Shown one piece after another: positions 1 to 64,000 of a stretch of DNA of 64,000 nt (its first letter is position 1; the number at the start of each line of letters is the position of its first letter). The notes under the pieces were generated by a model that was not told the origin of the DNA, ran no database searches, and saw nothing but the letters and a program-made list of their open reading frames with translations. The position numbers and the translations under genes were made by a program. The DNA comes from Tagaea sp. (GTDB lineage: Bacteria; Pseudomonadota; Alphaproteobacteria; CACIAM-22H2), in contig CBDIIB010000005.1 of the NCBI GenBank assembly GCA_965279525.1, positions 1,216,001 through 1,280,000 of the forward strand. Reading direction: 5' to 3'.

Positions 1-143
1 CAAAGCTCGTCGGCACCCGCCGCGTCGTAGGCGGCGGCCGCTTCCACCGGATCGCCCGCGTCGACGAGATCGACGAAATTGACGCCCTTGACCACGCGGC
101 CGTTCTTGACGTCGAGGCACGGGATGATGCGGATCTTGAGCAT
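1..143 (-). CDS. hisF: Imidazole glycerol phosphate synthase cyclase subunit (N-terminal part; runs off window)
   Basis: Manual translation [47 protein letters not shown]; start overlaps the hisA stop. Confidence 0.95.
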
Positions 144-871
144 CAGACGGCATCCAGCAGGCGGACGGCCTGGCCGAGATCGATCCGCCCGTCATAGAGC
201 GCGCGACCCGAGATCACGCCGACGATCCCGTCGGCCGCATGTGCCTTCAGCGCCCGCAGGTCGTCGAGCGAGGAAACGCCGCCCGACGCGATGACCGGGA
301 TGCCGGACGATTTCGCAAGCGCCGCCGTCGCCTCGACATTGGGCCCGCCCATGGCGCCGTCGCGCTCGATGTCGGTGTAGACGATGGCGGCCACACCGGC
401 GTCGGCGAACTTCTTTGCAAGGTCCACCGCCAGCACGTCGGACGTCTCGGCCCAGCCTTCGACCGCCACACGCCCGCCGCGCGCGTCGATACCCACGACG
501 ATGCGTCCCGGCCAGTCCTTGCAGGCCCGCTTCACCAGATCAGGGTCACGCAGCGCCACGGTGCCGAGGATCACGCGATTGATGCCAGCCTCAAGCCACG
601 CGGCGATACCCGCCGCATCGCGAATGCCGCCACCGAGCTGTACTGGAACCTTCACGGCAGCGAGGATCGCGCGCACGGCGGGCGCGTTGACCGGAGCACC
701 AGCGAAGGCACCGTCGAGATCGACGACGTGGATCCAGCGGCAGCCGGCGGCTTCGAACTTGCGCGCCTGGTCGGCGGGATCCTCGTTGAACGTGGTGGCG
801 GCGTCCATGTCGCCACGCAGCAGGCGCACGCACTTGCCGCCCTTGAGGTCGATGGCCGGGAACAGGATCAT
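143..871 (-). CDS. hisA: ProFAR isomerase
   Basis: [45 protein letters not shown]; start trimmed from the longer ORF. Confidence 0.96.
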
Positions 872-1497
872 GGATTCCACGCAAGGAAGTTCGATACGAG
901 CCGGAGGCCGATGGCCTGGCTCTTCTCGGGATGGAACTGCGTGCCGAAGATGTTGTCCTGCAGCACCGCGGCGACGATCGGCCCGCCATAGTCGGCGGTC
1001 GCGAACACGCGCGCGTTGTCGGCAGGGACGAAATGGTACGAGTTCGCGAAATAGACGTGCGCGTCCTTCGGCCAACCGGCGGTCAGCGCGTGTTCGCGGA
1101 AATCGAGCGCGTTCCACCCCAGTTGCGGAAGTTTCAAATTCGGATCGGCCGGCGTCATGCGCCGCGTCTCGCCGGCGATCCACCCCAGCCCCGCATGCGT
1201 GCCGTATTCGAGCCCGACAGTGGCCAGAAGCTGCATGCCCACGCAGATGCCGAAGAACGGCACGGCGCGTTTCAGGACCGCTTCTTCGAGTGCGGCGACC
1301 ATGCCGGGAACGGCGCGCAGGCCGGCCGCACAGTCGCCGAACGCGCCTTGCCCCGGCAGCACGACGCGGTCGGCCTTGCGTACGGTGTCGGGGTCGGCGG
1401 TGATGTCCACGACATGGCCCGGGCCCGCCTGGCGCTCGAATGCCTTGGCGGCCGAGCGCAGGTTGCCCGACCCGTAATCGACGACGACGATGTTCAT
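868..1497 (-). CDS. hisH: IGP synthase glutamine amidotransferase subunit
   Basis: [29 protein letters not shown]. Confidence 0.96.
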
Positions 1498-1868
1498 GCG
1501 TGCGCCGAGAACCAGCGCAATTCGGCCTCGCCGATATCGCCGCCGCTGACCGGGCCGCGCTCGACGAAACCGCGCGCGGCCAGACCCGCCCGGCGCCAGT
1601 CGTTGCCCTCGAAGCCGAAGATCACCGAGATCGCGGTCCAGATGATGCTGCCCGCGGCCGGATCGAGCGGCAGCAGCGTTTCAAGCGCCGCGAGGCCAAG
1701 GGCAATGGCGAACATGCCGAGCGCCACCCACCACAGCCGGTGCCACAGCGCCCAGAACGGGCCGAACAGCAAGGCCGCCCAACTGAAGCCGTCGCGCACG
1801 AACGTCGCGTCGCGGTCGGGACCGGCGGCAAACGGGCTCAGATGCACCGAGTAGCGTTTCTGTCCCAT
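1494..1868 (-). CDS. DUF2628-type small membrane protein
   Basis: [24 protein letters not shown] and GFEGNDWRR motifs; usual position between hisB and hisH. Confidence 0.8.
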
Positions 1869-2524
1869 CACACGTCGACGCCGTCGGCCGAGCCGCCGCC
1901 GAGCACGCCCTTGGTCGACGGGATCGCGTCGGCCTTGCGCGGATCGATCGTCACGGCCGCGCGCAGCGCGCGGGCCAGTCCCTTGAAGCAGGATTCGACG
2001 ATGTGGTGGTTGTTCTCGCCGTACAGGTTCTCGACATGCAGCGTGAGGCCGGCGTTCTGCGCGAAGGCCTGGAACCATTCCTTGAACAGCTCGGTGTCCA
2101 TGTCGCCAAGCTTGGGGCGCGTGAACGCGACCTTCCAGATGAGGTAGGGGCGGTTCGACGCGTCGAGCGCCACGCGCGTGAGCGTTTCGTCCATCGGGAT
2201 CATCGCGTCGCCGTAGCGCACGATGCCCTTGCGCTCGCCCAGCGCCTTCGACACGGCTTCGCCCAGTGCGATGCCCACGTCTTCGGTCGTGTGGTGGAAA
2301 TCGATGTGCAGGTCGCCCTTGGCGCGCAGCTGGATGTCGATCAGCGAGTGGCGCGAGAGCTGCTCGACCATGTGATCGAGGAAACCGATGCCGGTCGAAA
2401 CGTCGTAGACGCCCGACCCGTCGAGATTGACGGTGGCTTCGATCTGGGTCTCCTTCGTGGCGCGCTTGACCGTGGCCCGGCGCGGCGAAGGGAACGGATA
2501 GACGGTGGGTTTGGGTTCGGCCAT
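1868..2524 (-). CDS. hisB: Imidazoleglycerol-phosphate dehydratase
   Basis: [35 protein letters not shown]. Confidence 0.97.
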
Positions 2525-2580
2525 AACCGTCGATATTTACCAGACGAACGGCAGCCCGGACCACAGATAAGTCCCCGCCG

Positions 2581-2609
2581 CTTGATCCGGGGGGCGGGCA
2601 CCCCTACAT
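2581..2609 (+). promoter_or_regulatory. RpoH (sigma32)-type promoter of hslVU
   Basis: CTTGAT (2581-2586) ... CCCTACAT (2602-2609) upstream of a heat-shock protease operon. Confidence 0.65.
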
Positions 2610-2641
2610 CGAAGGGGCTGGAGAGAAAGGCGATTTCCCCC

Positions 2642-3190
2642 ATGGATTCCAACCGGAACGAGACCTGGCACGGCACCACGATCCTCGCCGTCCGCCGGGC
2701 GGGCAAGGTCGTGATCGCGGGCGACGGGCAGGTGAGCCTGGGCGCCACGATCATCAAATCCAACGCCCGCAAGGTGCGAAGGCTCGGCGGCGGCAACGTG
2801 ATCGGCGGCTTCGCCGGCGCCACGGCCGATGCCTTCACGCTGTTCGAGCGGCTGGAAGCCAAGCTCGAGAAGCACCCCGACCAGCTCATGCGCGCGTGCG
2901 TCGAGCTCGCCAAGGACTGGCGCACCGACCGCTACCTGCGCCGGCTCGAAGCCATGATGGCCGTCGCCGACAAGCAGGTCAGCCTCGTTCTGACCGGTAC
3001 GGGCGACGTGCTGGAGCCCGAGGACGGGCTCATCGGCATCGGCTCGGGCGGCTCCTTCGCGCTTTCGGCCGCGCGTGCCCTCGTCGGTGCGACCGAGCTA
3101 ACCGCACGCGAGATCGCCGAACGCTCGCTGAAGATCGCGGGCCAGATCTGCGTCTACACCAACGGCAACCTGACCATCGAGGAACTATGA
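2642..3190 (+). CDS. hslV: ATP-dependent protease peptidase subunit
   Basis: [32 protein letters not shown]. Confidence 0.97.
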
Positions 3191-4509
3191 GCCAGCCGGC
3201 CTTCTCCCCGCGCGAGATCGTTTCCGAACTCGACCGATTCATCGTCGGCCAGAACGACGCCAAGCGCGCGGTCGCGGTGGCGCTGCGCAACCGCTGGCGC
3301 CGTTTGCAGCTCAGCCCTGAGCTGCGCGACGAAGTGCTGCCCAAGAACATCCTGATGATCGGGCCCACCGGCTGCGGCAAGACCGAGATCGCGCGCCGGC
3401 TGGCGAAGCTGGCGCAGGCCCCCTTCATCAAGGTCGAGGCGACCAAGTTCACGGAAGTGGGCTATGTCGGGCGCGACGTCGAGCAGATCGTGCGCGACCT
3501 GATGGAGATCGCGTTGCAGATGACGCGCGACCGCCTGCGCAAGGAGGTCGAGGCGAAGGCCGAACTGGCGGCCGAGGAGCGCGTGCTCGAAGCGCTGGTG
3601 GGCGCCAACGCGTCGGCCGACACCCGCCAGAAATTCCGCAAGATGCTGCGCGAGGGCCAGCTCGCCGACCGCGAGATCGAACTCCAAGTCGCCGACAATG
3701 CCGGCGGCCTGCAGATGCCGATGATGGACGTGCCCGGGATGCCGGGCGGCCAGATGGGCATGGTCAATCTCTCCGACATGCTGTCCAAGGCCTTCGGCGG
3801 GCGCACCAAGGCGCGCAAGATGAAGGTCGGCGAAAGCCACGGCGTGCTGCTGCAGGAAGAGGCCGACAAGCTGGTCGACCAGGAGCGCGTGCTGAAAGAG
3901 GCCAAGCTCGCGGTCGAGCAGAACGGCATCGTGTTCATCGACGAGATCGACAAGATCTGCGGGCGCGGCGATCGCATGGGCGGGGCCGACGTCAGCCGCG
4001 AAGGCGTGCAGCGTGACCTGCTGCCGCTGATCGAAGGCACGACGGTCTCGACCAAGCATGGGCCGGTCAAGACCGACCACGTCCTGTTCATCGCGTCGGG
4101 CGCCTTCCACGTGGCGAAACCGTCGGACCTGCTGCCCGAGTTGCAGGGCCGCCTGCCGATCCGCGTGGAACTCAAGGGCCTCGAGAAGGACGATTTCGTG
4201 CGCATCCTGCGCGAGCCCGAGAACAGCCTGATCAAGCAGTACGTGGCGCTGCTGAAGACCGAGGAAGTGGCACTGAGCTTCGGCGACGACGCCATCGACG
4301 CGATCGCGGGCCTTGCCGCCGACGTCAATCGCGGCGTGGAGAACATCGGGGCGCGCCGCCTGCACACGATCCTCGAACGCCTGCTCGAGGAGATCAGCTT
4401 CACGGCGTCGGACCGCGGCGGCGAAGCCATCGCCATCGACGCGGCCTACGTGCGCGAAAAGGTGGCCGACCTCGCGAAGAACGCGGATTTGTCGAAGTTC
4501 ATCCTGTAG
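3187..4509 (+). CDS. hslU: ATP-dependent protease ATPase subunit
   Basis: [38 protein letters not shown]-terminal DLSKFIL. Confidence 0.98.
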
Positions 4510-4512
4510 ACG

Positions 4513-4558
4513 AAAAAAGACCCGTCAGGGCCGGGACCTGGTCCTGACGGGTCAGTTT
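4513..4558. terminator. Intrinsic terminator hairpin between convergent hslU and lipoprotein gene
   Basis: GACCCGTCAGG (4519-4529) / CCTGACGGGTC (4543-4553) inverted repeat preceded by A6 (U-tract on the - strand). Confidence 0.75.
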
Positions 4559-4580
4559 CCAGAGGGAAAAAGTCGGTCGG

Positions 4581-4817
4581 CTACTTCTTCTTCGTCTCGA
4601 TCCGGTCGACGATGTAGCCACCGGCCGCACCCACGCCCGCACCGATCAGGGCACCCGTCCCCATGTCGAGGCCGCCCGAGAGCGCGCCGATGCCGGTGCC
4701 GACGGCTGCACCGATCGCCGCACCGGAGAGCGTGCGCTGTTCGGTATGGTTCATCCCGGAGCAGGCGCTGGTTGCCAGGGCCGCACCGAGGGCGAGTGCA
4801 AGAGCAGCGTTGCGCAT
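4581..4817 (-). CDS. Small glycine-zipper (YMGG/OsmB-like) lipoprotein
   Basis: Lipobox TSAC, GAAIGAAVGTGIGA...GALIGAGVGAAGG; RBS GGAG. Confidence 0.85.
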   Translation of the reverse strand: MRNAALALALGAALATSACSGMNHTEQRTLSGAAIGAAVGTGIGALSGGLDMGTGALIGAGVGAAGGYIVDRIETKKK

Positions 4818-4891
4818 GGAGATTCTCCTTCGCATGGTTGCCAGTGCCGTTATTCAAGCCCGGCGATGTGGCGAAAGAATGGCAAACTAAA

Positions 4892-5275
4892 TCAACGTGT
4901 TAGTGGCTTTTTGGCAACGGTCTGCACGCTTTTGAGGCGCTTCAGCAGGTCTTCGGTGTCACCGTCCGACAGGCCGGAAATGCGCTCTGCCAGCAGGTTG
5001 GCAAGTTCGGTCTTGCGCGCATCCAGCCCGCGCGTGTCGACGACGATCCGCGGATGCGAGATTCCGGCGAGGCGGTGGATCTCCTCGAAATCGTCCCAGA
5101 TGAGATGGAAGTATTCGCAGATCTGCACGACGAGGGCCGGCGACGGCTGGCCGCGATGGCCGTGTTCGAGGGCCGAGAGATAGGCCTGACTGATGTCGAG
5201 ATCGGCGGCCATCTGCTTCATCGTGATGCCGCGCGCCTTGCGCAGGTCGCGTACCTTCTGGCCGAAGGGTGTCAT
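4892..5275 (-). CDS. XRE-family HTH transcriptional regulator
   Basis: MTPFGQKVRDLR...ISQAYLSALEHGHRG; conserved neighbour of smr in alphaproteobacteria. Confidence 0.88.
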   Translation of the reverse strand: MTPFGQKVRDLRKARGITMKQMAADLDISQAYLSALEHGHRGQPSPALVVQICEYFHLIWDDFEEIHRLAGISHPRIVVDTRGLDARKTELANLLAERISGLSDGDTEDLLKRLKSVQTVAKKPLTR

Positions 5276-5811
5276 CGGTTCCGCCTGAGCAGGACGTAAT
5301 AGGCACCCTCGCCGCCATGCTGCACGCGCGCCGTTGCCAGTCGGAGAATCCGCGACGCATGCGGCCCGAGCTTCAGCCACTCGGGCACCTGGCGGCGCAG
5401 CACGCCTTCGCCCTGCTTGCCCTTGCCGGTGACGACGATCAGCACGCGCGCACCCGCCTTCACCGCACCGGCGATGAACCGGTCGAGTGCTTCGTGCGCG
5501 CGCGCCTGCGTCAGGCCATGCAGGTCGATGGCGCTGTCGATGGGCAGCTCGCCGCGCTCGAAGCGGCGCGCGGTGTTCTTGTCGAGACCGGGTTCGGGTG
5601 CCTTGCGTGACGGGGCGCGCGGCGGCGGCGCTTGCACGGGCAGCGGCACATAGGCGGTGCCCCGCATGACGGATACGGGTGACGGTTCGGCGACAACAAC
5701 GGGTGCCGCCGCCGGCTTCGCGCGCGCCTTGCGCCGCTTCAGCGGCACCACGTCGCGCATGGCGATCTCGAACAGGTGCGCGTCGGGGACCGTGGCGGTG
5801 CGCCGCGCCAT
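5272..5811 (-). CDS. Smr/MutS2-domain endonuclease
   Basis: IDLHGLTQARA, VVTGKG, HGGEGAYYVLL. Confidence 0.92.
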   Translation of the reverse strand: MARRTATVPDAHLFEIAMRDVVPLKRRKARAKPAAAPVVVAEPSPVSVMRGTAYVPLPVQAPPPRAPSRKAPEPGLDKNTARRFERGELPIDSAIDLHGLTQARAHEALDRFIAGAVKAGARVLIVVTGKGKQGEGVLRRQVPEWLKLGPHASRILRLATARVQHGGEGAYYVLLRRNR

Positions 5812-5818
5812 CGCCCGC

Positions 5819-6991
5819 CTATTTCGCCAGGCCGAATTCCCGGCGCACGTCGTCGGCCACGATCAGTTCGCCGCGGTCGATCGTGCGCGCGTCGGTCTTG
5901 CCGCAGAACGCCATCGTGATGTCGAGTTCCTTGCGGATGATCTCGAGCGCCTTGGTGACACCCGCCTCGCCCATCGCCCCGAGCCCGTAGAGGAACGCGC
6001 GGCCGATATAGGTTCCCTTGGCGCCCAGTGCGAGTGCCTTCAGCACGTCCTGGCCCGAGCGGATGCCGCCGTCGAAATGCACTTCGATCTTGCTGCCGAC
6101 CGCATCGACGATGGGGGCGAGCTTGGCGATCGACGACAGGGCACCATCGAGCTGGCGGCCGCCATGGTTCGAAACGATCAGCGCATCGGCACCGGAGTTG
6201 GCCGCGAGTACTGCGTCCTCCTCGTCGAGGATACCCTTCAAGATCAGCTTGCCGCCCCACAGATCCTTGATCCATTTGACGTCGTCCCACGACAGACGCG
6301 GGTCGAACTGCGAGGCCGTCCACGACGACAGCGACGACATGTCGGCCACGCCCTGCACGTGGCCCACGATGTTGCCGAAGCCGCGGCGCTTGGTGCCCAG
6401 CATGCCCAGGCACCAGCCGGGCTTGGTCATCATGTTGACGATGTTGGGAAGCGTGAGCTTGGGCGGGGCCGACAGGCCGTTGCGCAGGTCCTTGTGGCGC
6501 TGGCCGAGGATCTGGAGATCGAGCGTCAGCACGAGGGCCGAGCACTTGGCCGCCTTCGCGCGCTCGATCAGGCGCTTGATGAAATCGCGGTCGCGCAGCA
6601 CGTAGAGCTGGAACCAGAACGGCTTGTCGGTGTTGGCCGCCACGTCCTCGATCGAGCAGATGCTCATCGTCGACAGCGTGAACGGCACGCCGAACTTCGC
6701 GGCGGCGCGCGCCGCCAGGATCTCGCCGTCGGCATGCTGCATGCCGGTGAGACCGGTGGGGGCCAGCGCCACGGGCATCGACACGTCCTGCCCGGCCATC
6801 TTCGTGGCGAGCGTGCGGTTGTCCATGTTGACGGCCACGCGCTGGCGCAGGCGGATCTTCGCGAAGTCGCTCGAGTTGGCGCGGTAGGTCTGCTCGGTCC
6901 AGGCACCGGAATCCGCATAATCGTAGAACATGCGCGGCACGCGCCTTTGCGCAAGGACGCGCAGGTCTTCGATGTTCGTGATGACGGTCAT
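5819..6991 (-). CDS. lldD: FMN-dependent alpha-hydroxy acid (L-lactate) dehydrogenase
   Basis: MFYDYADSGAW, FWFQLY, SNHGGRQLD, DGGIRSG; start trimmed to MTVITNIE. Confidence 0.9.
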   Translation of the reverse strand: MTVITNIEDLRVLAQRRVPRMFYDYADSGAWTEQTYRANSSDFAKIRLRQRVAVNMDNRTLATKMAGQDVSMPVALAPTGLTGMQHADGEILAARAAAKFGVPFTLSTMSICSIEDVAANTDKPFWFQLYVLRDRDFIKRLIERAKAAKCSALVLTLDLQILGQRHKDLRNGLSAPPKLTLPNIVNMMTKPGWCLGMLGTKRRGFGNIVGHVQGVADMSSLSSWTASQFDPRLSWDDVKWIKDLWGGKLILKGILDEEDAVLAANSGADALIVSNHGGRQLDGALSSIAKLAPIVDAVGSKIEVHFDGGIRSGQDVLKALALGAKGTYIGRAFLYGLGAMGEAGVTKALEIIRKELDITMAFCGKTDARTIDRGELIVADDVRREFGLAK

Positions 6992-7023
6992 TGGATGCGT
7001 TCCTCGCGGCGGACAGGGACTTT

Positions 7024-7929
7024 CTATAGCAACGCGGGGCTGCGCGCGTCGAGGACCCAGCTTCGGAAGGCCGAAACGCGGGGGTCTTCCTTGCCCGCTT
7101 TCGGCGCCACGACCCAGTAGGCGAAGCCCGACGGCAGTTCGAGATCGAAGAGCCTGGCGAGCCGGCCGGCCGCGACGTCGTCTGCAAGCGGCGCGCTGCG
7201 CCCGACCGCCACGCCATGCCCGAGGCGCGCGGCCACGTAGAGGGCACTCGAATCCGAGAAGCCGGGGCCGCGCGCGGCAAGGCCCGATGGCAGGCCGAGC
7301 AGGTCGAGCCACGGTTCCCAGCCCAGCCGCGGCTCGCTGCGCCCGATGCTGGAATCGTGCAGGAGGGTCGCCTTCGCAAGATCGGCCGGCCGGCGCAGGC
7401 CTTGCGCAAGTGCGGGGGCGGCGCACAGGAACAGCGATTCCGCCAGCAGCCGGTCGGCACGCAAGGCGGCCGGCGGCTCCTTCATGTAGCGGATCGCCAG
7501 ATCGACCGCGTCGCGCGCGAAATCGACGAAGCGTCCTTCCGAGCGCAGCACCACGTCGATCTCCGGATAGCGGCGGCGGAAATCCGGCAGGCGCGGCACC
7601 AGCCAGCCCGTCGCGAACGAGGGCAGCGCCGAGACGACGAGCCGGCCCGCGCGCGGCCGGCCGCGCAGGTCGGCCGTCGCGGCCGCCAGCGTGGCGAAGC
7701 CTTCCTCCAGCCCCGGCAGATAGGCGCGGCCCGCGTCGGTCAGATCGAGCCCGCGCGCCATCCGGCGGAACAGCTTGACGCCCAGATGCGCTTCGAGCGC
7801 CGCGACATGCTGGCTGATCGCGGCCGGCGATACCGAAAGCTCGCGCGCCGCCGCGGTGAAGCCGCCATTGCGCGCGGCCACCTCGAAGGCGCGCAGGGCA
7901 TTGAGCGGCGGCAGGCGACGGGCGGACAT
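7024..7929 (-). CDS. LysR-family regulator (GcvA-like)
   Basis: LPPLNALRAFEVAAR...FTAAARELSVSPAAISQH; WLVPRLPDF. Confidence 0.9.
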   Translation of the reverse strand: MSARRLPPLNALRAFEVAARNGGFTAAARELSVSPAAISQHVAALEAHLGVKLFRRMARGLDLTDAGRAYLPGLEEGFATLAAATADLRGRPRAGRLVVSALPSFATGWLVPRLPDFRRRYPEIDVVLRSEGRFVDFARDAVDLAIRYMKEPPAALRADRLLAESLFLCAAPALAQGLRRPADLAKATLLHDSSIGRSEPRLGWEPWLDLLGLPSGLAARGPGFSDSSALYVAARLGHGVAVGRSAPLADDVAAGRLARLFDLELPSGFAYWVVAPKAGKEDPRVSAFRSWVLDARSPALL

Positions 7930-8005
7930 GAGGCCAAGTATAGCTTGGTCTTGGCTTCGAAAAACCCGTTTGTGCGAACCGGGCCGGTTGCCGGATCATC
8001 TGCCC

Positions 8006-8611
8006 ATGATCGAGCTTTTCGACTGCCCGTACTCGGGCAACGCCTATAAATGCCGGCTGATGATGCACAAGCTCGGCTTGGCCTATACGCGCACGATCGT
8101 CGATCTCGACGCAGGCGCGACGCGCACGCCGGATTTCCTCGCGCGCAATCCGAACGGGCGCGTGCCGCTGCTGCGGCTCGACGACGGCATGTACATCGCG
8201 GAATCGAACGCGATCCTGTGCTGGCTCGCCAAGGGCACGCCCTGGCTGCCCGACGACCGGCTCGAATTCGCGCAAGTCATGCAGTGGATGTTCTTCGAGC
8301 AGTACAGCCACGAGCCGAACATCGCGACCGTGCGCCACTGGATCTCGCATGGAATCGAGATCACGCCGTTGCGTGCCCAGCTCATCGAGATGAAGCGCCC
8401 GCAGGGGGAGGCTGCCCTCGGCGTGATGGAAACCCACCTCGCCACGCGGCCTTACTTCGTCGGCTCACGGCCGACGGTCGCGGACTTGGCCCTCTACGCC
8501 TACACGCATGTCGCGGAAGAAGGCGGCTTCGCGCTTGCCCCGTATCCGAACGTGCGCGCCTGGCTCGACCGCGTCGCGGCGGACGCGCCGCATATCGAGA
8601 TCACGGACTGA
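8006..8611 (+). CDS. Glutathione S-transferase family protein
   Basis: SGNAYK, NPNGRVP, AESNAIL, FFEQYSHEP, ADLALYAYTH. Confidence 0.92.
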   Translation: MIELFDCPYSGNAYKCRLMMHKLGLAYTRTIVDLDAGATRTPDFLARNPNGRVPLLRLDDGMYIAESNAILCWLAKGTPWLPDDRLEFAQVMQWMFFEQYSHEPNIATVRHWISHGIEITPLRAQLIEMKRPQGEAALGVMETHLATRPYFVGSRPTVADLALYAYTHVAEEGGFALAPYPNVRAWLDRVAADAPHIEITD

Positions 8612-9796
8612 TCAGGAGCCGCGCAGCCGTCGCTCCGCCACTTCGCGCGGCAGCAGAAGCCAGGCCCTGCCCGTCGAGCGCATGCGGCCCGCGCGCGCTT
8701 CGGCGTCGGACCCGGCACCCCAGAACACGTCGCCACGCACCGGGCCGCGGATGGCCCCGCCGGTGTCCTGCGCCATCAAGAGGCGCTGCACGCGCGCGGC
8801 CGGGTCGAGCGGATCGTCGGCATCGAGGAAGACCGGCACGCCCATCGGCAGGAAGTTGCGGTCGACCGCCAGCGAGCGGCCGGGGGTGAGTGCCACGCCT
8901 TCGCTGCCCAGCGGCCCGTCGCCTTCGAGCAGACGGAAGAACACATAGGACGGATTGGAATTGCGGATCGCGGCGGCCTCCGCCGGATTGGCGGCGAGCC
9001 ACGCCTTGATGCTCTGCATCGATACGGTTTCGCGCGTCAGCGCGCCGCGCTCGATCAGCGTACGTCCGATGGGCACGTAAGGGTGCCCGTTCTGGGCGGC
9101 GAAGCCCACGCGCAGGATGCGCCCGTCGTCGAGCACGACGCGCCCCGAACCCTGCACTTCGAGGAAGAACGCCTCGGTCGGATCGTCGACCCAGACGACC
9201 GGCTTGCCGCGCGGGCCCAACGCGCCTTCGACAATACGCGCGCGCGGCTCGTAGGGGCGAAGGGCACCGGATTCCACGCGGCCCGCGATGCGCTGGCCGC
9301 GCAGCTCTTCGCGGAAGGCGCCCAGATCGACGGTGACGAGATCGTCGGGCCGGCCATGGAGCGGGATCGAATATCGGGGCGTGCGCACGAGGCTGCCGCG
9401 CAGCTCGGGCTCGTAATAACCGGTGAACAGGCCCGCCTGTTCGGCGTTGTTGGCCAGCGCGAACGGCCGGAAGTTCGCCTCGAAGAACGCGCGCGCATCA
9501 CCCAGCGGCAGGTTCTGCGAACCGGCACAGACCGCACGCCAGTCGGCGACGCGCCCGGCGAGCGCGTCGGTCCCGATGGTCTGCGTGTCGGCCAGGCGCG
9601 CAAGGCGCGCGCAGGTGCGGCGCAAGGCCGGCAGCGCTTCGGCGTGCCGGTCGGCGTTCCAGCCCGGCAGCTCGGCGAAACTCGCGGGGGCCAGGACAAG
9701 GCGTGCAGGCGGTTCGGGGGCCGGCGCCGGTGCCGGCGGTTTTCCGGCACACGACGCGAGTGCAAGCGCCAGCAGGAAGGCGGCGAAAGCGCGCAA
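8612..9796 (-). CDS. mltA: Membrane-bound lytic murein transglycosylase A (lipoprotein)
   Basis: Lipobox LASC, FTGYYEP, VQGSG, NPSYVFF, 3D motif QDTGGAIRG...GDVFWG. Confidence 0.95.
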   Translation of the reverse strand: MRAFAAFLLALALASCAGKPPAPAPAPEPPARLVLAPASFAELPGWNADRHAEALPALRRTCARLARLADTQTIGTDALAGRVADWRAVCAGSQNLPLGDARAFFEANFRPFALANNAEQAGLFTGYYEPELRGSLVRTPRYSIPLHGRPDDLVTVDLGAFREELRGQRIAGRVESGALRPYEPRARIVEGALGPRGKPVVWVDDPTEAFFLEVQGSGRVVLDDGRILRVGFAAQNGHPYVPIGRTLIERGALTRETVSMQSIKAWLAANPAEAAAIRNSNPSYVFFRLLEGDGPLGSEGVALTPGRSLAVDRNFLPMGVPVFLDADDPLDPAARVQRLLMAQDTGGAIRGPVRGDVFWGAGSDAEARAGRMRSTGRAWLLLPREVAERRLRGS

Positions 9797-9799
9797 GCG

Positions 9800-10501
9800 C
9801 TAGCTCGGTTCCTCGGTGCGCACGAGCGCCCAGTTCGGATCGCGGTTGCGCGTGTCGCGCGCGAAGGTCCACAGATCGGTAAGCACCGTGACCTTGGCCG
9901 CCTCGCCGTCGACGACGTTGCCTTCGGCATCGCGCGTGACGTTGACCTGCTCGGTGACGAACTTGACTGTCACGCTCGCCGTGCGGCCTTCCATGCGCGC
10001 GTCGACGATCTCGGCGCTGCGGATGCCCACGAGCGTGGTTTCCAGCGTGTGCTTGGCGGCGAGCCGCTCGCGGATGGCGGTGGCGAACCCTTCGTAGACG
10101 TCGGCGGCGAGCAGCGGCTTCAGCGTGGCGGTGTCGCCCTGCGCGAAGGCCTGCACGATCATCTCGAAGGCACCGCGCGCACCCTGCACGAACTCGACCG
10201 GCGAGAACGACGCGTCGGCGCGGCGGATCGCGTCGTAGCCGGCCTTGAGGGCGGGGTTGCCGGCGGGGATCTCCGCCTCTTCCGCCGGAGCGGCATCGGC
10301 CGGACGCGGGGCGCCGGGAAACGGCGTGACGTTGTCGGGAACCTTGTCGGCGCGATCGAGCGTGCGCTCGGGCGGGCGGGCACGCCAGCGTTCGGAATCC
10401 TCCGCCCCCGTGCGCTTGCCCAGGATGCTGCGCAGACGCAGGATCAGGAACGCCGCGACGGCCGCGAATAGAAGGATGTCCATAAACGCCATGTCGCCCA
10501 T
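9800..10501 (-). CDS. Tim44/TimA-domain protein
   Basis: RLRSILGKRTG, FVQGARGAFEMIVQAFAQGD, DLWTFAR, PNWAL; start may be 10492. Confidence 0.92.
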   Translation of the reverse strand: MGDMAFMDILLFAAVAAFLILRLRSILGKRTGAEDSERWRARPPERTLDRADKVPDNVTPFPGAPRPADAAPAEEAEIPAGNPALKAGYDAIRRADASFSPVEFVQGARGAFEMIVQAFAQGDTATLKPLLAADVYEGFATAIRERLAAKHTLETTLVGIRSAEIVDARMEGRTASVTVKFVTEQVNVTRDAEGNVVDGEAAKVTVLTDLWTFARDTRNRDPNWALVRTEEPS

Positions 10502-10561
10502 CTTGCGCCGCTTTGCCGGAAAAAGGGGGAGTAGCGGGTGATTTCCCGCCCTGTCCTGCTA

Positions 10562-10591
10562 TAAATAAGCGTGGCCGGGGCCGGGAACAAG
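10562..10591 (-). promoter_or_regulatory. Possible RpoH-type promoter of tim44-mltA
   Basis: On the - strand CTTGTT ... CTTATTTA. Confidence 0.4.
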
Positions 10592-10650
10592 CGGCTTGGC
10601 CGGTATTTCTGCCCCCGTCCGGCTCCCACAAGGGTCTTTGGCCCCCTCGC

Positions 10651-11190
10651 ATGCTCCTGATCCGACACGGCCAATCCGAATTCAATGCCGTCTATTCGCG
10701 CACGCGTGTCGATCCGGGCATCCCCGATCCGCGCCTGACCGAGCTTGGCAAGGCCCAGGCGCTGGAGGCGGCGGCCGCCCTCGCCGGCCACGGCGTGCGC
10801 CGGCTGATCGCCAGCCCCTATACGCGGGCCCTCGAAACCGCCCGGATCATCGCGGGCGAGCTCGGCCTTGCCATCAGCGTCGATCCGCTGGTCGGCGAGC
10901 GGGCGGCCTTCCACTGCGACATCGGCTCGCCGCCGGCCGAACTCCGGCGCCGCTTTCCCGATCTCGATTTCGGCCATCTCGGCGATCCGTGGTGGCACGA
11001 CCATGTCGGCCTCGGCCGCGACGAGACCGAGGACGAGATCGTCGCGCGCGGGATGCGCTTCCGCGCCCGGGCGCTCGGGCTTGCCGACCGCGGCGACGTG
11101 GCCGTGGTCACGCACTGGGGCTTCATCCGGGCGCTGACCGGTTACGAGGCGAAGAACGCCGAGATCGTGCGCCTCCAATTCGGCGATTGA
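10651..11190 (+). CDS. Histidine phosphatase (phosphoglycerate mutase family)
   Basis: LIRHGQS, ASPYTRALETA, VVTHWG. Confidence 0.88.
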   Translation: MLLIRHGQSEFNAVYSRTRVDPGIPDPRLTELGKAQALEAAAALAGHGVRRLIASPYTRALETARIIAGELGLAISVDPLVGERAAFHCDIGSPPAELRRRFPDLDFGHLGDPWWHDHVGLGRDETEDEIVARGMRFRARALGLADRGDVAVVTHWGFIRALTGYEAKNAEIVRLQFGD

Positions 11191-11252
11191 GCCGGTCCGC
11201 CGGTTCGTGTTAACCCCCGCCGGTCTTTCCTCCGACCGGAGTTGCCCGTCCC

Positions 11253-11756
11253 ATGACCGATCCCGCGAACAACGCCGCCCCAGGCCCGGTGTTCGGCGTT
11301 CTCGCCCAGTATCTCAAGGACCTGTCCTTCGAGAGCCCGCGCGCACCCGACATCTTCCTGGCGCAGGACAAGAACCCGCAGGTCGGCGCCGACGTGAAGG
11401 TCGAAGCGCGCCCGATGGGCCAGGACGTCTACGAGGTCGAACTGTCGATCGAGGCGTCCGCGCGCAGCGGCGAGGAAACCGTCTTCGTCATCGAGTGCCT
11501 CTATGCCGGCGTCTTCCAGGTCTCGGGATTGCCGCAGGAGCATCTGGGGCCGTTCCTGATGATCGAGTGCCCGCGCCTGCTGTTCCCGTTCGCGCGCAAC
11601 ATCGTGGCGGACTCCACGCGCGAGGGCGGTTTCCCGCCGCTGCTCCTCCAGCCCGTCGATTTCGTCGAGCTCTACAGGAAGCGCCTGGCCGAACGCACCG
11701 ACGCACCCGCACCTTCGGCCACGGGCCCCACGTCGAAGATCATCCTGCCGAACTGA
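11253..11756 (+). CDS. secB: Protein-export chaperone SecB
   Basis: QYLKDLSFESP, ECPRLLFPFAR, GGFPPL...PVDF. Confidence 0.96.
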   Translation: MTDPANNAAPGPVFGVLAQYLKDLSFESPRAPDIFLAQDKNPQVGADVKVEARPMGQDVYEVELSIEASARSGEETVFVIECLYAGVFQVSGLPQEHLGPFLMIECPRLLFPFARNIVADSTREGGFPPLLLQPVDFVELYRKRLAERTDAPAPSATGPTSKIILPN

Positions 11757-12437
11757 TCAGTTCAGCCAGACCGGGCTTTTGAGTTTCGCGAGCATGGCGG
11801 CATGCGCCGCGGCTTCGGCCTCGGTGGGACCGTGCGGTCGCGGCGCGCGCGCCGGCCCCTTGGGCAGCGTGGCGACGATGGGCTTGGCACCGCTGGCTTG
11901 CGCCGGTTCTGTTCCCAGCAGGCCCGCCTGCCGGCCGCCGATCAGTTCGAGATAGACCTGCGCCAGCAGGTCGGCGTCGAGAAGCGCGCCGTGCAGCGTG
12001 CGGTGCGCGTTGTCGATGCCGAAGCGCTTGCACAGCGCGTCGAGCGACGCCGGTGCGCCCGGGAACTTCTTGCGCGCCATGTGGACCGTGTCGAGCGCAC
12101 GCGCGATCGGGATCTTCGGGAAGCCCAGACGCGCGAGTTCGGCATTGATGAAGCCGACGTCGAACTCGGCATTGTGGATGACGAGCCGCGCCTCGCCGAT
12201 GAATTCGAGGAACTCCGACACGATTCCGGCGAAGACGGGGGCACCCTTCAGCTTGGCGTTGGTGATGCCGTGGATGGCCGCGGAATCGGGCGGCACGTCC
12301 ATTTCGGGATCGACAAGCGTGTGGAACTTCGCCCCTGTCGGCAGGTGATTGACCAGCTCGACGCACGCGATCTCGAGGATGCGGTGGTTCTTGGGATCGA
12401 GCCCGGTGGTTTCGGTGTCGAGGACGATTTCGCGCAT
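11757..12437 (-). CDS. dnaQ: DNA polymerase III epsilon subunit
   Basis: DTETTG, HNAEFD, HGALLDA; C-terminal theta/alpha-binding tail. Confidence 0.96.
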   Translation of the reverse strand: MREIVLDTETTGLDPKNHRILEIACVELVNHLPTGAKFHTLVDPEMDVPPDSAAIHGITNAKLKGAPVFAGIVSEFLEFIGEARLVIHNAEFDVGFINAELARLGFPKIPIARALDTVHMARKKFPGAPASLDALCKRFGIDNAHRTLHGALLDADLLAQVYLELIGGRQAGLLGTEPAQASGAKPIVATLPKGPARAPRPHGPTEAEAAAHAAMLAKLKSPVWLN

Positions 12438-13048
12438 CAGTTCTTCCGTCGGCGGGGGAGGGTGCGGGCAAGTCTCGCGGCTTTGCGAAGGGTGCGCAAG
12501 GTCGCGAGCTGGCCAAGGGCGGACACCGCGACGAGATCGGCGAGTGCACGCTTCTTGGCGTCGGGCATCTGGCGGGCAAGGATGCCGGCGAGCCTTGCGG
12601 GCGTCATGCCGGGGCGGGCAAGGGCCCGCTGGCGCTGGATCGCGGCGGAGGCCGACACGACGACGACAAGGTCGCAGTTGCGCTCGCCCATCGTCTCATA
12701 GAGCAAGGGCACGTCGAGACACACGAGCTTCGTGCGCGCGCGCATGTGGCGCGCGAGGAACGCGCGCTGGCGGCGCCAGGCAAGCGGATGGAGGATCGCC
12801 TCGAGGCGGCGCAATGCTTCGGGATCGGCGAAGACGCGTGCACCCAGCGCCGCGCGGTCGACCGCCCCGGCGCGCACCGTGCCGGGGAAAGCCGCATCGA
12901 CCGGCGCCACGCCGTCGCCGCCCTTGGCGAGAAGTGCATGGATCTCGGCGTCGGAATCGTAGACCGGAATCCGCATGCGGCGCAGTAGCCGGGCCGCGGT
13001 CGACTTGCCCATCGCGATCGAGCCGGTGAGGCCCAGCACGCGCATCAT
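12437..13048 (-). CDS. coaE: Dephospho-CoA kinase
   Basis: GLTGSIAMGKS, LEAILHP, DVPLLYE. Confidence 0.95.
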   Translation of the reverse strand: MMRVLGLTGSIAMGKSTAARLLRRMRIPVYDSDAEIHALLAKGGDGVAPVDAAFPGTVRAGAVDRAALGARVFADPEALRRLEAILHPLAWRRQRAFLARHMRARTKLVCLDVPLLYETMGERNCDLVVVVSASAAIQRQRALARPGMTPARLAGILARQMPDAKKRALADLVAVSALGQLATLRTLRKAARLARTLPRRRKN

Positions 13049-13665
13049 TCCGGAACCACGCCCTGCGCGCGCAGGAAACCCAGCAATGCCAGCAGCGGCA
13101 GCCCCAGGATCGTGAAGAAGTCGCCCTCGACGCGCGAAAAGAGCTGCGCGCCCAGCCCTTCGAGCTGGTAGGCGCCGACGGACGCGAACGCGTTCTCGCC
13201 AGCAGCATCGAGATAGCGGGCGATGAACGCGTCGTCGAGCGGGCGCATGGTCAGGCGCGCGTGCTCCACGTGATGCCAGACGCGCTGGCCGTTGCGGAAC
13301 ACGACGGCCGCCGTCGCCAGCCGGTGCGTCTTGCCCGAAAGTGCCCGCAGGTGGGCTTCAGCATGCGCGCGGTCGACGGGCTTGTCGAACCACACGCCGT
13401 TGCAGTCGAGCATCTGGTCCGAGCCGATGACGATGGCGCCTGGGTTGCGCACGGCCACGCGCCGCGCCTTGTGTTCGGCAAGCTTGATCGCGACGTCGTC
13501 CACGCCGGCACCGTCGGCGCGCATCGAGCGCTTGATCTCGTCCTCGTCCACGTGGGCGGGCTCGACCGCGAAGACGAGGCCCGCGCGTTCGAGCATCTCG
13601 CGCCGGAACCGGCTCTGCGAGGCAAGCACCACCGGCGGAGCCGCCGGGTTGAAGAGCTGCGTCAT
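13045..13665 (-). CDS. maf: Maf-family nucleotide pyrophosphatase
   Basis: LASQSRFR, GSDQ, KP, LSGKTH, GAYQLEG, ILGLPL. Confidence 0.93.
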   Translation of the reverse strand: MTQLFNPAAPPVVLASQSRFRREMLERAGLVFAVEPAHVDEDEIKRSMRADGAGVDDVAIKLAEHKARRVAVRNPGAIVIGSDQMLDCNGVWFDKPVDRAHAEAHLRALSGKTHRLATAAVVFRNGQRVWHHVEHARLTMRPLDDAFIARYLDAAGENAFASVGAYQLEGLGAQLFSRVEGDFFTILGLPLLALLGFLRAQGVVPE

Positions 13666-14504
13666 GCCGGCTTCTTCCCCGACTTCTCGCGCCGCTCCTG
13701 GACCATCGTCATGATCTGCGCGGACGTTTCCTCGATCGAACGGCGCGCCACGTCGATGACCGGCCAGCCGCGCGCGGAAAAGAAGCGGCGCGCCTCGGTC
13801 ACTTCGCTGCGCACCTTGTCGAGATCGGTATAGTCCGTCTCGCGGCTCTCGTTGAGCATGTTGAGCCGGTTGCGGCGCAGCTGCACGAGCAGGTTGGGAT
13901 CGTTGGTGAGGCCCACGAACATCGGGCCGTCTTCCTTGGCGTGCAGTTCCTCGATCTGGTCAGGCAGTGCTACGCCGGGAACGAAGGGGACGTTGGCGGC
14001 CTTGATGCCGCGATTGGCGAGATAGATGCACGTCGGCGTCTTCGACGTGCGCGACACGCCCACGAGGATGACTTCGGCTTCGTTGAGGCCGTGCGCAGCC
14101 TGGCCGTCGTCGTGGATCATCACCCAGTTGATCGCGTCGATGCGGCGGAAATAGTCGGCGTCGAGCGCGTGCTGGCGGCCGGGAAGATTGCGCGTCTTGA
14201 GACCCAGATAGTTCGTGAGTGCCCCCATCGTGGGATCGAGCACGGGGATGCACGGCATCGACAGCGCACGGCACGCGGTCTCGAGCTGGGCGCGCGTGCT
14301 CTGCTCGATGATCGTGTAGAGCACCACGCCCGGGTTCGCCGAGATGCCGGCCATCACCTTCTCGAGCTGGCGCTCGGAGCGGATCATCGACCACATGTGT
14401 TCGACCGGTTCGACGTTCTCGAACTGCACGAGACACGCGCGCACGACCGAGTTCAAGGTCTCGCCGGTCGCGTCGGAAACGAGGTGGAGATGGAAGCGCT
14501 TCAT
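13662..14504 (-). CDS. Pyruvate,water/phosphate dikinase regulatory protein (DUF299 kinase/pyrophosphorylase)
   Basis: HLVSDATGET, HDDG, GVSRTSKTP, RRSIEETS; typical oriC-flanking gene. Confidence 0.93.
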   Translation of the reverse strand: MKRFHLHLVSDATGETLNSVVRACLVQFENVEPVEHMWSMIRSERQLEKVMAGISANPGVVLYTIIEQSTRAQLETACRALSMPCIPVLDPTMGALTNYLGLKTRNLPGRQHALDADYFRRIDAINWVMIHDDGQAAHGLNEAEVILVGVSRTSKTPTCIYLANRGIKAANVPFVPGVALPDQIEELHAKEDGPMFVGLTNDPNLLVQLRRNRLNMLNESRETDYTDLDKVRSEVTEARRFFSARGWPVIDVARRSIEETSAQIMTMVQERREKSGKKPA

Positions 14505-14933
14505 CTGGGGATTGGTGTGAGTCCGGGGTACAAGTCGCTGTTCATCCACAGGGTCGAAAATCGGTCCCCAAACCGTATACACGCCAAGCGGCACTTCAGC
14601 ACAGGGCGAACCGAATCCTGCCAACCGGAAGGATAGCGGGGACAATCGTTCGATGCGGGGTTATCCCCGGAATTCAGACGCAACAATGCGCGCTATGCCG
14701 GGCGGCAGGTGCTCCGCAACTGCGGCCTTTTCCCGGTGTTCGCGGGCAGGCATCCACAGTTCCCGGCCAAGCGCTTCCCGACGGGGACGAAGCCGGGACA
14801 AGATGGATTCCCCGGCATCCACAGGCACCCATCTACCTCCACTACCTAGAAAGTATTTAGATTCTTGTTTGGTAGAGGGCGTGTCTCGCGGCTACACTCC
14901 GCCCGCTTTTCCGCCCAGAGGTGTTTTGCCTAG
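14505..14933. other. oriC: Chromosomal replication origin (oriC)
   Basis: Intergenic between DUF299 and hemE, the canonical alphaproteobacterial position. DnaA-like boxes: TCATCCACA 14542-14550, GCATCCACA 14750-14758 and 14815-14823, TTATCCCCG 14661-14669; TCCCCA W-type boxes 14506-14511(-) and 14565-14570. DnaA-trio-like CTACCTCCACTACCTAG then an AT-rich patch at about 14833-14875; four GANTC sites; genes mostly transcribed away from this point. Confidence 0.85.
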
Positions 14934-16004
14934 ATGATCCAGCCGCGTCCGTCCCCGTCCCAGGCCAAACCGTTCGTGCGCAGCCTTGCCGGCGAGATCC
15001 ACGAGCGCCCGTGCTTCTGGCTGATGCGCCAGGCCGGCCGGTACCTGCCCGAGTATCGCGCCACGCGTTCGCAGGCCAACGGCTTCGTCGATCTGTGCCT
15101 CCGGCCCGATCTTGCCTGCGAGATCACGCTGCAGCCGCTGCGGCGCTATTCGATGGATGCCGCGATCCTGTTTTCAGACATCCTGATGGTTCCCTACGGC
15201 CTCGGCCAGGGGCTCGAATTCCGCGAAGGCGAAGGCCCGGTCCTCGACGCCGTGCGCGATGCGGCCGGCATCGCGAAGCTGGAAGCGGGTCTGGCGGATT
15301 TCCAGACGCGCGTGGCGCCGGTCTACGAAACCGTATCGCGCGTCCACGCGAACCTGCCCGGCACAACGACATTGATCGGCTTTGCCGGTGCCCCCTGGAC
15401 GGTCGCGACGTACATGGTCGAAGGCGGGACCAGCAAGGATTTCGCCAACGTGCGGTTGCTGGCCTATCGCGACCGGCCGGCCTTCCGCCGGCTCATCGAC
15501 CTGCTCGTCGAGGCGACGACCGGCTACCTGCTGCGCCAGGTCGCGGCCGGTGCCGAAGCGCTGCAGATCTTCGACACGTGGGCCGGCATCCTGCCCGAGC
15601 TGGAATATGCCGAATGGGTGCTGGCACCGGTCGCCAGGATCGTGGCCGCACTCAAGGCCAAGCATCCCGAGATCCCGGTGATCTTCTTCCCGAAGGGCTC
15701 GGGGCTGCTCTACGAGAAAGCCGCCGCGATCCCGGGCGTGGCAGCGCTTGGCATCGATACGGCCGTCCCGCTGGAGTTCGCAAAGCGGCTTCAGAAGCTC
15801 GCGACCGTGCAGGGCAATCTCGATCCGATCGTGTTGACGGCCGGCGGCGAAGCGCTCGACCGGGCCGCGACGCGCATCCTCGACGCGCTCGGGTCGGGTC
15901 CGTTCGTGTTCAATCTCGGACACGGCGTCATCCCGCAGACCCCGCCGGAGAATGTGGGCCGGCTTGCCGATCTGATCCGCAGCTGGCGCGCGCGCAAGGC
16001 CTAG
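14934..16004 (+). CDS. hemE: Uroporphyrinogen decarboxylase
   Basis: WLMRQAGRYLPEYR, AILFSDIL, GFAGAPWT, FNLGHG. Confidence 0.97.
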   Translation: MIQPRPSPSQAKPFVRSLAGEIHERPCFWLMRQAGRYLPEYRATRSQANGFVDLCLRPDLACEITLQPLRRYSMDAAILFSDILMVPYGLGQGLEFREGEGPVLDAVRDAAGIAKLEAGLADFQTRVAPVYETVSRVHANLPGTTTLIGFAGAPWTVATYMVEGGTSKDFANVRLLAYRDRPAFRRLIDLLVEATTGYLLRQVAAGAEALQIFDTWAGILPELEYAEWVLAPVARIVAALKAKHPEIPVIFFPKGSGLLYEKAAAIPGVAALGIDTAVPLEFAKRLQKLATVQGNLDPIVLTAGGEALDRAATRILDALGSGPFVFNLGHGVIPQTPPENVGRLADLIRSWRARKA

Positions 16005-16016
16005 GCGCGCGACGGG

Positions 16017-17054
16017 ATGCCGAAGATCGCCGTCATCCTGTTCAATCTCGGCGGGCCCGATGCCCTCGAGTCCGTGCGGCCGTTCCTGTTCAACCTGTTC
16101 AGCGATCGCGCGATCATCGGCCTGCCGAACCCGTTGCGCTGGTTCGTCGCGCGCATGATTTCCGACCGGCGTGCCGCCAAGGCGCGCGGCATCTATGCGG
16201 CGATGGGCGGCGGCTCGCCGATCCTGCCCAACACGATGGCGCAGGCGCAGGCACTCGAGGCGAGCCTGCGCGATCTCGGTGAGGTCCGCTGTTTTCCCGC
16301 GATGCGCTACTGGCACCCGCTGACCGGCGAGGTCGTGCGCGACGTCGCCGCGTTCGCACCTGACCGCATCGTGCTGCTGCCGCTCTATCCGCAATATTCG
16401 ACGACGACCACGGCAAGCTCGAAGAAGGCATGGGACGAGGCGGTCCGGGCGAAGGGCCTGTCGGTGCCGACCGCCTTCGCGTGCTGCTATCCGCGCCAGC
16501 CCGGGTTCGTGGCCGCGATCGCCGACCTGATCGGCGCGCACTACGACGAGGCGAAGGCGCACGGCAAGCCGCGCGTGCTGTTCTCCGCCCACGGGCTGCC
16601 CAAGAAGATCGTGGCGCAGGGCGACCCCTACCAGGTGCAGGTCGAGATGACCGTCGCGTCGGTCGTGGCACGCCTCGCGATCGACGGGCTCGACCATGTC
16701 GTGTGCTACCAGAGCCGCGTGGGTCCGCTCGAATGGATCGGGCCGAGCACCGAGGAAGAGATCGCGCGCGCCGCCGCCGACAAGGTGCCCGTCGTGGTGG
16801 TGCCGGTCGCGTTCGTGTCGGAGCATTCCGAGACGCTCGTCGAACTCGATATCGAGTATCGCGAGCGCGCGGCCGAGCTGGGCGTGCCGCACTACAGCCG
16901 TGTGCCGACCGTCTCGACGCATCCCGATTTCATCCGCGGCCTCGGCGAAGTCGTGCGATCGTTCGTGCGTGGCCCGGCCCGGGCGGGCACCGGCGAAGGC
17001 GGGACGCGCCTGTGTCCGGGCGATTGCGGGAAATGCCCGCTTGCGGTTTCCTGA
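16017..17054 (+). CDS. hemH: Ferrochelatase
   Basis: NLGGP, LYPQYS, FSAHGLP, YQSRVGP, FVSEHSETL; Cys-rich C-terminus. Confidence 0.97.
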   Translation: MPKIAVILFNLGGPDALESVRPFLFNLFSDRAIIGLPNPLRWFVARMISDRRAAKARGIYAAMGGGSPILPNTMAQAQALEASLRDLGEVRCFPAMRYWHPLTGEVVRDVAAFAPDRIVLLPLYPQYSTTTTASSKKAWDEAVRAKGLSVPTAFACCYPRQPGFVAAIADLIGAHYDEAKAHGKPRVLFSAHGLPKKIVAQGDPYQVQVEMTVASVVARLAIDGLDHVVCYQSRVGPLEWIGPSTEEEIARAAADKVPVVVVPVAFVSEHSETLVELDIEYRERAAELGVPHYSRVPTVSTHPDFIRGLGEVVRSFVRGPARAGTGEGGTRLCPGDCGKCPLAVS

Positions 17055-17079
17055 CGCGAAGTGCGGGCCGGAGGAAGAA

Positions 17080-17529
17080 TTGGACGCGGTTTTCGACACG
17101 ATCAACGACTGGTACGCCTGGATCAAGTGGCTGCATGTCGTCTCGGTGATCTCGTGGATGGCGGGCCTGCTCTATCTGCCGCGCCTGTTCGTCTATCACT
17201 GCGCGGCTCTGCCGGGGTCCGACACGTCGGAGACGTTCAAGGTCATGGAGCGCCGTCTGCTGCGCGCGATCATGAACCCGGCGATGGTAGCGACATGGCT
17301 GTTCGGCGGCCTCCTGCTGGTCGTGCAGGACTGGGCGGGCGGCTGGCTGCACGCCAAGCTCGCGGCGGTGCTGGCACTTAGCTTCCACCACCACCTGCAG
17401 GCGCGCTGGCGCAAGGATTTCGCGGCCGACAAGAACCGGCATCCGGCCCGCTTCTACCGGATGCAGAACGAGGTCCCGACCGTCCTGATGGTCGTCATCG
17501 TGCTTCTGGTGATCGTAAAGCCCTTCTGA
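17080..17529 (+). CDS. hemJ: Protoporphyrinogen oxidase HemJ
   Basis: WIKWLHV...WMAGLLYLPRLFVYH, MERRL, NEVPT, VKPF; TTG start with GGAGG RBS. Confidence 0.93.
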   Translation: MDAVFDTINDWYAWIKWLHVVSVISWMAGLLYLPRLFVYHCAALPGSDTSETFKVMERRLLRAIMNPAMVATWLFGGLLLVVQDWAGGWLHAKLAAVLALSFHHHLQARWRKDFAADKNRHPARFYRMQNEVPTVLMVVIVLLVIVKPF

Positions 17530-17539
17530 ACCAAGACGA

Positions 17540-17567
17540 TTGACATCGCCCCGGGATCGGCTAGATT
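17540..17567 (+). promoter_or_regulatory. sigma70 promoter of rho
   Basis: TTGACA-N16-TAGATT, with a GCTAGA alphaproteobacterial -10. Confidence 0.65.
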
Positions 17568-17742
17568 GGCGGTCGGACGGGTGGATAGCCCGTTCTCGTG
17601 GCCGCTTTTACGTGCCGGCCGATCCTTCCCGACGACGATTTCCGAGGCTGCCCCGCGAACCGACAGACGCACGTCGTCTGGGTTTGCCCGAAAGCCCCAA
17701 GCCGGTCGCGGGCCCTTTCCCAACCCAGCCCCAGAAAAAAGA

Positions 17743-19131
<1,389 letters not shown>

Positions 19132-19132
19132 C

Positions 19133-19471
19133 ATGGCGGTGCTGCACGTCCTCGTGGCCGGGCCCTATTCGGCGCCCACGCCCGAAGGACGTGCAGCCAA
19201 CCTGCTGCGCATGAACGAAGCGGCGGTCGCTGTCGCGAAACTCGGCCATATCCCGGTGATCGGCGTCAACGCGGCCCTGCCCGTCCTCGACGCCGCCGGG
19301 CTTCCCTACTCGCACCCGTTGATGATGGAAATCTCGCTCGCTCTGGCAGGGCGCTGCGATGCGTGCCTGCACGTCGCGCGTTCGCCCGGCGCCGACCGCG
19401 AGGCGGACCTGGTCCGCGGCAAGGGCCTGCCGGTCTGGACGCGGATCGAAGACGTGCCGCCGGCTGAATAA
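19133..19471 (+). CDS. DUF4406 / nucleoside deoxyribosyltransferase-like small protein
   Basis: VAGPYS, GHIPVIG, CDACL, SPGADRE. Confidence 0.7.
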   Translation: MAVLHVLVAGPYSAPTPEGRAANLLRMNEAAVAVAKLGHIPVIGVNAALPVLDAAGLPYSHPLMMEISLALAGRCDACLHVARSPGADREADLVRGKGLPVWTRIEDVPPAE

Positions 19472-19511
19472 CGGGGTATGCTCGCTCCGGTTACGGGCCG
19501 GGGCGCGGGTA

Positions 19512-21431
19512 ATGGCTGACAGCGACGGCGAGTTCTATCGGCGGATTTTCGACTCCGCCCGCATCGGGATCTACGAGACGAGCGGCGACGGCGCGCTGTT
19601 GCGCGCCAACGAATATCTTGCCCACATGTTCGGCTATCCCGACGCGCAGACGATGCGCGCGGAGCCGGGCCATGTCGGCGACCGTTTCTATGCAAGGCGC
19701 ATCGACCGCGACCGCTTCGCCGCCAAGCTGCGTGCCGAGGGCGTGGTTTCCGAATTCGTCAGCGAAGGCAAGCGGCCGGACGGCAAGCGCGTCTGGTTCA
19801 GCCAGACGGCCGTGCGCGAGGTCGGCGCCGACGGGCGCGAGCGGTTCCTCGGCACGATGGTCGATGTCACGGCGCTGATCGAGGCGCAGGACCGCGCGTT
19901 CGAGGCCGAGGTCGCCTACCGTTCGATCTTCGAGAATTCGAGCCTGGGGCTCTACCGCTCCTCGCCCGACGGCCGGCAGCTGCGCGCCAACCCCGCACTG
20001 GTCCGGTTCAACGGCTATACGAGCGAAGACGAGCTGCTGGCTTCGGTCACCGACATCGCGCGGGAATGGTATGTCGACCCGAACCGGCGGCAGGAGTTCC
20101 GCGACCAGATCGAGCGGGACGGCCGCGTCACCAACTTCGTCGCCGAGGTCTACCGCCACCGCACGCGCGAGCGCGTGTGGGTCTCGGAGAACGGCTGGAT
20201 CGTGCGCCGGCCCGACGGCAGCGTGCTCTGCTACGAGGGCACGATCGAGGACATCACCGAACGGCACCTCGCCGAGGTCGGTCTCGCGAAAGCCAAGCGG
20301 GCGGCCGAACAGGCCGAGGCGGACTACCGCTCGATGTTCGACAACGCCGATTTCGGCATCTATCGCACGCGCCCCGACGGCATCCAGCTGCGTTCGAACC
20401 TGGCGCTCGCGCGCATCAACGGGTTCTCGAGCGAGGCCGAACAGCTCGAGGCGGTGGAGAAGGCGAAGGTCTCGGGCAAGGGCTGGTACGTCGTTCCCGG
20501 CCGCCGGATCGAATACCAGCGCCTGCTGCATCACGACGGCTACGTGAAGAACTTCGAATCCGAAGTGATACGGCGCGCGACGGGCGAGCGCGCCTGGGTC
20601 AGCGAGAACGGCTGGCTGGTGCGCGATCCCGACGGCAACGTCCTCGCCTACGAAGGCACCGTTACCGACATCACCGAACGCAAGCGCGCGGAAACCGAGC
20701 TCTACGAAGCGAAGTCGGCCGCCGAGGCTGCGTCGGCGGCGAAAAGCGCGTTCCTCGCGGTGATGAGCCACGAACTGCGCACGCCGCTCAACGCGATCAT
20801 CGGCTTCGCCGAGATCATCGAGAACCGCCTGTTCGGACCCGACGACGCGCGCTATTTCGAGTATGCCGCCGACATCCGCAACAGCGGCACGCACCTGCTG
20901 AACCTGATCAACGACATTCTCGATCTGTCCAAGATCGCCGCCGGAAGGCTCGACCTGGTGGAGGTGCCGGTCAACATGGAGTCGCTTGCCGGCGCGACGA
21001 TCAAGCTGTTCGCGGCCAGTGCGACGAAGGCCGGGCTGACGATCGTCGCCGACATCGCGGACCCGGCGATGCGCGTGCGCGGCGACTCGCTGCGCCTGCA
21101 GCAGGTGCTGATGAACCTCCTGTCGAACGCGATCAAGTTCACGCTGCCCGGCGGGCGCGTGCGCGTTTTCGCGCGCCGGGACGCCGACGCGATCCGCTTC
21201 GGCGTGGCGGATACGGGTGTGGGCATGACGCCAGCCGAAACCCGCGCCGCGATGGAGCCGTTCGTCCAGCTCGACTCGCGCCTGGCGCGCCGGCACGAGG
21301 GTACCGGCCTCGGCCTGTCGATCAGCAAGGAGCTGGTGGAACTCCACGGCGGCGAGCTTTCCATCGCCAGCGTGAAGGGCGAAGGCACGACCGTGACGGC
21401 CGTGTTGCCGCTGTCGCGGGTGGCAGACTGA
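19512..21431 (+). CDS. Cytoplasmic sensor histidine kinase with three PAS/PAC domains (PleC/DivJ-like kinase core)
   Basis: Three repeats of IF..A..GIY...DG..LR.N...DITER; MSHELRTPLNAIIGFAEI, NLLSNAIKFT, DTGVG, GTGLGL; no TM segment or receiver. Confidence 0.92.
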   Translation: MADSDGEFYRRIFDSARIGIYETSGDGALLRANEYLAHMFGYPDAQTMRAEPGHVGDRFYARRIDRDRFAAKLRAEGVVSEFVSEGKRPDGKRVWFSQTAVREVGADGRERFLGTMVDVTALIEAQDRAFEAEVAYRSIFENSSLGLYRSSPDGRQLRANPALVRFNGYTSEDELLASVTDIAREWYVDPNRRQEFRDQIERDGRVTNFVAEVYRHRTRERVWVSENGWIVRRPDGSVLCYEGTIEDITERHLAEVGLAKAKRAAEQAEADYRSMFDNADFGIYRTRPDGIQLRSNLALARINGFSSEAEQLEAVEKAKVSGKGWYVVPGRRIEYQRLLHHDGYVKNFESEVIRRATGERAWVSENGWLVRDPDGNVLAYEGTVTDITERKRAETELYEAKSAAEAASAAKSAFLAVMSHELRTPLNAIIGFAEIIENRLFGPDDARYFEYAADIRNSGTHLLNLINDILDLSKIAAGRLDLVEVPVNMESLAGATIKLFAASATKAGLTIVADIADPAMRVRGDSLRLQQVLMNLLSNAIKFTLPGGRVRVFARRDADAIRFGVADTGVGMTPAETRAAMEPFVQLDSRLARRHEGTGLGLSISKELVELHGGELSIASVKGEGTTVTAVLPLSRVAD

Positions 21432-21434
21432 CGG

Positions 21435-22088
21435 CTACAGGGAAGTCGGGGAGTCGATGCCTGCTGGCCCCGATATTATCCGCGCGACCAGCTGGTTGGC
21501 GGGCCCCTTGCGCTTCGCAAGCTCAGCCTTGACGGCGGCGTCCGAACGTCCGAGCTCGATTAAGGGCGGATAGTACGTGCGGATCAGGATGTCGCCGATA
21601 TAGAGAACTTCACCGGCTGTAACCCGGAAGCGCAGCGGCGTCCGGAGCCGGTTCTTGATGCGGACCGGCTCGTGTTCGTATCTCAGACCTTCGATGGCGT
21701 ATTCACCGGGCAGCATGTGCAGGAAATTGTACTTGATCGGTTCGTCGGGAGTTTTGAGTGCGCAGGTGACCTGATTGGCTGTCGCGCTGAACCCGAGTTC
21801 GAGACCTCCCGAGGCGGACACACGTGTGATTGGAACCGCACGTGTCGCCAATCCGAACGGGTCAGTCGCCGGGCATTCGCGCGCAATCGCGAGTAATGAT
21901 GGCGGTCCTACCGGTCCGAACAGCGGTCCGACATACGAGAATCCCAAGATTACCAGGACTCTCCCGTCACGCGGCGCAACGTCGGCTGATGGGTCGAGCG
22001 GATGGAAGTTGGGCACGCTGGTGCATCCGCCGATCGAACTTACAGCCGCGCTTGCGACAATGGAGGTGAGTAAGGAACGTCTGTTCAT
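21435..22088 (-). CDS. Hypothetical lipoprotein (paralog B)
   Basis: NRRSLL...IGGC lipobox-like; shares motifs with 22172-22831; lower GC. Confidence 0.75.
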   Translation of the reverse strand: MNRRSLLTSIVASAAVSSIGGCTSVPNFHPLDPSADVAPRDGRVLVILGFSYVGPLFGPVGPPSLLAIARECPATDPFGLATRAVPITRVSASGGLELGFSATANQVTCALKTPDEPIKYNFLHMLPGEYAIEGLRYEHEPVRIKNRLRTPLRFRVTAGEVLYIGDILIRTYYPPLIELGRSDAAVKAELAKRKGPANQLVARIISGPAGIDSPTSL

Positions 22089-22171
22089 GGATGCTGCCGG
22101 AGTGGTGAGTTGGTTATCGACATAGCCGCCACGCTTCCGCGTTCGCAGGCGTTGGCCACGAGCGCACCCGA

Positions 22172-22831
22172 CTACTGCGAGGTGAACGGCACGTAGCGGA
22201 ATTTGTCGATCGGTCCATTGCGCCGTGCGAGTTCAGCCTTTGCGGCTTCGTCAGAGCGCCTGATCTCGGTACGATTCGGCAGACCATCTGGAATGGCCGA
22301 AGAACGCTGGGTCGAATCGTAATGGGCGACGACGTCGCCCAGATAGACGACATCGCCGGCGTTGACGCGGAACCGCCGCATGTCGGTAAAGGGGAGCCGG
22401 TACTTGATCTTGTCCTGGACGAAACTGATCCGGCTGAGCGGCACCAGCCCGGTCATCGCATAGAGCCCGGGCGACAGGTGCAGGAAGTTGTAGCCGATGG
22501 GTTCATCGGGCGTCATGGTCGCGCAGCGTCCGTCCGACACGGAAATCGCGTCGGAACCTCCACTTGTCGGGTTGGGTTCCAGTCGAACGATATCGACGAC
22601 GAGACTGTCGGTATATCCGACCGGGCGTCTGTTGACCGGGCAGCGTGCGCTCAAAAGAAAGCCCTTGATGGGCTCGCCGGTGAATCCGTAGCCGACGATC
22701 ACAAGTGCCTTGTCGGGATCGGGCGCGACTTCGCTGCCTTCGCCAAGTGGAATGGTCGTACATCCCGCGAGGAGCAAGATTGCAGCAGTGACACAAAGAA
22801 TCTGGGCGCAGGCCTTCGAGGGCTTCGGCAT
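22172..22831 (-). CDS. Hypothetical lipoprotein (paralog A)
   Basis: LLLAGC lipobox; shares motifs with 21435-22088; lower GC. Confidence 0.78.
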   Translation of the reverse strand: MPKPSKACAQILCVTAAILLLAGCTTIPLGEGSEVAPDPDKALVIVGYGFTGEPIKGFLLSARCPVNRRPVGYTDSLVVDIVRLEPNPTSGGSDAISVSDGRCATMTPDEPIGYNFLHLSPGLYAMTGLVPLSRISFVQDKIKYRLPFTDMRRFRVNAGDVVYLGDVVAHYDSTQRSSAIPDGLPNRTEIRRSDEAAKAELARRNGPIDKFRYVPFTSQ

Positions 22832-22933
22832 ATTATTGTATGCATTCCTGAGTTGTGTTTCTCAGGCGCAATCTATGCCGCAGCGGTCACGTGGTAAAGG
22901 CTGTTCTTTGTCGCTGGGTCGGTGTGCCGCTGC

Positions 22934-23905
22934 CTACGGCACCAAAATCACCGAGCCCGTCGTCTTGCGCCCTTCGAGGTCCTGGTGCGCGCGCACGGCG
23001 TCCTTCAGCGCGTACTCGGCTGTGGTCTCGATCTTGACGATGCCCTTGGAGACGACATCGAACAGGTCGTTGGCGGTGGCGACGAGGTCGGTGCGCTTGG
23101 CGATGTAGGAGTTGAGAGTCGGGCGCGTGACGTAGAGCGAGCCCTTTGCCGACAGGAGGCCGAGATTGAGCGGCTCGGCGGGGCCGGAAGACTGGCCGAA
23201 CGTGACGAGCATGCCCAGCGCCTTCAGGCAGTCGAGCGATTTGAGCAGCGTGTCCTTGCCGACCGAATCGTAGACCACGGGCACGCCCGCGTTGGCCGTG
23301 AGGCCCTTCACCGCGGCGACGAAGTCTGTATCGCGGTAGAGCACCGTGTGGTGGCAGCCATGGGCCTTGGCAAGCTCGGCCTTCTCCTTCGAGCCGACCG
23401 TGCCGATGGTGGTCGCACCCAGGTGCCTGGCCCACTGGCAGGCGATCAGGCCGACGCCGCCGGCGGCCGCGTGGAACAGGATCGTGTCGCCCTTCTGGAC
23501 CTTGTAGGTCCGGCGCAGCAGGTACTGCACGGTCATGCCCTTCAGCATCATCGAGGCGGCCTGTTTCTCGGTGATGCCGTCGGGCAGCTTGACCACGCGG
23601 TCGGCGGGCACCAGGCGCTTCTCGGCATAGGTGCCGGGTCCGGCCACATAGGCGACGCGGTCGCCGGTCTTGAATTCCGTCACGCCGGTGCCGACCGCCT
23701 CGACGATGCCCGCCGCCTCGTTGCCGGGCGAGAACGGGGCCGGCGACGGGTAGAGGCCCGAGCGGAAATAGGTGTCGATGAAATTGACGCCGATGGCGGT
23801 GTGCCGGACCAGCAGCTCGCCCGCACCGGGGGCCGCGATCTCGACGTCTTCCCACACCATCACGTCGGGGCCGCCGGGTTTATGGACGCGGATCGCTTTT
23901 GCCAT
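22934..23905 (-). CDS. qor: NADPH:quinone oxidoreductase (zeta-crystallin/MDR family)
   Basis: GVNFIDTYFRSG, HAAAGGVG, YDSVGKDT, GSLYVTRP, RKTTGS. Confidence 0.92.
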   Translation of the reverse strand: MAKAIRVHKPGGPDVMVWEDVEIAAPGAGELLVRHTAIGVNFIDTYFRSGLYPSPAPFSPGNEAAGIVEAVGTGVTEFKTGDRVAYVAGPGTYAEKRLVPADRVVKLPDGITEKQAASMMLKGMTVQYLLRRTYKVQKGDTILFHAAAGGVGLIACQWARHLGATTIGTVGSKEKAELAKAHGCHHTVLYRDTDFVAAVKGLTANAGVPVVYDSVGKDTLLKSLDCLKALGMLVTFGQSSGPAEPLNLGLLSAKGSLYVTRPTLNSYIAKRTDLVATANDLFDVVSKGIVKIETTAEYALKDAVRAHQDLEGRKTTGSVILVP

Positions 23906-23918
23906 CGTTCGTGCTCCT

Positions 23919-24629
23919 TCAGCCGAGATGCTTCTTGAAAAACTCTGCCGTCCGCCCGTTGGCGAGATCGGCCGAGGCCTTGTCGTAGTGCTTGCCGCCG
24001 ACGCGCGCGAAGGCGTGGTCCTGCCCGGCATAGTCGTGGAGCGTCACGTGCGGATTGCCGGCAAGGCCGGCCTTGATCTTGGCCTGTGCGTCGGGCGGAA
24101 CGAAGCCGTCTTTTTCGGCGACATGCATCAGCAGCGGTTTCGCGATGCCCTTGGCGAGATCGAGAAGGCCGTCGAGACCCACGCCATAGAAGCTGACCGA
24201 CGCGTCGGCGTCCGAGCGGCATGCCATCTGGTAGGCGAGATTGCCGCCAAGGCAGTAGCCGACGGTGCCGGCCTTGCCGGTGCAGGCCGCGTGCGCGCGC
24301 AGCGTGCGCAATGTGGCGACGAGGTCTTCGACGCCGAGTGCAAAATCGAAGCCCTTGAACAGTTCGAACGCGCGCGCCCATTCGGCGTCTGACTTGTCCG
24401 TGATCTGGATGCCCGGCTCCTGGCGCCAGAAGATGTCGGGGCACGCGACGACATAGCCCTGGCGTGCATAGCCGTCGGCAAGGTCGCGCATGACCTGGTT
24501 GACGCCGAAGATCTCCTGGATCAGCACGAGCCCCGGTCCCTTGCCGCCCGGCGGAAGGGCGAGGTAGGCATCGAACCGCGCGCCGAATTTGGGATGCGCT
24601 GTCTTGGCCGGAACGCTGAGTGTCGCCAT
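23919..24629 (-). CDS. Dienelactone hydrolase family protein
   Basis: QEIFGVN, GYCLGG, HAFAR. Confidence 0.92.
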   Translation of the reverse strand: MATLSVPAKTAHPKFGARFDAYLALPPGGKGPGLVLIQEIFGVNQVMRDLADGYARQGYVVACPDIFWRQEPGIQITDKSDAEWARAFELFKGFDFALGVEDLVATLRTLRAHAACTGKAGTVGYCLGGNLAYQMACRSDADASVSFYGVGLDGLLDLAKGIAKPLLMHVAEKDGFVPPDAQAKIKAGLAGNPHVTLHDYAGQDHAFARVGGKHYDKASADLANGRTAEFFKKHLG

Positions 24630-24785
24630 CGCGGGAGGCCTCCTCGGGAAAACGTGAGCCGGTCCGACTTAGGGCGGTGTCCGCCCTTTGGCAAGTTCGT
24701 CGCCCGTCCGACCCGTCGGGCCCGGGTTGCGGGTGCGGGTGCCGGGCGGGTAAGGTCGGGACGAAGACTATATGAGGTCGCGCCG

Positions 24786-25019
24786 ATGAAGATCAAAATC
24801 GATGTCGAGTGCACGCCGGAAGAGGCCCGGGTCTTCATGGGCCTGCCCGACGTCAAACCCATGCAGGAAGCGCTGATGGGCCAGATGACGGGCCGGCTCG
24901 AAACCGCGATGAAGGCGATGGAGCCCGAAGCGGTCCTGCGCCAGTGGTTCACCGGGACGGGCTGGGACCAGATGCAGAAATTCTGGACGCTCGCGGGCGA
25001 CCGCGAAAAGGCGAAGTGA
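24786..25019 (+). CDS. DUF6489-type small protein
   Basis: MKIKIDVECTPEEARVFMGLPDV. Confidence 0.8.
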   Translation: MKIKIDVECTPEEARVFMGLPDVKPMQEALMGQMTGRLETAMKAMEPEAVLRQWFTGTGWDQMQKFWTLAGDREKAK

Positions 25020-25020
25020 C

Positions 25021-25383
25021 GTGGACGGCGATCCCAAACATTTCTACACCGCCCATGTCTTCGTCTGCACGAACGAGCGGCCGGCCGGCCATCCGCGCGG
25101 CTGCTGCAAGGAAAAGGGCTCGGAAAAGCTGCGCGACTACATGAAGGCGCGCGCCAAGGAACTTGGTCTGGGCCTGCCCGAGACGCGGATCAACACGGCC
25201 GGCTGCCTCGAGCGCTGCGAATTCGGCCCCGCCCTCGTGATCTATCCCGAGGGCGTGTGGTATTCGCCCAAGACGCGCGAGGACATCGACGAGATCCTGT
25301 CGGTCCACCTGCAGCAGGGAAAGCGCGTCGAGCGCCTGATGCTGAAATACGAGGACCGCGCCCCGCCCAAGCCCAAGGGCTGA
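25021..25383 (+). CDS. Thioredoxin-like [2Fe-2S] ferredoxin
   Basis: HVFVCTNER...GCC...AGCLERCEFGP...YPEGVWY. Confidence 0.9.
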   Translation: MDGDPKHFYTAHVFVCTNERPAGHPRGCCKEKGSEKLRDYMKARAKELGLGLPETRINTAGCLERCEFGPALVIYPEGVWYSPKTREDIDEILSVHLQQGKRVERLMLKYEDRAPPKPKG

Positions 25384-25394
25384 CCGGCGACACG

Positions 25395-26720
25395 ATGGAC
25401 CGCCCGACGATCTATGCGCCCGCCAGTGCCGCCGGCAAGGCCGGCGTGGCGGTCGTGCGCGTGTCGGGGCCGGCGGCGCGCGCTGCCCTTGCGGCACTTG
25501 CCGGAAACGTCCCCGCACCGCGCATGGCGACAATGGCGAAGCTTACCGATCCGGCCGACGGCGCCGCGATCGACGAAGCGCTCGTGCTGTGGTTCCCGGG
25601 TCCTGCAAGTTTCACCGGCGAGGATGTCGCCGAGTTCCACATCCACGGCAGCCGCGCGACGCTTGGCGCACTGCTCGCAGCACTGGGCCGGCAGCCGGGG
25701 CTGCGGCTGGCGCGGGCGGGGGAGTTCGCGCGCCGCGCCTTCGATGCCGGCAAGCTCGATCTGGCGCAGGTCGAAGCGCTCGCCGACCTGATCGCGGCGG
25801 AAACGAAAAGCCAGGCGCAGCAGGCGTTGCGCCAGCTCGGCGGCGCGTTGGGCACCGCCGTGGAAGGCTTGCGGGACAGGGTTCTGCGGCTGCGCGCACA
25901 GGCCGAGGCCGAGATCGATTTTCCGGACGAAGGCGACGTGCCCGGCGGCCTGATCGCGCGCATGCGCGCACCGCTCGCCGGGCTCGACGGCGATCTGCAA
26001 GCCTTGATTGCAGGGGCGGCGCGCGGCGAACGGCTGCGTGCGGGCTATACGGTGGCGATCCTGGGCGCGCCCAACGCGGGCAAGTCGAGCCTGCTGAACC
26101 GGCTTGCGGGCCGCGAGGCGGCGATCGTTTCCGAGACGGCGGGCACGACGCGCGACGTGATCGAGGTGCATCTGGATCTTGGCGGCTGGCCGGTGACGCT
26201 GTGGGACACAGCGGGCCTGCGCGATGTTTTGCCCGACGGTGCGCACGCGGCGATCGAGCTCGAAGGCATGCGCCGCGCGCGCCGGCGTGCCGAAGAAGCG
26301 GACCTGAAGCTCGTCGTGCTCGACGCGCGCGACCGCGCCCCGGATGCAAGCCTTGCCGACTACGCGCGCGACGGACTCGTCGTGTTCAACAAGGCCGATC
26401 TCGTCGAATCGTGCGCGGGGCTATGCGTATCGGCGTTGACGGGTGCCGGGATCGGCGAACTTGAATCCGTGCTGGCGGCACGCGCCGCGGCAGCACTTTC
26501 CGACGGCGACGGTGCGGCACCGCTCGTCACGCGCGCGCGCCATCGTGAAGCATTGGTCGACGTGCGCGCGGCACTTGCGCGTGCCGGCACGCTAGGCGAA
26601 GCGGAACTTGTCGCGGAGGAATTGCGCATCGCGAGCGAGGCGCTGGGCCGGATCGTCGGCCGGACGGGTGTTGAAGACGTGCTCGACCTGCTCTTCGCCG
26701 AATTCTGTATCGGCAAATAG
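25395..26720 (+). CDS. mnmE: tRNA modification GTPase
   Basis: SFTGED, GAPNAGKSS, GTTRD, DTAG, NKAD, C-terminal FCIGK. Confidence 0.97.
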   Translation: MDRPTIYAPASAAGKAGVAVVRVSGPAARAALAALAGNVPAPRMATMAKLTDPADGAAIDEALVLWFPGPASFTGEDVAEFHIHGSRATLGALLAALGRQPGLRLARAGEFARRAFDAGKLDLAQVEALADLIAAETKSQAQQALRQLGGALGTAVEGLRDRVLRLRAQAEAEIDFPDEGDVPGGLIARMRAPLAGLDGDLQALIAGAARGERLRAGYTVAILGAPNAGKSSLLNRLAGREAAIVSETAGTTRDVIEVHLDLGGWPVTLWDTAGLRDVLPDGAHAAIELEGMRRARRRAEEADLKLVVLDARDRAPDASLADYARDGLVVFNKADLVESCAGLCVSALTGAGIGELESVLAARAAAALSDGDGAAPLVTRARHREALVDVRAALARAGTLGEAELVAEELRIASEALGRIVGRTGVEDVLDLLFAEFCIGK

Positions 26721-26726
26721 AGAGGC

Positions 26727-26942
26727 TTACTTGGCCATCGCGGCGGCGCGCAGGATCTGCTTGCTCTGCAGTTTCATGCGCGTCTTCTGGTTCCACAGGA
26801 TGACCCAGCCGGGACCCATCTCGCGCGAGGCCTTGTCGTAGGCCTGGGCGGCGGTCGAGAAATCGTTCCCGGCAAAGACCGGCGCGCCCGGCGCGTTCTG
26901 CGGCAGGCCGGCTTTGTAGAACTGCACCAGATAGGTTTCCAT
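26727..26942 (-). CDS. Small hypothetical protein (71 aa)
   Basis: METYLVQFYKAGLP...; genome-like codon usage; fills the mnmE-mnmG gap. Confidence 0.6.
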   Translation of the reverse strand: METYLVQFYKAGLPQNAPGAPVFAGNDFSTAAQAYDKASREMGPGWVILWNQKTRMKLQSKQILRAAAMAK

Positions 26943-27102
26943 TGCGGGTGACCCTGTCGGTAAGTCCGATGCCCAAAAGATAATCCAGCGTGTCCTTTCT
27001 GTCTCGGGATAAATAATTGATAACACTCATAATTTTAGATAAATTGCAAAATGCGATCCGCCATGAATATGCAAACATATGATTTGATTAACCAATTTCC
27101 GA

Positions 27103-27118
27103 TGTTTGCCGGGAAACA
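27103..27118. other. parS-like palindrome (variant)
   Basis: TGTTTGCCGGGAAACA within GATGTTT...AAACATC, directly upstream of the mnmG promoter, where alphaproteobacterial parS sites lie. Confidence 0.65.
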
Positions 27119-27141
27119 TCCCGCCCCCTGCCGCGCGCGAA

Positions 27142-27170
27142 TTGACGGACCCCGGCCGACTACCTAGGTT
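27142..27170 (+). promoter_or_regulatory. sigma70-type promoter of mnmG-rsmG-parAB
   Basis: TTGACG-N17-TAGGTT, ending 6 bp before the ATG (near-leaderless). Confidence 0.5.
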
Positions 27171-27176
27171 GCGCCG

Positions 27177-29036
27177 ATGAACCGCGAACGCGACTTCGAT
27201 GTGATCGTGATCGGCGGCGGCCATGCCGGCTGCGAGGCCGCGGCTGCGTCGGCGCGCGCGGGTGCTGCCACGCTGCTGCTGACGCTCGATCCTGCGAAGA
27301 TCGGCGAGATGAGCTGCAATCCGGCCATCGGCGGGCTCGGCAAGGGCCATCTGGTGCGCGAGATCGACGCGCTCGACGGCATCATGGCGCGCGCGATCGA
27401 TCGGGCCGGCATCCAGTTCCGCATGCTCAACCGCTCGAAGGGCCCCGCCGTTCGCGGGCCGCGCGCGCAGGCGGATCGCAAGCTCTATCGCCTGGCGATC
27501 CAGCAATTGCTGGCCGGACAGGCGAATCTGTCGATCCGGCCGGGTGAAGCGGCGGATCTGGAAATCGGCGCCGACGGCCGCGTGGCGGCCGTGCTGACGG
27601 CCGACGGCGTCCGGCTTTCCTGCGGTGCCGTCGTGCTGACGACCGGCACGTTCCTGCGCGGTCTCATCCATATCGGCCTCGAGAAGATCCCGGCCGGACG
27701 GGTCGGCGAAAAGCCGTCGCTCGCCCTGTCCGAAACCCTTTCGCGGCTGGGCTTCCCGCTCGGCCGGCTCAAGACCGGCACGCCGCCGCGCCTCGACGGG
27801 CGCACGATCGGCTGGGCCGGGCTGGAGATGCAGCCGGCCGACGACCCGCCTGAGCCGTTCTCGACGCTGACCGACCGGATCGACGTGCCGCAGATCGCGT
27901 GCGGCATCACCTATACCTCGCCCGCCACGCACGACATCATCCGGGCGAACCTGCATCAGGCGCCGATGTATTCGGGCCAGATCGAGGGCGTGGGGCCGCG
28001 CTATTGCCCGTCGATCGAGGACAAGGTCGTGCGTTTCGCCGGGCGCGAGCGCCACCAGATCTTCCTCGAACCCGAGGGCCTGGACGACGACACGGTCTAC
28101 CCGAACGGCATTTCCACGTCCCTGCCCGCTTCCGTCCAGCTCGAAATCCTCAAGACGATCCAAGGGCTTGAGAACGCCACGATGCTGCGCCCGGGCTACG
28201 CGATCGAGTACGATTTCATCGACCCGCGCGCCCTCAAACCCACGCTGGAAACGATCCGGCAGCCGGGTCTCTATCTCGCCGGCCAGATCAACGGGACCAC
28301 CGGCTACGAGGAAGCGGCCGCCCAAGGGCTGGTTGCCGGGCTCAATGCGGCACTGACGCTTGGCGGCTCGGGTCCGTTCGTGCTGGACCGGGCGGACGCG
28401 TATATCGGCGTGATGATCGACGATCTGGTCACGCTGGGAACGCGCGAGCCCTACCGCATGTTCACGAGCCGCGCGGAATATCGCCTGACCCTGCGCGCCG
28501 ACAATGCCGACCAGCGCCTGACCGAGCGCGGGATCGCGGCCGGTTGCGTTGGCAATGCCCGGCATTCCGCGTGGACCGACAAGAAAGCCCGCCTTGCCGA
28601 GGCTCGCGCCCTGGTCGAGCGGCTGAAGGAATCGCCCCCGAAGCTCGCCAAGCGTGGCTTTGCGGTCAACCAGGACGGGGTCGCGCGTTCGCCGCTCGAC
28701 CTTCTGGCGCTGCCCGGCGTGGATTGGACTTCCCTCGTCGCGGTCTGGCCGGAGCTGGGGGAGCTGCGTCCGGACATCGCCGGCCAGATCGGGATCGACG
28801 CGCTCTATCGCGGCTATCTCGCCCGGCAGGATTCCGACATCCGCGAGTTCCGCCGCGACGAAGGCCTCGAACTGCCGGCCGATCTCGACTATGCGGCGCT
28901 GACGGCCCTGTCGAATGAGATGCGCCAGAAGCTGGCCGCCGTGCGCCCGGCCACGCTGGGGCAGGCAGCCCGTATTTCCGGCGTAACGCCGGCAGCACTG
29001 ACAATCCTGCTGCGCCACGCAAGGCGGGCAGCGTGA
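27177..29036 (+). CDS. mnmG: tRNA uridine-5-carboxymethylaminomethyl modification enzyme GidA
   Basis: [55 protein letters not shown]. Confidence 0.98.
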
Positions 29037-29644
29037 AACCCTCCGATTTCGCCAAGCAGACCGGTGTTTCTCAAGAAACAGTCGAGAAACTGGTCACATA
29101 TCAACGCCTTCTCGAAAAATGGCAGGCCAAGATCAATCTCGTCTCGGTGACCACGCTGCCGGACGTGTGGATCCGCCATTTCTACGATTCCTGGCAGGTG
29201 CTGCCCACGCTGGGCGACGCGCCGACGGTCGCCGATCTGGGGGCCGGGGCCGGATTCCCGGGCCTTGTGCTGGCGATCTGCGCGCCGGAGAAGACCATCC
29301 ACCTGGTCGAATCCGACGCGCGCAAATGCGCGTTCCAGATCGAGGTCGTGCGCGAGGTCGGTGCGAAGAACGTACGGATCCACAACACCCGCGCCGAGCG
29401 GCTGGCGGGCGAACTCAAGGTCGCGGCCGTCACGGCGCGCGCCCTCGCACCGCTGACCGACCTGCTCGAACTCGCCGTGCCGCTGCTCGAGCCGGGCGGG
29501 TTATGCACGTTTCTCAAGGGGGCGACGTACAAAGCCGAATTGACCCAGGCGGAAAGCGCGTGGCATATGCGCGTGGCCGTTGCCGCTTCGCTGACCGAAC
29601 CGGACGCCGCCCTCTTCACGCTTCGGGAAATCGCGCGCAAGTGA
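29033..29644 (+). CDS. rsmG: 16S rRNA m7G527 methyltransferase GidB
   Basis: [28 protein letters not shown]. Confidence 0.95.
29065..29080. other. parS-like palindrome within the rsmG 5' end (variant)
   Basis: TGTTTCTCAAGAAACA encoding VSQET, at the position where canonical parS encodes VSRET in many alphaproteobacterial RsmG. Confidence 0.6.
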
Positions 29645-30456
29645 CTGACAACAATCACAAAAAGCCGCGCATCTTGGCGATCGCCAACCAGAAGGGCGGG
29701 GTCGGCAAGACGACGACCGCGATCAACCTTGCGACCGCCCTCGCGGCCGTCGGCAAGAAGGTGCTCGTCGTCGATCTCGATCCGCAGGGCAATGCTTCGA
29801 CCGGCTTCGGCATCCCGGCCGACCAGCGCGAGGTCGGTTCCTACGACGTGCTGATCGGCAATGCGACACCGGGCGAGGCGATCCAGCAATCGATGATCCC
29901 GGGCCTGACGGTGATGCCGGCCACGCCCGATCTTGCCGGGGCCGAACTTGAGCTCGTCGATCTCGAGCGGCGCGAATACCGCCTCGCCGACGCGCTGGTC
30001 GAGGCGGTGGCCAACATGAATCTCGACTACGTGATGATCGATGCCCCGCCGTCGCTGGGGCTGCTGACGCTCAACGCGCTGGTTGCTGCCGATGCGTTGC
30101 TGGTGCCGTTGCAGTGCGAGTTCTTCGCGCTCGAAGGGCTTTCCAACCTGATGCGCACGCTCGACCGCGTGCGCGACCGCTTCAACCCCAGGTTGACCCT
30201 GCAGGGCGTGGTGCTGACGATGTTCGACAAGCGCAACAACCTTTCCGAGGCGGTCGCCGCCGACGTGCGCCAGCATTTCGGCGACGTCGTCTACGAGACC
30301 GCGATCCCGCGCAACGTGCGCATCTCCGAAGCGCCGTCGCATGGCAAGCCGGTCCTGCTCTACGACCTGCGCTGCCCGGGCTCGCAGGCCTATGTGATGC
30401 TGGCAAGCGAACTGCTGAAGCGCGAAAGCATGCTCGCGACGGACCGCGCCGCATGA
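29641..30456 (+). CDS. parA: Chromosome partition ATPase
   Basis: NQKGGVGKTT, DLDPQGNAS, DAPPSLG, QCEFFALEG, SEAPSHGKP; GTG start. Confidence 0.97.
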   Translation: MTDNNHKKPRILAIANQKGGVGKTTTAINLATALAAVGKKVLVVDLDPQGNASTGFGIPADQREVGSYDVLIGNATPGEAIQQSMIPGLTVMPATPDLAGAELELVDLERREYRLADALVEAVANMNLDYVMIDAPPSLGLLTLNALVAADALLVPLQCEFFALEGLSNLMRTLDRVRDRFNPRLTLQGVVLTMFDKRNNLSEAVAADVRQHFGDVVYETAIPRNVRISEAPSHGKPVLLYDLRCPGSQAYVMLASELLKRESMLATDRAA

Positions 30457-31352
30457 CGCCGGCCGACGGAAAAAAGGGATTGGGCCGCGGCCTCTCCTCG
30501 CTGCTCGGCACGCCCAACCCCGGCCAGGCCGGCGCAAACGATGCCCAGCGCGGTACGCGCAACCTGCCGGTGGGCAAGATCCATCCCGGCCGCTTCCAGC
30601 CGCGCCGCCATTTCGATGCGGCGGCACTCGCCGAACTCACCGAATCGATCAAGGCGCAAGGCGTGCTCGCCCCCATCCTCGTGCGCCGCGATCCCAAGGA
30701 TCCCACCTCGTACGAGCTGATCGCCGGCGAGCGGCGCTGGCGTGCCGCGCAAGCCGCCCAGCTCCACGAGATCCCGGCGGTCGTGAAGGATCTTTCCGAC
30801 CGCGAAGCGCTGGAAGCCGCCCTCGTCGAGAACCTGCAGCGCCAGGACCTCAACGCCATCGAAGAGGCGCTCGGCTATCGCCGGCTGATGGACGAGATGA
30901 AGTTCACGCAAGAGCGCGTCGCGGAAGCAGTGGGCAAGAGCCGGCCGCATGTCGCCAACACGCTGCGCCTGCTCGACCTGCCGGCATCGGCGCAGAAGCT
31001 GCTGGGCGAAGGCAAACTTACGCCCGCACATGCGCGCCTCGCATTGACCGCGAAGGATCCGGCGGTGTTTGCCGACATCATCGTGCGCGAGGATCTGAGC
31101 GTGCGCGCCGCCCAGGCCCGCCTCAAGGAAGCGGCCGATCCGGCGCAAACGAAGAAGAAGCTGAAAGGTGGCGGCAGTGCCGGTGCGCGCGATGCCGACA
31201 CGCGCGCGATCGAGCGGCGGCTGACCGAATCGCTCGGCCTCAAGGTCGAGCTCAAGCCCCGCAAGGGCGGTGCGGGCGAGCTCGTGCTGCATTACGGGTC
31301 GCTCGACCAGTTCGACGACCTGCTGGCCCGCCTCGAGCGCGAGCCGGACTGA
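30453..31352 (+). CDS. parB: Chromosome partition protein
   Basis: KGLGRGLSSL, FQPR, AGERRWRA, ENLQRQDLN, GKSRPHVANTLRLL. Confidence 0.97.
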   Translation: MTPADGKKGLGRGLSSLLGTPNPGQAGANDAQRGTRNLPVGKIHPGRFQPRRHFDAAALAELTESIKAQGVLAPILVRRDPKDPTSYELIAGERRWRAAQAAQLHEIPAVVKDLSDREALEAALVENLQRQDLNAIEEALGYRRLMDEMKFTQERVAEAVGKSRPHVANTLRLLDLPASAQKLLGEGKLTPAHARLALTAKDPAVFADIIVREDLSVRAAQARLKEAADPAQTKKKLKGGGSAGARDADTRAIERRLTESLGLKVELKPRKGGAGELVLHYGSLDQFDDLLARLEREPD

Positions 31353-31355
31353 CCG

Positions 31356-32303
31356 TCACGCGGCGGGTGCCGGCGTTTCCGCCGCCGTCATTTTCAGGAT
31401 CGCGGCTTCGCCGTTGATCGCGCGCCCCCAGACCCAGCCCAGCACGCCCAGCCGGTTCTCGAGCTGCGTATAGAGCCGGAAATTCCCGCTGTCGGCCGCG
31501 AAGGGCGGCCGGTCGGCGAAGACCAGGAACAGTGCCACCGCCAGCAACGGCGCCATGTCGGCCAGCCGGCGCACGCGCCGGCGCCGGGCGCGCGCGAGCA
31601 CGAGGGCCGCGAGCGCGCCGAGGTTGGCGACGATCGCCAGCAGCGACAGCGCCATCGACATCGGCGGCAGGAACATCGCGGCGGTCGCGTTGCGCAGCGT
31701 GCCGTCGCCGGCGTCGCGTGCGCGGGCAAGTGCGGCCACGGCGCGCGGCTCGAGTGCCACGCCCTCCAGCCGCGCCATCTCGCCGCGCGCCAGCCAGTCG
31801 CGCATTACGAGGATCTCCGGCTTGTCGCCGGTCATCCGCGCGGCCAGATTGACGAGTGCGAGACGGTGCGAATCCTCGAGCCTGCCGTCGCCCGCCCTGA
31901 GATCGGCATTCTCGACGATGCCGGCGAACACCGCTTCGCGGTAGAGCGCCAGATGGAACGCCTCGTATTGCGTTTCGACCGGCACGCGGTCGAGGACCGT
32001 CTCGTAGACCACCGTCAGGCCGCCATAGGCGGCCGCCCACGCGACCCCGAACAGGGCGGCATGGCGCCAGCGCAGGCGACGTGCCCGCTGCAGGACCGGG
32101 CGGACCGCGAACAGGATCAGGCCGAACGACCCGGACAGCTTGCCCAGCGTCGTCAGCATGTCGAGCTTGTCGGGGTCGATCTCGGCGGCGGCGACGGTAT
32201 CGACCAGATGCAGGTTGAAAGCCGCCTCCGACACGACAAACGCCGCCAGCAGCAAGGCAAGCAGCGGCCACGCGAAATTCCGGTTGGCAGGGGAAGCATT
32301 CAT
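31356..32303 (-). CDS. Hypothetical multi-pass membrane protein
   Basis: 315-aa ORF with about 5 hydrophobic segments; convergent on parB. Confidence 0.75.
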   Translation of the reverse strand: MNASPANRNFAWPLLALLLAAFVVSEAAFNLHLVDTVAAAEIDPDKLDMLTTLGKLSGSFGLILFAVRPVLQRARRLRWRHAALFGVAWAAAYGGLTVVYETVLDRVPVETQYEAFHLALYREAVFAGIVENADLRAGDGRLEDSHRLALVNLAARMTGDKPEILVMRDWLARGEMARLEGVALEPRAVAALARARDAGDGTLRNATAAMFLPPMSMALSLLAIVANLGALAALVLARARRRRVRRLADMAPLLAVALFLVFADRPPFAADSGNFRLYTQLENRLGVLGWVWGRAINGEAAILKMTAAETPAPAA

Positions 32304-32415
32304 GACGGCGGGGGGGACCTGTCGGACGGCCGACTATCGAGTGCCAGAAGTTGCATCTCAAGGCGGCAGATGTAACAGGGTGCGACAGGCGGGATCAGTG
32401 ACAGGCATCACATCG

Positions 32416-32522
32416 CCCGGCAGTTCCTGCCGCGGAGGGCCGGTTTCTGCCGGGTATCGGTCTTGGTGATGTCTTTCAACCAATTGATATTATTATGTTT
32501 ACAGGTTGGCGCGGCGCTTGCG
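32416..32522 (+). promoter_or_regulatory. sigma54 promoter with IHF site and ftr-like enhancer
   Basis: CGGCAG-TTC-CTGCCG 32418-32432; IHF consensus WATCAANNNNTTR on - at 32477-32489; TTGGCGCGGCGCTTGC (GG-N10-GC) 32506-32521. Confidence 0.8.
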
Positions 32523-32565
32523 ATGCGAAGGCACAGAAGCATCGCAACACGTCCCGGAGCCGATC

Positions 32566-33198
32566 ATGTCGCAAGCCGCCACCGCAAACCTTCCGTCCCA
32601 CAAGGGCCTGTTCGATCTCGCTGGCCAGGCCGCCGGCGCACCGCCCTCGCAGACCCCGCATTTCGGCAGCAGCATGCGCATCGAGCCGCGCCTTGTTCCG
32701 GTGGTCGCGGCACCCTCTCCGGTACCGGCACCGCAGCCGGCCAAGCAACTGCCCGCAGCCCGTCCGCAGCTTGCCGTCGCGTCGACCAATCTCGTTCCGC
32801 GCGGGCCCGCCCCCGCCGGCGGTTCGGCGCAGGTCCAGCCCAAGCCGCAGGCCGGCCCCCGCCGCACGCCCGACGCGATGGAGCCGATGAGCCGCGGCCG
32901 TTTCCTGAAGACCATCGAGCACCTCGCCAAGACCGAAGAGGCCAAGGCCGTCGGCGAGATCGTCACGCGCGTGCGCGCGCGCGAAGTCGAGCAGGCGATC
33001 CAGCATGCCGCGCGTGCGCGCGCACGCTATCTTGCCAGCGTCGTCGATCTGGGTGCCAACCGCTCGCCGGTCGGCCGCGTGAACATCGACGAACTCTCCG
33101 GCCTGCGCCGGGCGCACGAGGAACTCTCCAAGGGCATCGACGCGCTGTCGGACGCGATCCGCGAAGGTCTCGTCGACGTGGTCGGCGTCGGCGAGTAG
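32566..33198 (+). CDS. Hypothetical protein (Pro/Ala-rich N-terminus, helical C-terminus)
   Basis: GGAG RBS before the ATG; good codon usage. Confidence 0.75.
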   Translation: MSQAATANLPSHKGLFDLAGQAAGAPPSQTPHFGSSMRIEPRLVPVVAAPSPVPAPQPAKQLPAARPQLAVASTNLVPRGPAPAGGSAQVQPKPQAGPRRTPDAMEPMSRGRFLKTIEHLAKTEEAKAVGEIVTRVRAREVEQAIQHAARARARYLASVVDLGANRSPVGRVNIDELSGLRRAHEELSKGIDALSDAIREGLVDVVGVGE

Positions 33199-33256
33199 GC
33201 AGCACCGCCGCCTCCGTCGTAGGATACGCCCGTCGCATTCGACCGATGGGTGGGGC

Positions 33257-33685
33257 TTGGACAACGCACGACCGGACGCCGCCGGAAACACGGCCATCGC
33301 CGCCGTGGTCGTCGACGACGATTCCTTCGCGCTCCGCTTCATGGAAAAAGCGCTCGGCCGGCTCGGCGTGACGCGCGTGCGCAGCTGCCTTTCGGCGCCA
33401 GAAGCGCTGCTTGCGGTCGCCGATGCGGGCGACACGCCCCTGCTCCTCGTTTGCGATCTAAACATGCCCGACATGGACGGGATCGAGTTCCTGCGCGCGA
33501 TCGCGCGCCACCGTTTCCGCGGCTCGGTCCTGATCCTTTCGGGTGCCGACGACACCGTGCGCGAGGCGGCGACCAAGCTTGCGACCGCCTACGGGCTCGA
33601 TCTTGTCGGCACGTTCGCCAAGCCGATGGCGCTCGACAGGCTCGCCGCGATCGTCGCGCGCGTGGCCGCGAAAAACGCGCCATGA
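33257..33685 (+). CDS. Single-domain response regulator (CheY-like)
   Basis: VVDDD, CDLNMPDMDGIEFLR, ILSG, AKP. Confidence 0.9.
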   Translation: MDNARPDAAGNTAIAAVVVDDDSFALRFMEKALGRLGVTRVRSCLSAPEALLAVADAGDTPLLLVCDLNMPDMDGIEFLRAIARHRFRGSVLILSGADDTVREAATKLATAYGLDLVGTFAKPMALDRLAAIVARVAAKNAP

Positions 33686-34584
33686 ACGGACCGGCTTTGA
33701 AAGGGATCGTCACGTCCCTCAACACGCCCTTCGCGTCCGACGGCAGCGTCGCGCTCGCGGGGCTTGCGCGCCATGTCGAGGTCGCGCTCGACGCGGGCGT
33801 GGTCGGGTTCCTGGTGCCCGCCCTTGCCGCCGAGGTGCAGAAGCTGGCACCCGACGAGCGCGACGCGATCGTGCGCACGGTCGTGGCCACGGCCGGCGGC
33901 CGCGCATCGGTGGTCGGCGGCGCTTCGGCACCCACGCAAGCCGAACGCTGCCGCCATGCCGGCCGGCTTGCGGAACTGGGCTGCGACATCGTGCTCGTGA
34001 ACATGCCGTTCGAATCGCAAGACCAGTACGTTTCCGACATCGCCGGCGTGGCACGTGCGGCCGGCACGCCGGTCATGATCCAGGACTGGGACGCAAGCGG
34101 GTCCGGCGCTCCGCTGCCGGCGATCCTCGCCGCGTTCGAGGCGGTCGACGCGTTCGGCTATCTGAAGATCGAGACGGCGAACGCCGGCCAGAAATACACG
34201 GCGCTGAAGCAGGCGACGGGTGGCAAGGCGCACGTGTCGGGCGGCTGGGCGGTCATGCAGCTCATCGAAGCGCTCGACCGCAACGTGGACGCCTTCATGC
34301 CCACAGCGTTCAACATCGTCTATGTCGCGATCCTGCGCAAATACGCGGCCGGCGACCGCGACGGCGCCATCGCCCTTTTCCGCCGGCTGCTGCCCGTGCT
34401 CGCCTTCTCGAACCAGAGCCTCGAGATATCGATCCTGTTCTTCAAGCGGCTGCTCTGGCGCCAGGGCATCTACCCCACGCCCGACCTGCGCGCGCCCGCG
34501 CCCGCGTTCGACGACTACCAGCTTCGTGTCGCCGACGAGCTGATCGCTCTCGTGATCGCGCTCGAAGCGGAACTTGCGGCCTAG
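33682..34584 (+). CDS. Dihydrodipicolinate synthase/N-acetylneuraminate lyase-family aldolase
   Basis: GIVTSLNTPF...DGSV, L..DER, YLKIET (Schiff-base Lys). Confidence 0.82.
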   Translation: MNGPALKGIVTSLNTPFASDGSVALAGLARHVEVALDAGVVGFLVPALAAEVQKLAPDERDAIVRTVVATAGGRASVVGGASAPTQAERCRHAGRLAELGCDIVLVNMPFESQDQYVSDIAGVARAAGTPVMIQDWDASGSGAPLPAILAAFEAVDAFGYLKIETANAGQKYTALKQATGGKAHVSGGWAVMQLIEALDRNVDAFMPTAFNIVYVAILRKYAAGDRDGAIALFRRLLPVLAFSNQSLEISILFFKRLLWRQGIYPTPDLRAPAPAFDDYQLRVADELIALVIALEAELAA

Positions 34585-34820
34585 CGCCGGTCGTCGAGCT
34601 TCGCCGTTTCCGGCAGCTTTTCCGATCCGACGACCGCTTCGCGTTCGAACCGGCAGCCCACCACGCCGTTGTCGAAGCCGCGCCTGGTCCGCCTTGCGAG
34701 GCCTTCCATCATCTCGACGCAGGTCTTCCGGTCCGGGTAGCAGGCGAACTTCATTTCGTCCGCCTTGTCCATCGCAAGGGCCATCATCGCCCATGCGCCA
34801 ACGGCACAAGATACGCTCAT
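34581..34820 (-). CDS. Small hypothetical protein (79 aa, 4 Cys)
   Basis: GGAG RBS; follows the SLT gene on the same strand. Confidence 0.55.
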   Translation of the reverse strand: MSVSCAVGAWAMMALAMDKADEMKFACYPDRKTCVEMMEGLARRTRRGFDNGVVGCRFEREAVVGSEKLPETAKLDDRR

Positions 34821-34870
34821 GATCGTCTCCCCCACTTCTTGGGCGGACAGACGTCGGCTCGGATAGCGGC

Positions 34871-35797
34871 CTAGATCCCGATATCCGGGTTGAACACCTT
34901 GCCCGCACCTGCGCGGCTTGACTTGCCGCCTTGATCGAACAGCGAATTGCCGCCGCGCACCGAGGCGACGAGCGGCTCGGCCAGCAACGCCATGGCCATG
35001 ATGGTTTCGGGCTTCAGCGAAGCGCCCTTGAGACCGAACTGTGCGGCGAGTGCCTGGAGCTGCGGGGGCAGCTCGGGCATGCCTTTGCGCGGACCCATCT
35101 GCGGGGCGGCCGGCAGGTCGTCGAGCGTGGCGGCGTCGACCGTGGCGATCTCGCCCGTCATTTTCTTCGCGAAGAAATCGTAGACCTGTCCGAGCGTGCG
35201 GGCACGGCCCGACTGCGGATCGTAGAACACGCCGCGGTTGGCGGCCGCCGCTTCCGGGAACTGGGTCGCCGCGATGCGCTGGGGATCGTTGCGGTGGCTC
35301 GCGAGGAAGCGCGTGGCACCGCCCGCACCCAGGAAATGCGCGAGGTAGAGATCGGTCGAGCTGACGCCCGTGCCCAGCGCGTTTTCGAGCTGGGCATGGT
35401 TCGACTTGGCGAACTCGGCGGCCATCACGCTGGCGGTCTTCGGGTCGTACCGCAGGTCGAGGATGCTGCGCCGTGTCGCGGGATCGCGCACGCGCGGATT
35501 GCCGGCGAAATCGTCCTCGATCTGGGAAGCGGCGTCGGCCAGCCCGTGCTTGGCGCCGTGCTGGCGCACGGTGTTGAGCCAGGTGCTCTCGATGAACTGG
35601 TAGAGGCCCGAAGCCGACGAGGTGCGCGCCTTGGCGCGCGGATCGAAGCTCGATTCGGTCTGGGCCTTGGCGAGCATGTACTTGAAGTCGACGCCGCTGC
35701 GCTGGCTCGCGTCGCGGATGGCGTCGACCACCTCGCGCGAGGCACCGCGCGGCACGGCATCGATCTGTCCGGCTGTTCGAAACGGCCCAATGCTCAT
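34871..35797 (-). CDS. Lytic transglycosylase (SLT domain), possibly flagellum-associated
   Basis: AQTESSFDPRAKARTSSASGLYQFIESTW, LYLAHFLGAGGA. Confidence 0.88.
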   Translation of the reverse strand: MSIGPFRTAGQIDAVPRGASREVVDAIRDASQRSGVDFKYMLAKAQTESSFDPRAKARTSSASGLYQFIESTWLNTVRQHGAKHGLADAASQIEDDFAGNPRVRDPATRRSILDLRYDPKTASVMAAEFAKSNHAQLENALGTGVSSTDLYLAHFLGAGGATRFLASHRNDPQRIAATQFPEAAAANRGVFYDPQSGRARTLGQVYDFFAKKMTGEIATVDAATLDDLPAAPQMGPRKGMPELPPQLQALAAQFGLKGASLKPETIMAMALLAEPLVASVRGGNSLFDQGGKSSRAGAGKVFNPDIGI

Positions 35798-35854
35798 GAT
35801 TCGATGAGCTTAGCGGCCAAAAGGTAAAGATTTCGCTAAATTTGCCGGGAATTC

Positions 35855-36886
35855 CTAACGCCGGGCCGCCTGGGCGGCCATCTGGGCGAGCGCCATCAGG
35901 CAGCGCTGGGCGACCAGCTCGGCGGGCATGCCGGACGACTTGCACTGGATCTCGGCCTCCAGCAGGCGTTCCAATGCCGCGGTCAGGCGCGGCAGCGGCC
36001 AGCGCGCGAGCTGGGTCTTGAACGGCGCCTTCTCCTTCCAGAAGACCGGCGGGCGCAGCCGGCCCATCGCGGCGTCGGCATCAAGGCCACGCGCCATCTC
36101 GCCCTGCGCCATCTGCAGGCGCTGGAAATGGCGCGCGATGGCGCGCAACACCATGATCGGACTGTCGCCTTCGCTGGCGAGCCGCCCGAACGCGCGGTCG
36201 AGCGATTTCATGTCGCCGCCGGCCGTGGCGCGCGTGAGGTCATCGAGATCGATGTCGGCCGAATCGCCGATGATCGCCACGCAGTCGTCCACGGATGCGC
36301 GCTTGCCGCTGCCGACATAGAGCGACAGCTTCTCGATCTCGCTGCGCGTGATGGCGCGGTCGCCGCCAAGGCGCATCGCCAGCCAGTCGAGCGCGTCGGG
36401 TTCGGCCGAAATGCCGCACGCGGCAAGGCTGTCGGAAATCGTGCGCGAAAGATCGGCGCCTTCGTCGCGATAGCAGGCGATGGATGCCGCGTTGTCGGCC
36501 GCCTCGCACAGCTTGCGAAGGGCCGATTTGCTTTCAAGCTCGCCCGCCTCGATCACGACGAGCCCGTCGCCCTTGGGGTCTTCGAGCAGGTTCTTGACCG
36601 CGGCCAGCGATTCGTTGCCGGCCCCGCGCACGCGCACAAGGCGCCGTCCGCCCAGCATCGGGATGGCGGCCGCCTCGTCGGACAGGCGGGCGGGATCGTC
36701 CTTCAGCGTGTCGGGCGAAAGCTCGGCCACGGCGAACGGATCGGCCAGATCGGGCACGGCGGTGCGCGCGATCGCCTCGGCGCGCTCGCGCACGAGGCCC
36801 GCGTCGGGGCCGAAAAGCAGCACCACGCGGGCGGCCGGGTCCGGTCGCTTGACGAATCCGGCGATGGCGCGGGCGTCGATCTTCAT
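35855..36886 (-). CDS. holA: DNA polymerase III delta subunit
   Basis: LLFGPDAGLVRE, RLSDEA, SEIEKLSLY, RPPVFWK. Confidence 0.93.
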   Translation of the reverse strand: MKIDARAIAGFVKRPDPAARVVLLFGPDAGLVRERAEAIARTAVPDLADPFAVAELSPDTLKDDPARLSDEAAAIPMLGGRRLVRVRGAGNESLAAVKNLLEDPKGDGLVVIEAGELESKSALRKLCEAADNAASIACYRDEGADLSRTISDSLAACGISAEPDALDWLAMRLGGDRAITRSEIEKLSLYVGSGKRASVDDCVAIIGDSADIDLDDLTRATAGGDMKSLDRAFGRLASEGDSPIMVLRAIARHFQRLQMAQGEMARGLDADAAMGRLRPPVFWKEKAPFKTQLARWPLPRLTAALERLLEAEIQCKSSGMPAELVAQRCLMALAQMAAQAARR

Positions 36887-36922
36887 GGCGCGGATGATAG
36901 CAGTTTGCTAAGCGTGCGCGCG

Positions 36923-38530
36923 ATGGAACAGAAGATCGACGAAGCGCTTGCCAAGGCAAGGCGCCTGCATGCATCCCGCGACCTCGACGGGGCGCTGGGG
37001 GCCTATGCCGCCATTCTTGCCGCCGACCCGCTCCAGCTCGACGCACTCGACGGGTTGATTTCGATCCTCGAGATGGCGCGCACGCCCGCCTTCCATCCGC
37101 GTCTCGCGGGCCTGATCGAATCGGCACTCGCGACACCCGGTGCCAACACCGACGCGCTGTCGCAGTCCGCCACGGCCCAACTCGTGCGCAAATACCGGAT
37201 GGGCGACCCGCAGCAGGTCCCCGCCCGCGACGTGCTGCTCGCCATGGCGCGCGACGGGCTGATGCTGGCGACCCTCGTGTGCTGCATCGTGCGCGATCCG
37301 GTCTTCGAGGCGTTCATGTGCCGCGTCCGCCGGGCACTCTGCACGCCCGACATGCCGGTGGCGGCGATGCCGCTCGTCCTCGCACTCGCGATCCAGGCCG
37401 ACAACAACGAGTTCATCTGGCCGCAGGACGAGGACGACGCGACGGATCTGGCGGCGCTGGGCAGCGACGCGTTCGCCATTGCGCGACGTGCCATGTACGC
37501 GACACCGGATGCCGCGGCCGGCAATTTCCCCGAGCTTGCCGGGCTTGTCGCCACGACGCTGACCGCACCCCAGAACGTGCGCAACGCGCAGTCGCGCATT
37601 CCCACGCTGATGCCCATCGCCGATGGCACCAGCCTTGCCGTGCGCTCGATGTACGAGGCGAATCCCTATCCGCGCTGGCTGAACCTGCGGCGCATCGTGC
37701 CGTTCGACATCCGTGCCGAGCTTTCGCGCCGCTTCGCCTTCGCGGGTCCCTTCCCCGTCTTCACGAGCCCGCTGCGCGTGCTGATGCCGGGTGCCGGAAC
37801 GGGCCAGCATCCGCTGACGGTCGCGGCCAACTATGCCGACGTGCAGGTCGAGGCGGTGGATCTCTCGCTCGCCTCGCTCGCCTACGGCCTCGTCAAGGCC
37901 GAGACGATCGGCGTGCCCAACATCCATTTCTCGCAAGGCGACATCCTCGACCTGCCGAAGCTGGGCGCAAGCTGGGGCCATGTCGAATCGATCGGCGTGC
38001 TGCACCACATGGCAAGCCCGCGCGCCGGTCTCGAAGCGCTCGTCGCGGTCACCGTCCCCGGCAGCTTCATGCGCCTGGGCCTCTATGGCGAGCATGGCCG
38101 TGCGGCCGTCGTCGAGGCGCGCGCCGCCATCGCCGCGCGCGGTTACGGGTCCGATCTGGCGGGCTTGCGCGCATTCCGTGCCGACGTGCTGTCCGGCGCA
38201 CTCGGCAAGCGGTTGCAGGCCGAGCTGCCGCTCTGGCCGGATTTCCACAGTGCGAGCCTGCTGCGCGACCTGTGCTTCCACGTGATGGAGCACCGCTTCG
38301 ACATCGCCGGCATCCGCCGGCTGCTCGACGGTCTGCCGGTGCGCTTCCTCGGCTTCGATTTCGGCTTCGGCCAGGCGGCCGCGCGCTCCGACGACGTGCC
38401 CGCGACGCGCGCCTACGCCAAGCGGTTCCGCAAGGAAACGACGTTCGCCGATCTCGCGAACTGGGAAGCGGTCGAGAAGGCCGATCCGTCGCTGTTCGGC
38501 GGCTACCAGTTCTGGCTCGTGCGGACCTGA
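36923..38530 (+). CDS. TPR-like N-terminus plus class I SAM-dependent methyltransferase
   Basis: VRSMYEANPYPRW, PGAGTGQ, VDLSLASLAY, GVLHHM, RDLCFHVMEH, YQFW. Confidence 0.85.
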   Translation: MEQKIDEALAKARRLHASRDLDGALGAYAAILAADPLQLDALDGLISILEMARTPAFHPRLAGLIESALATPGANTDALSQSATAQLVRKYRMGDPQQVPARDVLLAMARDGLMLATLVCCIVRDPVFEAFMCRVRRALCTPDMPVAAMPLVLALAIQADNNEFIWPQDEDDATDLAALGSDAFAIARRAMYATPDAAAGNFPELAGLVATTLTAPQNVRNAQSRIPTLMPIADGTSLAVRSMYEANPYPRWLNLRRIVPFDIRAELSRRFAFAGPFPVFTSPLRVLMPGAGTGQHPLTVAANYADVQVEAVDLSLASLAYGLVKAETIGVPNIHFSQGDILDLPKLGASWGHVESIGVLHHMASPRAGLEALVAVTVPGSFMRLGLYGEHGRAAVVEARAAIAARGYGSDLAGLRAFRADVLSGALGKRLQAELPLWPDFHSASLLRDLCFHVMEHRFDIAGIRRLLDGLPVRFLGFDFGFGQAAARSDDVPATRAYAKRFRKETTFADLANWEAVEKADPSLFGGYQFWLVRT

Positions 38531-38531
38531 G

Positions 38532-41090
38532 CTAGACGACGATATTCACGATCTTGTTTGGCACGACGACGATCTTGCGGGCGGGCTTGCCGGCCATCGC
38601 GGTCTGGACGTTGGGGACCGCGAGGGCGGCGTCCTTCGCCACCTGCTCGGCCGCGTCACGCGGAACCGCGATCGTGCCGCGCAGCTTGCCGTTGACCTGA
38701 ACGGCCAGCGTCACGCTTTCGTCGACCAGCAGGGCGGCATCCGCCTTGGGCCAGCTTTCGTTGCACAGCATCGTCGAATGGCCGAGCTCGGCCCACATCG
38801 CCTCGGCGACATGCGGGATCATCGGGCCGACGAGCCGGACCAGCGTCTCGTAGGCTTCGCGCCGGACCCAGCCGGCGCCCTCGGCTTTCGGATCGAGTTC
38901 GCCCAGCGTGTTGGCGAGCGTGCGGATCTGCGCCACCGCCACGTTGAAGCGGAAGCCTTCGAGATTTTCGGTGACCGACGCGACCGTCTTGTGGACCGCG
39001 CGAAGTGCCGCTTCGGCCGCCGGTGCGAGCGCGTTCGGCTTCGCGGCCCCCTTCGCGGCGAACGGGATTTCCGGCTCCGTCACGTCGCGCCACAGGCGCT
39101 GGATGAAGCGGAAGGCGCCGTCCACGCCCGCTTCGCTCCATTCGAGATCGCGCTCGGGCGGGCTGTCGGACAGCATGAAAAGGCGCGCGGTATCCGCACC
39201 GTATTCGTCGATGATGCGCGCGGGTGCGACGACGTTCTTCTTCGATTTCGACATGACCTCGCGCCGGCCGACCGTGACGGGCGCACCCGTCGCGGTCTCG
39301 ATCACGCTGCCGTCTTGCTTGCGCTCGATCTCCTCGGGATAGAGCCACTTGCCCGCCTGGGACTTGTAGCTCTCGTGGCAGACCATGCCTTGCGTGAACA
39401 GGCCCGCGAACGGCTCGTCGAGGTTGGCGTGCCCCGTCTTCTTCATCGCGCGCGTGAAGAAGCGCGAATAGAGCAGATGCAGGATCGCGTGCTCGACGCC
39501 GCCGACGTATTGATCGACCGGCATCCAGTAATCGCCCGCCGTGCGCGTTACCGGCTCGGTGGCGCGCGGGCTGCAGAAGCGCGCGAAATACCACGACGAG
39601 TCGACGAACGTGTCGCACGTGTCGGTCTCGCGGCGCGCCGGCTTGCCGCATTTGGGGCAGCCGACATGCTTCCACGTCGGATGATGGTCGAGCGGATTGC
39701 CCGGCTTCTCGAAGCTGACGTCGTCGGGCAGTTTCACGGGCAGGTCGGCCGGCTTCACCGGGACCACGCCGCACGAATCGCAATGCACGATCGGGATCGG
39801 GCAGCCCCAGTAGCGCTGGCGGCTGATCAGCCAGTCGCGCAGGCGCCAGATCGTCGTCGGCTCGCCGTTGCCGTCGGCTTTCAGCTTCGCACCGACCGAC
39901 GCCTTCGCCGCTTCGACATCGAGCCCGTCGAGAAAGCCCGAATTGACGATCTTTCCGGGGCCGACATAGGGCTCGGCCCCCACCTTGAAGGTCGCATCGC
40001 CGTCCGGCGACACGACGGTGCGGATCGAAAGCCCGTATTTGGTGGCGAAATCGAAGTCGCGCTGGTCGTGCGCCGGGCAGCCGAAGATGGCCCCGGTGCC
40101 ATAGTCGATCAGCACGAAGTTGGCGACCCACACCGGAAGCTCCACGCCTTCAAGGAAGGGGTGCTTGGCCTTGAGGCCTGTGTCGAAGCCCTTCTTCTCG
40201 AGCTGCTCGATGACCGCGGCCGACGTGCCCGCGTGCTGGCATTCGGCGACGAATGCGGCCAGCGCCGGGTTCGTGGCGGCCATTTCGGCCGTCAGCTTGT
40301 GGTCGGGCGAAAGGGCGAGGAACGAGGCGCCGAACAGCGTGTCGGGGCGCGTCGTGAAGACCTCGACGCGCTCGGCGCGGCCCTTCAGCGCGAAGCGCAC
40401 ATAAGCGCCCGACGATTTGCCGATCCAATGGTCCTGCATCAGCCGGACCTTCTCCGGCCAGCGGTCGAGCGTGCCCAGGGCCGCGAGCAGCTCGTCGGCA
40501 TAGTCGGTGATCTTGAAGAACCATTGCGACAGCTTCTTCTTCTCGACCGCCGCGCCCGAGCGCCAGCCCTTGCCGTCGATCACCTGCTCGTTGGCGAGCA
40601 CGGTCTGGTCGACCGGGTCCCAGTTGACGAAGGCTTCCTTGCGGTGGACGAGACCGGCATCGAAGAAATCGAGGAACAGCTTCTGCTGGGCGGCGTAGTA
40701 GCCCGGATGGCAGGTCGCCAGCTCCTTCGACCAGTCGATCGACAGGCCCATGCGCTTGAGTTCGCCGCGCATCGTGGCGATGTTGTCGTAGGTCCACTTG
40801 GCCGGATGGATCTTCATGTCGCGCGCGGCGTTTTCCGCCGGCAGCCCGAACGCGTCCCAGCCCATCGGATGCAGCACGTTGTAGCCCAGCGCCCGGCGAT
40901 GGCGCGCGACCACGTCGCCCAGCGTGTAGTTGCGCACATGGCCCATGTGGATGCGCCCCGACGGATAGGGAAACATCTCGAGCACGTAATATTTGGGGCG
41001 CGATGGATCGACATGCGCTTCGAACGCGCGTGCGTCTTCCCAGCGCTTCTGCCAGGTCGTTTCGGTTTCGCGGAAATTATAGCGGGCCAT
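38532..41090 (-). CDS. leuS: Leucine--tRNA ligase
   Basis: [35 protein letters not shown]. Confidence 0.98.
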
Positions 41091-41186
41091 GTTCGTCGAC
41101 GGACCTTCTCGAAAGGGCCGCCATGAATAGGCGAAGCGAAAGAGTCTGTGAAGGGCGCTTTCGCGCCGCCCTACTTGCTCGCGGCC

Positions 41187-41723
41187 CTACTTGCTTGCCG
41201 ATTGCCGGATCTGGCGGGCGCGCGTCAGGATCGCGTTCTCGACATCGGTGGACGTGCGCGCCTCGACGGCCGCATCGGCCCAGTTGCCGGTCGCGTCGCG
41301 GCGCTGGCGGAACACGGCGGCCTTGATGCCGTCGGCGCGCAGTTCCCGGCCGAGGATGTAGATATTCATCTTGAAGCGTTCGTTCGGCGTCTCGGCCGGG
41401 GCGAACCAGTCGGTGATGATCACGCCCCCGAACGGGTCGGCCGAGGTGACCGGCATGAAGTTGATCGTGTCGAGCGACGCGCGCCACAGCAGCGCGTTGA
41501 CGCCGATGCCGCCCCCGCCGCCTTCTTCCTTCTTGGAGCCGAAAAGGCCCATCAGGCCTTCTTCGCCGAACACGCCGGCCTTCGCCACCTGGTCGCGCGG
41601 CGCATACTGGCGGTCGGTCCCGGGCACGTTTACAGGATAGTTATCCTCAACCTTGAGGCTGCCGCAGGCCGAAAGCGCGACCAGCGCGGTGCCGATGAAA
41701 AGGGCGAGAACGGGATTTCGCAT
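41187..41723 (-). CDS. DUF3576 lipoprotein
   Basis: LSAC lipobox; VNALLWRASLDT, DPFGGVIITDW, ENAILTRARQ; upstream of leuS. Confidence 0.85.
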   Translation of the reverse strand: MRNPVLALFIGTALVALSACGSLKVEDNYPVNVPGTDRQYAPRDQVAKAGVFGEEGLMGLFGSKKEEGGGGGIGVNALLWRASLDTINFMPVTSADPFGGVIITDWFAPAETPNERFKMNIYILGRELRADGIKAAVFRQRRDATGNWADAAVEARTSTDVENAILTRARQIRQSASK

Positions 41724-42053
41724 GATAAAACCTTGTATTATCGGCGTGGCGCATCAGGCAACGCGGCCCCCGCGTCCGGATGCCAATAGTTCCACCTATT
41801 TAGTCGATTCAGGCATCCGTCGCAACCCACCCCGTCAACCCACTCGAATACATGGGGTTTTTGCAAATTGCGCGGGGTGACTGGCGTACCCCCCGTTCCG
41901 GGGCATGTGGCAATCGGGCCACACACCCGCTTCCAATTCCGGCAAAAGGCCGCATTCGGGTTGACCGTTCACGGGCCCATGGGCGAAAAACCTCGCGAGC
42001 GGGCGGATCACGACCGCGCGGCCGTAATCTGGCCTCAACATGGAGAAAAAAGT

Positions 42054-43292
42054 ATGAAGAAGCTTCTTCTCGCGACGACGGCGCTGGTCGCTGCGGCAAC
42101 GGCTCCGGCCTTTGCGCAGTCGCCGGCCCAGCCGTTCAGCTCGGCGAACTTCGCCGTGACTGTCGGCGGCTATGCGCGCCAGTTCGTCCAGTACACGGAC
42201 CAGAACAACGTTGCCGGCGCGATCCGCAGCAGCGGCGTCGACCAGGCCTCGGATAACCGCCTCATCCTGACCTTCCGTGCGGCCCTGCCGTCCGGCATGT
42301 CGGCCGGCGCGGTGTGGCAGATCAACCCGAACGCCAACACGGCGACGGGCAACTCGATCACCCGCCGTATGTGGAACTTCATCGAAGGCAGCTTCGGTCA
42401 GGTCCAGCTCGGCGGCGCCGAAAACGTGACCGCGCAGTCGGCAGTCGGCGGCTTCGAAGCCTTCACCGGCGGCATGATCAACGGTGATAACAACGCGGGC
42501 GCATTCGCGACCAACCGCGTTGGCGTCTCCGCCCAGTCGCCGCAGGCATCCAACCCGTCGACGGGCCAGGATATCGACGGCATTTCGAACAAGATCGTGT
42601 ACTACACGCCGCGCATCGAAGGCTTCCAGGCTGGCGTCAACTACACGCCGGAAATGTCGTACCGTCAGGGCCTCGCCACGATCAACACCCAGTACAACAA
42701 CGGCTGGGCCGGCACGGTCAACTTCGTCCGCACGTTCGGCGGCCTCGGCGTTCGCGCTGCCGTCGGCTACATGACGTTCGACAAGCCGTCGGGCTTCGGT
42801 CTCTCGGACGCCGTCAAGAACAGCCTGAAGGATCCTGCTTCGTGGAACGCCGGTCTCGGCTTCCAGATCGCCGGCTTCGACTTCGGCGGTTCGTACCAGA
42901 AGGTCGACAACTGGCGCGTGATCGCTCCGGGCACGACGACGACGGCTGCGGCCGCCCTCGCCGACGGCTTCCGGAACTTCAACGGCCACTCGTACGAACT
43001 CGGTGCGGGCTACGTGTTCGGCGCCGCCGCGGTGTCGGTCAACTACACCGCGTCGCGTAACGACCACTCGACCGTCACGAACGGTGTCGTCACGCAGCAG
43101 GCCAACGGCAAGGACAAGATGGACGCGTTCAGCGCTTCGGGCCGTTACACGCTTGCTCCGGGCGTCGCCGTGAACCTCGGCGTCTTCACCGTGAAGTACA
43201 AGGAAGGCGCTGGCACCAACGCCAACTTCTTCGGCACGGCTGACTCGTCGCGCGCCAATGGCGTGATCTCGGGTCTGACCCTCGCGTTCTGA
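42054..43292 (+). CDS. Outer-membrane porin (Porin_4 family)
   Basis: MKKLLLATTAL signal peptide, GSFGQVQLG, YYTPRIEGFQAG, Y.LAPG, C-terminal Phe; highly biased codons. Confidence 0.92.
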   Translation: MKKLLLATTALVAAATAPAFAQSPAQPFSSANFAVTVGGYARQFVQYTDQNNVAGAIRSSGVDQASDNRLILTFRAALPSGMSAGAVWQINPNANTATGNSITRRMWNFIEGSFGQVQLGGAENVTAQSAVGGFEAFTGGMINGDNNAGAFATNRVGVSAQSPQASNPSTGQDIDGISNKIVYYTPRIEGFQAGVNYTPEMSYRQGLATINTQYNNGWAGTVNFVRTFGGLGVRAAVGYMTFDKPSGFGLSDAVKNSLKDPASWNAGLGFQIAGFDFGGSYQKVDNWRVIAPGTTTTAAAALADGFRNFNGHSYELGAGYVFGAAAVSVNYTASRNDHSTVTNGVVTQQANGKDKMDAFSASGRYTLAPGVAVNLGVFTVKYKEGAGTNANFFGTADSSRANGVISGLTLAF

Positions 43293-43315
43293 TCGACCCA
43301 AATCGATCGGTGGGG

Positions 43316-43347
43316 AAAGGGGCAGCGCAAGCTGCCCCTTTTTCTTT
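43316..43347 (+). terminator. Rho-independent terminator of porin gene
   Basis: AAAGGGGCAGC-GCAA-GCTGCCCCTTT followed by a T-rich tract. Confidence 0.9.
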
Positions 43348-43393
43348 GGGGCCCCCTTTTCCTTTGGAGCCCGATGCTTTACTGGAAGCGGCC

Positions 43394-44053
43394 ATGATCG
43401 CCGCCCAGCTTGAATCCGTCCGCGCGCGCATCGACGATGCCGCCCGGCGTGCCGGCCGGCTTCCCGGCGCCGTCACACTCGTCGCAGTCGCGAAAACCTA
43501 TCCTGTCGAAGACGTCGAAGCGGCACTTGCCGCCGGCCAGCACGTGTTCGGCGAGAACCGCGTGCAGGAAGCCATGGCCAAGTACGCGCCGTTGCGCGCC
43601 GGCGGTGCCCGATTCGAACTGCACCTGATCGGCCCGCTGCAATCCAACAAGGTGCGCGAAGCCGTCGCCACGTTCGACGCGATCCAGACCCTCGACCGGC
43701 CCAAGCTCGCGGCAGCTCTTGCAGCCGAGTTCGCGCGCACCGAGCGGCGGCCGCGCCTTTTCGTCCAGGTCAATACGGGTGCCGAGCCGCAGAAGGCCGG
43801 GATCGCGCCTGAATCGGTCGACGCGTTCCTCGACGAGTGCCGCACGGCGCACAAGCTCGCCGTCGAAGGCGTGATGTGCATCCCGCCGGCCGACGAGCCG
43901 GCGGCCCCCCATTTCGCCCTGCTGCGCGAGATCGCGCGCCGGAACGGTCTTCCAGGCCTGTCGATGGGCATGAGCGGCGATTTCGAGACCGCGGTGGCGC
44001 TGGGCGCCACGCATGTGCGCGTGGGCAGCGCCATCTTCGGAAAACGTGTCTAG
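43394..44053 (+). CDS. yggS: PLP homeostasis protein
   Basis: LVAVAKT, FGENRVQE, IGPLQSNK, LSMGMSGD, VRVGSAIFG. Confidence 0.95.
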   Translation: MIAAQLESVRARIDDAARRAGRLPGAVTLVAVAKTYPVEDVEAALAAGQHVFGENRVQEAMAKYAPLRAGGARFELHLIGPLQSNKVREAVATFDAIQTLDRPKLAAALAAEFARTERRPRLFVQVNTGAEPQKAGIAPESVDAFLDECRTAHKLAVEGVMCIPPADEPAAPHFALLREIARRNGLPGLSMGMSGDFETAVALGATHVRVGSAIFGKRV

Positions 44054-44078
44054 AAGATCAGCGCGCCTAGAAGATCAG
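44050..44078. repeat. 12-bp direct repeat at convergent gene junction
   Basis: CTAGAAGATCAG at 44050-44061 and 44067-44078, separated by CGCGC. Confidence 0.85.
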
Positions 44079-45163
44079 ATCCCGCGCTTCGACGCTTCGT
44101 CGCGCTGGAGCTGGAGCTGGCGGTAGCGCTCGAGGCCCAACGCCATCGACGCGCTGAAGAACGTCTGCGCGGACTCGCCGGAACTGTCGTAGGCCTCCTG
44201 CGCCTGCAGGGCGGCCGGCAGCGCGTTCGTCGGGGCCTGGCTCCGGTACGTCGCAAGCGCGCGCGCGGCTTCCGCGCGGCGGCCAAGTCCAAGCGTGTCG
44301 TTGACGGCCGGCGAGCGCGTGGACGCATCCATGACCGTGTGCGCCCGCGCCCGATACGAGTCGAGCGGCATGGCACGCATCTCGCCAGATGCCGCGGCGA
44401 CTTGTGCAACTGGGGCGGCAACTGGGGCGGCGACCGGGGCGGCCGCCGGCAGCGGGGCAGGCGTGGCGACTGGCGCTGCGGCAATGGGTGTCGCGATGGG
44501 CGGCATCGCGGCGGAGAGAAACGCGGCAGATGCCGGGATGGCGCCTGCCGTCTGGACAGGCCGGGCGGTCGACGGATCGAGCCACGCCAGCCGCATGTCG
44601 GGATCCTGCGTCGGGCGTGCGGGCTGCGGCGTGTCGGTTCCGGGCGAAGCACCAGCCGCGATCCAGGTCGTCAGCAGGCCCTGGCGTTCGAGAGATCCGC
44701 CTTGCGCGCCGCCGGCTCCGAAAGAAGCGAAATGAAGTTCGCCCGAGTTTGCCGGCGAAAGCGGATCGCCGCCCATCGACGGGACCGACGGGGGCGGGAC
44801 CGGCGCGTTCGTCCCGGGCGACACCATCGCGATCACATGTTCGCCGACATCCTTGCCGCTGATCCCTTCGACGATCGAATTGACGACGGCACTCGCCGCA
44901 CCGAACAACCCGCCGAACAGCAGGCCGCCGACCACGCGCGCGGCCGGCTCGATGGTCGCGCCGGTCACCGAGCGGTAGACCGAGCCGATGACGGGCAGAT
45001 GCTGGAGCGGGTTGAACGCCTCGAGAATGTCGCCGAAGCCGAGCGGCTTGGCGTCGAGATTGACGTACTCGTCCGGCGCGTCCGGATTCCAGGTCTTGAG
45101 CGGACTGGGCCGGATCTCGAAGCGCGGGCCTGCCGCTGGCGTTGAGTTGATCGAATCGCTCAT
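44075..45163 (-). CDS. Hypothetical protein with conserved-looking FGD..NPLQHLP..YR.TG..I/glycine-zipper segment and low-complexity linker
   Basis: LGFGDILEAFNPLQHLPVIGSVYRSVTGATIEPAARVVGGLLFGG; C-terminal M..GLERY helix. Confidence 0.78.
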   Translation of the reverse strand: MSDSINSTPAAGPRFEIRPSPLKTWNPDAPDEYVNLDAKPLGFGDILEAFNPLQHLPVIGSVYRSVTGATIEPAARVVGGLLFGGLFGAASAVVNSIVEGISGKDVGEHVIAMVSPGTNAPVPPPSVPSMGGDPLSPANSGELHFASFGAGGAQGGSLERQGLLTTWIAAGASPGTDTPQPARPTQDPDMRLAWLDPSTARPVQTAGAIPASAAFLSAAMPPIATPIAAAPVATPAPLPAAAPVAAPVAAPVAQVAAASGEMRAMPLDSYRARAHTVMDASTRSPAVNDTLGLGRRAEAARALATYRSQAPTNALPAALQAQEAYDSSGESAQTFFSASMALGLERYRQLQLQRDEASKRGI

Positions 45164-45175
45164 CGCGACAGGCGA

Positions 45176-45270
45176 TGCAAGCGCCAATCCAAGTCATATC
45201 TGTTTTAAATCAATAGCTTAGTTCGACAAAATCCGGCAGCCCGGCAGATTCTGCCGACGCACTTTTGCCG
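45176..45270 (-). promoter_or_regulatory. sigma54 promoter with IHF site and ftr-like enhancer
   Basis: - strand TGGATTGGCGCTTGCA (GG-N10-GC) 45176-45191; IHF AATCAATAGCTTA 45208-45220; CGGCAG-ATT-CTGCCG 45242-45256. Confidence 0.72.
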
Positions 45271-45278
45271 TCCGGCCG

Positions 45279-45953
45279 CTAACGGCCCTGCTGGTTCGAG
45301 CCGGCGCCGTGGTTGGGATCGACAAAGGCGAAGCGGGCCGGGTCGATCGGCTGCCCGACCTTGGGGTCGAGCAGCGTCAGGCGCGTCGTCTGGCCCTGGG
45401 AATCGACGAACGACCAGCTGGCCAGCGCGAAGGGCCGTTCGCTGAAGGCAAGGACGAGGCGGCCGGCGCGCGGATCGTCGGCCTGGACGAGGGCAATGCG
45501 CAACACCGCCGGACCGCGTTCGATCGCGACGACGCGCACGTCGCCCGACAGCTGGATGCGCTCGCGCACCAGCAATCCCGCCGGCGTCGAGTTGATGGGC
45601 AGGTAGGCGATCGTCTTCAGGTGCCGGTCGATATGGACGAATGCGCGGCCGTCGGACACGAGCAGGTTGGGATTTGGCGCGTCGTAATCGAGCCGGAGCT
45701 TGCCCGGCCGCGACAAAAAGAACCCGCCCTCGGCGACCGACCCGTCGGGGCCGATCTGCAGGAAGCGCGCTTCGAGCGTGCGGATCGAATCGAGATAGCC
45801 TTCCGCGCGCGCGATGTCGGCGCTGTCGGCGGCCGCAGGCGCCCCGCCGCTTTGCGCGCGTGCGGGACCCTGCGCTACAACGAATGGCGCTACGACGAAC
45901 GCGAGAGCGCCGCCAAGCAGGCTGCGGCGCGTGATATTTCGAAACGGACCCAT
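45279..45953 (-). CDS. lolA: Outer-membrane lipoprotein carrier LolA-like
   Basis: ARFLQIGPDG, RPGKLRLDY, LLVSDG, STPAGLL. Confidence 0.85.
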   Translation of the reverse strand: MGPFRNITRRSLLGGALAFVVAPFVVAQGPARAQSGGAPAAADSADIARAEGYLDSIRTLEARFLQIGPDGSVAEGGFFLSRPGKLRLDYDAPNPNLLVSDGRAFVHIDRHLKTIAYLPINSTPAGLLVRERIQLSGDVRVVAIERGPAVLRIALVQADDPRAGRLVLAFSERPFALASWSFVDSQGQTTRLTLLDPKVGQPIDPARFAFVDPNHGAGSNQQGR

Positions 45954-46003
45954 CGGCGTTGTATTGCCGCAGAAATGGGGCTTGAACAAGGCGGAAGCGA
46001 ACG

Positions 46004-46861
46004 ATGCACAGACCCTATGCGTATCCTGACGACCAGGCCGCCCTCGACGCGCTGTTCAACAACCGCGCGCGCTGGCCGGATTTCGGCACCACCGTCGCGG
46101 GCTGGGTGCGGGCGGGCGAGGCGGCGCTGGCCCGGCCGGGCTGGCATCTCGATCTGCCATACGGACCCGGGCCCAAGCAGACGCTCGACCTGCTGGTGCC
46201 CGCGCGCAAGGGGGCTGCACGGGCCCCGTTGTTCGTCTTCATCCATGGCGGCTACTGGCAGTCGCTCGACAAGAGCGACGTGCGCGGCCTTGCACCCGCC
46301 TTCGCCGCGCGCGGCATCGCCTACGCCACGCTCAACTATTCATTGTGCCCGGACGTGAGCGTCGAGGCGATCGTCCGCCAGATCCGCGCCGCGTACGATT
46401 TCCTGTGGCGCGAGGCGCCACGGCTGGGCTGCGATCCAGCACGCATCCATGTCGGCGGCCATTCCGCCGGCGGCCATCTCGCGACGATGCTGTGCACGAT
46501 GGACGATCTGCCGGTGTGGCCCGCAGGATGCTTCTCCGTGTCGGGCGTCTACGATCTCGATCCGTTGCGCCGCAGCTACCAGCAGCCCGTGCTGCGCCTG
46601 ACGGCACGCGAGGTCGCACTTTATTCGCCGCTCGCACTTCGACCGCAGCCCTGCACCCGTCTGCAGGTCACCGTCGGCGGCGACGAACTGGGCGCCTTCA
46701 TCGGCCAGCAGGCCGATCTGGTGCACGCCTGGCGCAGGGCAGGGGCCGCAGTCACGGTCGTTCCGGCCCCCGGCCTCAATCATTTCACCATCGTCGACAA
46801 GGTTGCCGACTTCACGCATCCGGTCGGCAAGGCGGCACTGGCGACGATCCAAAGCGTTTGA
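46004..46861 (+). CDS. Alpha/beta hydrolase (arylformamidase-like)
   Basis: FIHGGYWQ, GHSAGGHL, SGVYDL, NHF. Confidence 0.88.
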   Translation: MHRPYAYPDDQAALDALFNNRARWPDFGTTVAGWVRAGEAALARPGWHLDLPYGPGPKQTLDLLVPARKGAARAPLFVFIHGGYWQSLDKSDVRGLAPAFAARGIAYATLNYSLCPDVSVEAIVRQIRAAYDFLWREAPRLGCDPARIHVGGHSAGGHLATMLCTMDDLPVWPAGCFSVSGVYDLDPLRRSYQQPVLRLTAREVALYSPLALRPQPCTRLQVTVGGDELGAFIGQQADLVHAWRRAGAAVTVVPAPGLNHFTIVDKVADFTHPVGKAALATIQSV

Positions 46862-47013
46862 TGCCAGGCTGACGTCCGGCTGTAACCCGACGGCAACACA
46901 GACCTTGAAACAAGGTTACAGAAACCCGAAACGGAACCTTTCCGGTCGATTCGCATGCCATCTGGAACATGGCTTGCTGGTGGATATGCAAACTTGGCAA
47001 AACGAGGGTCAAA

Positions 47014-47889
47014 ATGCTTCAAGTGTCTAGGATTTCGACATATTTCGGTGCAATTGTCGCAGTTTTCGGCATCGCCGCCGTCAGCGCGCCGGCACAGGCG
47101 CAGATTGAAACTTCGGTCGGGACGTTCGCGCCGTCGGTGACGATCACGAGCAACTACATCTTCCGCGGCATTTCGCAGTCGCGCAAGGATCCGGCCATCC
47201 AGGCGAATCTCGAATACACCTACGAGATCGGCGCCTTCACGCCTTATGCCGGCATGTTCGCCTCGACGACCAAGTTCCCGTCGAACAACACCCCGGCCGG
47301 CACGGTCGACATCCGCCAGCCGCGCGAACTCGACTTCTTCGGCGGCGTGCGCTGGAAGACCCCGCTCTCCGGCCTCTCGGTCGATCTCGGGTTCATCAGC
47401 TACACCTATCCGGGCAACACGGCTGACCAGAACATCGGTGCCGGCCCGAACACCTACGGCAACCCGCAATGGAACGAACTCTACGGCAAGGCCGCCTTCG
47501 ATTTCGGCCTCGCGACGGCCGTCGGCTCGGTCTACTACGCCAAGGACTTCTCCTACGGCTCGGGCAAGGCCATGTACTACGAAGGCGGCTTCGACGTGCC
47601 GCTGCCGTTGTCGATCCTCGGCTCGGCGCGCCTCGGCCGCCAGACGATCGAACGCAACGCCAGCTGGGGCACGCCGGATTACACGACGTGGAACGTGGGC
47701 GTCGCCCGCGACATGGAGTGGCCGTTCGCCTTCACGGCGTCGCTGGTCTACTCGGACACCAACATCAAGCGCGGTTCCTCGCTCGGGATCGACAACGTGG
47801 CGGTGCCGAACGCGAATGTGAACCTCGGCTCCGACACGTATGAGCAGACCAAGGGCCAGGTCTCGCTTTCGCTGACGAAGAAGTTCTAA
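47014..47889 (+). CDS. TorF/TIGR02001-family outer-membrane beta-barrel
   Basis: Signal peptide; SNYIFRGISQ...PAIQ, ELDFFGG, YTYPG, YSDT; C-terminal Phe. Confidence 0.88.
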   Translation: MLQVSRISTYFGAIVAVFGIAAVSAPAQAQIETSVGTFAPSVTITSNYIFRGISQSRKDPAIQANLEYTYEIGAFTPYAGMFASTTKFPSNNTPAGTVDIRQPRELDFFGGVRWKTPLSGLSVDLGFISYTYPGNTADQNIGAGPNTYGNPQWNELYGKAAFDFGLATAVGSVYYAKDFSYGSGKAMYYEGGFDVPLPLSILGSARLGRQTIERNASWGTPDYTTWNVGVARDMEWPFAFTASLVYSDTNIKRGSSLGIDNVAVPNANVNLGSDTYEQTKGQVSLSLTKKF

Positions 47890-47908
47890 AGCCTCGGCTT
47901 TTCAACGG

Positions 47909-47948
47909 ATGGGCCGCCGGGTTCCGCCCGGCGGCCCATTTTGTTTTC
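47909..47948 (+). terminator. Rho-independent terminator
   Basis: ATGGGCCGCCGGG-TTCCG-CCCGGCGGCCCAT followed by TTTGTTTT. Confidence 0.9.
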
Positions 47949-47978
47949 TGACCCCGAATTGCTAGACTCGGGCCCGCG

Positions 47979-48640
47979 ATGAGCGGTATCCGAGTCCTCC
48001 TTCTGGCCGATGCGGCCCTGGGTCCTGTCCTTGGCGAAGCGCTGCGCGCGCACGGTTTCCGCGTCGAGGTGACGGCGGCGGCCGATGCGGCCCTGGTCCT
48101 TGCCGGGGGCATCGGATTCGACGTGGCGGTCGTCGACCGGGGCGTGCTGGGCAAACGGGCGTCTGCCGTCATCGCGCGTATGCGCAAGGTCATGTCGGCC
48201 CCGCTGTGCCTGCTGGTCGCGGGCCGGATCGCCGCCGCCCCGGCCGCCGACACCGTGCTTGCGAAACCCGTCCGGATCCCTGTCCTGGCCGCTGCCGTAC
48301 GCGAACTTGCCGGCGGCCAGCGCCGCCCGCGAATCGGCGGATTCGAGTTCCGGGCCGCCGGCCGCGTGCTCCACGACCCGAAAAACCGCAATGAAATCCG
48401 CCTGACCGAGACCGAAACGGGCCTCCTCGACAGGCTCCACAAGGCCGGGGGCAAGCCGCTTGCGCGGGAAGACTTGCTCCGGGCAGTCTGGGGATATAAT
48501 TCGAAGGTATCGACACGCACGCTGGAGACGCACGTCTACCGCCTGCGCCAGAAGATCGAGCGCGATCCGGCCCGCGCCCGCCTGTTGCTGACGGTGCAGG
48601 GAGGATATCGCTTGGTGCTGCGTGAAAAGGACAAGTCCCG

Positions 48641-48644
<4 letters not shown>
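47979..48644 (+). CDS. OmpR-family regulator, CenR/OtpR-like DNA-binding domain, degenerate receiver
   Basis: IRLTETE, VWGYNSKVSTRTLETHVYRLRQKIERDP...GGYRL. Confidence 0.85.
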
Positions 48645-49470
<826 letters not shown>

Positions 49471-49474
<4 letters not shown>

Positions 49475-50295
49475 GTGCCCTGCGCCGTCTGCTGTTCGAG
49501 GCCGCCACGCTTTTCGGCCAGGCGCGCGGCTTCTTCATTCCCTACCGCCATGCCGCCGGCGTGCGCCCCCCGCCTGCATATCCCGCACTTGCCCGCCGGT
49601 TCGAGGCGGCGCGCGCGACGTTCCTGGGCGGCCTCGACGCGATCGCGGCACACCGCGCCACGCTGCTTTCCTTTGCCGACGTGCCGCCGCCGGCACCGCG
49701 CTGGACGCAAGACTGGTTCCCCGGGCTCGACGCGGCATTCGCCTATGCGCTCGTGCGCGACCGCAAGCCCGGACGAATAATCGAGATCGGTTCGGGCCAT
49801 TCGACCCGCTTCATGGCGCGCGCCGTCGCCGACGGAAAACTCGCGACGCAGATCACCTGCATCGATCCCGATCCGCGTGCCTCGCTCGACGGGCTTGGCG
49901 TCACATGGCATCGCCACCGGCTCGAGGAAACCGAATGCGCGCTCGACACGCTGGTCGCCGGCGACGTGCTGTTCGTCGATTCCTCGCACATCCTGATGCC
50001 CGGCACGGATGTCGATCACGTGCTCGCGCGCGTGCTCCCCGTGCTGCCGGCGGGCGCACTCGTGCATTTCCACGACATCTTCCTGCCCGAACCCTATCCG
50101 GCGGCGTGGGCCTGGCGCGGCTACAACGAACAGAACGCGGTCGCGGGCCTGCTCGCCGGCAGCGCCTTCGATCTCGTCTGGGGATCGGCGTGGATCCGGC
50201 ACAACATGGGCAGCGAGATCGCCGCGCGCGGCCTCGACGCGATCCCGATGCCGGCGGGCGCACTTCCCGCCAGCCTGTGGCTGGTCAAAAGCTGA
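49471..50295 (+). CDS. Class I SAM-dependent methyltransferase (Methyltransf_24-like)
   Basis: WFPGLDAA, IEIGSGHST, FVDSSH, HFHDIFLP, YNEQ. Confidence 0.85.
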
Positions 50296-51450
50296 CTACT
50301 TGTAGGGATCGGCCGCGTCGCGCAGCCCGTCGCCGAGGAAATTGAACGCCAGCACCGTCGCGATCACCGCGAAGACCGGCAGCAGCAGCCACGGATAGAG
50401 CGCCACGACATTGATGTTCTGCGCCTCGGTCAGCAGCACGCCCCACGACGTGATCGGCGGGCGCAGGCCAAGGCCCAAGAAGGACAGCGCCGTCTCGCCC
50501 AGGATCATCGTCGGGATCGCGAGTGTGGCCGACGCGATCAGGTGGCTCATGAAGCTGGGCACCAGATGGCGGAAGATGATGCGCCGGGGCTTGGCGCCCA
50601 TCAGGTTGGCGGCCGTGCAGAAATCCTCTTCGCGCAAGGACAAAAGCTTCGAGCGCACCGCGCGCCCCAGCCCCGTCCATCCGATGAGGCCCAGGATCAG
50701 CGTGATGCCGAAATAGATGTAGAGCGGGCTCCACGACACCGGCAGCGAGGCCGACAGCGCCATCCACAGCGGCAGTTCGGGGAACGAGCGGATGATCTCG
50801 ATCACGCGCTGGATCACCATGTCGACCCAGCCGCCATAATAGCCGGCAAGCCCGCCCAGCACGATGCCGAGCACGAACTTGATCGTCACGCCGATCAGGC
50901 CGATCGTGAGCGATATCCGTGTCCCGTAGGCAAGCCGGCTGAACATGTCGCGCCCCAGCCGGTCGGTGCCGAGCAGGAACAGCGTGCCGCCCTCGGCCGG
51001 GCAGACGATATGCACGCTGCCTTCGACCATGCCCATCCACTCGTAGCCGTCGCCGCGGCAGAAGAAGCGGATCGGCTGGACCTTGTCTGGATTCGGCACG
51101 TAGTTGCGCTTGAGCGTGTCCATGTCGAGCGAGTAGTCGAGCCCGTAGACGAACGGGCCGACGAACCGCCCGTCGTGCCACAGATGCACGGCCTGCGGCG
51201 GCGCATAGATGAAATCGGTGTTGCGCGTGCCGATGGCGTAGGGTGCAATCATCTCGCTGATCAGGATCGACGCGTACATCACGAGCAGGAAAACGCCCGA
51301 CCAGACCGCGAGCTTGTGGCGCTTCAGCTTCCACCACATCAGCTTCCACTGCGTGGCCATGTAGTAGCTTTCGAGCGCCGGGTCCGTCTTCTCGCCGTCA
51401 TAGGCGTCGAACGGCTCGCGGCGCACGTAGTGGGGCAGGGTGTCGCTCAT
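50296..51450 (-). CDS. ABC transporter permease (DppC/OppC type)
   Basis: LLGTDRLGRD, GETALSFLGLG, GDGLRDAADPY. Confidence 0.92.
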   Translation of the reverse strand: MSDTLPHYVRREPFDAYDGEKTDPALESYYMATQWKLMWWKLKRHKLAVWSGVFLLVMYASILISEMIAPYAIGTRNTDFIYAPPQAVHLWHDGRFVGPFVYGLDYSLDMDTLKRNYVPNPDKVQPIRFFCRGDGYEWMGMVEGSVHIVCPAEGGTLFLLGTDRLGRDMFSRLAYGTRISLTIGLIGVTIKFVLGIVLGGLAGYYGGWVDMVIQRVIEIIRSFPELPLWMALSASLPVSWSPLYIYFGITLILGLIGWTGLGRAVRSKLLSLREEDFCTAANLMGAKPRRIIFRHLVPSFMSHLIASATLAIPTMILGETALSFLGLGLRPPITSWGVLLTEAQNINVVALYPWLLLPVFAVIATVLAFNFLGDGLRDAADPYK

Positions 51451-52445
51451 TTCGTGGCCCCGCCATGCAGCCGGATGCGCGGATCGAGTGCGGCAAGCGC
51501 CAGATCCGACAGGAACACGCCCACGACGATCAGCACCGCCTCGATCATCAGGAACGAGCCGGCGAGATACATGTCCTGGCTGCGCAATGCTGCCAGCAGC
51601 ATCGGCCCGTTGGTCGGCAGCGACATGACGACCGACACGATGGCCGCACCCGAGATCATGTGCGGCAGCAGGTCGCCGATGTCGGAGATAAAGGGGTTGA
51701 GCGACATGCGCAGCGGATACTTGAGGAGTGCGCGGCGCGGCGGCAGGCCCTTGGCGCGCGCGGTCGTCACGTACTGCTTCTGCAACTCGTCGAGCAGGTT
51801 GGCGCGCAGCCGGCGGATCATCGCGGCCGTGCCCGACGTGCCGATGACGATGACCGGGATCCACAGATGCTCGAGCACCGACACGAACTTGCCCCAGCTC
51901 ATCGGCTGGTCGATGTATTCCGGGTCCATCAGGCCGCCGATCGATGTGCCGAACCAGATGTTCGCGAGATAGAGCATCACGAGCGCCAGCAGGAACGACG
52001 GCGTGGCGAGGCCGAGGAAACCGACCAGCGTGAGCCCGTAGTCGCCCCACGAATACTGGTGCGTGGCCGAGTAGATCCCGATCGGGAATGCGACCGCGTA
52101 GGTGAAGAGCACGGTCACGAACGCGACGAGGAACGACAGCAGCAGCCGGTCGCCGATGACGTGCGCGACGGGCAGGTTGTACTCGAACGACCAGCCGAGG
52201 TCGCCGTGCAGCATGCCGAAGAGCCAGTGGAAATACTGTTCGACCGGCGAGCGGTCGAGCCCGTACTGCTGGCGCAGGAACTCGATGCGCTCGAGATTCG
52301 CCGCTTCGCCCTGCGACTGCAGCTCGGCGATCAGCGTCGAGAGATAGTCGCCCGGCGGCAGCTGGATGATCGTGAACACGATGGCGCTGATGGCCAGCAG
52401 CGTTGGCACCATCACGAGGATTCGGCGGACGAGGTAGGCGAACAT
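51447..52445 (-). CDS. ABC transporter permease (DppB/OppB type)
   Basis: IQLPPGDY, GDLGWS, TARAKGL, LDPRIR. Confidence 0.92.
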   Translation of the reverse strand: MFAYLVRRILVMVPTLLAISAIVFTIIQLPPGDYLSTLIAELQSQGEAANLERIEFLRQQYGLDRSPVEQYFHWLFGMLHGDLGWSFEYNLPVAHVIGDRLLLSFLVAFVTVLFTYAVAFPIGIYSATHQYSWGDYGLTLVGFLGLATPSFLLALVMLYLANIWFGTSIGGLMDPEYIDQPMSWGKFVSVLEHLWIPVIVIGTSGTAAMIRRLRANLLDELQKQYVTTARAKGLPPRRALLKYPLRMSLNPFISDIGDLLPHMISGAAIVSVVMSLPTNGPMLLAALRSQDMYLAGSFLMIEAVLIVVGVFLSDLALAALDPRIRLHGGATK

Positions 52446-52468
52446 GCTGTGACCTGTCTACGCCTTCC

Positions 52469-54403
52469 TCAGCGTGCGGGGGCCGCGGCCGTGTGCGGCT
52501 GCGGGGCATCGTCGAACCAGAACGCGTCCATGTGGTGGATGCCGAAGAAGGCGCCCGGATCCCAGTTCCACACACCCTGGCGCGGAACGTTGCGCAGGCG
52601 CTTGGAGATGACGACCGGCTGGCGCACGTTCGCCACGATGCCGATCGAGAACACGTTCTCGGCGTGGATCGCCAGCATCCGGCGCCAGATCCCGGCGCGG
52701 CTCGCCTCGCCCGCGGACTTACGCCACGCGTCGTTGAGCGCCATCAGCTCCTTGGCCGCCGGCATGTCGACCGCTTCGCCGGCCGTGCCGCCCGTCTCGA
52801 AATGCTGGCCCCATTTGGGCCACTGCAGGCCCTGCTGGGAGACCGGGGCGAGTTCCTCGGGCGAGAAGTCGGGGGTCGCCACCGCGTTCTCGATGCCGAA
52901 CCACACGCTCATCTTCGTCTCGCCGGCGAAGATCCGGTTGCGGAAGATCTCGCGCTGCTGGGGGCGGGAATAGAGCTTCACGCCCGCGCGCATCCACGAA
53001 TCGTGGACGAGCTCGAGCACGTCGACCTGCTCGACATCCTCGCCCGCGGTCTCGACGACGATCTCGAGCGGGCGGCCGTCCGGCATCATGCGCACGCCGC
53101 GCGAATCGCGCGCCGTCAGGCCGATCTCGTCGAGCAGCCGGTTGGCCTCGCGCAGGTCGAAGCGGTGCCAGGCGTTGCGGTAGGCCGCGTCGTAGATCGG
53201 GCTGCCGGGCAGCACCGTGTTGGCCCCTTCGATCGCGAGGCCGAAATAGACGACCTGGTTCACTTCCTTGCGGTCGATGGCCAGCGACAGCGCGCGCCGG
53301 AAGCGCAGGTCGCGCATCAACGCGCGCCAGCCCGGATCGTTGACGTTGAGATTGGGGTAGAGGGCGATCTGCGCGCCCTTGGCCGTGTCCCACAGCACGG
53401 TCTCGAACTCGTTGCGCTTGCCCGCCTGGCGCAGGAACGTGTAGTTCGCGAAGGTGAGGCCGCGCGCCTGCAGGTCGGCTTCGCCCGAGCCGGTCTTCGC
53501 CGACAGGATCTTGCCGTCGGCGACGTTCAGGATGACGCGGTCGATATAGGGCAGCTGGCGACCCTCGGCGTCGACGCGGTGATAATAGGGGTTGCGCTCG
53601 AACACGAAGCGCTCGGACGGTGCGCGCGTGCGCACGACCCACGGATCGAGCGTGGGCAGGTCCGGATTGTCGTTGCGGTTCAGGTTGTCGAGCCGGTTGT
53701 GGAGCTGCGCCCAGTTGCGCGCGTTGGCCCGCCGGGCGGCCTGTACGAGCACCTCGCGGTCGGCGTAGCGCGCGTGGAATCCCTTCATGTAGTGCGAGGG
53801 CCGGTAGATCACGAGCGGTGCCGGTCCCGCGATCGCCGGCAGGAAAGACGGGTTGGGCGCGTCCCACGCGTAGCGCACCGTGTGCGCGTCGGGGAAGCTC
53901 ACCTGCGGCGGCTTGCCGTCGACGATGAGCGTCTTGGGCGGGCCGCCGGGCGACAGGTCCTTGCTGTTGGCGACGTCCTCCCAGTAGTAGCGGAAATCCT
54001 CGGACGAGAAGGGCCGGCCGTCCGACCAGCGATGGCCCGGGCGCAGACGCAGCGTGAAGACCCGGTCGCCCGCATTCTCGACCGACAGGAGGATGTCGGG
54101 GCGCAGCTTGAGATCGGCGTCGAAGCCGACGAGCCGCGAATAGCCGAAGACCGACATCATCCGCACGTCCTGCGCGCGGCCGACGAGCGTGCGCAGCTCG
54201 CCGCCATGGCGCCCCGGCACCCAGTCGGCGCGCTTGGGCGCCAGCACCAGCGGCTCGGCCGGCAGGCGCTTGTCCACCGGCGGGAAGCGGCCGGCGGCGA
54301 CGTCGGCCTCCATCCAGGGCGTTTCCTTATAGGGCGCTGCCGCCGCGAGCGTGGCCGCACAGGCGAAAGCGAGGATCGAGAGGATCCGGAAAGAAGCGTT
54401 CAT
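52469..54403 (-). CDS. ABC transporter substrate-binding protein, family 5
   Basis: Signal peptide; RLPAEP, WSDGRPFSSED, RNPYY, QLPYIDR, RRALSLAIDR. Confidence 0.92.
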   Translation of the reverse strand: MNASFRILSILAFACAATLAAAAPYKETPWMEADVAAGRFPPVDKRLPAEPLVLAPKRADWVPGRHGGELRTLVGRAQDVRMMSVFGYSRLVGFDADLKLRPDILLSVENAGDRVFTLRLRPGHRWSDGRPFSSEDFRYYWEDVANSKDLSPGGPPKTLIVDGKPPQVSFPDAHTVRYAWDAPNPSFLPAIAGPAPLVIYRPSHYMKGFHARYADREVLVQAARRANARNWAQLHNRLDNLNRNDNPDLPTLDPWVVRTRAPSERFVFERNPYYHRVDAEGRQLPYIDRVILNVADGKILSAKTGSGEADLQARGLTFANYTFLRQAGKRNEFETVLWDTAKGAQIALYPNLNVNDPGWRALMRDLRFRRALSLAIDRKEVNQVVYFGLAIEGANTVLPGSPIYDAAYRNAWHRFDLREANRLLDEIGLTARDSRGVRMMPDGRPLEIVVETAGEDVEQVDVLELVHDSWMRAGVKLYSRPQQREIFRNRIFAGETKMSVWFGIENAVATPDFSPEELAPVSQQGLQWPKWGQHFETGGTAGEAVDMPAAKELMALNDAWRKSAGEASRAGIWRRMLAIHAENVFSIGIVANVRQPVVISKRLRNVPRQGVWNWDPGAFFGIHHMDAFWFDDAPQPHTAAAPAR

Positions 54404-56322
54404 GCGAGCTCCCGCGGGCGCGCGCACGCGCGCAAAGTCGATGGTGTCGTGCCGATTGCGGCACGCACATAGTGTCCTTGGCCCAGATCGATGAAGCCGA
54501 CATCGGCGACGCCGTCGATCGTGAAGGGGGCGGGCCAGGCACTCGGGATCGAGGCGCGGCCTTCCATGAGTGCGGTGAGATCGAGCGGGCGGTCGATGTC
54601 GGGCTCGGGGACCGCCGCGAGCAGGGCCTGCGTATAGGGATGGATCGGCGCCTTGAAGAGCGCTTCGCGCGGGGCGACCTCGACCAGGCGGCCCGCGCAC
54701 ATCACCGCGATGCGGTCGGCCATGTAGTCGACGACCGCGAGATTGTGGCTGACGAACACGTAGGTGAGGCCGAGCGCCTTCTTGAGGTCCTTGAGCAGGT
54801 TCAGCACCTGCGCCTGGATCGACACGTCGAGGGCGGAGACCGGCTCGTCGAGCAGCAGCAGTTCGGGGCCCAGTGCCAGGGCGCGCGCGATGCCGATGCG
54901 CTGGCGCTGGCCGCCGGAGAACGAGTGCGGATAGCGGTTGAGCGCCCGGTCGTCGAGGCCGACCACGCGCATCAGTTCGCTGACAGTGGCACGGCGCGAA
55001 GCGGCATCGCCGACCGCATGGATGACCAGCGGTTCTGAGACGATGTCGAAGACGGTCATGCGCGGATTGAGCGAACCGAAGGGGTCCTGGAACACGAACT
55101 GGACCTGCCGGCGATAGGCGAAAAGATCGTCGCCCTCCAGCGTGTGCACGTCGCGCCCTTCGAACACGACCTTGCCGGAATCGGGCGTCAGCGCACGCAT
55201 CACCATCTTCGACACGGTCGTCTTGCCGCATCCGGATTCGCCGACAAGCCCCAGGCACTCGCCGCGGAACACGTCGAAACTGACGTCGTCGACCGCCAGC
55301 ACCGACTGCGGCTTGCCCGCACCCAGAAAGCCCGACTTGCGGATCGTGTAGCTCTTGCTGAGGTTGCGCACCGAAAGCACCGGTGCGCGCCGGTCGATCG
55401 CTCCGGGTGCCGGCCCCTTGTTGGCGACGCGCGCGTTGGAGATGTCGGTTCCCTTGCGCATCATCGAACCGATGTCGGTCTTGATCTCGCGCAACGGGAC
55501 CAGCTTCTCGCCCGGCTTCATGTCGAAGCGCGGGACTGCGTGCAGCAGCGCCTTCAGGTAGGGATGCTCGGGCTTGCGGAAGATGTCCTCGCGTGTGCCC
55601 GATTCCATCACGCGGCCGCGATACATGACGACGACCTCGTCGGCCATGTTGGCGACGACGCCCAGATCGTGCGTGATCAGCAGGATCGCCATGCCCAGAT
55701 CCTGCTGCAGGTCCTTCAGCAGCTTCAGGATCTGCGCCTGGATCGTCACGTCGAGTGCTGTCGTCGGCTCGTCGGCGATCAGCAGGGCCGGCCGGCACAC
55801 CAGCGCCATCGCGATCATCGCGCGCTGGCGAAGTCCGCCCGACAACTCGAAGGGATAGGTGAGCAGCGCCTTCGCCGGGTTGGGGAAGCCCACGCGGCGC
55901 AGCATGTCCTCGGCAAGCTCGAGGGCGACCTTCGGGTCGTTCGACTGGTGCAGGCGCACGGCCTCGGAAATCTGGTCGCCGACCGTGTGCAGCGGCGACA
56001 GCGAGGTCATCGGTTCCTGGAAGATGATCGAGATGCGCCCGCCGCGCAGCTTGCGGAACTCCGCCCCGTCGGGATCGAGCTTCGCAAGATCGATCTCCTG
56101 CCCGCGGTCGCGGAACAGCATCGAGCCGCGGCTGATCCGGCCGACCTTGGGCAGGATGCCGAGTGCCGACTGGCTGATCACGGTCTTGCCCGACCCGGAT
56201 TCGCCGACGATGGCGACCGTGGTGCCGGGCCTTACGCGGAAATCGACGCCGTCGACCGCCTTCACGTGCGTGTTGTGCACGCGGAAATCGATCGCAAGGT
56301 CGCGGACCTCGAGCAGGTTCAT
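54400..56322 (-). CDS. ABC transporter ATP-binding protein with two fused NBDs (DppD/F)
   Basis: [36 protein letters not shown]. Confidence 0.94.
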
Positions 56323-56810
56323 GCCGTTTCCCCGGCAAGACGGATGCCGAGCGACGCGAGGTTGGCGCGCGTCGAGGCGTCGAGGTCGAGGCCCTTTGCC
56401 TGGGCGGCCGCCGCACAGCGCGCGGCGAACGCGGGGAAATCCTCCGCGCCCGAATCCGCCTGCGCCTTCGCGCCGTTGCCGCGTAGCGTCAGTTGCATCC
56501 AGCCCCCCGTGCGGTCGCGGCCCGTCGCGTAGAAGGCGAGCTTCAGCGAAACCAGCTCCGTCCACGGCAGACTAGCCCGCCCGCTGCCTGAAATCGAGAG
56601 ACCCTTGTCGTCCCATTCGATGACGGTCCGGGCACGTTTCCAGGTGCGGAATGCGAAAACGGCGAACAGGGCGGCAAGCGGCAGCAGCAGCCAGTGGGCG
56701 TAGCTCCACTGGCCGATCGCAAGGGCCGGCCCGAGCGTGAAGACAAGGCCGACCGCCGCGCGCGCATAGTCGCCGTAGATCGCGCGGCCGGGATAGACAA
56801 GCCGGTTCAT
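56319..56810 (-). CDS. Hypothetical 2-TM protein with PH-like soluble domain
   Basis: DYARAAVGL, two TM segments, L.LAFYAT.RDR..GWMQL.L; stop/start overlaps with both neighbours. Confidence 0.75.
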
Positions 56811-57574
56811 GCCGATGCCGCGAAGACGTCGAGTGGATCGAGTGCCTTGGCCGCGCGATGCGCCTTGAGGCGGGCGAAAAGCGCGCCGAGGAACTTCCAT
56901 GCGCCTTCGTCGTGGGCAAGATGGTGGCTCAGCACGCCGGTCGCCTCGTCGGGATCGGCCGTCCGGTCGAGCCGCGCCTTCAGGTGCGCCACCACGGCAC
57001 CCAGGGCGAGACCTTCGCCGAGGAAGGCGCGCGTGTTCCAGTCCATGATGTCGGCGTGCGTGTTCGTCTGCGCGATACCGGCGGGCACGTTCTTGCGCGC
57101 ACCATATGTCGACAGCGCGCGGATCCCGGCGCCGCGCAGGCCGGCCGCGACGGCGGGGGCGATGCGGTTGTGCGGCGGGACCAGCAGCGTCATCGCCTGC
57201 GGAAAGAGCTGTGTGAGCCGCATCCAGCCGCGCGCCAGTTCGCCCAGCACCAGCGCCGTCGGCCGGTGGGCGCCCAGTTCGGCCTTCGATTCGCCCGGCG
57301 GGGCATGGTTCCAGTGGTTCCAGCCATGCAGGCACACGCGCGCCAGCTTCGCGTCCGCAAGGTGCTTCGTCAGCTCGGGCTTCGCGCGGGCCGGGATCAC
57401 GGCCAGGACCAGCGGCACGTCGGGGGCAAGCGTCAGCAGCCGGTCGAGTGCGGGTGTCGGCTCCGTCGCGTCGTCGTCGCGCCACCACCACGTCGCCGTC
57501 CGGCCGGCGGCGGCATAGGCATCGAGCGTGCGGTCGAGATCGGCCCAGTCGGCCGGCGGCGGGATCATAGCCAT
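56807..57574 (-). CDS. Polysaccharide deacetylase-like protein
   Basis: WWRDDDA, LAVIP, HGWNHWNH, VPPHNRI, NTHADIMDW, LSHHL. Confidence 0.82.
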   Translation of the reverse strand: MAMIPPPADWADLDRTLDAYAAAGRTATWWWRDDDATEPTPALDRLLTLAPDVPLVLAVIPARAKPELTKHLADAKLARVCLHGWNHWNHAPPGESKAELGAHRPTALVLGELARGWMRLTQLFPQAMTLLVPPHNRIAPAVAAGLRGAGIRALSTYGARKNVPAGIAQTNTHADIMDWNTRAFLGEGLALGAVVAHLKARLDRTADPDEATGVLSHHLAHDEGAWKFLGALFARLKAHRAAKALDPLDVFAASA

Positions 57575-58644
57575 CGTGTCAGGAGTTTGGCCGTTTGCCG
57601 GGCTCCATCGCAAGCGATCCGATGCGCCGGCGGAACCGGGGCGGCGTCGATCGCGGCCGAAAGCGACTCGACCGAAAGATCGGATTCCGGGCAGACGGCC
57701 GCCCAGCCGCGCCGCGCGAAGGCATCGGCCCGGATCTTCTGCTCGCGCTCGCGGCCTTGCGCGAACGGCACGAGCACGGCCCGGCAGCCGGCCCGCAGCA
57801 GATCGACGCAGGTGTTGTAGCCGGCCTGGCTGACCGAGACGCGGGCGTTCGCCAGCAGGTCGGGAAAGTCGCGCGCGTTGGGCTCGACGACGATGTGCGG
57901 ATTGCCGGCGTGCACGTCGGCGGCGCCTTCGCCGGTCCGGATGCGCCAGCGTTCGCCCGCATGCGCGCGCCGGTCGGCAAGCGCCAGCGCCGTCGCGATC
58001 AGCCGCGAGCCCGCAGCACCGCCGCCGACCGAAACGACGATCTCGTCGCGCGCGGCGGCGGGCACGCCCGGATCGCCGGCCACGTAGCCGGTATAGTGCA
58101 GCCGGTCGCCGAGGCTGGCGCATTCGGGCCAGCTGTCGGCAAGGGCGAGCAGGGCCGCATCGCCGTGCACGAGGATGGCGTCGAAGCGCCGTGCTGATTC
58201 GACGCGCGCCTCGGCCCGGGGCGAAGCGGGCCGCTGCAGCACGTCGCGCACCGAACACAGGCGCGCGATTTGCGCCGCACGCGCCAGCAGCGGCTCGAGC
58301 TCGAAGCGCAGCATCGAGCGGCCGAACGGATAGAGCTCGACGATCAGCAGGTCGGGCCGGACGGAATCGAACAGCGTCAGCGTCGCGTCGAGACGCCGCG
58401 CGCGCCAGCGCTCGTCGATCGCGTGCCCGTCGGCATCGACGAGCGTGGCGAATGTCGCGTCGGTCGCGCGCAACGCCGGCAGCTGCACGCATCGTGCACC
58501 GCCCGCGGCAAGATCGAGCGGCATGCCGCCGGTCGCCAGCGTCACGGCGTGGCCGGCGTCGGCGCAAGCGGCCGCGACCGATGCCATGCGTCGCGCATGG
58601 CCCGTCCCCAGCAGATGCTGGACATGGATCAGGATTTTCGCCAT
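57565..58644 (-). CDS. GT-B glycosyltransferase (GT28/COG4671-like)
   Basis: HVQHLLGTGH, ELYPFGR, SVRD, SVGGG, SQAGYNT, EQKIRA. Confidence 0.88.
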   Translation of the reverse strand: MAKILIHVQHLLGTGHARRMASVAAACADAGHAVTLATGGMPLDLAAGGARCVQLPALRATDATFATLVDADGHAIDERWRARRLDATLTLFDSVRPDLLIVELYPFGRSMLRFELEPLLARAAQIARLCSVRDVLQRPASPRAEARVESARRFDAILVHGDAALLALADSWPECASLGDRLHYTGYVAGDPGVPAAARDEIVVSVGGGAAGSRLIATALALADRRAHAGERWRIRTGEGAADVHAGNPHIVVEPNARDFPDLLANARVSVSQAGYNTCVDLLRAGCRAVLVPFAQGREREQKIRADAFARRGWAAVCPESDLSVESLSAAIDAAPVPPAHRIACDGARQTAKLLTRWL

Positions 58645-59231
58645 CGCCGCTTCAGCGCGAGGTTGAGGGATTCGACCGTCGGCTTGCCGTCGGCGGCGAG
58701 TGCAAACACATGCAGCGCGTAGAGATCGAGCTTGTCCGGCGGATCGCCGGTCATGTCCCAGCCGCGTGCGGCGGCGTAAACCGTGCGGAACACGCCGCGA
58801 TGGGTCACGCACAGCGTGGAGCGGCCGGATGCCGCGACCTCGGCCAGCAGCGGCAGCACGCGCGCCTGCACCATGCGCGGCGATTCCCCGTGCGGCGGCG
58901 TGAAGTCGAGCCCGCGCGCCTCGTTCGCCGCGAATGCCTCGCCCTGTTCGGCGCGCAGCTGCTCGATCATGCGGCCTTCATAGGCGCCCCAGTCCATCTC
59001 GACCAGGCGCGGATCGACCTCGGCCGACAGGCCGAGCGCTTCGGCCGTCTGCCGGCAACGCTGCAAGGGCGAGCACAGCACGCGCCAGTCGGCGAACTCG
59101 CGGGGCACACGCCGCGCTTTCAGGAAGGCGAGCGAGCGTGGCGCGATCTCGATGTCCGCACGCCCCTGCAGGCGCTTGGCCGCGTTCCACGCGGTCGGAC
59201 CGTGGCGCATGAAGGCGATGTACGTGGTCAT
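58629..59231 (-). CDS. Histidine phosphatase (PGM family)
   Basis: MRHGPTAWN, SPLQRC, EMDWGAYEG, GES, THRG. Confidence 0.88.
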   Translation of the reverse strand: MTTYIAFMRHGPTAWNAAKRLQGRADIEIAPRSLAFLKARRVPREFADWRVLCSPLQRCRQTAEALGLSAEVDPRLVEMDWGAYEGRMIEQLRAEQGEAFAANEARGLDFTPPHGESPRMVQARVLPLLAEVAASGRSTLCVTHRGVFRTVYAAARGWDMTGDPPDKLDLYALHVFALAADGKPTVESLNLALKRRWRKS

Positions 59232-60376
59232 CGACGCCTGGCCCTGCAACCGGCCAGCACGGCATCGATCCGGGCAGCGGCCCCGGCAAGGTCGTGCGTG
59301 GCCGCCACCTTCGCGGCGGCGTTTCGGCCGAAACGCGCGCGAAGCCCGGGATCGTCCAGCAATCCGCGGACCGCGACGGCGAAGGCACCGGCATCGCCGG
59401 CGGGAACGAGCCGGCCGGTCGCACCATCGTCCACGATTGCGGCCACGCCCGGTCCCGCACCCGCGACGACGGGCAAGCCGCTTGCCTGCGCTTCGAGGAT
59501 CGCCATGCCGTAGGCCTCGTTGATCGCCGGCCAGACGAACAGGTCGCTTGCCGCCATCAGGCCTTCGAGCGAGGCCTCGTCGAGCTGGCCCGCCTGCACG
59601 ACGCGCGGACCGAGTGGAGCGAACGCCGCGGCCACTTGCGCGCGCGCCGGTCCGTCGCCAACGGTGACGAGCTGCCAGTCGTCACCGCCGAGCCGGTCGA
59701 GTGCCTGGGCGAGCACCTCGTACGAACGCAGCTTGTCGCCGGCGCGTTGCATGGCGACGGCCAGCAGCCACGGCCGGGCGGCGTCGATCTTGAGCCGGCG
59801 GGCCCACGCGTCGCGATGCATGTCGCGCGCGCCGGCGGCGGCGGCATAGGGTCGGGCGTCGAGGAACGGCGGCAGGAGTGCGCGCGTTGCCGCAGGCGAA
59901 AGATGCGCCTCGAGAGCCGGGGCATCGCCCGGATTGAGCGAGACGACGCCATCGGCGCGTGCCAGTGCCGCCAGCACGGCGCGATGTCCGGGATCCCACG
60001 TGCCGCCGGCGCGCTTCATCGCGACCGACGCCTCGACGACGACATAGGGAATGCCCAGTGCTTGCGCGACGGCCGGCCCGAGATGGTCGGGCGCCTTGTA
60101 ATAGAGGTGATAGGTGAGCCAGAGATCGGGCCGCTGGTGCGCCGGGCCGGATCGCCAGCGCCGGACGAGGCGCCCGGCCAGATAGCCGCCGATCTTCGCC
60201 AGCCGCGACTGGCGTGCGGAATCGCCCGTGCCGTCGCGGCTGCGCAGGGTACCGGCCCATTCCACGTCGTGGCCGGAGAGCCTCAGGGCCGCATCGAGCA
60301 GCCGCGCCACGCGCCGGTCGCCGGAGGGCACCGGATGGTCGGGCGGCTTCAGCGGGGCATAGGCGGCGATACGCAT
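59228..60376 (-). CDS. GT4-family glycosyltransferase
   Basis: YAPLKPPDHPVPSGDR, YHLYYKAPD, EAYGMAILEA. Confidence 0.9.
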   Translation of the reverse strand: MRIAAYAPLKPPDHPVPSGDRRVARLLDAALRLSGHDVEWAGTLRSRDGTGDSARQSRLAKIGGYLAGRLVRRWRSGPAHQRPDLWLTYHLYYKAPDHLGPAVAQALGIPYVVVEASVAMKRAGGTWDPGHRAVLAALARADGVVSLNPGDAPALEAHLSPAATRALLPPFLDARPYAAAAGARDMHRDAWARRLKIDAARPWLLAVAMQRAGDKLRSYEVLAQALDRLGGDDWQLVTVGDGPARAQVAAAFAPLGPRVVQAGQLDEASLEGLMAASDLFVWPAINEAYGMAILEAQASGLPVVAGAGPGVAAIVDDGATGRLVPAGDAGAFAVAVRGLLDDPGLRARFGRNAAAKVAATHDLAGAAARIDAVLAGCRARRR

Positions 60377-61581
60377 GCGTCGAGCAAGTCGTACAGCGTC
60401 TCCAATCCGCGCGCGAAGGGAAAGTCGCGCCGCACGCGGTCGTTGGCGGCCGTGCCGAGGGCCATCCGCCGCGCCGGATCGCCAAGCAGCCCGTCGATCG
60501 CCGCGGCCAGGGCCGGAACATCGCCCGGCGGAACGAGCACGCCGCTTGCGGGGCCGACCAGTTCGGGGATCGCGGCGATATCGGTCGCGACAAGCGCCAG
60601 CCCCTGGCTTGCCGCTTCCATCAGCACGTTGGGCAGGCCGTCGCGGTCGCCGTCGGCGGCGATGCGGCTTGCGAGCACGAACAGGTCGGCGCTTCGCAAG
60701 GTCGCCAGCACGTCGGCCTGGTCGCGTGCACCCCGCCACTCGATCCGGTCGGCAATGCCGGCGGCCCGCGCCTGCGCGTCCAGTGCCGCCTTGAGCGGTC
60801 CGCCGCCGACATGCACGAAGCGCCACGCACGCGATGTGCCGACGCGCGCAAGTGCCGCGATCAGTTCGTCGTAGCCCTTCTTGGCGACGAGCCGGCCGAC
60901 CGACACGATGACGACCGGATCGCGCGGATCGCGCCCGTCGCGCGCGGGCCGCGCGGGCGGATCGGGCCAGCGCGCGAAATCCAGCCCGTGATAGACGAGC
61001 CGTACCTTGCCGGGGCCGAGCGCTTCGAGATGGTCGAAGCCCGCTTTCGTGCAGGTCGTGCACCACGCCATCGCGGCGAGCTTCTCGCGCTTCTCCCAGT
61101 CGGGCGTGGTCCAGATGTCCTTGGCGTGCGCCGAAGCCGACCAGCCAAGCCCGCAAATGGAAGCCGCGTAGCGCGCGACCGATCCCGGCGTATGGATGAA
61201 GTGGGCGTAGAGATGTGCCGTCTGCGGCCCCATCTCGGCCGCCAGCACGCACGCCTGACCGAAGCGCCGGCCGCGGTTGGGTGTGGGATCGCGCCGCCAA
61301 TCCGAAAGGAAGGTCGCGCGCGCGGCCGGGTAGCCGGGCAGGCGGCGTGCGCGCCACCAGCCCGCGAGCACGCGCAGCGGCTCGCGCCACAGATACTCGG
61401 GCAGGTAATTGACCTTGGCTTTGAGCGCACCGGCAAGGGCATGCCGGTGCGTGTCGGTCGGATGGCGCAGCGACCAGAGCTCGAGTGCGAGCCCGCGTTC
61501 CTCGAGCCCGACAAGCTCCTGCGCGATGAAGGTCTCGGACAGGCGGGGCCAGCCTTTGACGATTACGGCAAGGCGGGTCAA
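60349..61581 (-). CDS. GT4-family glycosyltransferase (WcaL-like)
   Basis: KGWPRLSETFIAQE, HAKDIW, VGRLVAKKG, DGLPNVLMEA; TTG start with GGAG RBS. Confidence 0.9.
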   Translation of the reverse strand: MTRLAVIVKGWPRLSETFIAQELVGLEERGLALELWSLRHPTDTHRHALAGALKAKVNYLPEYLWREPLRVLAGWWRARRLPGYPAARATFLSDWRRDPTPNRGRRFGQACVLAAEMGPQTAHLYAHFIHTPGSVARYAASICGLGWSASAHAKDIWTTPDWEKREKLAAMAWCTTCTKAGFDHLEALGPGKVRLVYHGLDFARWPDPPARPARDGRDPRDPVVIVSVGRLVAKKGYDELIAALARVGTSRAWRFVHVGGGPLKAALDAQARAAGIADRIEWRGARDQADVLATLRSADLFVLASRIAADGDRDGLPNVLMEAASQGLALVATDIAAIPELVGPASGVLVPPGDVPALAAAIDGLLGDPARRMALGTAANDRVRRDFPFARGLETLYDLLDACVSPPMPR

Positions 61582-61619
61582 GCTTACGTCTCCCGATTCG
61601 CGCTCCGGATGCGCCTTCG

Positions 61620-62183
61620 TCAGGCGGCACCCATCAGGCCCGGTGTCAGCACGCTGTCGGACAGCACCGGATAGCGCCTCGATTCGAAGAGCTGATAGTG
61701 CCACCATTCGCGCCGATAGAAATCCCAGCCGGCCGCCGACATGAGCCCGAGCAGCATGTGCCGGTTTCGCTGCGCCTCGACGCCCACTTCGGTGCTGCCG
61801 TGATACGACAGCTCGGTGAAGGCGTCGAACTCGGTGCCCATGTCGAGTTCGGCGCCGCTCGCCGCATCGACGAGCGTGAGATCGACGGCCACGCCGCGCG
61901 AATGGGGCGAGCCGCGCCGCGGATCGGCGACGAAGTCGGGATCGGGGTTGAAATCCCACAGCTTCCACTGCGCTTCGGACGGGCGGAACGCGTCGAAGAT
62001 CTTGAAGCGCAGCCCGAGCGCCGCGGCAAGCTCGATCGCACGCGCCATATGGCGCGCGGCGTCGACATGCAGGAACGCCTCGGCGCGCGCATAGACCGGT
62101 TTTCCCGTGAAGTTGGCGGGTGTCGCGTAGCGCAGATCGATCGCGACTTCGTAGTCCGGCGGGGCAATGGCGACGAGCGTCAT
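61620..62183 (-). CDS. ddpX: D-alanyl-D-alanine dipeptidase (VanX family)
   Basis: YAT.NFTG, DAFRP, SPHSRGVAVD, DMGT.FD, EWWHY. Confidence 0.92.
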   Translation of the reverse strand: MTLVAIAPPDYEVAIDLRYATPANFTGKPVYARAEAFLHVDAARHMARAIELAAALGLRFKIFDAFRPSEAQWKLWDFNPDPDFVADPRRGSPHSRGVAVDLTLVDAASGAELDMGTEFDAFTELSYHGSTEVGVEAQRNRHMLLGLMSAAGWDFYRREWWHYQLFESRRYPVLSDSVLTPGLMGAA

Positions 62184-62197
62184 GGGGCCTGTTTAGC

Positions 62198-62833
62198 ATG
62201 AATATTCTCGCCTTCGACACCGCCTTTGCCGCCGTTTCGGCGTGCGTGGCCCGCGACGGCGAGGTGCTTGCCTGGCGACGCGTCGAGATGGCGCGCGGCC
62301 ATGCCGAAGTGCTGCTGCCGATGATCGGCGACGTGCTCGCCGAGGCCGGGCTCGAGGCGCAAGGCCTCGCCCGCATCGCCACGACGCTGGGACCCGGCCA
62401 CTTCACGGGCCTGCGCGCCGGGCTTGCGGCCGCCCAGGGGCTGGGTCTCGCCACGGGTGCGGCACTGGTCGGCATCACGAGCTTTGCCGCCGTCGCGGCC
62501 GGCCTCGAACCCCTGCTTGCGGGCGAACGGCGGCTCGTCGTGCTCGATTCCAAGCGCGCCGAGGCGTTCGTGGCGCTCGACGACGAAGCGCCGTTCGCCG
62601 CATCCCCGGCTGGCTTTGCACCGGCGGGCGACGCGTTCCTCGTTGCCGGCGATCGCGCGGCCGAGTTCGCGGCAGCACTGGCCAGTGCCGGCAAGCAGGC
62701 GCGCGTTGCCGAAGGGCCGGCACTCCCCGACGCGCGCGTCCTTGCGCGCCTCGCACGCACGGCCGAACCGGTCGGCCGGCTGGTGCCGCTCTATATCCAC
62801 CCGCCCGCGACGACGACGCCCAAGCGGCCATGA
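62198..62833 (+). CDS. tsaB: t6A biosynthesis protein TsaB
   Basis: LAFDT, GHAEVLLP, GPGHFTGLR, PLY. Confidence 0.9.
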   Translation: MNILAFDTAFAAVSACVARDGEVLAWRRVEMARGHAEVLLPMIGDVLAEAGLEAQGLARIATTLGPGHFTGLRAGLAAAQGLGLATGAALVGITSFAAVAAGLEPLLAGERRLVVLDSKRAEAFVALDDEAPFAASPAGFAPAGDAFLVAGDRAAEFAAALASAGKQARVAEGPALPDARVLARLARTAEPVGRLVPLYIHPPATTTPKRP

Positions 62834-63285
62834 TCGAGATCCATCCGGTCGACCGGGCCTATGCCGAACTCCTGTCCGCCCTGCATCGCGAGACGTTCGC
62901 CGATGGCTGGTCCGTCGACGCGATGGGCGAGGTGCTGCGCTCGCCCGGCGTATTCGCGCTTCTTGCCTTGGTCGACGGCGTGCCGGCGGGTTTTGCACTC
63001 GGCCGGCTCGCGGCCGACGAGGCGGAGCTGCTCACGATCGGCACGCTTGCCAATGCACGACGCCTTGGCATCGGGCGCGCACTCGTCGTGGCGGTCGCAG
63101 CGTGCGTGCCGCGTGCGCGGGCACTCTTTCTCGAAGTCGGCGAGGACAATCCGGCCGCGCGTGCGCTCTATGCCGGGCTCGGGTTCGCGCTGGTCGGGCG
63201 ACGTGCCGATTACTATCAGCGCGGGGCCGGTTCGCGGGTCGCGGCGCTGACAATGTCGGCAATACCTGCTAATATAGTTAAGTAA
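62830..63285 (+). CDS. rimI: RimI-like GNAT acetyltransferase
   Basis: EAELLTIG, RRLGIG, FLEV..DN..ARALY, GRR.DYY. Confidence 0.85.
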   Translation: MIEIHPVDRAYAELLSALHRETFADGWSVDAMGEVLRSPGVFALLALVDGVPAGFALGRLAADEAELLTIGTLANARRLGIGRALVVAVAACVPRARALFLEVGEDNPAARALYAGLGFALVGRRADYYQRGAGSRVAALTMSAIPANIVK

Positions 63286-63393
63286 AATTTTCTTACAGCT
63301 ACTGCCCTTATTCCCACTTGCCGAGTAATCGCGATCTTTCTATACACCCGGCGTTACCGCCGGATCCGGCGCTATTTCCCGAGGAACACGAAA

Positions 63394-63810
63394 ATGTCTG
63401 AATTCAAGTCCAATGATGTTCTTGCGTTGACCGCGAATATTGTCGCTGCCCATGTCTCGAAGAATTCGCTGCCGACGGATGAACTGCCGGGCCTGATCCG
63501 CCAAGTCTACCAGACGCTGTCGACCGTCGGGACCACGGCGGCGCCGGTCGAGCGGCCGCAACCGGCCGTGCCGATCAAGCGCTCGGTGACCAACGACTTC
63601 ATCGTCTGTCTGGAGGACGGCAAGAAACTGAAGATGCTCAAGCGACACCTGAAGGCCGCCTACAACATGTCGCCCGAGCAGTACCGCGAACGCTGGGGTC
63701 TGGCGCCGGACTATCCGATGGTGGCGCCGAACTACGCCAAGAAGCGCAGCCAGCTGGCGCGCGATCTGGGTCTGGGCACCAAGTCCAAGCGCCGTCGCGG
63801 CAGCGACTGA
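63394..63810 (+). CDS. mucR: Ros/MucR-family zinc-finger regulator
   Basis: PAVPIKRSV, CLEDGKKLKMLKRHL, YRERWGL..DYPMVAPNY. Confidence 0.95.
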   Translation: MSEFKSNDVLALTANIVAAHVSKNSLPTDELPGLIRQVYQTLSTVGTTAAPVERPQPAVPIKRSVTNDFIVCLEDGKKLKMLKRHLKAAYNMSPEQYRERWGLAPDYPMVAPNYAKKRSQLARDLGLGTKSKRRRGSD

Positions 63811-63980
63811 CGGTTTCGGGGTGCTGACGGAGTCGGGAAAACCGCACTGGTCCCGTCATCGCACCGCAATATAATGCGCGTACACCGTTCCGATCGGTCC
63901 GCGGGGTCGATTCGCATGTGGCGAGTCGGGTTCCGGGTACGGGGAGAGCGGTCGACATGCCGGAAGGATCAAGGAGCACG

Positions 63981-64000
63981 ATGTCGATGCCGCAGCGAAT
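63981..64000 (+). CDS. Start of next gene (possibly Fur-family; truncated by window)
   Basis: AAGGAG RBS then ATG TCG ATG CCG CAG CGA AT; identity inferred only from usual tsaB-rimI-(mucR)-fur order. Confidence 0.35.

Follow-up and report, generated by a model that had tools for sequence, protein, structure and literature searches.

A ParB-parS pair of the Tagaea clade resembles a natural re-tuning of a bacterial centromere

Few protein-DNA recognition features of bacteria are as conserved as the parS site and Gly201 of ParB (Caulobacter numbering). Secondary chromosomes and plasmids carry ParB-parS pairs with parS sequences of their own, and the centromere has diversified more than once. How a ParB-parS pair changes without loss of segregation has been studied mainly through engineered intermediates between ParB, which recognises canonical parS (TGTTNCACGTGAAACA), and the Noc protein of Firmicutes, which pairs with NBS (TATTTCCCGGGAAATA) and has Q173/K179/K184/R201.

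In the part of their article available to us, Jalal et al. 2020 (PMC7383237) place residue 201 next to thymine -6. In Noc, the arginine at this position hydrogen-bonds guanine -6, while G201 of ParB lacks a side chain and is unable to make specific contact with thymine -6. The RTAR variant switches to a hybrid parS/NBS site, and variants with R at position 201 favour cytosine at position 6. In their deep mutational scan, the residue at 201 in parS-specific variants is G, which is favoured most, or C, S or T. Ala201 is named in no functional class in the available text, and RTAA, G201A and alanine gave no match in a supplement (mmc1.pdf). In the literature accessible to us, including the available text of PMC7333895 and PMC13371061, we found no description of the Tagaea-clade sites or of a natural A201 ParB.

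We describe here the chromosomal partition locus, mnmG-rsmG-parA-parB, of an uncultured alphaproteobacterium of the Tagaea clade (Rhodospirillales). It lies in a window of 64 kb, by which we mean the whole stretch of DNA that was analysed (Table 1). The genes follow in the order mnmE-mnmG-rsmG-parA-parB, with overlapping stops and starts. The rsmG start overlaps the mnmG stop by 4 bp, the likely start of parA, as read from the sequence, is a GTG overlapping the rsmG stop (GTGA), and the parB ATG overlaps the parA stop (ATGA). The best NCBIfam matches of parA are ParA_partition, MinD and RepA, all under their curated cut-offs, and the operon has a single parB-like gene. The genes hemE, hemH and rho are found in the same window 8-15 kb upstream of mnmG, in what we take to be the usual alphaproteobacterial origin neighbourhood (hemE-hemH-rho).

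Table 1. Genes and parS-like sites of the partition locus (positions in the 64-kb window)
Feature	Position	Strand	Description
mnmG (gidA)	27177..29036	+	TIGR00136, E 9.9e-241, 800 bits (cut-off 525)
rsmG (gidB)	29033..29644	+	TIGR00138, 136 bits (cut-off 99.5); hosts parS-like site 2
parA (Soj-type partition ATPase)	29641..30456	+	KGGVGKTT Walker box
parB	30453..31352	+	TIGR00180, 192.7 bits (cut-off 58.45); helix-turn-helix with R173/T179/D184/A201, Caulobacter numbering
parS-like site 1	27103-27118		TGTTTGCCGGGAAACA, 58 bp before the mnmG ATG at 27177
parS-like site 2	29065-29080		TGTTTCTCAAGAAACA, inside rsmG; GTT TCT CAA GAA ACA = V S Q E T

Despite an alanine in place of Gly201, the protein is filed as a chromosomal ParB. 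Its best match in the PDB is Caulobacter ParB (E 4.5e-57), and a gapless alignment to that protein (PDB 6t1f; chain index + 10 gives the native numbering) sets the window residues R/T/D/A on R173/T179/A184/G201. The helix-turn-helix reads GKSRPHVANTLRLLDLPASAQKLLGEGKLTPAHARL, and the alignment confirms that the GCA codon at 31026-31028 encodes alanine at position 201, as an earlier reading made from the sequence alone (hereafter the sequence-only reading) had proposed. The translation also carries KKGLGRGLSSLL and IAGERRWRAA, which we take to be an LGRGL-type N-terminal motif and a CTP-binding box (GERRWRAA). Seven of the eight DNA contacts in the set of Jalal 2020 (Q162, G170, K171, S172, R173, N178, G201, R204) are conserved, the exception being G201. 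Position 184, an aspartate here, is variable among ordinary ParBs (149 representatives). An identity as Noc was rejected: the Noc model (TIGR04285) scores 209.3 bits against a cut-off of 315, and the specificity residues are R/T/D/A.

The sequence-only reading had suggested a possible rewiring in this one genome. The trait is real, but it belongs to a whole clade: Ala201 is present in all 19 ParBs of the Tagaea clade (18 clade loci and the window), while all 60 outgroup ParBs have Gly201. Among database homologues with at least 67% identity, 24 of 25 have Ala201 and one, P0008 (82% identical), has Arg201; at 59% identity or less, every homologue whose motif is shown has Gly201 (93 of 93). Of 149 diverse ParB representatives, taken from clusters at 50% identity, 147 have G at position 201, one has S, one has T and none has A; R173 is present in all. 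As Gly201 is kept in 147 of these 149 proteins and in all 60 outgroup ParBs, the position is strongly constrained wherever parS is canonical. In the ParB tree the A201 proteins are monophyletic (SH-aLRT 99), with a long stem (0.62 changes per column). Their sister group has G201, and all sites found in the loci of that group have a CACGTG core. The stem of the A201 proteins carries further substitutions in the DNA-binding domain. In Caulobacter numbering, and by manual mapping from alignments, these are roughly F158M, a change to F at 160, L215F and L to R near 232.

The two parS-like sites are the only places in the 64 kb within three mismatches of the canonical 16-mer, with a chance expectation of 0.03; none of 100 shuffles of the window gave two or more such matches. 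They are also its only matches to TGTTT-N6-AAACA (expected 0.00), and both occupy positions orthologous to the canonical parS sites of outgroups. As the sequence-only reading had it, the window holds no canonical parS; no match appears even when two mismatches are allowed. That reading also described two sites with intact TGTTT/AAACA arms and altered bases 7 and 10, which stands, and allowed each site only these two changes, which does not, as each differs from canonical parS at three bases. The cores are GCCGGG (site 1) and CTCAAG (site 2), and the canonical CACGTG is absent from both. Bases 7/10 are C/G in site 1 and T/A in site 2, both of the clade type. The extra changes are C6>G in site 1, common to clade locus L001, and G9>A in site 2, common to eight genomes, and because of them neither site is a perfect palindrome. 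With one deviation each from the clade pattern, the two sites may thus be weaker examples of the clade type, with weak binding.

This pattern emerges from 17 clade genomes with enough flanking sequence, which give 34 orthologous sites or 68 half-sites. The arms are kept in all 34, and base 7 is T, G or C with base 10 its complement. By half-site, base 7 is T in 40, G in 16, C in 12 and A in none; across the 34 sites, base 7 is never A and base 10 never T. Site 1 has an orthologue in each of the 17 genomes. In this non-coding site, bases 1-5, 8, 9 and 11-16 are invariant, bases 7 and 10 take three different bases each, and the flanks take up to four. Sites with GTTTC/GAAAC arms have an ACGT core in 0 of 41 cases in 369 kb of clade DNA, against 123 of 175 in 1,014 kb of outgroup DNA. 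Two findings that would have spoken against the sequence-only reading thus did not appear: no A201 relative among the 17 keeps a canonical parS, and no canonical parS lies near the origin, either in the 64-kb window or in the 369 kb of clade DNA around parAB.

Could these sites be decaying relics, with the working centromere, canonical or other, beyond the regions examined? The DNA covered is a small part of each genome (64 kb of the source genome and about 20 kb per relative), and the additional mismatches C6>G and G9>A in the window would suit decay. However, the arms and the central CG are invariant over 17 genomes whose ParBs diverge down to 68% identity, amid variable flanks, and neither the 369 kb of clade DNA around parAB nor the origin-proximal window contains a site that joins a CACGTG core to parS arms. 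Rare AT-rich codons are moreover retained at the rsmG site although the genome is 67% GC. We consider decay improbable.

The site within rsmG offers a second view of this constraint. As proposed in the sequence-only reading, site 2 of the window encodes VSQET. Across the clade, the changes in this site are mostly synonymous, at third positions of serine and arginine codons (TCT CGA, TCG CGC, TCC CGA), and often symmetric. In the five genes counted, TCT is one of 52 four-fold serine codons, that one being within site 2, and CGA is none of 150. The five site codons are invariant in the eight genomes with TCT CAA, while adjacent synonymous positions vary. Such mostly synonymous and often palindromic changes, made with very rare codons, point to the DNA as the target of selection. 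VSRET itself is retained in nine of the 17 clade genomes, with changes at synonymous third positions only, so that the covariation of residue 201 with R or Q in VS[RQ]ET, which had been put forward earlier, does not hold. By eye, site type does not clearly follow residue 200 (P/A/G), nor the GK[S/N/Q/T/D]R variants found in the deeper subclade. Pressure towards GC was rejected as the sole cause of the site change: the replacement seen most often is T/A, and the codons chosen are the rarest ones.

Restriction-modification or compositional pressure against CACGTG might instead have forced the sites to change, with ParB following or indifferent. The hexamer is indeed under-represented, with 18 copies in the window where 32 would be expected, and 73 in the clade for an expectation of 125. 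But unrelated palindromes are equally depleted (CTCGAG 187 against 328, CAGCTG 79 against 134), and CACGTG still occurs 18 times in the window. As its depletion is no stronger than that of CTCGAG or CAGCTG, we rejected this avoidance as the cause and regard it as highly implausible.

Along a single well-supported branch, residue 201 and base pair 7/10 change jointly, which supports, at the level of sequence, the earlier suggestion of a naturally rewired ParB-parS pair. The covariation is a single evolutionary event and phylogenetically amounts to n = 1. The absence of A at base 7 over some 14 later changes within the clade, counted by hand on the ParB tree topology, is only suggestive. On this evidence, ParB and parS have probably co-evolved into a variant pair whose requirement at base pair 6/-6 (bases 7/10 of the site) is altered or relaxed, and for which we infer both ParB binding and a causal role of A201. 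On the stem of the clade, Gly201 would have been replaced by alanine in helix alpha-6, at the residue facing base pair 6/-6, accompanied by a small number of further DNA-binding-domain substitutions. The two ancestral parS sites near the origin would both have changed at bases 7/10 on the same stem, from TGTTTC-A-CG-T-GAAACA to TGTTTC-[T/G/C]-CG-[A/C/G]-GAAACA. R173 and the other conserved contacts would still read the unchanged arms, so that ParB would continue to load at these sites. Given the side chain now present at 201, thymine -6 would no longer be required and would probably be disfavoured, and any other base pair would be accepted.

A neutral account would have the clade ParB still bind canonical parS, with base pair 6/-6 weakly read or unread for other reasons, the sites drifting on the long stem and A201 a neutral passenger. 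The sequence-only reading had G201 'read' the inner position; in the Caulobacter structure, as described in the available text of PMC7383237, this residue faces thymine -6 and makes no base-specific contact, which fits the neutral account. So do the three different bases tolerated at base 7, the other substitutions in the DNA-binding domain on the same stem, and the binding of parS by proteins with C, S or T at 201 in the mutational scan. Yet Gly201 is near-universal in diverse and outgroup ParBs, and A:T is kept in almost all outgroup sites, which means that the base pair is constrained there too. A/T was lost from all four ancestral half-sites and none of the later changes restored it, and drift would not have held T/A inside rsmG against a strong codon bias. 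Neutral relaxation is therefore, in our judgement, unlikely, although less so than decay of the sites.

Under the preferred reading of a co-evolved variant, the occurrence of T, G and C at base 7, but never A, fits a relaxed requirement that excludes A:T better than a clean switch. We infer that the clade ParB discriminates against canonical parS. Since proteins with Cys, Ser or Thr at 201 bind canonical parS in the Caulobacter scan, a C-beta alone need not exclude thymine -6, and this weakens a simple steric model. The other substitutions fixed on the same branch as A201 could carry the effect. More tentatively, the clade may have a centromere 'dialect' in which canonical parS is actively rejected, and any other base pair accepted, by way of Ala201, alone or together with the co-fixed substitutions. 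The pair would then be orthogonal to the parS of almost every other bacterium and form a natural, still-evolving intermediate toward a Noc-NBS-like state, the Arg201 relative included. We hold this stronger form to be possible, with the balance somewhat against it.

Taken together, the Tagaea-clade pair looks like a bacterial centromere re-tuned in nature. It is a natural case in which the base pair altered in a centromere of the essential type is precisely the one that a known specificity residue faces. At bases 7/10 the clade site is now degenerate, and the change is visible as compensated synonymous substitutions within a gene. Genome scans for canonical parS would wrongly return 'no parS' for these organisms. 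DNA labelling might also gain from the clade a second ParB-parS pair that is orthogonal.

The closest described system is canonical ParB-parS, as in Caulobacter crescentus (PDB 6t1f, 6s6h) with TGTTTCACGTGAAACA. Both belong to the TIGR00180 family and share the mnmG-rsmG-parA-parB context, the two site positions and the arms. The window sites further share with canonical parS the inverted-repeat form and the origin-proximal position, but not the CACGTG core. In the protein, R173, K171, S172, N178 and R204 are kept, as are the CTP box and the LGRGL motif. The difference is that the clade has Ala for the near-universal Gly201, and its base pair 6/-6 varies between T, G and C and is never A:T. 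ParB-parS pairs of secondary replicons, in contrast, are paralogous and have widely different sites, whereas the clade case concerns a primary chromosome and a single base pair.

With Noc-NBS, the clade shares the protein position, 201, and the altered base pair, 6/-6. Some clade sites have a CCGG core; that of clade locus L003 reads TGTTTCCCGGGAAACA, from which site 1 of the window is one base off. Unlike Noc, the clade ParB keeps R173, with G at base 2 of the site, and is without Lys179, Lys184 and Arg201, and its gene is the parB of a parAB operon and not itself a paralogue. The engineered PtoN4 variant (RTAR) of Jalal 2020 is close in another way: according to the available text, a change at 201 alone shifts which base is preferred at base 6, with R173 maintaining G at base 1. 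The clade differs in that its residue is alanine and its sites are degenerate at base 6 and not fixed on C. From our analysis, the clade nevertheless looks like a natural counterpart of the engineered ParB-to-Noc intermediates, and its relative P0008 even has the arginine at position 201.

The window holds two parS-like 16-mers, termed site 1 and site 2 (see table), at the positions assigned to them by an earlier sequence-only reading. No other sequence in the 64 kb comes within three mismatches of canonical parS, which has TGTTTC/GAAACA arms and a CACGTG core (chance expectation 0.03; two or more such matches in 0 of 100 shuffles), and TGTTT-N6-AAACA likewise occurs only at these two places (expected 0.00). 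The sequence-only reading described a change of the inner pair, bases 7 and 10, and this holds for both sites. Each, however, has a third mismatch besides (C6>G in site 1, G9>A in site 2), and neither is a perfect palindrome. Avoidance of CACGTG was considered and rejected, as the window contains 18 copies of the hexamer, which is no more depleted than CTCGAG or CAGCTG.

Coordinates of the parS-like sites and of the surrounding genes in the window
Feature	Position	Location	Description
Site 1	27103-27118	AT-rich gap 5' of mnmG	parS-like 16-mer, TGTTTGCCGGGAAACA
Site 2	29065-29080	within rsmG	parS-like 16-mer, TGTTTCTCAAGAAACA
mnmE	25257-26720
mnmG	27177-29036
rsmG	29033-29644
parA	29641-30456
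parB	30453-31352
hemE	14934-16004	upstream of partition locus
rho	17566-19131	upstream of partition locus

From mnmG to parB, the operon runs through overlapping stops and starts. The parB product passes the ParB model (192.7 bits, cut-off 58.45); its assignment as Noc was rejected, with a score below that model's cut-off (209 vs 315). hemH also lies upstream of the partition locus and leuS downstream, and we take the hemE-hemH-rho surroundings to be the usual putative origin-proximal neighbourhood in Alphaproteobacteria. A lower-GC intergenic stretch 5' of hemE (14540-14930), with two copies of the DnaA-box-like GCATCCACAG and one of TCATCCACA, is a candidate replication origin ∼12-14 kb from both sites; across the whole window, DnaA-box-like sequences show no excess over chance. 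Directly 5' of site 1, ∼90 bp of very AT-rich sequence (27010-27100) lie between mnmG and a short ORF on the minus strand (26727-26945) that matches nothing in Pfam. The stretch, in which several positions are kept in the clade, is probably a promoter region for divergent transcription.

Two further sequences resemble parS. The perfect 16-bp palindrome CGTTTCGGCCGAAACG (59320-59335) combines the GTTTC/GAAAC arms of parS with a GGCC core, inside a minus-strand glycosyltransferase ORF (59228-61630) ∼28 kb from parB. From the base composition we calculate ∼0.02 expected occurrences of exact arms at this spacing per 64 kb. The palindrome may represent an unusual additional ParB site, which would be the third, or a product of chance. 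The likeness of TATTTCCCGAGGAACA (63373-63388), 6 bp 5' of a ros/mucR-family regulator gene (63394-63810), is probably fortuitous; its left half is identical to the half-site bound by Noc, and it differs at two bases from the type of site found in the relatives described below.

The helix-turn-helix of the window's ParB reads GKSRPHVANTLRLLDLPASAQKLLGEGKLTPAHARL. Its alanine, encoded by GCA at 31026-31028, falls on G201 of Caulobacter ParB in an alignment to 6t1f (chain index + 10), which is gapless here and pairs R, T, D and A of the window protein with R173, T179, A184 and G201. ParB contacts parS through Q162, G170, K171, S172, R173, N178, G201 and R204, and G201, without a side chain, sits at thymine -6 (PMC7383237). 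In the 16-mer, this thymine corresponds to base 10 and adenine 6 to base 7. In Noc, an arginine at position 201 hydrogen-bonds guanine -6, and ParB variants with Arg201 prefer cytosine at position 6 (PMC7383237). The available parts of the same paper, which scanned 160,000 variants, name Gly (the top choice), Cys, Ser or Thr at 201 in parS-specific variants and leave Ala unnamed.

Ala201 is a trait of one Tagaea group within Rhodospirillales. Among homologue clusters of at least 67% identity it occurs in 24 of 25, the exception being P0008 with arginine, and all 93 homologues of at most 59% identity with a readable motif have Gly201 (P0120, with an incomplete motif, and P0089, a fragment, were set aside). 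Species-representative genomes scanned with an alignment of 26 clade proteins yielded 80 loci: L001-L018, mostly titled 'Tagaea sp.' metagenome-assembled genomes, with 68-97% ParB identity, and L019-L080 with 43-59%. Ala201 is present in 18/18 clade loci. In an alignment of 79 ParB proteins (L032 and L070 left out), column 201 is A in all 19 rows of the clade, counting the window, and G in all 60 outgroup rows. The A201 rows are monophyletic (SH-aLRT 99) and their stem is long (0.62 changes per column); the sister group (L019, L020, L022, L024-L026) has Gly201 throughout. Of 149 diverse ParB representatives, 147 have G at 201, one S, one T and none A, and all retain R173. The literature searched, whose coverage excluded subscription journals, held no description of a natural A201 ParB or of the clade's sites.

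Both orthologous sites were found in 16 clade loci and the window (34 sites; the short L006 and L010 loci do not extend that far). They follow the pattern TGTTTC-[T/G/C]-CG-[A/G/C]-GAAACA, with base 7 over the 68 half-sites being T in 40, G in 16, C in 12 and A in none; A201 relatives retaining canonical parS were thus absent among the 34 sites of 17 genomes. The window's sites are each one step away from this pattern: C6>G recurs only in L001, and the L003 counterpart is the perfect TGTTTCCCGGGAAACA. Outgroups carry TGTTTCACGTGAAACA, or near variants retaining CACGTG, at the same two positions. Among sites with GTTTC/GAAAC arms (≤1 arm mismatch), an ACGT core occurs in 0/41 in the clade (368,862 bases) and in 123/175 in outgroups (1,014,472 bases). 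In a deeper subclade (L014-L018, P0015-P0023), Ser172, also a DNA-contact residue, is replaced (GKNR, GKQR, GKDR, SKTR) and GAHGR stands where others have AHAR; the sites are still clade-type.

In the non-coding site 1, bases 1-5, 8, 9 and 11-16 are invariant in 17/17 genomes and base 6 in 15/17; bases 7 and 10 each take three different bases, and flanking positions up to four. We read this as the footprint left by a palindromic binding site that is degenerate at two positions. In outgroup rsmG, VSRET is encoded by GTT TCA CGT GAA ACA, and the clade encodes it via TCT CGA, TCG CGC or TCC CGA, or else VSQET via TCT CAA. The VSRET changes thus sit at the third positions of Ser and Arg and frequently mirror each other (T..A, G..C). 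Across five genes of the window, TCT makes up 1 of 52 four-fold Ser codons, the single case being in site 2, and CGA is 0/150 in the same count, so that retention of T/A in the rsmG site runs counter to translational preference. The TCT CAA form is shared by eight genomes, in which the five site codons are invariant and adjoining synonymous positions vary. Given this conservation, it is unlikely that the sites are relics of a centromere now located elsewhere. Directly 3' of site 2 (29081-29145), rsmG codons conserved across the clade are AT-rich (GAG AAA CTG ... TAT CAA CGC CTT CTC GAA) despite a 67% GC genome, and GAGAAAC, starting 3 bp past the site, is a second copy of the right half of site 2. 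Both features point to more DNA- or RNA-level constraint at the rsmG 5' end.

We conclude that ParB and its two conserved putative loading sites changed jointly, once, at the residue and base pair that face each other. In our view the sites probably still serve as centromere, and A:T is no longer needed at 6/-6. Discrimination against thymine -6 has probably taken the place of this requirement, because A never comes back in ∼14 within-clade changes at bases 7/10 (counted by hand on the ParB tree topology). That these positions instead relaxed neutrally, with A201 a passenger, is possible but seems less likely to us. The same stem also fixed other substitutions, roughly F158M, a change to F at 160, L215F and L to R near 232 (hand-mapped, Caulobacter numbering), which may contribute.

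One simple possibility is that the Ala side chain meets the thymine methyl group. This idea is weakened by Caulobacter ParB variants with C, S or T at 201, which still bind parS (PMC7383237). P0008 (82% identical, on a 2,788-bp contig) is the only clade member with Arg201 (LSPRHGR), the residue by which Noc reads guanine -6, and its sites would be predicted to have CCGG cores. P0181 and P0209 are the two representatives with Ser and Thr at 201, residues tied to tolerated or dual specificity in the mutational scan (PMC7383237), and could be independent natural tests of covariation between residue 201 and the site.
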